Notes under the pieces: model-generated
What the model saw: only the letters and a program-made list of their open reading frames with translations
What the model was told of the DNA's origin: nothing
Database searches by the model: none
Shown: one piece after another, positions 1-64,000 of the stretch
Layout of the letters: each line of letters starts with the position of its first letter
Numbering within the stretch: the stretch's first letter is position 1
Origin: Sphagnum compactum
Lineage: Eukaryota
Direction: 5' to 3'
Assembly: GCA_965153455.1 (NCBI GenBank)
Contig: OZ234494.1
Location: forward strand, 1,612,001 to 1,676,000
Length of the DNA: 64,000 nt
Made by a program: the position numbers and the translations under genes

Positions 1-429
1 TCTTGAGGTAGGCAGCCCTCCTCCATTTGCCAACACACTTTCAATAGTATCACATTCAATCATTTGATCATCTTTTCTTCAGACAAGGCCCAATGATAGG
101 AATATTTGAATAGACCCTAACAAAAGGCATCAAATTCAGAGTAAAAATTCCATGAACTTATACCATTTTGCACTTGGTTAACATATGCAAACCACTAGTG
201 CTTGGACATTTGGAGAGGTATCATTGCATCACAAAATGATTTTCCTTAATAGTATGTGAGGGCCTGACTATCCAACTAGAAGGGAAAAAGTTCCAGAATT
301 TGGCGTTAGTTATGTATCACTATCCTCGGTTGTTATGTAATACATGAGACTATGCAAATTCAAAAGATGTGCAGGGCAAGGATACATTTCATCTATGTCC
401 CTATTGCAAAACCCAAGCCCAAGAATGAT

Positions 430-786
430 GGATTATGCAACACAACGCCCACCATCAATGGGAATCCTATTATGACTGAGTTGTGGTTTAGAACTCAGCT
501 ACCAAAGTCTCCACCTTGGTCTTGGTACCATATCATGTAAACCCTACAACTTCATTTCCCCTACTTAGGTAAAAGTATCATATATAAGTATGTAGGGAAT
601 ATAAGAGGTTACTATGTAAGTAGGCATCAAGACAAGGCACTTGGTGGCTACTAGATAGGTTGATAGGCAGCACTAAGCTAACCATCTTGCTTTAGCAATG
701 GGACAGGAATATGGAGAAAAAAGTGTTTCCTATCCACACACCACCTGTCCTGCATGCTGTGTAGCAAGTACTTGTTCACCTTGACC
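430..786. mobile_element. Degenerate Mutator-type MITE, same family as 45050-45764
   Basis: Begins GG and ends ...GTACTTGTTCACCTTGACC, a decayed form of the family right TIR GTGCTGGTTCACTCTGGCC. Flanked by a perfect 9-bp direct repeat AAGAATGAT (421-429 and 787-795). Internal TTATGACTGAGTT and GTAGG-rich tracts align with the 45050/45350 copies. Confidence 0.7.
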
Positions 787-3183
787 AAGAATGATCAACA
801 ATAAAAGGGTAATTACGTCTATAATCAAACAATATCTTGTCATTCAACACTTATTTTATTTTCTTGGGTTCTTGTTTCTATTTTTTTGAGAGATCTCATG
901 CTCATGGGTGTGCCAAGCAAAGGTTTACAAAATATCTTTGACTTCTAAAAATAAGGGAGCAACAATGTTTTGTCCAAAGAAAAAAAAGTTAAATCTTTCT
1001 ATGGTTGATGATGACACGCTCAAAAGTAAAGAAGTAATGTAGCAACTGGTTTGGTGCTTTTTCCACTAGTGCTTTAACGAAGGTTTGTAGCATCATTTAA
1101 GTAAATACAGATTAAAATAGTAAAACATAAGCTTGTAATATGACAACGCCTAATTCTAAACCTTGTATGGAGAAAGATTTCCTGCTTAGATGCTTTCAGG
1201 AGTTCTTCTATACCAACTTAGCTACCTTTTTAAATTTTATATCTTCCTCATTTTTTTGTCCGTTTTGAATGATTTATAGAGTTGTGTGTCAGCTAAAACT
1301 TTGCAAAACCTCTTTGAACTCCATACATAATAAAACAATGTTCAAAGATCTTAAACACCAAAACATAAATTGTTTTAACTATGTATGTGTTCAGTCATAG
1401 GCTTGGTTATCTTAAGTACCCCCAAGTGATAATGGGGGTATTAGCCAATGTTGGAAATAATGACAAATAATTTTGAAAATTGGAATTTCATGCAACCAAT
1501 GAGAAGGCTCAAGATGCATTCGATGAGCTCAGTTTTTTTCTTTTGAATTTTGAGCAGGGAGGGGGCATGATTTTGTTTTCTTATTTGTTCCCAATGTGTT
1601 CCCATTGAGTCCCCAAAGTATTTCCATCAAGTTCCCAAAGGGTTCTAAGATGTTCTCACTTCAATTTTATCCCATATTATTTAGTCACAATTCAATACTC
1701 ATGTATATAAAATGTAAAGGGTGCCAAAGGGAAGCAATTCTATGATCTGATTTTGGGAAGTGAAGCATTTTTAGGTTTCTATGTTGGGAGGCATGCCCAC
1801 TGTTTTAGGAAAAATTCATGATGGGCCAATCAACCTGGTTTAACAGTTTCATTATAAACTATGGGTATTTATTGGGGATGAAGGTGAATAAGTATTTCAA
1901 AAGATGACTAGGGAATAATGGTATGATATTGGTATCAACATTTTTTTAAGGTTTGTGAAATTTTGAACATGTGGCTTTTATTAAGTTAAAATTTGTGCAC
2001 ATTTGGCAATATTCAAATGTTCAAAAATGCAATTTATGGCGATCTAAAGCTTTAATAAATTGAAAATTGGCTATGTGCAAAAGAAACATTTTATAAAAAG
2101 TTGGTGAAATTTCTAATGTTATAGTAGCAAAAGTTGGCATTCATTACAAAATGAAAATAGAACATATGATTACACAACCTTTTACCCATGTTGCTAATTT
2201 GCGATGAACCTAATTTGGCCATGAAAATCTCTCAAACAGAGTTATTATGTGACCACTGTTGTACGCACAATAGTGGCCTTGAGGCTTGGTCATTGCTAAG
2301 TGATTTTATCACAATCAAAGTCAATATCACATAAGACTCTGAATAGTGACACACCCACAAAAAACACTAGCATACACATTACTAATTACACACAAAACAC
2401 ACACATTCGTACAATAAAAACACAGATACTTATAGAGAATCAAAACATAGACAAAAAATCAATGATCAAAGAAAAATGGATAGACTCCAAACTCTAAAAA
2501 TATTGGAAGTTGGTAGATAAAGAATTGAAGGAAAACATAGACAAACAATGGGCATTGGACATAAAAATAATCAAAAGAAAATAGATATTAAACACTAAAT
2601 TCTAAAGGACCAAGGTAGACATTGGTGACTTGATAATGGATTACCACAAGACAATGGATAAAAAATGAAAAGAACTTGGAAAATAAACAAAATTCAGAAC
2701 TTAGAAGTTCACAGAACTAAGAAATTAGAACTTCAAAGTAAATAGATTAAAATAGGCAGATAGAAGCAGACATAAACAAATAGTAACAAATACAAGCAGA
2801 GTCTAAATAGAGGCAAACAAAAGAAAATAAAGTCATAGGAAGACATTGGACAGAGGTAAAAACAAAGAAAGGAAAATAGAAGTAGACAAAGGTTGGAAGA
2901 AGCAAAGAAAGGTAACATAGAAGTAAACAAATGCATATAGAGGCAAACATAAGCAAACATAAAATCAAGGAAGAAAAATAGAGAGATAGTGTTTGACATT
3001 AAACAAAGATTTGAAAGCAAAATTGACAGTGGACACACACAAAAAAATAAAATTAAATAACCATCACAATTCTTGAATCTTAATTTTTAAATGACAAAAT
3101 GACCTAGATTCAACCACTACTAGACGTCATATTGAGAATGGCCTACTGATGATGGGATTAGAACAATAAACTCCACTCAAATC

Positions 3184-5829
3184 CTAGTAGAGGAGTTTAA
3201 ACCAATGTTCGCCTAGGCTTTTGCTCCTTCCAAGCTTCAAAACATGTGTCATACGAAAAGTATTCAAATTATAAAAAGTTTGAAAATACATTCCCACAAC
3301 AGTATTCAAGTGTTCATTGAAATGGTGATTCAATTTAGATTTCATGAAAAAAAAAGTGGAAAATGTCTGCTCATTTTCCATTGAACCCAATACTTGTGCA
3401 ATTTCATTGATTTCCACCAATTTGAAAAACTTAAGGAAATAATGCCGTAAAATGCGAAAAGCCTCCAAAGTTTGCCAAAATCAAGTTAAGGGATTAACAT
3501 GAAATGGTGCCTCCATAGCAGCAATAACATTAGATTGCATAATTATTTTAAAAATACTAAACTGCGTGTCAAGAACACTTGCAAACAAAATTGTTGGGCA
3601 AATCTTACCTACAACAAGAGGTGAACTTGCCTATGAAGTTTTGACAAGTTCCAACAACTTTTCGAAACAATAATGTGCCTTAATCAACATTAAATGTCGA
3701 TTAAAATTATCTTCGACATCGCCTTGAAATCGATATTGCAAATAACAAATGCCCATAAAATCCATCAAATGAGATGTTGGAAACCTTGCAGTCAATTCAC
3801 TCATGAATGCTTCTACTAGAGCTACAAAATCAAAAACAAACAAAAGACCAAAAAAATAGTAAGACCAAACTCTAGTCAAAAAATAAATAAACAAACAACA
3901 TAAAAACATAAAGACACAAGGAGAATGACAGAAAAAAATCTTAGCATGACAATTTTGCATCCTCCATTAGATTAATGAAGACCTCTCAAGTCACTTGAAC
4001 CTTCTCAACAATGGCATTTATACATGTAGCCCAAAATCTGTAACTTGATGAATCAAAGGCCAAATACTTACCATTAAGGGTATTGAAGTATAGTGAACTA
4101 GTCTTCCATTTCAGATGCACATTGTTATGATTTCAAACAATCAAACCTTGGAAGTCTTTGAAAATATAATAAACATATTTTGTTGTTAGATCACATAATA
4201 AAAATAGAGTTAACCCCAAGGCAAATCTTTATGGTAGCAACATAATCACATACAAAGACATCTCTCTTTTGTGCAAACTTGATAAATGCATGGATAATTT
4301 ATAGCATGGGTAGCAAACAAGAAAGATAGATGAGAAGGTTTACATCACAAAAAAACTAAAAATTCACTTCAGTAGACATGATTGATGGATTGCATTCAAC
4401 CATATTTGCTAATAATGGCATATACATTACCATCATCTTTTTTGCTAGACTAAACATGTTGATCCAAAATGTTTTGACATTCCACAAAATTTTCTTCCCT
4501 TTCCCCTTCATTAATTCAACCAACTTAAAAAACTCAAGATGTTTTTTTGGGCTATGAGAAAAAAAGGAATACAAGGACTACAATAAATCTTATATAGATT
4601 TCACAATAGGGATTTGAGACAAAGTTTGCATAGTTAGATTGGTGCGATGCACCATGCAATGAATGCCTTCCAAATGGGGGGAATATTTATTTTGCATTTG
4701 GCAAGTAACACCATTGTGCACCCCTAAAAAACATTCACTCCATAAGCCCCAAAGGAAATCAATCTTGCAACAACATTTGCATAAAAAAGACCACCATGTT
4801 CTTTCAAAGCACCCATAATAACCTTAGTTAGATTATATGCACCCCCTCTTTTAATAACCTACTCAAAAGAAATGAATATAAGTATGTGACACTAATCTTG
4901 AACAGCATAGGAATGGATAGAAATCCACGATTGGTTATCAATCATGGTTACCTCATCACAAGACAATGCAAGGTACTTTGAACTTGTAATAACTTCTTTT
5001 ACCCTCTTAATGATTTGCTTATGTATACATTCAACCATAACCCATCTTGTTGAATCATTCTAATGATGTTTTGACAACAAGGGGACATTTAGGAAAGAAA
5101 AGAAAGACTTCAAAGGCTCAAATTCAAACATGAGCCAACTCAGTTGTAATAAATGCAGAATTGTAACAAATTATTGCTACTTTTTACGCCACTCCTCTTT
5201 AACCCTCCTTGAACTTGTTCAACAATTATGAGGTGGTTATTTTTAGAATAAGCAACCTCATTCTTTGCATGGTTGTAATTCTTATTGACATACCATTTTT
5301 CTTATTCCTTGCCCAAGTGCAACATGTCTCGAACAACACTTGTTTTTCCTGCATGTTTTTCAATAGTGTTAGCCTTCGACCCTAAGATCACATCCTTACC
5401 CTTCACAAATGAACATACCAAACATTTCACATGGTGAACATCTCTAGTTTCATTTCTCAACATCTCTGCCCATGGGAATTCAATAGCCCACACATCCCGA
5501 CACTTCTGTGATATGTCATAATTCTCTTTAGGTTTCTTAGGAGGGGGCAGTTTTGATTCCACTTCCTCTATAATGACATGGATTGCTAAGAAATTTTCCA
5601 CAGAGGTAGCATAAGTGGGAAATCCACTAGGATAAACAAACTACACAATAGGATTATCATTTTTCTTATTGAAATCAAAATTTGACTCAACCTTGCTGCC
5701 ACTTGAACTTGTTATAGAAAATGGAATTGGTTTAGGTTTAGGAGGGATCACAAGAGGAGAATTATCCTCAGGATTCTTGTTGGATTTGAAAAAGTCAAAC
5801 ATCATAATGTCTTTTTGTGTCCTTCCCAC
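3184..5829 (-). pseudogene. Decayed hAT-superfamily (ZNF862-like) transposase
   Basis: Collinear minus-strand ORF fragments: N-terminal zinc-finger-like FPWAE..VKCLVCS..IEKH (5302-5601), YSFFSHSPKK..NVKTFW (the usual TRW motif; 4356-4574), and the C-terminal hAT dimerisation-like GSMENEQTFS..KSKL..L (3184-3468). Broken by stops and frameshifts. Confidence 0.75.
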
Positions 5830-6280
5830 AAGTGCCGTTTAAGCCTTTCAAATCAAAAAAATGCATACAAAAGACAAAAACAAAAGGAGGTTAAAAAACA
5901 CAAACAAAGAAAGTTTTTGAGCCACTGACTAAAATCATTTGTTGATCCGTGTGCATTCTGAAACTCTAAGCTCCAAATTTCTGTCAAAAGTAGAGCATGT
6001 TGTCAAACTGCAAGAAAGCCCTTATTCTCACACCTCCCAGTTAGTTGTTTTCTTATGGGTTGTGCAAAATGGACAATGCATAAGTATGGGAAGAAGCATG
6101 ATAGATATGTAAGTTTAGTTTGTATATGGATTATGCACAATCCTAATTCCTAAATTGTCTAAACCCTAAACCAAAAATCTACCAAAACCCTAAAGCAAAC
6201 ATGTGATGCAGTGTGCATTAAGTCTTGACAAAAAACAAAGCTTGAATAGAGTTCAATGGAAAAGACAAGTAGGATCTGGA

Positions 6281-6413
6281 TTATGCAAAATCCTTTTGTT
6301 TAGATTTTAAACCATAAACCTTAAACCTTGAACCTTTATGCAAAATCCTTTTGTTTAGATTTTAAACCATAAACCTTAAACCTTGAACCTTTATGCAAAA
6401 TCCTTTTGTTTAG
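6281..6413 (+). repeat. 55-bp tandem repeat, about 2.4 copies
   Basis: TTATGCAAAATCCTTTTGTTTAG... recurs at 6281, 6336 and 6391. Confidence 0.9.
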
Positions 6414-7709
6414 CCTTGATATTTTGATTTTCACAAAGTTAATGATATGTAATATTATTTGAAAAAAAATTTAAAGATTAAATTCAAGGAATAATGGGTA
6501 TATTTATGGTATATGTAGTATAATAGAGCACATGTTTATGTTTTTGGACTGCACTAGGTTTTGGTTTGAATTAGTCAACCAAAAATGTTTGAAATGAAAA
6601 TTTTAAAAATGACCCACCTCACATATCTTGTCATCTTCCATTTGAAAGTGAGTGTTTGTCAAAATGTTAATTTACCACATACTTATAATCATCACCCCCC
6701 AAAAAAAACCTATTTGTGATATGATAATTATCAAACTCTTCACATGGTTCAAAAACGTATTTCAATCATATGGAATCATAATGTTTAATAGATTCTACAA
6801 ATTTCATACAAACTAAACATCATTTCAATCATTTATTAGTACATTGTGACATATATATTTTTAGCACAAATATATTCTATCACATCATATTAGATTAAAT
6901 AGTGAATAGAGCTAGAATAAAGCTTGAACAAAAAAACATAGCTTTTGAGTGAGCTTGAATATACAAAACTTATAACCTTAAAGCAAGCATGTGCCACAAT
7001 ATGTTACAAAAAAGAAATCAACCTCCTAGGAGCAAGTAAAGGACAAAGTTTAATGAAGAAGTCTTGCATAAACCAATGCATAGTAACAATGTCCATGTGA
7101 TTCATTTGGGGGCCAACACTGCCATGCATATGTAGCAAGAAACATTGGTGAGCAAGTTACAACACTTAGCAATTATGTGAACTTTGTGCATGTGAACTTG
7201 TAGCAATTCAGTAGGCAGTGGTGAACACTATGAACTCTACACACATGAATAGTAGCAACTTGGTGTAATGGGCATTAGGAGGTGTGGCAGATGATTATCT
7301 AGCACTGTCGCCTCCACTTCACCTTCAAGCAACATTGATTCTTGAACAATGTGCACCTTTGTGGCTCTAACAACAAACTAAGTTCCAAACAAACCCAACG
7401 ACTTTTAACTTACAACACACCTTGAAAACCTAAATCCTTATTATTTTCCTAAAATCCCAAGCCCCCAACCCCTTAAATTTTGGGCTTTGGAGCCCATTAG
7501 AAACATTCACGAGCTGTAACAAGTTGATGGAGTGAGAATTGGTGAAAGCAAAGCAAAAATCAACAAAAGCAAAGTGAAAAGTGACAAAAGTTTTTAAGTC
7601 ACAACAATGAGTGTACTCAGTGATCCTGGTGTTCAAGTCGACTACCTTAGTGTTTTGTGTAACATAGTAGTTTTGACTATCTAGAATCTAGACCTAAAGT
7701 TGTTGGCAG

Positions 7710-7825
7710 TAACCTTAGATCTAACAGTGATATTCATGGTGATAGCCCTAGATCTAATGGTGATATTCATGGTGATAACCTTAAATCTAACGATGATTTG
7801 CTAGCGATTAACCTAGATCCAATGA
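7710..7825 (+). repeat. About 33-bp tandem repeat (AACCTTAGATCTAAC-GTGATATTCATGGTGAT type), 3-4 copies
   Basis: Repeated TAGATCTAA..GTGATATTCATGGTGATA units, visible directly. Confidence 0.7.
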
Positions 7826-10800
7826 CATCTATTAGGGTTAATTTGGTGATAGGGGTACCTAATGACCTAATTACAATAGGCAAGAGGCCTTATGGGGAAT
7901 ATATGAAATGGCGAGTGGTCTCTAAGCTTCTACTGCAATATGGCAATTTTTGTTTATTTTTAAAAAAAAATTAATGAATTTTGTAAGCTTTTTTTCTCCA
8001 TTGTTGTCTGGCGATATTTTTCCAATAAAAAAAAATTGGTTGGTATGTGTTTGACCCACACTAACGGCAAAGTAAATGCCTATGAAAGTAATATTATGTT
8101 GTGTCTAAATCAACCATTTTTGTGATTATATATGCGATTGTCCTTTATGGCATTTTAGTAAAAATGACTTATAGTCACATAAACGATAACAAAATGGTTT
8201 TCAATTGCATATGCAACTTATATTTGTGACTAATGTCAATTTGGATGAAAATGAAGATGAAAAATACATTTATATCATTATTTTTTTGTGACATCCCAAA
8301 ATAAATGAAAATATAGTTGTTTTTATGACTTGGAAGGTGGTTCATAAGCCATTGGGCACCACATGGCATCTTTTCAACTTGATTTGCAATTATAAATTCT
8401 AGCTCCAAATGCACATGTAATTAAATGTGAAAAAAAAAGTTGACCAATGAAATTGTTGGATTTAGTGGTTTAGTTGTTTTCCCTTAACTATTTTCAATGA
8501 ACTAACCATTAAATGTGTAGTAAGATTTGGCGGGTTTGTGAAAATTTAGAGGACCCATGGCAATTAATGGTAGATATAGGGCTAGATAAAAGGTAATATG
8601 TATGTGGGTAAGTAGTAGATATTTTATCATGATGATAAATCATATATTTTTAATTAGCTAATTAATTAGGTAGGCTAGGTAATTAATTAATTATTAAGTT
8701 GTAAGTTGTAAGGTAATTAGTAAAACACAATATGTACATGGGTTAAGTAGTAGGTGTTATACCACGTTGATATGTGATAAATTTTTTGTATTAATTATTT
8801 AATTAATTAAGCAATGTAATTTATTTATTAAATAGGTTAATGTTTAGGTAGTAGGTGTAATTATTTAATTAGGTAGGCAATGTAATTTATTTATTGAATA
8901 GGCTAAGTAATAGGAATTATTTATGACCCATTTATAAAAATTATATAGTGAATAAGTTATATATATCATCCATCTAAATTATATTCTGTTGGTACAACTA
9001 TGATTTATTATAAGTAAAATTGTATGATATAGTTTCTTAAATCAAATAGAGGTTTAAGATGTGAAAAGGCATAATTTATTTTTACATAAAATATTTATCA
9101 CATTTTAAATAAAACTTAAGATATTATATGTGTATACATAATAAAATTTATAGTTCCATAAAATCAATTAAGTATATGGCATTAATTAATATTTAAAAAT
9201 TAAAATTAATTATTTAGATTAATTTTTACATCGGAAATAATATGGGTAGTTTAAGAGTTTCTATTATATTTTTATTGTAATTTATTTATGATCCATTTAT
9301 AAATATTATATGTGAATAAATTATACATCAAACATTTAAATTAAATTTTATTGGAAAAATTATGATATATCAAAAGAAAATTTGCATAATATAATTCTTA
9401 AAATCAAATGAAGGTTTAAGATATGATATATATATATATATATATAATAAATCATGTGATTGATTTTATTTTTTTCCATGGAATGGTCATTGAAATTGTA
9501 TTCAATAACTAAATTCAAATATTTTTTGTTTCAAATTAATTTATATTTTTAAGAGGGAAAACATATTTGTGTGCATTATTGAAAAAAAATGAACTTTAAA
9601 CTTTAATCTTGTCATTTGGACAAAATCTTGATAAGATATCAAAGATAAAAAGTGATGTTTGTGTAATATTTTAAATGAAGTACGATAAATAAAATGCACA
9701 TTACATTTTTGACACAACAAGTGGTGTGGCTTGGTGGTAAAGGGGTTGATCTCCATCCTTGGGGTTCAAGGATCAATTTCCATCCAAAACATGGGTTGTG
9801 GTCAACAGTGGGTTGTTGATTGAATATTCCGTACCTAGTTAGCATACTAGGTGAGCTTAAATAGGCACAATAGGTTAGTTAAGCTATTGCCCCTTCCTAT
9901 GAACCTTGGTACATATATTTTAAAAGAGGTTCAGGCCTATGAGCCTATGAAAGTTAATTTTCAATTAAGTGCCCACTAGCACATAAATAATTAATTTACA
10001 CAACTAACTTTCCACATCACACCCACACAACATACAAACCACTTGAAGAATACAAAAGATGAAATTTACATGTTTTTATAATACGATTACTTAGGTGCTT
10101 AAATTTTGGCTTTAATATTGGTTACACACAATGGGGAGTTCATCACACATATCTAAAAACTTTGCTTCACAAAAATCATATACGTTTGTTCTTGTGAACA
10201 CTTCCATAATCAAAATGACATAAAAGTTTATCTTGACATAAATTCATTACATGAAAGGTTTATCCCAAGGCTTAACATCAAGTAATAGCATGAAATTAAA
10301 AAAAGGAGAATGAGCTCAAAATTCCAACCACAACCTTTAAATGCTTGAAGGGAGAAATGGATGAATTATCAATCCCATTCATTTAATTTTATGAAACATT
10401 ATCATTCATTATTTTCAAAGCATTATGCCACATATCATCCTTTCAAAACTATCATCTTCCTTATGAATGAATCATTACATTATTTGGAATGATCTTCCTT
10501 AAATTTAGTCAAGTTCACATAATTCACTTTCAATTATGTCTAACTCAAAACACTTAACCAAGTTATTCATGAGTTTAAACCTACTTGTCCTTAATCAAAT
10601 TCTCAAGGTAGGGCTCATGGTTGTATTATTTATTTTCATATTTGCCCATGGGTCATATTATTATTATTTACAACTTTTACAATTTCCTTGTGTGTTCCCA
10701 AACATGTTTTTAATATGTCCTCAAATTTTATCTAATATCCTTTGCCTTAAGTTCTACTCTTGTAATTTATATAGACAACCAAAAGGGGGAGATTACAACA

Positions 10801-10958
10801 TATATCTATTTTGTGAGTGTTCAAAGCTTGATTAATTTTTTGGGCAATAGGTCAACCAAAGGAAAAAATACCCATCACAAATGGAAAAAAAATTGAAATT
10901 TGGGAATTCCCACCATTAATTAATACAAGTCACAATGTATACCCATATGTCCTTTTTC

Positions 10959-11860
10959 TATTGTGATTTAAACCTTGGGCTTATGACCAAAATGAACACA
11001 AGGCCAAAAATAAATGAGTTAGGAATAAACCTAGGCAAGAAAGAGGCCTAAATACATTGGGGGAGTTAAAAAGAAACATTCCTCAAACTTTTGTGATGAA
11101 TTTTTGTTTTGATAATTTGGAATGTCCCAAATCTTTGGGTCAAATTTGCAAGGGTAAACTTGTTCCAACTTAATCAAGAGTTTTTTATATCATAAAATAA
11201 ATTCAAAATGTAAATATAAAAACTAAACTTACAATTTTCATTTGGAGATGTGAAGTAAACGTTATAGGCCAAAACAAAGTTGGGAGTCAAATTAGTAGTT
11301 TGACTCCCAACCATTAAAACTTAAGAAAAATAGAAGTTTGATGATGGAAGGATGTGATATGGCATTGGAAAAATCTCATTGATTGTGAAAACTTTCTATT
11401 TGGAAATTCATTAATTAAAGTTTATATGAAAAAATTATGAGCCCACAAAGTTATGGGACTCATAACTTGAGAATTTCAAGACCCCCATTTGCGAGGAATT
11501 ATGGGTAAAAAAATCATTTCAATGTGTATCTTATGAAGAGATCCAAGGGTATACTATAGGGAAGAGGATTTGGACCTTTCCCCAAATATTATAGGCTATG
11601 TGAATGTGTTGAGTCCAAAGCAAATTCATGACCCAAAGTTGACTTCGTTTTCACTCCTTGTTTGCATTGTTTAACTTGTGGATGTGACTTGTCTGTGAGG
11701 TGTTTATGAACTTGTCACTTTGTTTTAATTTTCATATTAGAGTTCTCACATGCCCCTCGTTCTCTAAAGTGCAAAATTAAAGAACATGCCATCAAGTTCT
11801 CTCTACCTTCCATTCAAACGTTCATTTTTCAAGCCTTGGGAAGAACTTAAGGGTGTGTCA
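10959..11860. mobile_element. Highly degenerate copy of the TG...CA solo-LTR family
   Basis: Start TATTGTGATTTAAACCTTGGG aligns with TGTCGCAACCCTAGCCTTGG (61910). Internal GGGAGTCAAA..TTTGACTCCC motif. Ends AAGGGTGTGTCA. No clean TSD. Confidence 0.7.
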
Positions 11861-13432
11861 CTTTTTTTCATTAGCCTAGGTCCAAATGATGATAGATTCA
11901 CCATAATTTTCATGTGGCCAAATGAAATGCTTGATGCGCAATAAAAAGGGTCTAGTAATTTTTTCAATGTGTTCCCAAAGTTGTTTGAATGAAATTCTCA
12001 AAATGTTTCCTAGGATGCTCTTAATAGCACCACACTTTAATCACATATGTTTTGCTAAATTTTAGTTTTAATGTATTTATATTATAACAAAGGCCAAAGG
12101 GAAATACCTCTATGCTTTTATTGGGGAGTGCCCAATGTTTCAAAAATAATAATGATGGGCCAATCAAAGTGATTTTATATAAATAAATAAATAAATAAGA
12201 TGCACCCTTCAAGGAATAATACAAGTAATAAGAACATAGAAGCTTCTGTGGAGGTTTTTCAAAACCAAAAAAAAATTCCATACCAAAACCTTTCATCAAC
12301 GATATTAGTTAAATTCTTTGGCATGTCATGCAAAGCCTTGTTTCCAAAAGCCAAAATAAGGCAATGCACCAATGCAATTCCATGGATGGATTGGGTAGAC
12401 AATAAACAATATATAATTAGAAGTTTATTCCATAGTGGTTAGTTTAGTTACTTATGTTTAAAGGTTTATTAATCTATCAAGTCTAATCAATGATATATAA
12501 AAGTGAAACAAAAAAAATGCTTACTTGCCCTTACTTATTTAATACTGCACAAAATTCATGGCACCCTTAATATCCACTTTGTCATTCATGTCATTTGTCC
12601 ATCACCAAAATACCTAAAAATATCATTTAAAACAATTGTGGTGTCCATCTTGGCACCATCATTCATCCTTTGTGGCCTTCCCCCTCTGCTTTTTTATACC
12701 CTTGTTTAATTTGTTGCCCCAAAAGTAATTAAGCAAATAATTTCTTTAGTTGTTCCCATTTGAACAACCATGGCACCCATAGTCATTTAACTTTCACCAT
12801 AGAAAAAAAACCTTTTGTCCATCCTATAGTTTGTTGTCATTGCCAATTGTTAGTTCATTGTGGATTTGTGCTTTTGATTGTCATTAACTTGTCATCCCAC
12901 ATTGTCAACCTAATGTTCCTTGTAAGGCAATCATTCCTCATTGTTCCTTATTGTCCCCTTAGATTGTTTGCCATTGTCAACCTACCATTTCATGCCATCC
13001 CCCACCATTCCCCACCATCAACTAACTATTCTTTTTTTATGCTTGTTATTATGCACCATCCTTTTTGTCCTTTGTCTTCCCCTTCATCATCCCACTATTC
13101 CTGTTTTCCTTCCTTGTCCTTATCATCATCTTAATGTTCTTTCACTATCATTGTCTCGATTTCGAACATATTTGGAACGTCATTTTTTGATGTGTAGTGG
13201 ACAACATTATTAAGAAGATTAGTATAAAACATAATATTACAAGTCCATATTCATGAATGATAAACGAAACTAAACAAAAAGAGTGAATGATTCATCGATT
13301 CTCCCTTTGTGTATTTAAAGGTGGGACATTAACATTACTACAAATCAAGGGTTTTACACTAGTTTTTAAGAATAAAATATAGTCATATTTTTATTCATAT
13401 TAAACATTGGACAAAAATGGTTCAGTTAAAAC

Positions 13433-13745
13433 TGTTGAGAATTCAAGCTCAACTAGTTAGGTTTCATTAGTTACTGGAATATGAAAGTAACTAGGTTACT
13501 TTCATAAGGTTGAATTACTTTCTTTACTTATATTAGTTTGGTTATTTGTGGTTTGGTCTTTCAGTTAAATACCTTGGTGTTGATGGTTTGGTTCTCTTTT
13601 TTTCATTGCATAAGTTTGTGTATTTCATGTGACAAGAACCTTAAGGAGTTCTTGAGGTTATGTTTCGTGTTGTGAGCATCATTTTTTAATTTTCTTTTAA
13701 TAAAGATTTATCTTTGCACTTGAATAGATCTCCTATTTGTTAACA
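13433..13745 (+). repeat. 5' LTR of the copia element
   Basis: TGTTGAGAATTC...TTTGTTAACA. Colinear without indels to 20048-20360, about 24 substitutions by manual count. Confidence 0.97.
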
Positions 13746-13757
13746 TGGTAGCAGAGC
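13746..13757 (+). promoter_or_regulatory. Primer-binding site (tRNA-iMet type)
   Basis: TGGTAGCAGAGC immediately after the 5' LTR; one mismatch to the canonical plant TGGTATCAGAGC. Confidence 0.9.
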
Positions 13758-16700
13758 TTAGGTTGTCTGGTGAGAAAGTTGGAAGAGATCTAGAGCTAGA
13801 AAGTCTCTAGAATTAGAGCTTGAGAGTCTTTAATATTATCATAGGATTTTGTCAAGTGCAAAAGAGAAACGGGAAAAGGAAAGAATGTGAAGAAAAAGAA
13901 AAGAAAAAAAAAGGTGAAAGGATATTAACATATCAAAGGTTGTGGAAGTCAAATCTTTAAATCTAGATCTAGATCTACTGTGAAAAGATCTTGGAGTGAA
14001 ACCTAAAGAGATAAGAGAAGATTATAAAACACTTTTATTCTCAACTTTTCAAAAGAAAAGGATATGTTTTGTGAGAGTTATGAGCTTTTGAAAACTTTGT
14101 GCCAGATCTGGTTCTTTGGTCATATCTCATTTTTTTGAGTTTTTTTGGATCTATAACTTTGGGATCTTATAGATCATAAAGGAATACATATGTGAGAAAT
14201 TTCATGTCATTTAGATATGTATTGAGAGAGATCCAAGTATTTAAAGTTTCAGCCTCAATTTTGAAGTTAGTTTCTTTTGAAAGTGATAACTATTTGTGGT
14301 CATCAGCAATAGAGCTGAAATTTTGATCAAATATAAAAGAAATATATTTAATGTGTCTCTCAAAATCTCAAGGAGTTTGGAGTTGCTGAGAGCGAGTTGT
14401 AAGTCATTTTGTGTTCAGGTCCCAGTTTGAGGTGATTTCAAGAAAGTAGCAAGATCTCTCATTTTATGAAATTAAATGAGCTGACATTTTGAGAGATGGT
14501 AGTAGACATAGTTTTTCATGTTTCACCAAAATTTCAGAACGATCCAAGGTCATATGTGAGCGAACAGTTTTGCAAAGTTGCTGTGGCAAAAGTTTACATT
14601 GAGAAGACATCAAAACGAATTTTGAAGTGGAGTGAATACAATTTGGGAGAACTTGAAGGAAGGGCTTTGAAGATTGGGAAGCGCAAATACATTATCAAAA
14701 CCTTCATACAAAAGTTTGGTACGTAATCATGTACTTAATACCATACAAAATATTATAAGAGATACGTACACATACGTAAAACCTATGTATAGTATAAAAT
14801 TTCGTATAATATTCAAGACGTACATACATATGCAAGGTCCATCTTATTTAGCCATAACCCTAACCTTAATCCTAGAAACCTAAGGAAGGAAGACCCTAAT
14901 CCTAATCCTAGAAACCCAAGGAAAGAAATAAAATATTTTGTGAAACCCCAAGAAGACATTGAGAGTTGTCTTGAGAGATGGTGGACGGTCTTTCTCAAAT
15001 TGCAATTAAGAAATTAGACAAAAACAATTTCCAAGTGTGGAAATTTAGGATTATGAATTTTTTGATGGGGAAAGGTTATTGGGAGTTCATAACTGGTGAT
15101 GAGAAAAAACCTCCTCTCCCAGAAAACCCCACATAACAACAAATTCAAACCAATAAAACTTGATTTGAAAAAGTAAGGAAAGTCTTGTATTGGCTTTCTA
15201 TGAGTGTGTCTGATTCCATGATTGTGCATATTCAAGATGCACAATCACCCAAGCAAGCTTGGGATACATTAGTGAAGATGTATAACACCAATATATAAGC
15301 GCGCAAAATGTAGCTCAAACAAGAGTTGCATAGTTTATAAAAAAACAAGATGAACATCAATGACTATTCTACAAAGGTGAAAAACCTTGCAGATGCTCTT
15401 GCATCTATAGGAGCCCCAGTAGATGATGAAGATCTAGTGGCCGTGACCTTGAATGGACTTGGAAAAGACTATAGTTAGTTCCGTACTTCAATTGCAATTC
15501 GAAAAACATTTCCCGATTTCTAAGACTTGATAACCTTACTTATAAATGAAGAGATGAGAATTGTTGGCACTTTATCCAATGGCGGATCACAAGAAAATGT
15601 TTTCTATTCAAATACTAATAGAGGTAGAGGTAGAGGTGGTAAAACTTCATTTCGAGGTCGACACGGAAGCTCGCATGGTGGACATCATCAACATGAAGGT
15701 CAACCTCATGGAGGTGGACGAAAAAACTTTGGAGGAAGAGGAAGTTGCGAAAGTCGTGGAGGTCGTGGTGGAGGTCATCGAGGTCAACAACCAAATAATG
15801 ACTCAAACTACTACTACTACGAGAAACCTGAGCACATGGCAAAGAATTGTTATCAAAGGGAGCATGATGCATGAAATGGAAAGCTGTAACAAGGGAATTA
15901 TGCATCAACTAGCAATCAAGGTGATGAGCAACTATTTGTGATGCAGCACATGGCAAATTCAATGATAGGAGGTGTATTAGATAACAATGTCTGGTATGTG
16001 GATTCTAGAGCTTCAAACCACATGACTAATCATGGATAATGGTTTAGAGACACAAGGGATTTGAAAACACCAGGGTTTGTGAAAAGTAGTGATGACACTA
16101 CACATCCCATCACACAAATTAGAAAGGTGCCATTGTTCATGCAAGATGGGCAAACAAAGTATTTGAAAGATGTACTTCATGTTCCAACCATAACAAAAAA
16201 TTTGGTCTTCGTAGGCCAGATGGTGGAACAAGGTTTACAGGTGACATTCAACCCTAATGGATGTTTTGTGGAAGACATGAAGAACGAAGGCAAATTGATT
16301 GCAAAAGGGGAAAGGAATGGACAAATGTTCACCTTGGATGTGAACATGCCTGAGGTGAATTCCATGTTATTCACACATGGAAAAGGAGCTAGAGACATTG
16401 GAATTTGGCACAAGCGGGTTGGCCATGTTAATCTCCAACATCTTAAGTTGATGGATAAACAAAATCTTGTTGGAGGTCTTCCCAAATTTGGAACAGAAAA
16501 AGTGATGTCAAAAGTTTGTGAAGCATGCCAATTGGGGAAGCAAGCTAGGCATCCATTCCCAGATCAAACAATTCATGTGAGTTCCAAACCTTTGGAAATG
16601 ATCCACTCAGATGTGTGGACCACAAAGACAGAATCCACTGGAGGATGCAAGTACTACGTGAATTTCATTGATGACCACACAAGGAAGGCGTGGGTCTACT

Positions 16701-18507
16701 TCATGAAACACAAAGGTGAAGTGTTTCAACATTTTTTGAATTTCAAAGCAATGGTGGAGAAGGAGAAAGGTGTGAGCATCAAATGCTTAAGGTCCGATGG
16801 AGGGGGAGAGTATTTTTCAAATGACTGTAGTGAATACTTGAAGGAGCATGGAATTCAAAGGAAGTACTCATGTAGTTACTCCCCACAGCAAAATGGAGTT
16901 GTTGAAAGGAAGAACAGGCACATTGCAGAAATAGCACGTGCCATGTTGAATGAGAAAAATTTGCCAAATTACTTTTGGGCTGAAGCGGTAGCAACTACAG
17001 TCTATATCATGAATCGAACACCCACAGCGGCAGTTCATGGCATGACACCTGAAGAAAAATTCACAGGCAAAAAACCAGATGTCTCACACCTCAGAGTGTT
17101 TGGTTGCATTGCATACGTGCATGTTCCTGACGAGAAGAGATCAAAACTAGACCCAAAAGCTGAGAAGTGTATCTTCATTGGATATTTTTTAGAACAAAAA
17201 TGATATGGATGCTTCAACCCTTCCACTCGAAGGTTGCAAATGAGTAGAGATGTTGTGTTTGATGAGATGGTTAGCTGGTACTCACCACTGAAGATAGTAG
17301 ATGGAGAGGCTAGAAATGGTGATGTTTCATCAAATGTGGAACAAGAATCATAATTAATTAGTGGACCACAAGAGTCTTCAATTAGTGGGTCCAATAGCAC
17401 TCCATGGAAAGGAAAATTAAGATTTTCAAACATTGTACATGGTAGTTCTCAAACATCATCTAGAAATTTCCATGTAGATGGTGAGTCAAGTGATTTAGAG
17501 AAGAGTGTGGGTGAAGAATCAAAAATCCCTTCAGTTACTACTCCTGAAGCTCGGATGGCCAAGAAAACTTTGAAAACACCTGACAACAACAATGGAGTAC
17601 GAAGATCCACACGGTCAAGTACCCTGTACAAAGACTGACATATGATGGCTTTGTAGCTCATCATTACGCATACATGGTGAGAGTTATACAGGAGGTTGAA
17701 CCCACTTGTTTCGAACAGGCGGTTGGAAACCCTAAATGGGATAATGCCATGGATGAAGAGATGACGACATTGGATGCTAATGCTACTTGGGAATTGGTAG
17801 CTTAACCAAAGGAAAAGAAAGTAATTGGGTGCAAATGGGTGTACAAAGTCAAGCACAATGTAGATGGATCTGTGAACAGATACAAAGCAAGATTGGTTAC
17901 CAAAGGTTATGCCCAAACTTATGGCATAGACTATGAGGAGAGCTATAGTCCGGTTGCCAAAATGACAACTGTAAGAGCAATCGTTACTATGGCAACAGCA
18001 AATGGATGTAAAGAATGTTTTTCTTCATGTAGATTTACAGGAAGAGGTGTACATGGAACAACCACCAGGTTATGTTGACCAAACACATCCTAATTTGGTT
18101 TGTAGGTTGAAGAAAACTTTGTACGGCTTGAAACAAGCACCTAGAGCTTGGTTAGACAAGATAGGTCAATATCTTGTCATAAGTGGATTTCAAACATCCA
18201 ATGCAGATTTTTCACTATATGTGAAAAAGATAGATCATGGGATTGTAGTCATAGTCATCTATGTTGATGATTTGATTATCACAGGAGATAGTGATGTAGA
18301 TATCTTTGATTTGAAGAAGCTTTTGAAGCAAAAGTTTGAAATGAAGGATTTGGGAGAATTGCGTTACTTCCTCGGCATTGAGGTAATCTAGTCTCCTAAA
18401 AGGATATGGTTACTACAAAGGCAATATGCCTTGAACAAATTGTCCGAATATGGGATGACGAGTTGTAAACCCATTTCAATTCCATTCGAGCAAAATGTGA
18501 AGTTAAG

Positions 18508-19329
18508 TGTCGTAACCCTACTTTGAGAGAGTGTGAGAATGAGACTCACATTCCCGAAATGGGGACTTGGGAGCCCTTTGGGACTCCCAAAACTTCAGAA
18601 TTCGATTGCAGGGGTCAAAACACCTTGCATTGAGGAATTCTTTATATCATTAAAAAGCTATCGAAGTGTAGATGTCGAAAATGGGCTTGCATAAGCCATT
18701 TGGACATCTGCTGCACAAGTTATGCCCAAAAGAAGGGCCGAGAATCAAACTAGCAGTTTGACTCCCGACCACTAAAAGTCGGGAATCGACCCGACCCCGG
18801 TGCCTGTAGGTAAAGTGCGACACAAAGTTGGAAAGCTCTCAACAAGAGCTACAACTTTGCTTTAAACCTCGTCCCAATCGGAGGTCTGAGCAAATAGTTA
18901 TAGCCTCGCAAAGTTGCAGGAGTCCAAACCGGGACAATTTCGGGACTCCTCCTTGGGAGTCCCGGGACAAAAAGCCATTCGGATGTAGGCTCCGCGGAGG
19001 GACGTAGAGAATACTATATGGGGGAAGGTGGTGGCTTCCCCAGAGTCCGGGCCGTGGTGAGTCTTGTGAATCCAGAATCCCCCGTGGCTTGTCCTAGCAC
19101 TTAAGGTGCTCCAGAAAGTGATCTAACCAACTTATTGGTTGGTTTGATACAGATTCGAGTGAGTAACTAAAAGCTTGTCACTTTTCCTAGTCCCATCCCG
19201 GAGCTTCAGCACGCCCCTCTACCCTTTTTATTGCTGAGAGCTAGGAGCGTGCTCCGAATTCCTCACAATTCCGCTGTTTGAGTAGCTTAGACCCATCTTG
19301 GGTCTAACTAGGAACTTGGGAGTGCGTCA
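18508..19329. mobile_element. 822-bp solo-LTR nested in the copia RT
   Basis: TGTCGTAACCC...GGAGTGCGTCA flanked by TTAAG at 18503-18507 and 19330-19334. Removing it restores the RT reading QNVKLS-ANEGDLVEDTTMYR. Confidence 0.93.
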
Positions 19330-20037
19330 TTAAGTGCAAATGAAGGAGACCTTGTGGAGGATACCACTATGTACAGGTGCATAGTGGGAAGTTTGATTTA
19401 CATGACCATCACAAGGCCAAATTTGAGTTATGCAATTGGAGTGGTGAATCAATTCATGCAAACACCACAAAAGCCACATTTGGATGCAGTGACGTGCATA
19501 CTGAGTACATAAAACATACTTTGCAGTGTGGAATTTTTTATGAAGCCAAGAGCCAATTACAAGTACATGGATACACGAATGTTAATTGGGCTAGTAATGT
19601 TTCAGATAGAAGATCAACAAGTGGTTTCATGTTTTCTTTTGGAAGTGGTGCTATTAGTTGGAGCAGTAAGAAACAACCAACAATTGCACTATCAAGCATG
19701 AAGGTAGAATACAAAGGCGCAACAATTGTTGCATGTGAAGTAGTTTGGTTACAAAAACTACTCTCAGATTTGGGACAGTCAGTGGATGTTCCTATTATCA
19801 TTTATTGTGATAACATTAGTAGCATACTACTTGCTAACAACCCGGTCTATCATGCTAGGACAAAGCACATTGAGGTGCACTACCACTTTATTAGAAAAAA
19901 AGTTCTAGCAAAAGAAATTAACCTTATTCATGTTAGTATTGAAGATCAAGTTGTTAACATTTTCACAAAAGCTTTAGGTACAGACAAGCTAAGGAAGTTT
20001 AGAAAAATGTTTGGTGTACTGGAAGTGGATTTGAGCT

Positions 20038-20047
20038 TAAAGGGGAG
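20038..20047 (+). promoter_or_regulatory. Polypurine tract
   Basis: AAAGGGGAG directly precedes the 3' LTR. Confidence 0.85.
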
Positions 20048-20360
20048 TGTTGAGAATTCAAGTTCAACTAGTTAGGTTTCATTAGTTTCTGGAATAGGAA
20101 AGTAATTAGGTTACTTTCACAAGGTTGAATTACTTTATTTACTTATATTAGTTTGGTTATCTGTGGTTTGGTCTTTTAATTAAATACCTTGGTGTTTATA
20201 GTTTGGTTTTCTTTTCTTCATTGCACAAGTTTGTGTATTTCGTGTGACAAGAACCTTGAGGAGTTCTTGAGGTTATGTTTCGTGTTGTGAGCATCATGTT
20301 TTAGTTTTCTTTCAATAAAGATTTATGTTTGCACTTGAGTAGGTGTTCTATTTGTTAACA
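20048..20360 (+). repeat. 3' LTR of the copia element
   Basis: Direct repeat of 13433-13745, followed by the TSD AAAAC. Confidence 0.97.
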
Positions 20361-23300
20361 AAAACATACTAATTATTTAGGTTAAAATATTGAGTCTATT
20401 TTGATTAAACGTCTCTTAATGTTTGTTTTGATTTAATTGTCTAATGATGTGTAAATGTCCATTATGACAAAAATGATTGAAACTACTAGTTGGCATGGCA
20501 ATATTAATTTTTAAAAATTTAGATAATAAATGATCTTAATAAAATTAACATCTTTTAAATTTTTTATTATTTTGGATTGAATTATGGACAAATGCAGAAC
20601 TTTGACTTGTGATTACAATGCCAAAAAAAAGTTTTTTATTTTCCTTTTTCAAGTTGACTCCCAAACCTACAATAGATTGTCATAACAATGTCATGTTCAC
20701 AACATGTTCAAAGTAAAATTTGACTTTCACCTTTTCAACCACAATTTGAGGTTTGCCATCCAACCATCAGTTCACATGGTGACAAAATTGTTATTATAAA
20801 CCATATACACACACATTGTTTTGAATATTTACACATGATAAGCTTATTACATAATTAGATAATTTCATAATGAAATTGATTGCAGATGTACATCACTAAT
20901 ATCATTATTTATTTTAAATCATAATTTTCTAGGGGAAAACCCTAGGAAGAATAATTGTATTAAAATTTATTTTTTAAAAATCACGATGAAATGAATGTCA
21001 GTTCTAAAATTTATATAATTAATATGCAGATTTCTTTAGTTCATATTTATTTTTAAGAATTAATATTTTAAATTTCCAATTTAAAGATGTTAATTGAGTT
21101 CAAAATTTTCACATGCACAATAATTGTGTTCTATTTTGTGTGTGCATTTTGTGCCTTACAGCTTTAACACAAGGCCTTTAAACACATGTGATGAACTCTC
21201 CTTTGGGTGTAACTCACATAAAGACCAAAGCTTTAAGCATGTGGGTGATTTTAATTCAAGACATGTATGTTTCATGCATTGTGTTATGTAAATGTTGTGT
21301 GCAATTTTAATTCATTTAATCTACCATGGTGTTATAAGGATACTATATGAAAATAATTTGCGTAGGTCCAAACCCACGCAAGCTATAGGGCTACCTTTTG
21401 CTTTAATGTGGGTTGAAGTCCCAAATTTCTCAAACCTCCAATTTTCAAGTGGTGGCTTGATGTGGACATGTGGTCCATTGCATGTTTTACTTGATAGAAT
21501 TCTCTTTTACATAATACCTTTAATTCTTACATGAGACTTCCTTCTATGTTTTGCTTTGTTTCAAATGAAGGAACACTTCATTGCACATAGAACATGAAAT
21601 GTAACATCAAATTGGGGACAAGCAAATTAAACACCATCACCGCAAGCACTTTGGGAGGGCGGAGAGAGGGGGGAAGGAAAAACTTACCAATTAATGAAAC
21701 TACTCTAAAGACAAGTCATAGCACCATCTAATAGTCAGCCCATTGTGCGAACAAAGGGCAAATTGAGCGCCCCATGGCTTGTCGAAATATTGAAAAAAAT
21801 AATCATGAGCAAAAGGGGTCCTTTTAGTATTTTGAAGCTTGGATTGCCAAGCTAATTTAGTTTACTTCACAACACTTGTCCAAATGAATTGCTTAACTTG
21901 GTGAATGCTCATACAGCCAGATGCACAAAAGACTTTTTGATTTCTAATAATCCATATTGTCCAAAGTTTAACTCCACATACCTTAGTACCTTGACCAATT
22001 CAACACTAATTATATATTTTTCAGAAATGTTGAGAATTTCAAAATTTATTTCTTCCAAATCAAAACATATTTTGAAGGAAAATAGTGGATATTTAAGAAT
22101 ATTCTATTTGTTGAAATGAATGTTTCAAAATTAATTGATTATTCGACGAACATGTGTTGAAATGGCCAAGGTACTACGATATTTCTTTAAACCTTTCAAC
22201 CTCTTTAGCAAAGTTCTACAAAGCACACAATGTTCAAATGTGAGATGGCCACGAGTGCAATTCTTTCATTCTCTTATATAACTATGGTAATAAACATATT
22301 TACAATGACATATCTGAATTTTATTACACAAATTTCACAATCAAATATAATAAAAGGTGCAACACTTTCATATATATTTAATATGGCTAAAAGTGTGATA
22401 CCTTCCTCTTTTTGCAAAACTTTCATCATTTAGTATGGCAAAAACTGTAATTCCATAATTGTACTTGCACAACCTTCAATATTAAACATGGCCAAGTCTC
22501 ACCCAACTTCTCATCAGAATTTTCAGCTTTGATTTTTGACTTGTTTATTGAACCTTAAACACACTTTGGTTTGCCATGTTTTGCTTAAATCCATATTTAT
22601 ATTGGATTCATTGATAACAATTTGATAAATCAAACATGAAATATGGTAAATTCATTATACATCAAGTATTATGCAACATTTGGACAAAATGAGACAAACT
22701 CAAAAGTGAAAATATGAAAGATAACAATCCTTAGTTTAGTGAACCAACTTGGTTTCATATTCAACCCATCTAGCCTAGTTGCTACAGAAATCTTGTTAGA
22801 ACCATCAATCTTCCTTGCTTACACAAAATTGATTAACAATGTCAACTACCTTTGGGCGCGGTGGTGTGTGTGAAACCAGCATTACAAAGTTGCATGTGAA
22901 ATAAACTCCTCAATCACAAACTACTCCTCTATTATGTTACAAATGCTGATCGAAATAAAAGAACATGCATTACTTTTTTTTTAAAAATGAAAAGTAAAAC
23001 AAACACTACATGAATAATTCATAAAAACGAAAAACTCATTGACCATGTAGGTACCACTCAAAGTTCTGTATTTTTCAATTTTCTGCTGTTGCATCAAGTG
23101 CAAGCATTTGAAGAAGGATTTAGAATTAACTGGCAACATGTTTCTACAACTTGTCCAAAAAGTGAAAATTTAAAAAAATTATGCCCCCACACTAAAATCC
23201 AAGTGAAAATGTGGAGAACTCTTTTTGAGATTTTTTTGTTTGAAATCTGACCATCCCCTCCCCACCCACACTCCCACTTTTTTTTTTCTCACGTTTGTGT

Positions 23301-24579
23301 GAAATTTTGCATCCAAAAAAAGGATGGTACCTTGGAATGAGGCTACTAAAAAACCTTAATTTCCTTGTCTTGACGGTACATGGAAAATTCATGGTTCCAA
23401 GTAGGGATTTGGTTTTAGGCAAAATTTTGCCTCAGTGGACCTTTTTTTGGAAAAAATAGGAATGAAAAATTGTTTTTCAAGTTTTCTTGCCATTACATTT
23501 CAGAAATTGCTTTTTTCAAAATGGCTGGAATTTACTAAGTTGTAGTAGGAGGGTCTTTTTCATAACAAAAAATTTTCAACTTTCTTTGTAGCCATATTTG
23601 CTCTAATTGTTGAAAGGATGATTGCCACCTCAGCTACATTACAAAATTGACCCCCCAAAAAAAAAGAAAAAGCACTGGGTGAACTTGGAAGTGTTAAGTC
23701 TAATGTTTTCAAAGCTCTGATAAACTTGACCTACTCAACACTAAACACCATAACTCCCAATAGAAAGGGGATTATGAGGATCTAGAGACATAAGTTGTGT
23801 CTGTAAGTGATATCTATTACCTACCAACTTCCAAGCCCATGGGCCAAGAGGAACAGAGATGGGCTACCAAGCCCAGAGTGAACCAGCTCCCACCAGTGCA
23901 CCAACGTGGATGGATGGTGCACTGATAGGATTCTCTTTCCTATCCCTGTGCTATCCCAGGTCGACTTATTTTGTTTGTCCTTTCTCAGCCCTGATCTCAG
24001 TTTGTTTTTGCAACTTTATTTTCTCCCCGCCCCCCCACCCGGTTTCCTTTTTTTAATTTTTTTGCTTTTGAAACTTTTCCCACCACCCACCTACTACCCT
24101 CCATTGTCCCCCACCGACCTACTCACCTATATATTTAAATTAAAAGTAGACTTTTCCTCATCTACCTACTCACCCATAAATTAAAAATGTGCTACACTCA
24201 TCTCCACCCACCTACCCAACCCCCATCTATTTATCTACCTACCTGCCTTTCCACCTTCCTACCTACCAACACTTTAAGTAAGTACCTACCAAACCCCACC
24301 TACATGGTTACACCTACCTACATGGTTGCCACTGCAATAGACCCCCAATGGTCGACAATGATGAGGAAAGATTAAAATGAAAGGTATTGCATGGAGCTTG
24401 CTCTTGTTCATTCAAACAAATCAGTAAAGGGACGATTAAAGCCTTTAACACTCCTTATATAAGGGTATTGCACACCAAGTGGATAATCAAAGTGATACAA
24501 AGCTCTAGTTCAATTTAGACACATTTAATGCATGTTGTATTCAAGTTCATTAAAAAAAAAATTCAATGAACATGCAATA

Positions 24580-25026
24580 TACCCCATTCTAGGTACCCTT
24601 GAAATAGTTTGGGCTCCATATCATATCTTTTGACAATTTGAGGGGTATTGCATAGCCTTTCCAAAACCTCGAAGGAATGCGATACCCTCATTGGGCCACA
24701 TGGAAATACCCCTCTCAAGGTATCCCATAAATACATGGGGCTCCATAACATATCTTTTGACACGTGAAGGGGTAATGCATAGCCCTACCAAAGGATCTCA
24801 ATACCCTCATTGCGCTACACTGTAAACACCATGGGCTGAATTATTTTGGTATGGGTTATTAGAGGCGTATTACTCATGCCCAAAACTACTTCATACACCT
24901 GCAATACCCCTTTTGAAGTATTCCATAAATACATTGGGCTGCATACCATATCTTTGACACATGACGGGGTATTGTGTAGCCCTACCAAAACCTACAAGGA
25001 AACCAATACCCTCATTAGGGTATTCT
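24580..25026. repeat. Left subterminal ~200-bp repeat units of the MULE
   Basis: GGGGTATTGCATAGCC..CCAAAACCT units with repeated AATACCC/GGGTATT motifs; reverse complement of the 34370-35895 units. Confidence 0.8.
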
Positions 25027-25029
25027 ATG

Positions 25030-28000
25030 ATTTTTCTTGTTGTTATCAATGATAATCCTTGGACCAAGCAGTGTGAAGAGTAGCAATTTTGATGTCTACT
25101 TGGCCCCTGTGTTTGAGGAGCTTATTGAATTATGGAAGGGGGTGAGGGCTGTGGATGTATTGCAACTTGTCAGAAGGAGGGAATTTACCATGAGGGCAGT
25201 CTTAATGTGGACAATCCACGATTTTCCTGCTTATGGGATAGTTTTTGGTTGCCAACACCAAGGTTATAGAGCATGCCCTCCATGTGGCATTGCTATAGTC
25301 AGCCAGTCCAAAGAACTTAGGAAACCAATTTTTTAGGGAAGTCGGAGGGGGTTGCGGAGAAACTACCCACATAGAACACATCCAAATGCAAAGCACTTTG
25401 ATGGCAAAGAGGAGGTGCGGGGGAGGCCTAAAACAACAACTACTATTGAAACATTAAGGTGAGCATAAATGATTGAAGACTGGGTGGCACCAGGTAATGT
25501 TCTGGGGCAAAGGGGTGCCCATCATAGAAAACTAGGGTGAAGCGCTGGTTAGCCCTATTTCAACTTCCGTACTAGGATGTGAGTCACACAATCGATAATA
25601 TATTTGACAAGTAGGCCAGTCATCACAAAGGAGGTACATGAAGTGTTACAATATGAAGCATATAACTATTGTTGGATGCAAATGATAATATTGTAGCTAG
25701 ATAACGTCAAAACTTTAAAAGATCTACTATCATACAAAAGGGAATTTGGTAACCTAGTTCTCAGAGTTCGAGAATAGAGTATGTTGGCAAAGGAAAGGTT
25801 ATGTCAAATCATTCTCATAACCGAGCTCAAAAATATATTCTACTACCATAAGAAAAAAAATCTTATCATTATTTTTTAGAACTATAATACAAATTCTACT
25901 ACTATAAGAGATTAGATTATTTGAACATTTTGTTTTGAGACCTCTGCTACAAGTTTTGTTGTAAGAAAAAAGACCATATCTTGTCATTTTTTTTTGAGTT
26001 TGGTTACAAGGTCTATTGCTAGATTAGAAGGAATTATCTAATAATTATGCTTTCAAAGCTCGGGTATCTATTTTGCCCATAGATGGGCTATCCAATTTAA
26101 CACTCTATTTGCATAACTTTACTTCAAATTGTCATGCCTGGAGAAGAGAGAATTTAAGGTTGATTTTGTACCTTTTAGAATTTGAAGAACATTAGTATTA
26201 ATTTTATGGTGGAAGAAGTTCAAAATGTGTAATGGCTAAAGTATAGATTCTATATAGCCACAATGGTTTTTCAGAAGCTTTCATGGTTGGTCAAAATCAT
26301 TCAATTCCTAACGTGGCATTAATTAGAAAGAGGATGAAAATTGGGTTTGTTGTGTTTCCTTCTTTTTGATTGTAAGTTATATATGCCTTGCAACTAAACC
26401 ATGTTTTCTCCATCTAACCATACTGGTGTCCCATTTGCAGCAATTACTGACCTGACACACACTAGATGTGATGCACATTGAAAAAAACATTTGTGAAAGC
26501 TTGATCAAGTTCATAATTGGAGCAAAAGACACCATCAAGGTGCAGCGTGACATGGAGGTTTGCAGCATTCGAGAGGACTTGTGGCTGAAACGAAATCCAC
26601 GTAGACCAGGGAAGATATTCAAACCCATTGCTTCATATGTCGTACTGCCATAAAAGTTGAAAACATTCCTATCCAGATTGAAGAGCTTGAAAGTGCCATA
26701 AGAATATTGTGGTTCAATAGGAAAACATATTATGGAAAAAAAACTAGGGTCAATGAAAAGCCATGACTGGCACATGTTGATGCAACAATTAATGCCATTA
26801 GGGTTGAGGGGATTAATGTAACCCCATGTTCGGTTAGCTTTGATCTGGCTCACTAGAGTTTTCTGTAGCATATGTGCGAAAGTTTGGGATCCAAGAGACT
26901 TTCAAGCATTAAGAATGATGTGGCAACCACGCTTAGCTTACTGGAATGGGAATTGCCTGCTACGTTTTTTGACATTATGACACATCTAACCTTACATATG
27001 GTAGAAGAGTTGGATGTTTGTGGACTTGTACATGCCAGGTGGATGTACCCTATTGAACGAGCATTGAAGATGTTCAAAACCTATGTAAGGAATAGGGCCC
27101 GCCCAAAGGCATCCATGGCTGAAGGGTATTATTATGATGAAACCATTGGGTTTATCACAGAATACATGCAAGATTTTTCAAATGTTTGGCATCGGATATG
27201 GGATGCAAACGAAGAAGAGGGGGTATGCAATGAAGTGTTGGAAGGTGCAGGAATCAAATTTATTCTTGATAATGGGTGTTGGGATTTGGCACATCAGTGT
27301 GTGCTCACGAATGCGAGTTGCATGGCACCATGCGTCCGGTAGTTTTACCTAACCCTAATGCCATCTTCAAAATTAATAGTAAGCATGACAATGTAGTATG
27401 CTAATGTAGCCACCAAGTAGAATCTAACATGAGAAGGAATGCAGGAAGCATGAGGAGGAGCAAGCCCGAGTGAACAACCTACGAGCAAAATTTTAGTTAC
27501 ATTGGCAAAGAGATGCTTCAACAACTGGCACAACCATATAATTTCCAGATAAACTTTCAGAAGTCACAAAGTTGGCCACTTGGGTACAAGCTGTTGTCCG
27601 GAACCACATTGCAGATGGTGGTAGGATTGAAGACATGGATGTTATGCAACTTTCAATGAAGCAACAAATGACTGTTTCAAGGTATGCAAAAGTTAGGGTG
27701 TACGATAATCATTATAGGGTTACTGTAGACAATGAAGCCACAATAATGGCCACATATGATTCTGGGGTTGCATCTATATTCCAGCAGCCACAAGCAACAA
27801 ATGAAGGCATGACACTTAGCTCCATCCAATATGTGGGTGTACTAAAGGACATAATCTTGTTAAATTACGGACCAGTGTCTCAACCAGTGGTACTCTTCAA
27901 ATGTGATTGGGTTACACCTGGGTCTGATAGGTGGGGGAATCCAACGTATAGATAGGATGAAAATGGATTTTTGCTTGCAAATTTCTGCAACTTGAAAGCG

Positions 28001-28240
28001 AAAATTATTGAACCATTTGTGTTTCCATCATAACTGCAACAAATGTTCTATGCAGATGAACCGAACACCTCCATGGTGGAAGGTTGTTCTCCACAAAGAG
28101 GTAAGGTCTAAACGCATAGTAGCTGAAAATAGTGAGGAAATTAGTATTCCTATTGACAATGTAATTGGAACAGAGGTGCCATTCATCATCCCAGAGGTAC
28201 TAAGTAACACTGCACTTGTAGGTGCCTTGACCTAATTGGA
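25030..28240 (+). pseudogene. CACTA/EnSpm TnpD-like transposase pseudogene, 5'-truncated
   Basis: Transposase_21-like motifs DVYLAPVFEEL..LW and WTIHDFPAYG..GYRACP. LDVMHIEKN. DUF4218-like FFDIMTHL..H..WMYPIER. DUF4216-like YVGVLKDII.L.Y..VLFKCDW and EPFVFP. Apparent intron 25579 (GTGAGT) to 26440 (TTGCAG). In-frame stops. Confidence 0.92.
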
Positions 28241-29299
28241 ATTGAGGCAATCCTGGCTACTGTGGGGTTACAAAGGCCCTCTGATGATGGAGAGGACGCA
28301 ATGGGTTGACCTCCCTTTTTATTCCAGTCCACATGGGCAAGGCACATGGGATTGGCACATGGGTAAGGCACATGGGATTGCAAGCTCCTTCCTTAATAAC
28401 AGGTTGGCCCATTTGTATTCAAATCCCACTAAGCTATTTTTTGCATTTCATGTTCAATAAAATGGTTTTATGGTAGGCAAGTAAAGTACTTTGAGATATT
28501 ATAGCTAGTTTTTGAACATATTTAGAACATGTATGTGCTTACAACTTTAAACCCCCAGATGGAACAAATGAATATTTTAAAATGTTGAGGTACTTACTTT
28601 GTAATTGCTAGTTTTCATATCATATAATTCTACTAAACCCTAAACATTGTTTCAATGGATGGGTGGGTGTGTAACCTTTTATAGTGATCCCCATGGCCGT
28701 ACCAAGGTTGAGTTTTCATAAGAGGATTTATGCACTTTGGAGGTTTATTGTGATGGACCACACTATGGTATCCAAGGATTGATGACAATGGAAAATATTG
28801 TGCATCATGGAATTTTCTAGTTATATATTGGCAAGGCAACTTGGACATTGAGGTTAGGAGTTAACACATTTTTTCCAATCTTAATTAGGTAGCATTTACA
28901 TGTTTGATGAAGTTTTTAAGAGTTACAACTCTACACAATTTACAAAATCCAAGGATTGAATGTCAATGAAGGATATTTTACAACATGGAATTTCCTAGTT
29001 ATATCTTGGAAAGGGTATATGGACATTTAGGTTAGGAGTTGACACATTTTTTTCCAATCCTTATATATCATTCACATGTTTGATCAAATGTTTAACAAGT
29101 TAAACTTTGAATAGTTTGGAGTTGGAGTTTGGGGTACGTAGCTAAAGTTGTTTGTTGATGAGTTTATTTCCATTAAACATTTTGAGCTTAAATTTGAATA
29201 TAGAATGGGATTCAAAACCATAGTTTAAATACCAAAAAAACACAAAAATGGTTAAAACCCTATTGTTTGTCAAAATCAAACCCTAAACCTAGTTAAAAC

Positions 29300-30289
29300 C
29301 TAAAATGGTTGATCTAGTTGAACCACGTGTTAGCATCATAAAAAATCAATCAAATGACCTAGCAATTTTCAAATGCAAATTTTTTTTAAAAATTATGAAA
29401 TTTTTGCCACGTGTCATCATTACATTGGCACATGGGCTAGCTTTCAATAAACGATTCAAAAAATGAAACACATAATTTTAAACCATGTGTGAAATCGTGA
29501 CCATTTGAAATGAACAGTTCAGAAATATTCAAAAAATTGGTAAAACAATTTATCAAATTATCACATATTATGCCATATGTCACAATCATGACCATTCAAA
29601 ATGGACGATGTAGGATTATTGTTTTTTAGAAAAATCAGTTTATAAGATATTCCCAAAATTGTGCCACGTGTCACAATAAAAAAACGTTGAGATGAATGAT
29701 TCAAATCATAACACATTTACAAGAAAATAAATATGTGAAATCCCCAAAATTTGCCATGTGTCCATAGTAGATTTGATGAATTAAAAACTACATGGACCAT
29801 GTTTGGCCACCAAATCTTGAAGAGGATGATGAAAGGAGATAGCGTCATGTGGCACAATTTCGATCACCAGCTTTGAACGATCCAAATTTTTCCAAATTAA
29901 AACAAACTTTCAATAATTGAAATATTCATGTGCGTGCCATGTGGAAAGATTGTGACGAATTACATTTGATGGCCCAAATTTTTACAATTTGCAATAAAAC
30001 CATATTTGAAATAATTTCCAGTATTTCCATGTGGCAACATGTTATTAGTTGCATCTACTCACCAAATAAGTTGCATTGCAAATCGCAAACGACTATACGT
30101 ATATTGGAAGTCAAAGGATGGAATCGTATTTAGTTGACCTTTTTTTTACATCCATAATCCAATGTCACACGCAACTATTGACGTATGCGACTTGTCCAAC
30201 GCGACTAAAAGCTTTTTAGTCATATTTGTCGCTTGCAACTAAAACATAGTCGCAAACACCAGTCGAAAAAGGGCCATTTTCTACTAGTG
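29300..30289. mobile_element. 3' end of the CACTA element (subterminal repeats plus TIR)
   Basis: Ends CCATTTTCTACTAGTG (reverse complement CACTAGTAGAAAATGG) at 30289, preceded by clustered GTCGC/GCGAC/GCAACT and GCCACGTGTC motifs. Confidence 0.8.
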
Positions 30290-30361
30290 GATTTCTTTTT
30301 TTTGCGTAAGTTTGGATAGCCATAAGGTAGTCACGTGATTATTTGTTTCCATTTGTTTAAG

Positions 30362-32100
30362 GGACAAATAAGCAAATCACCTACTTAAATTGGAAGCACA
30401 AAAGGGCACTTGGCGCTTGCACACAAACTCGTCGCTTTCCATTCAATCATGGGTTTGTGCTCATCCTAATGATGTTTTTTATTTCCAAGATGCAGGTGAG
30501 GTGAATGGGATTCATGTCCCTTTCACCATAAGGATCCAGACACCTATATAGTTTCAGGCCATGTTCCAATTTAGTCAGAACGGGTTTATTTCTATGGATG
30601 CCATGTTTGGCACCAATGATGTGAAGTACCACTTATCCACATTGATGGTATTTGGTTTTCATTGCATAGGGGTGCTAGTTGCTTGGGTTATCACGAGTCG
30701 GCAAACATGTGAAAACTTGGTGGAGTGGTTGAGTGCCATGCGGGCAAAGCTTCTCTTGCATATGCCAAGTAGGAGACCATCATGTTTCATTGTGGATGAT
30801 GCCCCACAAGCACTTTGAACATTGTGATAGGATGTACATTGATTTTTTATTTTTTGTTGCATTGCCTTATGTTTTGGTATTACGTTAGCATGGGGATCCC
30901 ATAACATATTTATTGTTCATGGTAAGGGCCATGGTAAGCACACTAATTTTGGTTGTACCATGGCAAGATTGTGTGAGGTCGAGATCTTGTCCCAATTTTT
31001 TTTTGCGCATGACATGTGTTGAAAACATGGCATTTGCATTCCATGGAAAAAATCAAGGATTCAAATGTTAAGCGTGTAGTACTTGATTGCCTCCACATGG
31101 TGATGTTCATGACCATCAACCCAGATGAGACCATTGATGATTTCAAGGCACGTGAGAGGGAGATGGTGGTGGAGAGTTTTGATAACTTACAACATGGCGT
31201 TGCTTCGAAAAGATACTTTTGGGCTTATTATTGCCAACTCGGTAAGTAAAGGGTCCCCTCTCCAAGTATGGCATAATTTAAAACCTTTTTGCTATGGATG
31301 CATTACATGGATGCATGTTCATTATTTCACACATATTCGAGTTACATCATGGATTGAAAGTATGTTGTGCATGTCCATGCAAAGCTTTGGATGGTTGGGC
31401 TTAATTAGGTCCCACACTCAAATCAAAACACAAGCTAGCATGGAGTCTTATCACTGGGCTTTGAAACATTGGTTTTTTCTTGAGACCAAAGGTTTGAAGG
31501 GGTGCTATATTGACTGGTTAATGTGGAGGCTAACCACAATTGTAACACGATATTATATGCACCAAGCCAAGATGAAGAGGCAAGGGTTCATAAAAAAAAG
31601 GTCATGGCACAACTTGTGGTGGCAAGTGTTGACAAAGTTAGTTGGACTCCACACACTAATGTGATTTCACCTACCTTTTAGGGGGATGATGGTGGTGATG
31701 TTTGGCGAGTGCGGAGCCAACACCATCTTGGTGTTACTTACAAGATTCGTGCCCCTTTCATCAGATATGCAAGTTGTATTTGCGAATGGGCATTGTGAAG
31801 TAGTTTTTGCAAGCATCAAATTATTGTTCTATTAATGTGTATTGACCTTATAATAGAGAATATCATTGAGTATTGTGGCACGTATTATGGAACTCACCGT
31901 GGTGGTTTGAAATGCATGTTTGCTAATTCGGCATACTTACAATTGGATGATGGTGCATCCAATGATGAGGATTGCAACCGAAATCCGATCGATGAGATCA
32001 ACATTGTTGACATTGGGGAGCTTATGGCCATGGATGAGGATAGTTGTTTTGACAATGTCGATGTGCCAGAAGGTTCGTCCACACCCATGGATTGAGCCCT
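30362..32100 (+). pseudogene. Decayed MULE-domain, SWIM zinc-finger transposase
   Basis: SIQSWV..HPNDVFYFQ..IQT..SMDAMFGTNDVKYHLSTLMVF..VAWVI..CFIVDDA; TQASMESYH..LK; SWIM CICEW...FCKH at about 31775-31820. Stops and frameshifts, with probable short introns. Confidence 0.85.
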
Positions 32101-32659
32101 AGCCTACTTGCATGAAACAATGGTCAAAATCACCACAAAACATACCATGGGTGCAAGTGTCGAATTGTGTGACCATGCAGCATCACTTCTTTGAGGAGTT
32201 AGATCAAACATTCACCACTTTTGTTTAGCTTGAGTCAACGAATCCATGCACCCGGGAATGGTATTTTGCCGGGTGGATGATGGCTTCGGGAACTCCATCA
32301 ACCGAATGAAGGATTGGCACAAAACAATGATGGAGCACCTAAATACCCGTAAAAGAGGACTAGGGAATAAAGAAAGGTTTGTCACTTGTACCCATATTTG
32401 GACTTAATGTATGTGTAATTCAATTTTCATTTATAGTTAACCTTTACACCTTTCACCAAATCAAATTGAATCATGCACAATTTGCATTGGATAATAAGCT
32501 CCAACGCATGTATTAAAGTAATATCCAAATGATTGGTAACCAATATGTGTCAATGAATAATTGTTAATCACAACTAGATTCAATTATTAATGAAATCTAA
32601 AACTTCAAGTAATGCAAAAAATAATGAAAGTTTCTTGTTTGCATAGATCCAGTTCAACT

Positions 32660-33335
32660 GCAATACCCGACATTGTGTAATCCAAAAATGTGCAATACCC
32701 CTTTTTGGGTATCTAAGAAATGCTTTGGGGCCAATAAACTATCATTGGACCAAAACCTAAATGGATAGCAATACCCGTATAAGGTTACTCTGTATAACAC
32801 CATGTGTTGATTTATTTTGGCCTACGTTATCAAAAGGGTATTGCTCATGACCAAAAGGATGGAGTGAAGCTATAGTACCCCTCTCAAGGTAGCTCAAAAA
32901 TGCCAAGTGGTTAATAACATATTTTGACAATTAACGGAGTACTGCATAACCTTACCAAAAATCGAAAGGGAAATCAATACCTTAATTAGGGTATTTTGTA
33001 AAACGCCATGGGCTAAATCATTTTTTTGCCTAAGCTATCCGAGGGGTATTGCTCATGGCTAGAAGGATGGAATTAAATTGTAATACCCTTGTTCGGTATC
33101 CCATAAATGCTTTAGGGTTAATCACGTATTTTCTTACACTATGTGGGGTATTGCATAACCCTACCAAAACCTAGAGGGAAATCATTTTCCGCCTAAACTA
33201 TTCGAGGGTATTACTCATGGCCAGAAGGATGGAATTAAATTGTAATACCCTTGTTTAATATCGCAAAAATGCTTTTGGGTCAATCACATATGTTTCTACA
33301 TTATTTGGGGTATTGTATAACCCTACCAAAACCTA
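32660..33335. repeat. Internal block of the MULE subterminal repeat, same orientation as the left block
   Basis: GGGGTATTGCATAACCCTACCAAAACCTAG units, about 3 copies. Confidence 0.8.
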
Positions 33336-34369
33336 TCCAAAAGCTAACTTATTAATGATGTATATTTAATTAATGCATGTAATTAAATGTTTATTCTATG
33401 TAAATTGAAATTTAAGGAATAACATATCAAATAATGGCACTAATGATCATTAATTGTCACATTTCAATTTGCATTCCCTTTTGTATTAAAATATACTAAA
33501 ATATGTATTTTCTTCATCTTTTATTAAACTTAAAACACATGTGAAGTTTATTTGAATAAATAAATGGTTGTTTATGATTCAAAAAATATAAATGGTGCAC
33601 TATCTATCAATTTTTTGTTTTGAAAATATTTTAATTGAAATCATGATATAATTAATGAATTAATATGTGAAATTATAATATTCTTTTGCATTTCTAAAGA
33701 TATAATATTTACGTAGTTATTTTAACTTGGTAATATTTTAGTTAAACATTGTAGTTTAAAGTTGTTTTCAACATCATAACAATTCACTAATGGACCAATG
33801 CAGATTGGAATGAAGGTATTGCAAAACTAGCCACATTGATGGTATAAGGTTTACTTGAACAAAGTTTATAAATGTAACTACAATACCCTCATTGTGTTTT
33901 CATAATATCATTAACCATGAAATATATTGAGTTTCTTTTCTCATATTTAATCCATGTTCAATATATCATGCCAAATTGTAAAAAATTGGTCACATTGATG
34001 ATATTAAATAGAATGTTGAAGTGTAAATGCTTGATATGTTCATTATTTTATTGATAAGTCCATTGACAATGAGAGATAATAATAAAATTTTAAAAATCTT
34101 TACTTAATTAAATTGTGTGGATTTATTTAAAAAATTGCATTATTAAATATGTAATATCTTAATAAAAAAATTATGTTATATATTTTAAGTAAACATTAAA
34201 TATAGTGGAAAGACAATTTCAAATTCATAAATGGACCAATGCAAAATCGTTGGTATATGTACATGAAGATATTGTAATATTGGCCACATTGATGGTATAA
34301 AATTTTTATTCAACAAAGTTCTAATGTGTACTTACAATACCTCATTTGTATCATGGTTTAGGATATTGT

Positions 34370-35895
34370 CACAATTCGGTGTAGGTATTGTATTCCTTTT
34401 AGGTTTTGGTAAGGCTATGCAATATCCTTCCATGTTTCATGGTGAATGTAAATATCCCAAGATGATGCAGGTATTGCATTTAGACTCCATATGTTTGTTC
34501 AAGTAAAACATTCTACCATCAATGTGAAAAACTTTGCATTACCCTCATTTATTTGAATCAATATGTCTAGCATGATATCGTGAGCATGGAATAAGCATCT
34601 TAAAAAAATAGTCTTTTGTTTCATGGTTTACAATATTATTGTAAAATGATCTAGGTATTGCTTTCTTTCTAGGTTTTGCTAGGGCTATGCAATACCCTTC
34701 CAAATTCCAAAAGATATCTTATGGAGCCGAAAGGTTTTATGGGATAGCCGAAGAGGGGTAATGCATGTGAATTGAGTATTTTTGGGCATAAGCATTACCC
34801 CTCTGACAACTTGAACCAAAATAATTGGGCCCATGTTTGTACATTACCCCAAATAAGGTATTGCTTTCCTTGTAGGTTTAGGCAATACCCCTCTAGGTTT
34901 CAATAAATATGTGATGGAACCAAAAGATTTTTTATATACCCTAAGAGAGGTAATGCACACCCATTGAGTAATTTTGGGCACAAGTAATACCCCTCTAGTG
35001 GCCTAGACTAAAATAATTTAATCCATATTGTTTACAAAATATCCTCATCAAAGTATTATTTTCCTTTTAGGTTTTGTTAGGGCTATGCAATACCCCTCTA
35101 AGACTTAATATGTTATGGAGCCCAGAGGATTTATAATATACCCTAATAGGGGTATTGCATGTGCATTGAGTAATTGTGGACATAAGCAATACCCCTCCAA
35201 TATCCTAGACTAAAATAATTCAAACCATGGTGTTTATGGAACACCCTCATGAGGATATTGCGTTTCTTCTAAGTTTTGTTACGGCTATGCAATATCTCTC
35301 TAAGACTTTTGAAATATGTTGTGGAACCCAAAGGATTTTTAAAATATCCTAATAGGGGTATTGCATGTGCATTGAGTAATTTTGGACATAAACAATACCC
35401 CTCCAAAAGCTTGGACCAAAATAATTCAACCATTGTGTTTACAGAATACCTTTATGAGGATATTGCGTTCCTTTTAAGTTTTGTTAAGGCTATGTAATAC
35501 CCTTCGAAAACTTTTGAAATATGTTATGGAGCCCAAAGGATTTTTAATATACTGTAATAGGGGTATTGCATGTGCATTTGAATGACTCTGGACATAAGCA
35601 ATACCCCTCCAAGAGCCTAGACCAAAATAATTCAAACCATGGTGTTTACAAAATACCCGCATGAAGGTATTACATTCCTTTTAGGTTTTGTTAAGGCTAT
35701 CTAATACCCTTTTAAGATTCTTGAAATATGTTATGGAGCTCAAAGGATTTATAATATACCCTAATAAGGGTATTGCATGTGCATTGAGTAATTCTAGGCA
35801 CAAGTAATACCCCTCCAATAGCCCAAACCAAAATAATTCAATCAACAGTGTTTACAAAATACCTTCATGAAGATATTACTTTCCATTTTAGGTTT
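34370..35895. repeat. Right subterminal tandem array, ~205-bp period, about 6-7 copies
   Basis: GGCTAT anchor at 34683, 35081, 35283, 35488 and 35695. Each unit holds several inverted GCAATACCCC/GGGGTATTGC motifs. Confidence 0.9.
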
Positions 35896-36286
35896 GAAAT
35901 TCTAATTTTTAAGGGTAAAGAATTTTTTTTTGGTTTGAGTGTAAGATTAGAATCATTGTTTTGATAAATTTTGCAAACATACATATAAGAATATGTGGGA
36001 ATGTATTTTGAACTATTAACACAAGATGGTGCAAAGTGATGGGCCCATCCCTTGCCCAATGGACACCTTTTATGGCAACTAGAAGAAAGGCAACCACATC
36101 TAGGGCAATTGGAGGAGGGGCAACTACATTTGATACCAAAAAAACAAATACAATAAACCTAATGTGAGAATTTTGGATGAAGGTTATTTCTACATGATGA
36201 AGGTATTGCCATTATAGATAAAAGATGAAACACACCATGAGGGTATTGCAAAAATGGATAGATAGACAAAAATTCAAGATGAGGGT

Positions 36287-36600
36287 TGTCGCAACCCCAC
36301 TTTGGGCTAAGTGTGAGGGTGAAGCCCACACTCCCAAAAGTGGGAAGTTGGAGTCCTCCGGGATTCCTGAAAACTCAAAAGCAATTACAGGGGGCCAAAA
36401 CACCTCGCCCTGAGGTGTTCTTTATATCAATGGAAAGGTCTTGAAGTGTAGATGTCTAAAATGCCCTCGCATTGGCCATTTGGACATTTACAGCCCAAGT
36501 TATGGGCAAAAGAAGGGCCGGGAGTCAAACTGACAATTTGACTCCCGACCACTAAAAGTCAGGAATCGACCTCTTCCCGACGTCCGATGACAGAGTGCGA
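36287..36600. mobile_element. 5' fragment of the solo-LTR family, truncated next to the MULE right TIR
   Basis: TGTCGCAACCCCACTTTGG...CAGAGTGCGA aligns to 18508-18820, then breaks abruptly into CCCCGGGGGG and the MULE terminus. Confidence 0.85.
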
Positions 36601-38628
36601 CCCCGGGGGGACAGGTTCATCCCATCCATGAAATCCCAGAACGGGATGTTTTGGATGGTGCACTGGTGGGTGCTGGGTCATTCAAGCCGGCTACCAATGC
36701 CCAATTCTCCAAGTAAATCTCCAAATATTAATTGACAAGTACTATTAAAAGATCACTACAGAAATCATCATAGAATGGTTGTTTAAATTTTATCTTGGTT
36801 CACAAACTCACAATAGTGGTGAATTCAAACTAGCAGGTGTTTTATTTGGTGAGAGTAGAAAACAAGACAAGAGGTAGGATACTTTATCTCCTTTTGTGGT
36901 GAGCTTGACGAAACATTCATTGCTAACGAAGAATTGTAATAAGATGGCAAAGTTCTTTGATATTATGCATACCACTTCCCAATTAATGTGGTACTAACAA
37001 TATGTGTGTGTGACCCAAGCAGTGTTCTTTAAGAATTTTTGTTTGTACTCAAAATGGTGATCATCCTTAAGAAGATTTAGCCAAATATGAATATAATAAA
37101 ATATGAAGTACAATCTTTAATCATCCTCTTAATTTTTTTGCTATGCACTTTCAACCAAATTAAAAAATTTGACAGTTTTTAGTATTTTTTCCTGCCCACT
37201 TTTGGCAATTAAATCCCTCCAAAGTCACTTCAATTTCAATTTTTTATTTTCTAATTTTTCTTTTTGACAAAATTTCATCGATATGACAAAAGGCTGGACC
37301 CGAGTATACCATAGTTCCTCGCCTGGTTCAGCAGCAAGGGGTTGAAGAGTTAATTTGTTTTGTCATTTCTCACCACAGATGCACAAGGTGCACATGTGAT
37401 GACCTCAATTTTCAGATGAAAACTCATAAAAGACAAAAAAATGTAAAGATAACAAAAAGAAAAGAAAAACCTTATGGTAGCTGAAACTTCAAATATGGAG
37501 ATGAAGCTGCACATATCTAGGCTCCACCACTTTCATCAAACTCTCATATATGCATCTACATTTTTACATTCTTGGAAATGAAAAAATTCCTAAACATAGG
37601 AGACTATTTTTTAGCTGTCCTTTGATAGAAAGAATAATATATCAACACCATTGAAGCTTTTGTTCTTATCCATCCCTTTCCTATAACATTCATCAAAGCT
37701 TTTAATCTCACTTATCCCCAAGGCTATGAGCATTGTATGCAACACACAAAGGTGAAAGTGATCCATCAAACCCAATCACATGGGTATATTGTAAACCCAG
37801 CCCTTTTGACAATAGAGGAGATTGTGGGTTCAACATTTGGCACTTTCTAATGCTCTTCCAAAAATGCAAGATATTGTGAATATGGCAAAGGGAACCGCCA
37901 TTCACTAGTTGTACGATGTCCATCTCACATTAGGAAAATCGTTCAAACTAGGAACTTGTGAAAATCTAGAAAATGGCAAAGGGAAGCGCCATTCATTGAC
38001 AACCAAGTTGAAGTGAGTTTCCATCTCCATTGGGCTTCATCCACAATTGAGTTGCAATGAGGTTCCATGCATTGGATTACTGGTGGGTGATGCAGGTTGG
38101 CAATATGCATAAGTACCCTTGGTTGGATGCTTCCCCTTCATTGGCTTTTCTGGTTGGCCTCTCCAACCTGTGTTATCAATCAAGGTTTTACCATCAGAGG
38201 CATAGGTTACTTTATAGCAGGTCACTTTACAATAGGCTGATTTAGAAAGCTGAAGCCCCTGCGTTAGAGTCCGATGCCTTGATTGAACCAGCACCGACAC
38301 TGGTATCATGGTAAAAACTGGAAACCCTAAAAAAAAAAGTCTCTCCTAGGACTAAATCAGGGTCTCTGAGTCCAAATCTAACATTTTCAGCTTAAGTATA
38401 TAGCCACTAGCCCAAAGAGGTATCACTCAACAGGGTGAAGGTACCAGTGTGATACTAGTTCTGTTAGGAGGGTTTCAAGACGTCCAGTAACAGTGTACTT
38501 TTTCCTTTAATTTTCCCTTTGTTTCTTCCAGATTGTAAGGTTTGGCACAGGCCTCTCTGTGTGTTACTGTTTAGTTTTATGCTAAATAACTTTGAAAAAA
38601 GGACAAAAGGGAAATGAGAGAACTAACT

Positions 38629-38883
38629 TGCCATCTGAAATAGTGGGTGAACACTACTGTGCTCACTGTGACCCCAGTAAGTAACTTAACCCATTTCCTT
38701 GGTTGTTTTTGCTCTTTGGGTGAGAAAGTGGACAGAACCCAGCAAACTTTCTCATGCCATCTGAAATAGTGGGTGAACACTACTGTGCTCACTGTGACCC
38801 CAGTAAGTAACTTAACCCATTTCCTTGGTTGTTTTTGCTCTTTGGGTGAGAAAGTGGACAGAACCCAGCAAACTTTCTCATGC
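38629..38883. repeat. Perfect 126-bp tandem duplication
   Basis: 38629-38754 is identical to 38755-38880, with TGC junction microhomology. Confidence 0.95.
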
Positions 38884-39420
38884 TGAATGAAATAGGACAA
38901 CCATTGATAAATGAAACCAGTAAGGGGGCTGGTCATAAAGTGAACCAAATCCAGGTGGAAAAACTGTGATGGCACGGGCCACAACTGAGCCCAACCAGTT
39001 AGAGCTTTAGTCACACTGGGCTCTTGTGTCCAAACATCCAAACTCAAAACCCTGCTCACCTTGGGAGTGATTATTAAGAGACCCTTGGCCCCACCATTTG
39101 TTTACATGTATCTTAGCAGCAAACTTCCTAGTTTCCAAAGTAGGTCGTCATTAGGTCTGACTAGAGTTGCAGTGTTGGAAATACCATGGTCTTGGACATC
39201 GTACAATCTAGCCTTGCTATGAGTGGACACGAACTCAATCCTGAACTAGAAAAAGTGGCCAAGTGTGAACACTGATAGCCTATACAAGTGAAAATGGAAA
39301 AAGGATGTTTGCTACCACCAAGCTTCCACTACTTGTGGGCAACCCATCTCCGATTTGTATAGTGGAGAAATAATTTAGCTTATTTGTTTGTAGGGTTGAA
39401 ATTTTTTCATAAGCTTCCAC

Positions 39421-39604
39421 TTATGTCTATGTATATCCCTCCTGGAAAAGAGGAGGGATATTACACCTAGCTACTCATCAAGAGTGGGAGGGATGTACAA
39501 GATGGTGAAAGATTTTTCAGTGGACGATCCTTCTCACTCTTAAAGAGTAGATGTAATATCCATCCTCTAATTTCTAGGAAGGACATCCATATTCATGGAT
39601 ATAA
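39421..39604. repeat. About 185-bp foldback (inverted repeat with ~80-bp arms)
   Basis: 5' arm ...CCCTCCTGGAAAAGAGGAGGGATATTACAC..CTACTCATCAAGAGTGGGAGGGAT pairs with 3' arm ATCCTTCTCACTCTTAAAGAGTAGATGTAATATCCATCCTCTAATTTCTAGGAAGG. Confidence 0.8.
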
Positions 39605-40233
39605 TGTGTTCTCTTAAAACACTTTGGTATTTTCTCCAAGTGCTTTACACAGTGGGTAAAGCCATAATTGGGGGCAATTCTCAAGATAATGGACCTAAGA
39701 TGAGGCAGTAGTTGAATTTGGCCACATTTTTAGAATCTCCCTTATCCATGGGCTTTGCCCCTTTAACTCTGCACACGGCATAGGAAGGGGTTGGTTCTTA
39801 CACTACCAAGAGTGGGAGGGATGTTACACTTCCTTGCACGCCTAACAACCCTCCCCCTCCTACGTCTCATGACTGAGATATGTTTATGTTCAAGAACACC
39901 ATTGCTCCATGCTTTCTGATAAAGCCCACAATTGAGAGACATTCCCAAAATGAGGTGTTGAATACAACTACCAGCTCATTCCAGGCCCCTTATTTTGGGA
40001 ATGTCCCACCCCAAGGCTTTACCATGCACATGCATTTGATATGTTACTCGTTGGCAGGTAAAATTGGCTTAGCCCTTTCTTTCTCCTTACTATTTCTGCC
40101 TCCTTTTCACATTCTCTTGCAATAAAGTATGCAAGTTGTCATTAAACAATGTAAACAAATGACACAAGTATGATAGTAGAACCCTGTCTGTTAGGACAAG
40201 GAAAGGTCAAGCAAGTAATGCTGGAAGCAAACA

Positions 40234-40353
40234 ACAATCCACTATATATAATAATAAATATTATAAAAAATTAAGATAGTCCTCTGCAGTCCATACAATC
40301 CACTATATAAAATAACAAATATTATAAAAAACTTAAAATAGTTCTTTGCAGTC
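40234..40353. repeat. About 61-bp tandem duplication
   Basis: CAATCCACTATATA..AAATATTATAAAAA..ATAGT..TGCAGTCC occurs twice. Confidence 0.8.
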
Positions 40354-40710
40354 CTCTCAGACAATCTTTTGGTACTCTAACTATGAATATGCTTTAAAAA
40401 ATGAATGAAAAGAAAAGTACAATTGATTTTTAGAATTGGAATTTTATTGTTATAAGAATTGAACCCTAGACCAAGTTCCCGGCTCTATTTATGTTATAAA
40501 ACCAAAACTAGAACTGAAATACATGTCTTTGAAAAACAAGGAACTAGAACCAGGGGTTAATTGATAGTCAACCAAGTTAACCATCGATTTGATCCACGGT
40601 AGTAAGAACCAGACTGAAACCCGTGTGATTTCAAAACCAGAATTGAAATCAAAATAATTTTTTTATATTTTATAACCAAGCCCAGAACCAAATTCCCAAT
40701 TCGATGTATA

Positions 40711-41163
40711 CTAGTGTGGCCTGTGCTGTTGGCCCAAGTGTTACCATGTCCTCAACTGATTTTTCCTTTCAAAACCTGGTTTTTTGGAATTTATTTGAAT
40801 TTTCAGCGGCAGAAATCACTTAAAAATCAATATTTCCCACATTTTGAATCCAAATCTTACCAAATAAATTCCATTAAATCCTGCTCATCAAGATCTTTCC
40901 AACAACACCAAAGGCACATTTCAGTTCTTCTAAATTTTCAGCTACGGTTTAATTTAATTTTCAATGAAGAAATCATTCAATATTCAAGAACTTTTGCACA
41001 TCAAGTCCAAACGCCATGGAACCAAGCCCATGCACCCCTTCTCGTAGAGAGCTTTCCAAAGACACCAAGAACACGATCTGAAGCATCCCAGTTGGGTGGA
41101 TCTCATAACTACAATACAAAACGAAACAAACAAACTACCTTCCTTCATTCCTTCATAGATAGA
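40711..41163 (-). mobile_element. Non-autonomous Helitron
   Basis: On the minus strand it starts TC (TCTATCTATGAAGG) and ends with a GC-rich sub-terminal GGGCCAACAGCACAGGCC then CTAG. Inserted at an A|T dinucleotide (40710/41164) with no TSD, splitting a GAACC-rich host repeat. Confidence 0.75.
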
Positions 41164-42092
41164 TGTGGAAAGGAAACCAGAACTGAGGCACTTTTAATTT
41201 ATTTCTTAGAACTGGAACCAAAGGCTCTTCATAAAATAAACCTTGAACCACCCAATACTGGTTGCAAGGTTGCAATTGTATACAAATTTGTTACTATTTA
41301 TTTGTATACTAGCTTAGTATACTATGAGAATAATGTGTTAAAAACTCCTTGTAATTTGCATGTCTTTTGCATGCATCATGTAGCTACTAGTTGGCTAAAG
41401 CAACTCTTTTTAAAAAAAATCAGTCACTGATTTGAACCAATTTATCATCAAGCTAGGTCACCTTTTTTCTTTGTACCTAGGCACCAAGTCTATGACACTA
41501 ACACCAATTCACTCAAGTTAACTCCTCAAACGGGTTTCAAGGCTCTCATTCTAACAATCTCATTGGCTTTATACGCTTTTATATTCACCCCTGGACACAA
41601 GCCTATTCCACAGTCAGTCAGGATCATTCCATCCAAAATTACAAGAAGGAACTAACAACCTGCCTGAGACAGGAAAGACAGAAAAGCAACTTAACAAGTG
41701 AAATCAGTTAGATTAAACGTTGGAAAGAGGCAGTTGATGGAGTGTAATGGGCTAGTGAAAAAGAAACTTCCAGACTTTCTTGCCTGCAGCTGACTAGTAG
41801 GCTGGAAAAATAGTTTAAAAGAAGAGGGAAACTATTATTCTAACCAAAGTCTCCGTCAGTCTCTTGTAGTTCATCATTCCTCTCCTTATTCTCTGTCCCA
41901 GCTCCCCCTGCTATCTACCTGATGTTCTCCAACGAAGCAGCAGCTTAGGAGCGAGACTAGTTCAGTTTTTTGCAATATTGTTCCATTGCAGCTCCATGCA
42001 TGCAGCCGGCTGCTGCTGCTTTGTACACATGATTATTGTATTAGCAGTGTTGTTGTTTGCAGCCATGGCCACTGTCTTTTCGTCACTGTAGC

Positions 42093-42329
42093 TAGTACTA
42101 CCACTGATCATGGGGTTGGGCAGCTGCTAGCTAGTACTGATCCAAGTCTTGAACTTTTGTATTGAAGGAGCTGCTGGCCGTGCTCTTTGGCTGGTGACCC
42201 ACAACTAGCCGCAAATATATTAGTACTATAACTGATCATGGGTTGGGCAGCATCTAGCTAGTACTGATCCAAGTCGTGAACTTTGTATTGAAGGAGCTTC
42301 TGGCCGTGCTCTTTAGCAACCAGCCGCAA
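42093..42329. repeat. Diverged ~128-bp tandem duplication upstream of MIR171
   Basis: TAGTACTA..ACTGATCATGGG..CTAGCTAGTACTGATCCAAGTC.TGAACTTT.TATTGAAGGAGCT.CTGGCCGTGCTCTTT at 42093 and 42221. Confidence 0.9.
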
Positions 42330-42949
42330 TATTCGCCTAGCTAGTTTTGCATCGTATATATCCTGCTGGTACTACTGCTAGCATTGCGCATGCACGGCGC
42401 GTTTGCAGCAAGCTGTGTTATACCGTTAGACAGACGAATGTTAGGCTCTGCTCGTGGCTTACCAACCTCAGCATCCTGTCGAAAAATGCTAGGTTAAAAG
42501 CTTTTTGCTGAGCCAAACCGGCATGTTTTGACTTTTGTTCATCGAATTTTCTTTTGCTGGGCCACATTATACTGAGCACTGGTCCAGGAGTTGCTGTAAT
42601 ATTGTTGTACTTCTAGGTAAATCAGTTGAGTGCTGTTCAGAAACTATCAGGGTGAACTTGGCGTTAAGCAGCAGAAATAACGCACATTAAGAACGAGTTT
42701 CCTGTAGTGACAAGAAGTCTAGCAGGGCTGCCGGAGAAACTTCGGATGATGATAGGTTTTTTCCGAAATGCAGGAAGTAAAAACCGTGATCGGAGCATGA
42801 AGAGAGCTTGATCAATTTAGTCCCCGGAGGTGATCATGATCGAAGTTGTCTCTGGTCGATTGGTGAAAGGATTTTTCTCTCAGCGTGGCAGAGGTTTCGC
42901 AACACAGTTCGAGAAGAAGAGGGAGGGGCAAGCTGGCCAATTATTAATG

Positions 42950-43058
42950 GAGGGTAGGTCTTCGGCATGTGATATTGGCGGTGCTCAATCCGATGACCAT
43001 GCTAGAGCGTGGCGTTGCCCTCAGATTGAGCCGCGTCAATATCACATCCTGCGTTCTC
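42950..43058 (+). ncRNA. MIR171: miR171-family microRNA precursor (mature 3p about 43026-43046, star 5p about 42970-42990)
   Basis: 3' arm GATTGAGCCGCGTCAATATCACAT matches the conserved miR171/170 sequence. It pairs with 5' arm ATGTGATATTGGCGGTGCTCAATC (2 mismatches, 1 G:U). A short inner stem CCATGC/GCGTGG closes the loop. Confidence 0.93.
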
Positions 43059-45049
43059 ACTACTATTTCTAATCCCAATTCTCAGGAGCCTGATCAGTTA
43101 TTATTTTGTACTGCAGTGCTTCTAGCCTTCTAGAGTGTATATACAAACCAGTTTGATGCGCGCACTAGGAGAAAACTTAAAAGACTGTCTTGCTTGCTTT
43201 CGAGCATGACAACTCTTATCGATGCAGAGTTGCGAATAATGTCTGTTTGTTCTGGACTGAGTGAGTTCTGGAGATGCCAGATACAGGCCAGAGTTGCGCT
43301 AACGTGATCTCTTGTCTAACATTTCTAATGGGTTTATGAGCAAGTCCTGACTGCAGTTTTGAAAATGCAGCGCATCATGTCCTAACTGTAATGAGTTCAT
43401 CATGTTATTCAGCTTCGTGCATGGCAGGAAATACAAGCTGCTCCAGTCGAGCACATGAGCAGTTGAGGACGTGTTTGTGATTGTTTCGTGTGCATGTACA
43501 TGCGCAGATCCTTGGAAATAAGCGTCTCCCAGTCATTGCACCGCAAAAATTGTTTTAATCATCCAAAAGCAACTGGATCATCTTCCGCGCATTATGAGCA
43601 GATCAAGCAGCTTGAAACGCATGTTCCTCGATCGTGTTGCAATGAGTTAGTGTTGCTCATTCCCACTGCATTACATGAAATGTAGTCTGATGAATCAGCT
43701 GATCATCAAGGAACATGCTCTACTTGAGAGTTCTCATGCGTTCGTGGAACATGCTCTAGTTCACACTCTTCTTTCCTCTCAACTACTGACAGTCCAGAAC
43801 TACTAGCCAGGGCGAGAAGCTAGCAGGAACGTCGGATAACATCAAGGTCTGTCTGTCCGACTCTGGGATGGCAGATTATCTTATTTCTTGCATTATATGA
43901 CACAACCTTCCTGTAATGATCATACAGTGCTAAAGACCTGCCAAAAAAACTTTAGTCATGTATTGGGACCGCATGTTCTACACAGAAATTTGACTTCTGA
44001 GAAATGGCAAGGCATTTCATTTTATGGAGGTATCTCCCCTTTTTCCCAATGGGATCTTCTGGTTACCGGAGGTATCTTCCATCTTGTTGCAAATTTCAGC
44101 AGATCCTTACATGGGTTAAGGTCCTTAGTTCAGGGCATTACCAAAAGTGGGTGCACCCCAGCATCTACCACTTTGCACTGCTCCTTCTTTTGGTAATGCC
44201 CTCAACCTGGGGCCTTACCCCATACATAAAAGTGACCAAAATCCTGTGTTTCAAACATAAATATTTTTTGAAATTGTTGAATCTGCCATCCCAGACCTTA
44301 ATGTCATGGAATGGTCTGGCCCAGCTTGCCCTGGAGTGGCCTGGCATGTTTCCATAGTAAAAAAGCTGTTGAATTATCTCTTCACTGCCACTCAATTAAG
44401 CGACCGGTTTCATGAAACCCAAATTAAACCTTTACTTGGTATCTAGAGTTTCAGCCCCAACTTCTGAACTTTTTTCCAACGGTCTTGTCTTTTGAACCAG
44501 CTCAGTTCGTTTTAGGTCTCAAACTGGTACTCAAACTGAGTTATACAGTGTTTTTTGGGGTCAATTTTGTGATGTAGGCAAAGTGGTGATCATCCATAAG
44601 AAGATTTAGCCAAATTTGACTTAAAATGATCTATGACAATAAAAACGTTTAAGTTGTTCATCTACGTATTTGCCTACTTACCAGAACCAAACATAGAAAT
44701 CTGATGATTTTTATTAAAAATTTCTTGATTTTTGACTAGTGAAAACTCTAAGAATCATTTCATGAATCTTTTTCATTTTTTCATTTTAATTTCACTTTTT
44801 AATGAAATCTCGCCAGTTTTTTAAAATGCCAGGAACTCGTATCTAATATAGATCACAGCCAAAGCTGGCCCAGAGCATAAGACCCTAATAAACTGAAAAC
44901 TAGAAACCACATATAATTCAGTTAGATGTCCATATCTAACTGGTTGTGAACAATGACACCAGATTGTATAGGATGCTTATAGTTTTACTCCTTCCTTTCT
45001 ATGTGGAATCAGATTTAAGCTCAGGCACATGACCACCCTAAGCCATCCA

Positions 45050-45764
45050 GGCCAGAGTGAACAAGCACCCACGAGGGGACATCCATTGGATGCCCATTAT
45101 GACTCAGTTATGGACAAACCTCAACTGAGTTAATACCTGGTTTCACCTTGGTAACCCATTCTGTAAGAAGTAGGTCCTATACACAGGTAGGGAAATACCT
45201 AGGTGACTAGATAGTTTATTTCCATAGTAGGTAAGGGCTGTTTTTACTATCTACCTAGTTGGTAGGTAGTAAAAAAGCAACTGAGCTAACCACCATGGTT
45301 AGCTAGGGAGCTGGGACCCAACCGAAAACTGTATCTTACCATCCACCCTGGCCAGAGTGAATCAGCGCTCACTAGCACACCATCTATTGGATGCCCATTT
45401 ATGACTGAGTTATGGATGAACCTCAACTAAGTTAATATCCAGTTACATCTGGATAACTCATTCCAGAAGAAGTATTGCCTATATAGGTAGGAAAATAGGT
45501 GATTACTAGATAAGTAATTGGTTTATACATAGGTAAGACTGCTTTTACTACCTACATACTAACAACTCACAAGCCGACAGTTGTTAGGAGGCAGGTTGTA
45601 AAAAAGCAACTGAGCTAACTACCATGGTTAGCTAGGGAACTGGAACCTAACAGAAAACTGTTTCCTGACCAGTTAGCATCCATCCTTCAGGGTGCACTCG
45701 GTACTGGTTTACTCTGGCTATGTATCCTTCAGGGTGCACTGGTGGGTACTGGTTCACTCTGGCC
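45050..45764. mobile_element. Mutator-type MITE (outer copy) interrupted by a sister copy
   Basis: TIRs GGCCAGAGTGAAC... (45050) and ...GGTACTGGTTCACTCTGGCC (45764), the same as the large MULE termini. Confidence 0.85.
45350..45719. mobile_element. Mutator-type MITE (inner copy)
   Basis: GGCCAGAGTGAATC...GGTTTACTCTGGCT. Flanks ATCCACCCT and ATGTATCCT both derive from the family-internal ATCCATCCT, consistent with a decayed 9-bp TSD. Confidence 0.8.
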
Positions 45765-47104
45765 AGCACGCAAGGACACTAAATATTCCACCGCTTGATC
45801 AGTGGTAAAAGAATATTGCCCATGGACTGTGGAGGAAGATTATCATAGAAAACAGAGGCTCTAGGACAGTAAAATAAAACGAAATGGCAACGCTGATCCA
45901 TGAGCTTTCATGAGTATGTATTGGCAGTAATAATGGTGCTGCCTTTCGCGTGAAACGCCTGGTAACCTGCTAGGATAAGGGGCTTAGGTCATTTTTCGCC
46001 GACTGGCCAGTACATTGCATTGCCATTATTTCCAAACATGTGCGTGGGCCTTAAGTTAGCTGCACAAAGAACAATATCTGTACAACAAACCTCGCAGTCT
46101 GCAGATGAACGTAAGTCAGGACGCAGAAGGAGACAGCTGCACCAGTATTAAAGCGTCCGGAGCAGAAATAGATCGTTGTCACAAGGAAGCAGTTCAAAAC
46201 AGTTCCCAGGGAATGAGCTACGTACCTGCAAGTGTTGGCCGGTTACAATATTTTAGACCAGTCCAGAGGAAATGAAGAGTACATATATAAAACAAAAGAT
46301 ACCGGATATTTCAAAAATTCCTCCGGAAAAGATAGTCATGCATCCATTGAAGTTTTTCATTCGCTGCCTGGTTGTGCATTTGTTGATTTCAAATTCAAGA
46401 TAGACATATATCAAACTTCGCATGCTAATTATGCAAAGGCAATGACATTCAAAATTAAGTAGCTCTTGTGGGAGAATTGAACCCCAATTCTCTAAAGAAC
46501 TTTACTTTATTCAGTACAACACAAGTTGTTTGCAAAAAAAAATACTCTCACCTCAACACCCCAACCTTAACCCCACCCACCCAAAAACTTGCTATAACTT
46601 GATCACCAATAGAAACACAATGCCCAAAAGCCCAAGGACATACAAAGTTGTTGCAACTTGATTGACAACAAAAATACACCCAGAAGCCCAAGAATCTTGT
46701 ACCATCAACATGGACCAAAAAAATTAGAATCACTCCAAGGGAAAATTAATTGGGAAAAAAATTAAGAATTGGTGAAGGTGACTAACTTAATCACTATCAA
46801 CCCTCAACTTTTCAAAATATTCAAATTCTTCAATCAATTCATTATTTTTTTGACCAAAACAACTTCAACTTTAAGATAATCCTTGAAGTTTTCATTTTCA
46901 TGCAATTCAAGCACAAATCATTTGGCCAATCAAAAAATTTCATTTGTAAATGGCAATGCCTCAAAGTTATCAAAATACCAACAAGGTTAAACATTCTTTT
47001 TGTCTAAATTTGAAACTCCAGAATCCCAAGAGTTTATTTGACCAAGAAATAGACATTCGAAAACTAACCTTCACGGGTCTACCACCAAGCTTGAAGATCT
47101 ACAC

Positions 47105-48016
47105 TATCACGACCCTAGCTTCGAGTTCGCACCCAAGGTAAGGGCATGGAAAAGTGCAAGCCGAAAATGCGAGCTAGGAGTCACATTCACACTCTTAGGA
47201 ATGTGGGAAAGTGTGAGGGAATGAGATCACACACTCCCAAATGAATTCTCACTTTGGGAGTTGGAGTCCCAATGGACTCCCAAATTTTCATAAAACAATT
47301 TGAAGGGTCAAAATTCATTGGATTGAGGACTTTTTTATACCATTAGAAATATTTTAAGACGTAAATGTCTAAAATGGGCTCACATGATCCATTTGAATAC
47401 TTACAACACAAGTTATAGTCGAAAGAAAGGTCAGGAATCAAAGTGATAATTTGACCCTGACCATTAAAAGTCGGGAATTGTTTTGAATTATATGCGTGTA
47501 GGAAGCGTGCCACATATTGTTGGAAAGCTTTCAACGAGGGTTATAATTTTTCTTGAAACCTCACTTCAATCAGAGGTCTGCACAAGAAGTTATGGGTGTC
47601 CAAATTGGTGGGAGTCCCAATTTCAAGAATTGCAGGACTCCCAACTTGGGAATCTTGGGAAAAATGCCATTCGGATGTAACCCTCATAACATGTCACAAG
47701 AATACTAAAAGGGGAAGGTGGTGGCTTCACCCCAGTCCGAACTATGGTGAATCTTGTGAATTCGTGTATGGTCGTGACTTGTCTGTGCACCAAAAATGCT
47801 CTAACTATGCATTAACCAACTTGTTGTTTGGCTTGTCTAAATTGATATGAATAGTTGACATGCTTGTCATTCGTCCTAGTCCCCATCCTAGAGCTCCAGC
47901 ATGCCTTTCTTACATTAGAAGTGTTATGATCTAGAAAGTGTGCCCCAACTCTTTCTTTCGTTATTTTCACTTTGGGACTCGCATTTGAGTCTTTCAAGGA
48001 ATTTGGGGATGTGTCA
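47105..48016. mobile_element. Solo-LTR family copy
   Basis: TATCACGACCCTAGC (TG mutated to TA) ... GGGGATGTGTCA. Perfect 5-bp TSD TACAC (47100-47104 and 48017-48021). Confidence 0.9.
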
Positions 48017-50317
48017 TACACACATAGATTAAAGGATAGATAACCTTTGAAATTAAAAAATTCTTTAGTAACAAGTGCCCATGAAAACTCCTCCATGGAA
48101 GCTCAAACACCAAACATGTTAATATTTTCTTTTTCAACTTAAACAATAACTCCATCACATGGTGTTATAATATTTTAACAATAGGATTTAGTTATCAAAA
48201 ATTGTCATAAAAAGGGCGACATGAATTCTTTCACATCATATTTAGTAGCACATTTCCATGCCCCACAAAGTTTTCCATAACCCGTAAAGATTTAAAATAA
48301 TGATCCAACATCAAAACCAACATATTGTTAATTTGCTGAGAATCAAAAGTTTTCAAAAATTCCAGAAAAGTTTAGCTTACCTTCGTAACCTCTTCTCAAA
48401 TGTTTTTACTCAACAAATGGAACTATATGGCAATTGATTTTAATAAAACTAAACAATTAAATATATAATACAACTTATATAATGTAAATGTGCAAACTTT
48501 GCACACACATTATTATTGTCCAAATTATGATAAGTAGTGCAAAATTGAATTCCATCATTATTTATAAACATGAAATGGATGTAAATTTGTATACATTGAC
48601 ATTCAAGGTTTGAAAATGCATTACAAGAACATTTTTTTAAAAACAATTATATTGAAATACAATTTTATTAGAAATCTAAATATACACCCAAGTTATTTGT
48701 AACAAAAAATTTCCTCTACTTTTACAAAGAACCACAATAATCAAATATCTTCATTTTAAAATTTATTTTTTTTACTTCTATATTTTTTTTGTTGAAATGG
48801 AACTAAATCATAATTTCTTCAATCCACATTGTCTAATTGAAATCAACAATATCATAATATTCAATGTCACATGTGAAATGAAATTATTAACATATACATA
48901 ACATTATAATGCAAAAAATATATAAATGTTCATCCTTTCAATTTAAATAAAATTAGTTTACAAATGCAGTGCCATTAACAAAACTTATTTATCATTAAAA
49001 TGCTACATAAAATTGATACAAAGTAAATTATAATCAATTACACTTGCATACAATGGTAATTTTCAAAATATAATGCATCATATAGTTGGAGTATTGAGAT
49101 TAGAATTCACCAGGGTCCAATTTTTTTTAAGTGTACCAAAATCTTGTCACAACGTTACCCTTTTCTGTTTTTTTTTACCTAGTCATTTTTACCATGTAAA
49201 GTCACATCTATGGATGATTATGATGGAATCTAAAATTGTAATGGTCTAAAATATAGTCCTTTTAGAACTTTTGACATTTTTTGACTCATTAATTTTTATG
49301 GGGATCAAAATATAAGGTAAAAAAGGACTACAGTAAGGACTATGCCCTTTTCATCCTATGTGGTACACCTTAAAGGATTTTCACCCACCATACATTTGTT
49401 GTTATGGAATTGTTTTTTTGGCATGTATTGGTTTAGACTCTTACACAACAAACAACACATTCAATGGCATATTTATTAATAACTTAACCAAATTATACAT
49501 CACATGTGCATGGTCTTCTACTCAAGACTATATTTTTCAAACATAACCACCATTTTATTTTTGAAAAAACCTTCAACCTCCAAAAATAAGAACAAGAACT
49601 TTCAACCTCCAAAAATGAAAATAATTTTCAACCTCCAAAAACAAGAACAAGAACCTTTAACCTTCAAATCTTTTAAATAAAAAAACAAATTTGTGACAAC
49701 CTTTTAGCTTCACTTTAAACGAGGTAAGAAATCTTAATTATTTAGTAAATGACATGATAATTGCATCACCAAAAGACTAAGAAACGCACAAAATGTTTAG
49801 AAAAAAAAAACCTGAACTTTTTAATTCATCTTGAATTTTTGACAATAAGCATAGGTGCATGAAGGTTGTTGATGTAATGTGGGAGATCTACTAATTTACT
49901 ACCATGTTTCACTTGCTCAAGGGTAAATTCCTCCCCAAATTCAAAATTTTCAATTTTCAAATTCCAAGTTGACGTCTAATTATCCACATGTTGGTTTGGT
50001 TGATTTGGTTACTCTGGCTTACATGTTTACTAGAATTGGTTTTCAGAAGGAAAAAAATTTATCTTTTATAGTTCATCTTGAATTTCCTTATGATAGGCAT
50101 AGGTCCATGATTAACTTGAAAGAATCAACCTTTATTAATGAAGCAATTAAACATTCAGGGTATAAGACTTCAATGTATATAAAACTAGATCCATATATAC
50201 ACCCTAATTGAATTTGTAATACAATATACACATTTTTTAAATTTCACTTCAAAATCAAGCTTTCACTTTCAATGAATTTTATGGTTTGACAAGTTTATAA
50301 GGCAACATGTGATGTTA

Positions 50318-50849
50318 TGAGTTGCAATGTAGTGAAAAATTAATAATAAAATTGAACAATAGTTGCAAAATAGTGAGAAATTAGTACTTATATAGTGGCA
50401 ACTTAGTAGCACAACTAGGTATATCAATGGGAATCATACTTGACAACTAATTGCAAACAAGTTGAAAGTGTCATATGTAATGGGCAATGAAAATGCATTC
50501 ACGTGGCATGATCATATGTGTCAAGGTTGTACACTAGTTACAAAATAGTCATTGATTAGTTGCTACATTTGCCTTAGTTATAATGCAATTGTCTTGTGCT
50601 ACTAAATTGCAACTTCTAACAAAGTCAAACATGGTTGACTCCAACCATAACTACAATGTGTACATTCCATTATATAGATGTTTATTTTACAACTAACTTA
50701 CAACCACAATACAACTTCGTAATGATCTAACATGGCAATTTATTTATTATTTCATATATTTCCATGGGAAAGTTGTAGTGTAGTTATATATTAATTTTGG
50801 AGCTTTAATTGTAGGAGTTTAATTGCCATAGACATGATTTTTCATAGTG
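50318..50849. mobile_element. Non-autonomous CACTA-like terminal fragment
   Basis: Dense AGTTGC/GCAACT subterminal motifs ending GATTTTTCATAGTG (reverse complement CACTATGAAAAATC). Partner terminus not found. Confidence 0.5.
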
Positions 50850-51099
50850 TATTGACATGCTTTAAACATCAAATGTTTGAAGTAAATACCTTCATAAACT
50901 CACAAAAATTTGAATGGTTAAAAATCAATAATTGATCATAATGTTATAGCCATGGTTCCCAAGTTGTTGCCTTCCTCGTTTACAAGAGTAATACAAAGTG
51001 AATTAGTCAAATTTTTCCAACAAAGATTAAAGTTACAAAGCCATTACACTACCATTTGTTTCATGCACTTCAAACAACCTATCAATAACATGCACTTCA

Positions 51100-51350
51100 A
51101 CTATTTTTCATTCCTTAGAAGGATTGTGATCCACCTAGTGGCCATTAGGTTCTAATTCAACTCTTTTTCACTCCTTAACAGGATTGTGATCGACTTGGTG
51201 GCCACCGGGTTTTAATTTAACTCTTTTTCATTCCTTAAAAGGATTGTTATCCACTTGGTGGCCACCAAGTTTTCATTCAATCCTTTTTCAATATGTAAAA
51301 ACATTATGATCCACCTAGTAGCCATTAGGTATTCATTCAACTTTTTCCCA
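51100..51350. repeat. 60-bp minisatellite, about 4 copies
   Basis: GGATTGTGATCCAC.T.GTGGCCA..AGGTT..ATTCAACTCTTTTTCA units at 51121, 51181, 51241 and 51301. Confidence 0.92.
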
Positions 51351-52732
51351 ATCCAGAAAAGAACCCTCCAAATTTTTTATGGTTTTTTTGGTATTTTGTT
51401 AAGTCCAAAATTAATTAAGTACATGCTATATTAAATAGCATTAATTTTGTGAAAAATAAAATAGAAAGCCCAAACACCAAAAGTGAAATCGAAAATTAAA
51501 TGCAACACATTTCGGAGGCGTGTACTTTATGCACATGTCATGAAATTGCCCAAGTTGGCTCCCTTGTAATGTGCTTTCAGCTTTGAAGTTTGATATTTAC
51601 AATGACTTTAATTCAAGTGCACATTCAACTCCTATGATTACCAAAGAAATGTCTTTCTTACCGAAATGAAAGCATGCTACAAGCTTTCCTTGAAGTTGGG
51701 TCGAGTGTGAGTTTGAAATGTAATGTGCACACAAGGTGAAAAATGTATAATAATCAATGGCGCCTCCCAAGGCTACCAACATGAATTTTCATTTTGGGAG
51801 TTGGAAATCCTTGGAAATTGCTCAAAATGTTATTCAAGGGATCAAAACATATTTAAATGGTGTGATCTTCATATTGTTAGGGAGGTATCATCATGAATTA
51901 CAATATGATGGGTTGCATTGCCAAAATAAATTCAATGGCCAGAAATTATAACCATTTCAAAAATCTCAATCTAGGTCAAATGAAAAATTCAAATGTTGTT
52001 CAATTAGGACATGATTTTTGATATCAAATGATGTGGAGGATGGAGGAGCTTGGCACAATATTGGAATTTCATGGGCTATGTGATAGAACTTTAAATCATT
52101 TTAATTAGACACATTTTGATAATATTGTGACTTGCCAACATTTCTAAGGTAATAATTTGGAGATTTGTGCATTTTTGGGATCTAAATTTATTTTGATATA
52201 AGTTTGGTGAAGAACTGCAAAGTGAAAAAGAGTGAATTGCATGTGTAGATGGGAAGCAACCCCCTTTTATGAAACGCCATTACAAACTACATAGGAATGG
52301 ACACATTCCAACAAATGGAGTCTTTTTTGTGCGTAAAGATATCTTGATAACACCACTCAAAAGTCTTTTTCAATTGTGCTTTATGTAATTACTGTCTTCA
52401 ATATATCGTTCTAATGAAAATTCTCCTAGTAGTAAACCCAACCTCCATGGTGGCTTTCTAAACATTCATAAACATGTAGAATAGAAGCCACTAGTTAATA
52501 ATGCATCTCTTGGATTTGAATGGATACTAAAAAGGAAAAAAATACATCCAAAATGGTATAATTAGTGTGGATCCCATGTCCTAATTCCAAAGCTTCAACT
52601 ACTAATCACCTCCTTGCCCCAATTTGTATAGTTGATACATGACCAAAAAAATTACATATTGAAGGATTATATAGGTATTTTCATGCCACACCATCAACTC
52701 ATTGTATTTTGAATGTACCCAAATATTATATA

Positions 52733-53843
52733 AAAGTGTAGCCTATGTTGTTGGCCTAAGTGTGAACACATTATTTATTTTTCACATTTTCAAAATAAAA
52801 AATTCCTAAATTCAGCAATGTGAACACATTGAAGGTCAACTAATTTTTCCTTCTAAACCCAATTTTTGCAATTGTTTTGAATTTCTAGCAACAAAACCCA
52901 CTCAAAAAGAATATCTTCCACACCTTATATTTGAAAATTGTGAAATAAATTTTACTAAATCTAACTCATTGAAAGTTTTCCAACAACACAATAACATTGC
53001 CAAATTCCAATACAATTTTCAGTTTTGATTTTATTTGGTTTTCATTGAAAAAATGGTTCAATAATCAACAAATTCCACACCATAGCTCCAAATAATTTGA
53101 AAACTTTTTGAAAATACCAAGAGCATAACATGAAGTGCCATGGTTTCGGAGATTTCAACCTGACAAACAAAAAAAGACAAGTTACCTTGTTGGGTGGGTG
53201 CAAGAATGAATGGACCAATGGCCTACAAGAAATTACCATTTTAAAAATCCAAAACAAGGGTATTTTTTGTGGGTTAAAGTGAATTACAAGGGTTTTCCAT
53301 TGGTTCCTTAGGCATTTTTTCCATTTAATCTACAGTCCATTTAGAGATCCCTTTTCTTAGCACATGTGCACAAGAATAATCCAAAAACCTTTTTTCGTAA
53401 TATTTATGGACTTTTGAAAGAACCTTATTTTTTAGCTTATTTAAAAGTCAATAGATAAAATCTTACAAATGCCATTGAATGCAAAAAACTTCAATCTTAA
53501 TTTTTTAAATATGTTATCTAACCAAAATCAAGTCCCTAACCAACATATCATAAATAATTGGACCATTTCAAAGTCCATATAAAAAATTATTGTCAACATT
53601 ATAGTTCATAATGTTCGGCTTTGAAATTAGTCCACATATCTTTTGCGTTTTTCTTGATTATGGAAATGTATTAAATGGAATAAATACATATTCAAGTTGG
53701 TATCCTTAAACTAAGTACCTATAAAAAAAATGAAATTTACTTATCAAATATGGTCATTAAAATGACAAGCACTTTGCATAATTTTTCAAAAAGTCCAAAA
53801 ATTGGTCTGTTCATTCTTGCACCCACCTTGCTTCATGGATAGA
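52733..53843 (-). mobile_element. Older Helitron related to 40711-41163, interrupted by a TIR element
   Basis: AGTGTAGCCTATGTTGTTGGCCTAAGTG and CTTCATGGATAGAT match the two ends of the 40711 copy. Internal blocks such as TTTCCAACAACAC also align. Confidence 0.7.
53193..53827. mobile_element. 635-bp TIR element (MITE-like)
   Basis: 27-bp TIRs GGTGGGTGCAAGAATGAATGGACCAAT and ATTGGTCTGTTCATTCTTGCACCCACC (2 mismatches), flanked by TTG on both sides. Confidence 0.85.
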
Positions 53844-56800
53844 TGCCCTTTTGAGTCCTTCAAAATAGATGTATTAATTTTCCTAACTATATATTTTCTT
53901 AAAGAATAAATAAACACATTAAGTAATGCAATGGACTTCAAAAACATTTGATGGATAAAGAATGCTTACATTTATATTGAACAATATTCATTGGATGCAT
54001 TTTCTTAAATTATAAATCATCCAAATGTTTTGAAATGTACATAATTCATTCCAAAAGGCTATAGGGAAAATGACTTTTTCTTTCTGGAATTTTTTTGGCT
54101 AGTTGTTTATATTCACAAGTTTACAATTTGTAGCCCCAAATGCACATGAGTAGGAAATAATTGTGCAAAAAAAAATTTAACTTGTCCAAAGAAGCTTATT
54201 TAATCATTTTTTGCATTTTTATTTTTTAACCAAAATATTGATGCATAAAAATTTATGCATGCATAAAAAGTCATCACCATCAAATTGATTATCATAGTTT
54301 GAATTATTCAATATTTTTCACTTAAATTTGTTTTGTGTAGACTCTACTTGTACAAATTAGTGGGAAATAAATCATGGAGTCATTATTCTTAAAAATTGGA
54401 CCCTAATCTTGAATGACCCCCCTTAAGTTCTAGATTTTACAAATCTAGAATAAAACATATTGACCCTACGATTCACCATGGTGAATTCAAGGTTTTGTCA
54501 AAATTTATAGTTTCAAAGGACTTGGTATTGAAATTAACTTGATCATTGATGTAAAGTGCAAAAAAACACCTAAATGGCATGAAGGATTGGCCATTGGATT
54601 ACTTAATTATGTATAGGTAATCTACATTACACCCACTTTTATTTCGACTTACATGCTAGAGATATTAACATGGACTAGATAGACATGAAGGGCATGTACA
54701 ATATGGTGGTTGAAGTTGTGGTGGCGATGCAAATGCAAATTTCAGATTTGGTAATTAATTGGATGGTTATGGTTGATAAATAATCAACAAGTTTGTCAAA
54801 ACATTAAATCTTATCGACATACAAGGTTAAATTGTGCACCATGTGCAAATTCAAGTTTCTTTATTTGAAAATATGTAGTTGTTGATGTTGACTTTGACCC
54901 TAAACCATGGCTTTTTATTCTTTGTAATGGCATGTCAATTTGTTTCCACATAAGGATCATTTCCATTTCAAGCACATTATAGGGATGTGAGTTACAATGG
55001 AATGGATATTTAAACATTTCAAAAAAAAAAAGATTTTGTAAACAAGTCTCAATGATTTGAATACTAATTGAAGCTTCAAATAGTATTTAAATCATTGAAA
55101 CTTGTCTAGAATAACCACTTTTGGTCTAATTAAAAACATTGATGGCTAGTTTCTCTTGTTTAGTTCATTGAATACATTTGATCATAGTATATTAAACCAT
55201 ATGAGGATTTGAATGCTACATGATTCCTTACCAAGGGTATATGGAAAAGGAATTTTCTTTGGCAAAACACATTTAAGAAAAACAATTCCAATTTTTTTTG
55301 GAAAAACATGTGTTGAAAAAAATCATTAAATTGGGTGAATGCATGGTATAGTAGCTCAAAAGCGATAAAAAATACACTCCTTATAGGTCCATACAAGATT
55401 CTTTAAAATGATTCAAATGGACATAGTTGTTACTTAAAAAAATATTACTGTTATAATATTTGAAAAATACATGTTCAATCACCTACAAACCTTCCCAAAT
55501 TTATGTGAAAACTAATGTTTAATCTAGCTGATGTCATTTTTTGATTTGAAAGTCCTAAAAGAGAAACCCATAAAGTCCAAAGGAATAATGCCCCATTCAA
55601 AACTTTCTAAAATATGCTTTTGGGACAAAAAATTTGAGAAACAAATGAAATTATAACTCATACAGACTTATGAAAATATGGTCAAATTTTAATCATTCAA
55701 AAGTCCCTAATTATTAAACGTTAAGCTTACAAAGAAAAGATTCTTCATATGAATTTATCATCTTGTATTACATTATATATTGAGTCCCAATAACAAATTT
55801 GGAATGTGAATCAATATAAAATTTTGTGATGTTCCAATTAGACGATTATTCCATATTTTTCAACTTCAAAAGTTCATTACTACTAACAAACGAATTTTTT
55901 TATCAATAAATAACCACACAATTCTTTTCATAATGAAGTTGTTAGTTTAGATCCAAGTCTCAATTAATATATCTAAGGATATATTAATCATTACAAGCAT
56001 TTGAATAAAAGGTGTTTAGGGGGGAAATGTCGTTTCGTCACAAAAGTGAGCCATTGTAGCTTGGATCTACCCAACTATACACATGTGAATAATCACCAAC
56101 ATCATATAATTATCTTATTTTGAATTATTCATATTTTTAATCTTAAATTTACCCCATTTAATTTAATTTTTTAATGGATAGTGGAAAAAACGTAATGTAA
56201 TTTTTAAGCTGGAAACTAGTACCCGTATGAATGCTTTTATACACATTACATAGTCATGATTGTCACAACATATGTCATTCATTGTGTCTTTTGTTTGCCA
56301 CTTGGGATGTGATATATTACAAATCCCAAATAGTGTGGGTGTTTTACAAATGTTGTGGTGTGATAGAAATCCTTGGATGTAATCTTAAGTGGATGATGTT
56401 GTCATTTCAACCACTGAAAGTTGAAGGACAATGCAACAAATTTTCGACAATTGAAGTTGATGGGGTGTTGTGGCATTCTGTTTTTGTAAGTGTTTCTTTA
56501 TATATAGGTTATGAGCATTGTGGTGTTTATGATCAAAAGCGCATGCTATGTGTGGTGTTCAAGTTGGGTGAACTTTGTGTGGTGCATTGTAGTTTGGAAG
56601 AAGTCTCATGTTTGACGTCACTAAAGGCAAAATGGGGTGGAAGTGATAAGAGGGAGGGCATTGATATTTGGATAGACATAACTAAATTTTTTTTTGGGAT
56701 TTGTAAGGTTTTGGAGGATTGAATTAAGAATTAGTTGTTTTAAGAAGCATGAATGCCAGATTGTGGAAACTGTAGGTCAATTTCTGTACCGAGGTCTTGA

Positions 56801-59123
56801 TTTTCTTCTATTGTGCCATGTACCTATTAGCAAAATACCCTATAGAGCCACAATATGGATCAATGATCAAGGGAATGATGAAGAACCTTAAGGATTTCAA
56901 GAGTAACCTTGGCAAATAAGTTTTTTTGTGTGTTCAATGTTTATGGGATGATGTGGTGTTTTTGTGATTTGGGAAGAGAGTACCCAACATATTGGGACTT
57001 CCGAACATATGTTTTGATTTCCACGTCAGGGAACATAAGTTGGGCATCATGAACATGTGGTAATGGACTACATTTGTAAACTTCCTGGGTTTTGTTTGGA
57101 AAACTTGAATTTGGCCATATCTACCTTGAAAATAAATCATTCATCAATTGAGGTTAGTGGGGTTTGAGCATCAATGGTCTCATCATTTGCCTTCTCAAAG
57201 ATAACATTCTATTGTTGTGTTTATTTAAATGTTACATTGGGGATGTAACCTTTTGTTGGGAATATTGTTTTGTTTTAGGTGTTAGGGAGAACTTCCCACT
57301 ACCAATGAGGTTAGTTGATGCTCAAGAAAGTGAAGTCGGAATGTTCTAACCCTCGTAGATTCATTGAATATAGTTTAATAAGACCAAAATTTGCTTTGTT
57401 TCTTTTTGTAAGAATTCCACTGTTGGTGGAATACCTTTGTGAAGTGATACAAATTAAGTGTGTAACTGATCTTTAGCATCAATTGTTTGTAAGGAATGAA
57501 TATGTGACAGGAATTGTTATAACCCCAATTTTTCATTATAGTGGCCCATATTACATCAACTTTACAACAACACAATTCAAGCATAATTGAATGTTATGAG
57601 ACATTACTTGAATATTCAAATTTTCATTATAAAGTTCATGCATTGATATGCTTATAAAAACAATGAAATTGATCTCAAAAGGTCAAAGATAAATGGTTGT
57701 GCCAATTAAATAGAAAAATCACAAACTTACTAATTGAAAGATTTGAACATTCAATGAGTTTACAATCTTTCAAAATTGTCAAAGCTATGACAATTAATAA
57801 TTTAATATTTTTCCACTTTCGTTTTCAGAAGGAACCAAAGAACTTGTATTCCTATCAATGTTTGGACCACTTTACATATAACAACCTCCTTGATTTTTTC
57901 AAAATTATAAATAATAGTTATCCCTTCCATAGATTTTTTTTGTTGTTGCAATGTAGATTCATTAGCTTGTAGCTATGTTTATTTGATGAACATCTCGACA
58001 TTCCTCACAATGTAACATATTTTTTCAAGTGGATTCATTTGCTTCCTTTGAAACAAGTACAAGACTATCAACTCTTCATTGCATTTTGTTTTGTTTTGTT
58101 AAGGTATTTCATGATCCAAAGGTGGGAGTATTTTGGTTGTGTGAATCATGACCTCTTATCAAGTGATGTTGAAGGAATTGGGCAACTTGATTGAAGAAAG
58201 TAGTCATGAAGATCTATCATTGTCCTTGAACCATGTTACCATAAGTTGTGGCCAATGTACATTGAAATTAGCAATATATGAAAATTGATCAAAATGTGAA
58301 AATATAATAACTATAAATTATGTCTTACTTATTTTTGACCATAAGTACAACAAGACATGCTTCTTGGGTTATATAGAAATATCTTCTCAATTTAAAAAGA
58401 ACTTCCCTTACAAAAACCACCATAACTAGCTTGAGAATTTGACCACATTTTTCACAAAAATGTATGACAAAGGTGTAAAATAAAATATTGGATCAAAATT
58501 GCAAAAAGGTACATGTTGGGAAAATTAAGGTATCGTGTGTCAATATAGTCTTTGATTAACTATACCATTCCATCAAACGATTAAACACCTCCTTTGCAAA
58601 GTTGAAAGGTAGCTTTGAATCTTGCTTGATCAAAATGAATTCAAATGGGTTAGAAAGGGCATTGGGTCATAGTGAAAACTACAACAATAGCAAATATGTT
58701 TACATTGCCATTTGAAAATCAAGGTAATCATGCCAAGACTTTGTACTAAATTATTAATATGAATTTGAAAAATTCAAGTTAAAAATATGTTTAATCCAAT
58801 TTTAACTTGTGGTTTGAATTAAAAACTTTTGAAATTGACAAATTGTTCTATTATTTAATGTCCATTTCGTACCTTCGGCCTTTTGAATTCCTTAATGCAA
58901 ACTTGTTGATGGTCAAAAACTTTGGGTGATAGGGAACTACAATTCACTCTTGAAAATTAGTCATTATTAAATATATATATTTTTTCAAGTTTTCAAATGT
59001 ACATTTGAAATTTCAATACATATGAATTTTAAAAATATTTTACCACATTTAAATAAAATACAATGTAAATGATGTACGAATCAAAGTTGTAGCTTAAATA
59101 AAATAGAGTGAACCATGATATAA

Positions 59124-59126
<3 letters not shown>

Positions 59127-59157
<31 letters not shown>
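59127..59157. repeat. (AT)n microsatellite
   Basis: About 15 AT units. A shorter run lies at about 9427-9447. Confidence 0.9.
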
Positions 59158-59160
<3 letters not shown>

Positions 59161-59676
59161 ATAATTTGAAAATTTGACCAATTTTCATATGAAATTGGTA
59201 TACATGTGCACTTTTTGAATGAATGTACTTTCAACACTCTTGCATTCTTGAACACTTTGTGCTCAAACATAACGTTTTCAATTTATGACCATCTATTCAT
59301 TGCTTGTGTAGTGGCCTCACAAGCACCACCACTAACTTGTTTACCATGATTTACATGTTTGATTGCTTGCAAAATAAAACATTCATGTAGGCTCCAATTC
59401 TCTTTCCACTAAACACAAATGGTGCAAGGAATTGTCATAACTTTATCTTTGTCATGTAATGACGCCACTTCCAAAAAATTGCTAGGAATCCATTTTTTGG
59501 ATCAAGGTCCATACTTCCTAAAGATGATCACAACAACACATTCTCTAGCAACTCACAATTCTTCAACGTAAGTATGGAAGCAACAAATTGTTTGGAATAG
59601 TCACTACTTGAACATGAAAATACAAGCTTTAGGGAACTCTTGATGTCCAACAAATTTGAAAACCTAACCTATCAAC

Positions 59677-59907
59677 AAGAAATAGGTCTCATATATAGGT
59701 AGATAGGTAAAAAACTAGGTAACTACTATGTAAGTAGATGGTTTATACATAGATAAGGGCTGTTTTTACTACCTACCTACTACCAACCTATCAACTGAAT
59801 TAACCACCATGGTTAGTTATGGAATTGGAACCCAACAGAAAACTGTTTCCTGACCACTTACCATCCATCCTTCATGGTAAGCTGGTGGGTGCTGGTTCAC
59901 TGTGGCC
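59677..59907. mobile_element. Right half of a Mutator-type MITE
   Basis: Aligns to 45165-45345 and 45465-45719; ends GGTGCTGGTTCACTGTGGCC. Left half not found. Confidence 0.8.
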
Positions 59908-61113
59908 CACATATAACTCCCATTTATTCATCTTGCTGTTGGTGGAACTGCTCACATGGAAACTGGCCCTGAGCAAAACTGATTAGGATTCATGGTTTAG
60001 GGTTTTCTCTCTCCGTTACACTTTGGTATGAAAATTAGTGAACACGACGAGATGCACCATACTGGGTAAGATCAAAAGCTTGCTTACTCAAGTAGGAGTA
60101 GACACGAACGGAATTTCAGTTGTGTCGTCAGCACCACCACCCACTTACACGACCGATTGATCAACCTTCTAAGTTCTGATTGTTATTCTCGAGCCGCGAG
60201 CTGCGCAGCATTCCTGAACTCAACTTCATAACTTGGTAAGCCGGGTTTGTAAGAAGACTGTAGGTGGGGGAGCATGCAGCTAGAGCCATCCTAGCCTCTA
60301 GCTACTCGGAAGTACTAATACTAGTAAGCAACTACTCTGGCCTGTCACAGTTCAATCTCATAACAGGGACGTTCCCGCCAGCAGCAACCAATAACAAAGC
60401 TAACTGGACACTGACTGTCTTGGAGCCTTTATGTAAAGTAGAAAGTCGTGTCATGTTTCGTATATAATCCGTTCAGCTAGCTACAAGCAGTGGCAGACAG
60501 ATCGGTTTCAGTGTTCCGACACCCCCCCCCCCTTTTTATGTTTTGCATGTCAAGGCCATTAGTAGTGCACTGGTTATGAAATTGGGAGTCTGGTGGAATC
60601 TCATGAGGTGGGAGGATATGTATCATTATGTGTAGGGGAAGGCACTGCTGTCTTTGCCTTCCTGTGAACCAAGGGCAGAAGGCACTGACAGGATTGCCTC
60701 CCCCCTTGTAACATCCAAGGACATCAACAGCAGACATTGATTGCCTTATGCAAATTTGTGTGCTGTCTTACACGAAATCTCCCTCTCCAGGCTTTTGCTG
60801 AAAGATTAACTTCGACTGATCGCTCTAGGCTCAAGCGAGAAATTCTGCCGGGTAATGTGCCCTCCAGATACATTGTGGCATTTCTCTGAAGTTGTTAGGT
60901 GTGTTGTAATCAACCTGACCCAATCTTGGACAAAGCAAAACTAAGTGCAGTCAGATTGCTGGCAGAGGCCACTGGAGTATATATTGTACCCTCAATGTCT
61001 GAGAGACACCGCCAGCAGCCTACCATATATAATTTTTGTATTGATAACTCTGGTGACTGCTTTAACCTTAATATTCAGGGTAGCTTGCTGCCCTCACAGA
61101 GCATGAGGAGAAG

Positions 61114-61190
61114 GGTTTCCAGTTGGGATTTGAACTCCCAACCATCTGGCTGTACAGCCTTACCCTTAGACACTAGAGTAGCTGAATGTC
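61114..61190 (-). other. tRNA-like cloverleaf relic (SINE head or pseudo-tRNA)
   Basis: Minus strand has stems TACTCT/AGGGTA, GGCT-GTAC-AGCC and GTTGGGA-GTTCAAA-TCCCAAC (B-box-like). No canonical 7-nt anticodon loop. Confidence 0.45.
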
Positions 61191-61199
61191 CTTGCACCT

Positions 61200-64000
61200 G
61201 GCCAGAGTGAACCAGCAGCCACCAATGCACCAGTTGGCCATTCTGTCCACTGGATGGGCTGCGTTTTGACATTAGATGGGGTTCATCACAGTCCATTTTT
61301 TTTTGTTGCTGACCACTATGCTTTTTCTTTTTTTGGTTTGTTCTCGGCTGTTTTTTCCCTGGACCTGACCTCACACACAGCTGCCCTCATAAGTACTGTA
61401 CCAACCTTGGTACCTTACTAATTATCCCCTAATGACATAACTACCTTAATAATTAGTTATCCTAATGACCTAACTACTATATTAACTACCTACCCTACTA
61501 ACCTACCTACCCTATTAACTACATACCCTACTGACTTAACTTCCCTACTGACCTAATTACATTACTATTTACTAGCCTTATATACAGAACCACCTTATTG
61601 ACATAAGTATTTTACAAACCTAGTCACCTTTTATAAGGTAACTTGTTTTCTACGTACTAACTTGCCTATCTACCTTGCTAGTGTAACTTGTTGCCTACCT
61701 ACTAACATGCCTACCTACATGCCTACCTACTCTAGTAACTTATCTACCTTGTTCCTTGAATTTTTTTTTAACTTACTAACTTGCATATTAATCCAACTAC
61801 CTACCTATGTACCTATTTACCTACCTATGCACCCACCTTCCTACCTATAGGCTTTTTACATAGCCAAAAACCTAACTAATTACCTACTCACTTTTCCCAC
61901 CCCTCCAATTGTCGCAACCCTAGCCTTGGCGTCGCGACCAAGGCAAGGGGTTGCAAGGTTGCGGGCCAAGAGGGGAACCCGGGAGTGCAAGAAAGTGTGA
62001 GGGAATAGACCCTCACACTCCCAAGGGAACTCTCACTTTGGGAGTTGTAGTCCCGATGGACTCCCGAATGTTTAAAGAGCGATTGCAAGAGGCAAAACTC
62101 AATGGATTGAAGAATTTTTTATATCATTGGAAAGCTATTGAAACGTAGATGTCTAAAATGGGCTTGCATGACTCATTTGGACATATAAAACACAACTTAT
62201 GGCCAAAAGAAAGGTTGGGAATCAAATTGTCAATTTGACTCCTAACCACTAAAAGTCGGGAATCGACTCGATTTCCTTGCGTGTAGGTGGTGTGCGACAT
62301 ACCTTTGGAAAGCTTTCGACGAAGGCTACAACTTTGCTTTTAACCTCATCTCAATCGGAGGTGTGCACGCAAAGTTATGGGCCCTCAAAGTCGCGGAAGT
62401 CCCAACTTTGACAATTTCGGGACTCCCACTTGGGAGTCCCAGGACAAAATGTCATTTGGATGTGGGCCTCATGTAGAGGCACAGAGTATACTATAAGGGG
62501 GGAAGGTGGTGGCTTCCTCCAAGTTCGGGTTGTGGTGACTCTTGTGAGTCCGAGTTACCCATGGCTCGTCCTAGCACCAAAAGTGCTCCAACTATGCACT
62601 AACCATTTTGTGTTGGTTTTGTGCAGGTCCGTGTGAGTAGTTGATGCTTGTCATTCTTCCTAGTCCCATCCCGAAGCTCCAGCACGCCCCCTTAGCCCTC
62701 CAAAGTGTTGGGAGCCAAGGAGCGTGCCTCGACTCCTTACTATTCCACTGTTTTTTGTTTGGACTCACATTTGAGTCCCTCAAGGAATTGGGAGCGCGTC
62801 ACCAACCCCCCAATCCTACCTACCTATCAATTTATTAAGGTTCGCCCTAGTTCATGGATGATGACATAGGTCCCCATATGTAGTTATTACAAACAATTTA
62901 TAGTGGAAACAATGTCATAATTGCAGCCATTTTGGTTTAGTTAATGCATATTTTACTAAATTTTGTTTACATAATTTATTTATGGAATGGACATTAGAAT
63001 ACATCTTTTCATGTAATTATTATAAGTATATATTATTGGATTATGGTTTCGGTTTAAGGTTGGGACACATAAATTAGTTAACAAGTTTTTCACAAATCTA
63101 TAGTAATTAACCTAAACTAGTCTAAATTTGGGGGGGGGGGATTTTAGGGTGTACACATATGTGAAGTAATACAATTTCATTATATATATTTTTCAAAGAG
63201 AGTGGGAAAAAATAGTTTGGAGAGATCGCACAAAAGTAAGAAACATATTTTTGTTTTTGGTTGTTACGAAATTTATTTGATTTTTTTAAAAAATTAAGGT
63301 TGTTTCTTCGGTCAGTAAATCTTTATAATTGAAAAGCTTTAAAATTTGGTTTTTTAAGTTTTTTCCTTTTTTTTTTTTTTTGCATTATATAATTTGTATA
63401 CTTTGTATTTTTTTTTGGGTTTAGGGCATATATCACTAGGACTTTTTTTTGTTAGGGTTGTAATAGGGCTTATGGCAAAATATCATTTGGATTTTTAGGG
63501 TTATGCCTTATGATTTAATGTGTAGGAATTTGGTTCATATATAATAAGGCTTAAGGTTTATACTCTAGACTTTGCTCATTGTATTGGTTTTTGATTTTAT
63601 CACTTATTTAGAACTATAACATAATTATGAATCTCCTTTGTTTCCATATGTTCCATAGTTCTTAAAGTTCAATATTTCCTAACCATTTTCGTTTAAATGC
63701 AATACCCATATCATATTGTGATAATTCATTAACCATGAAACATAAAAATATTTTTTAAATATTTGATACCCTGCCAATGCATCATGAAATTCATGTTTTC
63801 AAAATTATTTATTCATTTTATAGTATGATTTAACATATATAAAAATGAACATAATGCAAAATTGGTCACATTGACGATACAAGGGGTTAGGGTTTAATGT
63901 AAAATTTACTACTTAATGTTAAAATTATGGTTTAGGTTTAAAATTTAGAACATATAAATTAATTAACATTTTTTTACAAGTCTATAATAATTAAAATAAA
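61200..64000 (+). mobile_element. Left end of another large Mutator-like element, running off the window
   Basis: TIR GGCCAGAGTGAACCAGCAGCCACCAATGCACCA followed by the same CCTAC-rich tract as 24090-24330. AAAATTGGTCACATTGA at about 63858 matches 33982. Confidence 0.75.
61910..62801. mobile_element. Solo-LTR family copy nested in the MULE left arm
   Basis: TGTCGCAACCCTAGCC...GGGAGCGCGTCA, flanked by CCAAT and CCAAC (5-bp TSD with 1 mismatch). Confidence 0.9.

Follow-up and report, generated by a model that had tools for sequence, protein, structure and literature searches.

A MIR171-family hairpin was confirmed on the plus strand of the window, the whole 64-kb stretch of DNA that was analysed. 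The locus is a further member of the well-known, ancient miR171 family of plants. Its predicted mature strand differs from the cloned Physcomitrella miR171 by a C-to-U change at position 11 (U11) and is otherwise identical, with 20 of the 21 bases shared. On the strength of sequence comparison and duplex modelling, the locus is probably a conventional moss MIR171 gene, the U11 product of which would guide slicing of HAM/SCL6-type GRAS mRNAs. The result adds a correctly placed MIR171 locus to a moss genome at a point where ORF-based annotation sees nothing. Beyond annotation, the locus matters little; the anatomy given by an earlier sequence-only reading was right, but its sense of novelty was wrong.

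Anatomy of the hairpin and its genomic setting

The fold that the sequence-only reading had proposed as a check was run on 42940-43070, and the RNA formed one long hairpin with an MFE of -54.9 kcal/mol. The 200 dinucleotide-preserving shuffles that served as the control had a mean of -35.7 kcal/mol (sd 3.5), which corresponds to a z-score of -5.46, and none of the 200 equalled the energy of the native sequence. Independently of the fold test, the whole window was searched with the covariance models of Rfam (64 kb, both strands, 4227 families). RF00643 MIR171_1 was the sole match above the gathering score, and the alignment covered the full length of the model (positions 1-101 of 101). The match scored 52.8 bits with an E-value of 3.7e-07, and thus lies above the curated gathering score of 48 that serves as the criterion for a MIR171 precursor. 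The hairpin described earlier at 42950-43058 was therefore reproduced by the letters, the fold and the Rfam match alike. Its assignment to the MIR171 family is borne out by the same match and fold, and also by the consensus fold of the moss hairpins and the Rfam scores of the relatives reported below.

In the MFE fold, the predicted mature strand (UUGAGCCGCGUCAAUAUCACA) is paired with 42968-42988, so that a star strand at 42970-42990 (UGAUAUUGGCGGUGCUCAAUC) leaves 2-nt 3' overhangs at both ends. This pairing agrees with the mature and star positions and the overhang geometry that had been proposed from the letters. The duplex is free of bulges; its irregularities are one G:U pair and, at mature positions 7-8, a single 2x2 internal loop, which is symmetric. 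A 2-nt internal loop is typical of the MIR171 family and falls at the same place in the window hairpin. Below the duplex, the predicted fold pairs 42950-42958 with 43048-43057 and leaves 42959-42966 as an 8-nt bulge. Under general annotation criteria, a plant miRNA gene yields the 21-nt miRNA and miRNA* as precise species in small-RNA libraries. As for structure, the plant miRNA criteria of Axtell and Meyers of 2018 reportedly call for 2-nt 3' overhangs in the duplex, a low number of mismatches and the absence of large asymmetric bulges, and the window duplex, with its 2-nt overhangs, one 2x2 loop and one G:U pair, has this structure. The conserved GAGCCG and CAAUAU blocks, which an excerpt of PMC10340099 places in the 3'-arm mature strand of MIR171, were both present in the predicted mature strand. 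The coordinates of the features are listed in Table 1.

Table 1. Features of the window (positions 1 to 64,000) and contig loci, other than MIR171 hairpins, with T at the base corresponding to position 11
Feature	Location	Strand	Basis or remark
Copia-type element, broken, with integrase and RVT_2 out of frame with each other	16040-18388		Pol_BBD, gag_pre-integrs, rve, SH3_retrovirus, RVT_2
CACTA-type transposase fragments	25031-27952		Transposase_21, DUF4218, weak DUF4216
MULE transposase fragment	30552-30815		weak match
Conservation island against the 96%-identical L064	42936..43087	+	1 difference observed, ~5.8 expected
Entire stem, with the short lower stem beneath the duplex	42950..43057	+	predicted fold
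MIR171 precursor hairpin (extent of Rfam MIR171_1)	42961..43055	+	covariance match and MFE
Predicted miR171*, 5' arm, 21 nt	42970..42990	+	2-nt 3' overhangs against 43026-43046
Predicted mature miR171, 3' arm, 21 nt, 5' U	43026..43046	+	pairing, overhangs, Physcomitrella register
Mature position 11, T (U)	43036	+	pairs with G 42978 in the stem; C in two moss paralogues and Physcomitrella
Non-hairpin T-bearing loci, CGCGTC	L003, L016, L021, L046, L086, L095, L101, L104		among the matches listed
Non-hairpin T-bearing loci, CGTGTC	L012, L013, L048, L068, L072, L079, L092		among the matches listed

The protein-coding content of the window was assessed by scanning 162 of its 189 stop-to-stop ORFs of at least 62 aa against Pfam. 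As a result, transposon families only were matched, namely rve, RVT_2, gag_pre-integrs, SH3_retrovirus, Pol_BBD, Transposase_21, DUF4218, DUF4216 and MULE. This accords with the earlier description of the window as dominated by transposable elements, with the hairpin as its only evident host gene. For the longest ORF near the hairpin (40618-41427, plus strand, 270 aa), no Pfam family was found. Its 324 unnamed homologues are 50-84% identical to it across roughly half of its length. Such a profile marks a multi-copy element, not a host gene, and the family is probably carried by a transposon.

An inverted repeat that arose by chance or from a transposon and merely resembles miR171 would suit such repeat-rich surroundings, but this explanation retains hardly any probability. 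The E-value of the covariance match and the identity of 20 of the 21 mature positions with a cloned moss miR171 both argue against it, as do the paralogues described below, whose identity is 74-78% and in which only the two arms and the structure are conserved. The hairpin sequence is, in addition, present in a single copy within the 64-kb window. On these grounds, a chance or transposon-derived repeat was effectively refuted.

A tandem direct duplication of about 99 bases with 91% identity (42093-42191 and 42221-42317) was observed about 700 bases upstream of the hairpin. The same duplication is present in L064, a contig locus of a close relative that is described in the next section.

Related loci in metagenome contigs

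Metagenome contigs were scanned with an 18-base core of the mature strand in which positions 9 and 11 were left open (C or T), and at least 120 loci were obtained, the first of which were listed as L001-L120. L064 (96.2% identity over 2019 bases) and L083 (95.9% identity over 617 bases) each represent the same locus in a close relative. Both carry T at position 11, and the sole difference in the hairpin lies in the terminal loop. This base, 43009, is the only difference between the window and L064 in 42936-43087, compared with 77 differences in 2008 bases overall, and it is likewise the only difference from L083 between 42936 and 43112; some 6-7 differences would be expected in these intervals. 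The Poisson tails for the depletion of differences were ~0.02 and ~0.006; since the interval was picked post hoc and the two relatives are mutually dependent, the island is only suggestive of local sequence constraint on the hairpin. A 6-base insertion at 42935/42936 was found in L064, in L083 and in the contig of metatranscriptome X3, exactly at the foot of the conserved island, and it marks the 5' limit of the constraint.

Two diverged paralogues were also recovered, L093 with 74% identity over 227 bases and L001 (identical to L018) with 78% identity over 96 bases. In both, the conservation relative to the window is confined to the two arms. They carry C at position 11 (C11), and their mature strands are identical to the Physcomitrella clone at 21 of 21 positions. 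One assembly prefix is common to L093 and L064, and another is common to L001 and L083. This distribution fits at least three MIR171 loci in one genome, which by inference would make up a three-member MIR171 family with one U11 and two C11 copies. Alternatively, two moss species may have been present in one sample.

Eleven loci were tested against Rfam, of which five were from moss and six, flowering-plant-like, carried T at the position-11 base; all 11 reached the gathering score of MIR171_1. In the consensus fold of the five moss hairpins, 35 pairs were kept. The consensus pair 24:85, which corresponds to position 11, is G:U in three of the sequences and G:C in two. The two central pairs of each moss hairpin in this consensus include one wobble and no more. 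It is formed by G10 with a U of the star arm in the C11 loci, and by U11 with a G of the star arm in the U11 locus, where the star base opposite G10 is C.

Position 11 of the mature strand and the GRAS target site

The Physcomitrella miR171 (small RNA 4-72) was cloned by Fattash et al. in 2007, and an excerpt of that paper describes it as detected in protonema and represented by two genomic traces (PMC1838911). The C at position 11 that the sequence-only reading had given for Physcomitrium agrees with this clone, as printed in the same excerpt. The mature strand of the window resembles small RNA 4-72 in its length, register, 5' U and 3' end, and differs from it in carrying U11 in place of C11. 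The presence of C11 in both the moss paralogues and Physcomitrella points to C as the ancestral moss state at this position.

The sequence-only reading had taken U11 to be unusual and the mark of a special paralogue, a view that did not hold up. The exact 21-mer of the window was unmatched in a full-text literature search, which covers printed text and not miRNA databases, and its 16-base core with the U was printed in 54 papers. Among excerpts of the literature naming both Sphagnum and miR171, no description of a Sphagnum miR171 was found. In cassava, mes-miR171a carries U11 in the same register, with 2656 reads, and an excerpt of PMC4730657 lists it together with C11 and U9 sisters against Scarecrow transcription-factor loci. 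As printed there, its first 17 bases, including U11, are those of the window strand, from which it differs at the 3' end (positions 18-21). The same U is found in rice osa-miR171i, in a register shifted by three (excerpt of PMC2292181). As the cassava and rice isoforms are products of flowering-plant genes, the U of the moss locus most likely arose independently. A C-to-U change beside the slicing site, kept as a wobble in both the hairpin and the target duplex, would thus have recurred independently in mosses and flowering plants.

The frequency of such changes was estimated from the contig loci. With a cut at a duplex energy of <= -24 kcal/mol, 59 of the 120 loci among the matches listed were hairpin-like, a coarse split, since the energies do not fall into two cleanly separated modes. 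U at position 9 (U9) was present in 35 of these, C at both positions in 17 and U11 in 7. By a second, stricter criterion, under which at least 15 of the 21 positions had to be paired, 63 distinct folding loci were obtained from the matches listed and the window, including L048 and L104, which are probably chance folds. U11 pairs with a G of the star arm in all eight MIR171 U11 hairpins that were folded among the matches listed, the window included. U9, the commonest variant among the matches listed, pairs with the same GRAS site as a G:U wobble at position 9. C-to-U transitions beside the slicing site that are tolerated as wobbles are, on the sequences compared, the rule in the miR171 family.

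A G:U pair in the two central pairs (positions 10 and 11) was observed in 34 of the 63 folding loci from the matches listed and the window. It was located at position 10 in 25 loci, at position 11 in eight, and at position 10 with a U:A pair at position 11 in one, the probable chance fold L104. The central wobble seems to shift between the arms and not to be removed.

Many of the scanned loci were not hairpins; instead, the complementary site lay inside long ORFs encoding ...ILARLN(H/Q).... A GRAS domain was detected in four of the five site-bearing ORFs scanned, and in these the site lies where the domain begins. L009 is a moss GRAS gene with the canonical site (Pfam GRAS, E = 2.3e-108), and among its named relatives those of Ceratodon (60%), Physcomitrium (56%) and Sphagnum troendelagicum (50%) come closest. 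On this site, the U11 strand forms Watson-Crick pairs at positions 1-10 and 12-18, a wobble at position 11 and mismatches at positions 19 and 21. The predicted duplex energy was -32.7 kcal/mol for U11 versus -35.4 kcal/mol for C11, a predicted loss of 2.7 kcal/mol (~8%), and the standard penalty score was 3.0 versus 2.0. A G:U pair next to the cleavage site is usually tolerated, as the family data above also suggest. Weaker cleavage by the U11 form is plausible, with a small modelled effect of 2.7 of ~35 kcal/mol.

Opposite position 11 stands the first base of the Ala codon in ILARLN, where a matched A would encode Thr. As long as Ala is kept, therefore, a G stands opposite position 11 and U11 makes a G:U wobble. 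Two clusters of Sphagnum HAM-like proteins, with 71 and 51 members, were compared at this site; their named members are from S. troendelagicum, S. jensenii and S. magellanicum. Among the listed members holding the site, ILARLNQ was found in 13 of 13 in cluster 1 and in 14 of 15 in cluster 2. The Ala codon was kept in all 28 (27 of them ILARLNQ), and none of these 28 listed members showed a Thr variant. At the protein level, then, the coding site at which miR171 pairs with HAM is conserved letter for letter in Sphagnum. Should the host be a Sphagnum, its U11 strand would meet a G:U wobble on both Sphagnum HAM paralogues. The earlier statement that U11 places a G:U wobble at the slicing site of canonical GRAS targets was thus upheld by the pairing on L009 and by the Ala retained in the 28 listed proteins.

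The accompanying suggestion that the paralogue prefers a different GRAS subset was left without support, since no GRAS-like ORF site with A opposite U11 was found among the at least 120 loci listed from a degenerate scan that permitted A. Outside MIR171 hairpins, T at the position-11 base occurred, among the matches listed, only in GC-rich loci or in ORFs that are not GRAS-like (Table 1). L013, the only one of these T-bearing non-hairpin loci scanned against Pfam, matched no family. In the excerpted part of a preprint, 97% of the high-evidence targets of miR170/171 are HAM genes, and the overlapping miR170/171 binding sites are without nucleotide variation across 20 dicot homologues. These data fit an invariant target that is served by slightly varying guides.

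A single deviation from the motif was noted in P0012, the representative of cluster 2, which reads ISARLNQ at residue 641 with Ala retained, where 14 of the 15 listed members have Leu. The change sits in the codon facing miRNA positions 12-14 and may be an allele or an error.

In the proposed mechanism, the locus would be transcribed by RNA polymerase II, as expected from the family, and a DCL1-type enzyme would cut the hairpin to release the predicted 21-nt duplex. The 5'-U strand of the 3' arm would be loaded into an AGO1-type protein, and the loaded miR171 would guide slicing of HAM/SCL6-type GRAS mRNAs at the site encoding ILARLNQ. The C-to-U transition at position 11 would keep the stem paired as U:G and, on the conserved target, would place a G:U wobble next to the scissile bond at the slight predicted cost in stability given above. 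Since its two C11 sister loci were found alongside it in the same metagenome assemblies, the U11 copy most likely represents a redundant isoform, slightly weaker than its sisters, rather than a specialised regulator.

A specialised isoform would be either a poor slicer that binds HAM sites and tunes or shields them against the C11 forms, or a guide matched to an A-bearing target. The U is kept in the window, L064 and L083, three copies that have diverged slightly, and the co-occurring canonical C11 paralogues would permit a division of labour. Nevertheless, specialisation of this kind is very unlikely. G:U is a pair and not a mismatch, and its predicted cost is 2.7 of 35.4 kcal/mol. Among the hairpin-like loci in the matches listed, a wobble-forming U beside the slicing site is frequent, as U9 (35 of 59) or as U11 (7 of 59). 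The abundant U11 miR171a of cassava is listed with Scarecrow genes in the same way as its C11 sisters (excerpt of PMC4730657). The A-bearing target likewise finds no counterpart among the GRAS sites listed, nor among the 28 listed Sphagnum HAM-like proteins, all of which keep Ala.

A related case is Medicago truncatula miR171b, which excerpts of reviews citing Couzigou et al. describe as the 'protective' miRNA of LOM1 (PMC10340099, PMC13667248). Like miR171b as portrayed in those excerpts, the U11 form pairs imperfectly at the HAM/LOM cleavage site alongside canonical family members. Unlike miR171b, for which they report a mismatch that prevents down-regulation, it forms a G:U wobble of small predicted cost. 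A protective mismatch of the miR171b type was not found on the L009 site, where position 11 is a wobble flanked by Watson-Crick pairs at positions 1-10 and 12-18. That U11 represents a deliberately weakened peat-moss miR171, which would shield or buffer HAM mRNAs from the two C11 paralogues as an independent counterpart of miR171b, has only a slim chance of being correct, smaller still than that of specialisation in general. If U11 did act as such a non-slicing competitor, it would offer new insight into how miRNA families tune one target.

RNA coverage of the locus and its flanks

Of 24 listed sequencing runs containing parts of the window, 16 are metatranscriptomes labelled as moss or plant metagenome. 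In the poly(A) RNA-seq run X24, which bears the same species label and of which about 12% was read, zero reads were found across 42648-43943. In the metatranscriptomes X1, X3 and X4, contigs covered the hairpin at a depth of 2-8. The coverage was patchy, of similar depth across 2.4 kb and on both strands, and may stem from primary transcript or from DNA carried over. Where the contigs differ from the window, they do so in the manner of L083 (43009, 43113, 43193, 43203 and 43297). The hairpin-spanning contigs of X1 and X4 have two differences each, both accounted for by 43009 and 43113, which leaves T as the most likely base at 43036 in these contigs.

A decaying or silent MIR171 duplicate stranded among transposons, in which U11 would be neutral, is unlikely, though somewhat less so than a specialised isoform. 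It would be in keeping with the zero poly(A) reads of X24 on the hairpin, with transposon families as the only protein families found in the 64 kb, and with the two intact C11 paralogues, which could carry the function. Primary miRNA transcripts are, however, normally rare in poly(A) libraries, and the zero count comes from ~12% of the run. The stem remains fully intact; its score exceeds the Rfam gathering score, and it folds as well as those of the paralogues (-59.0 kcal/mol versus -59.4 and -62.5 kcal/mol, 150 nt each). Moreover, there is one substitution, in the loop, in 152-177 bases, compared with a divergence of ~4% in the flanks. The intact and locally conserved stem thus disfavours a silent duplicate, and a conventional MIR171 gene is preferred.

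Two short segments near the hairpin showed a separate pattern of coverage. In the three metatranscriptomes, the depth was 834-1302 at 42486-42566 and 117-218 at 44268-44348. In the poly(A) run, it was 42 and 31 at 42486-42566 (first mate on the plus and minus strands, respectively) and 16 and 1.5 at 44268-44348, and all the X24 reads at these segments lay only partly on the window. At 42486-42566, the loose read ends on both sides ran into several different sequences. Each segment is unrepeated within the window, and both look like a short dispersed repeat carried by many transcripts.
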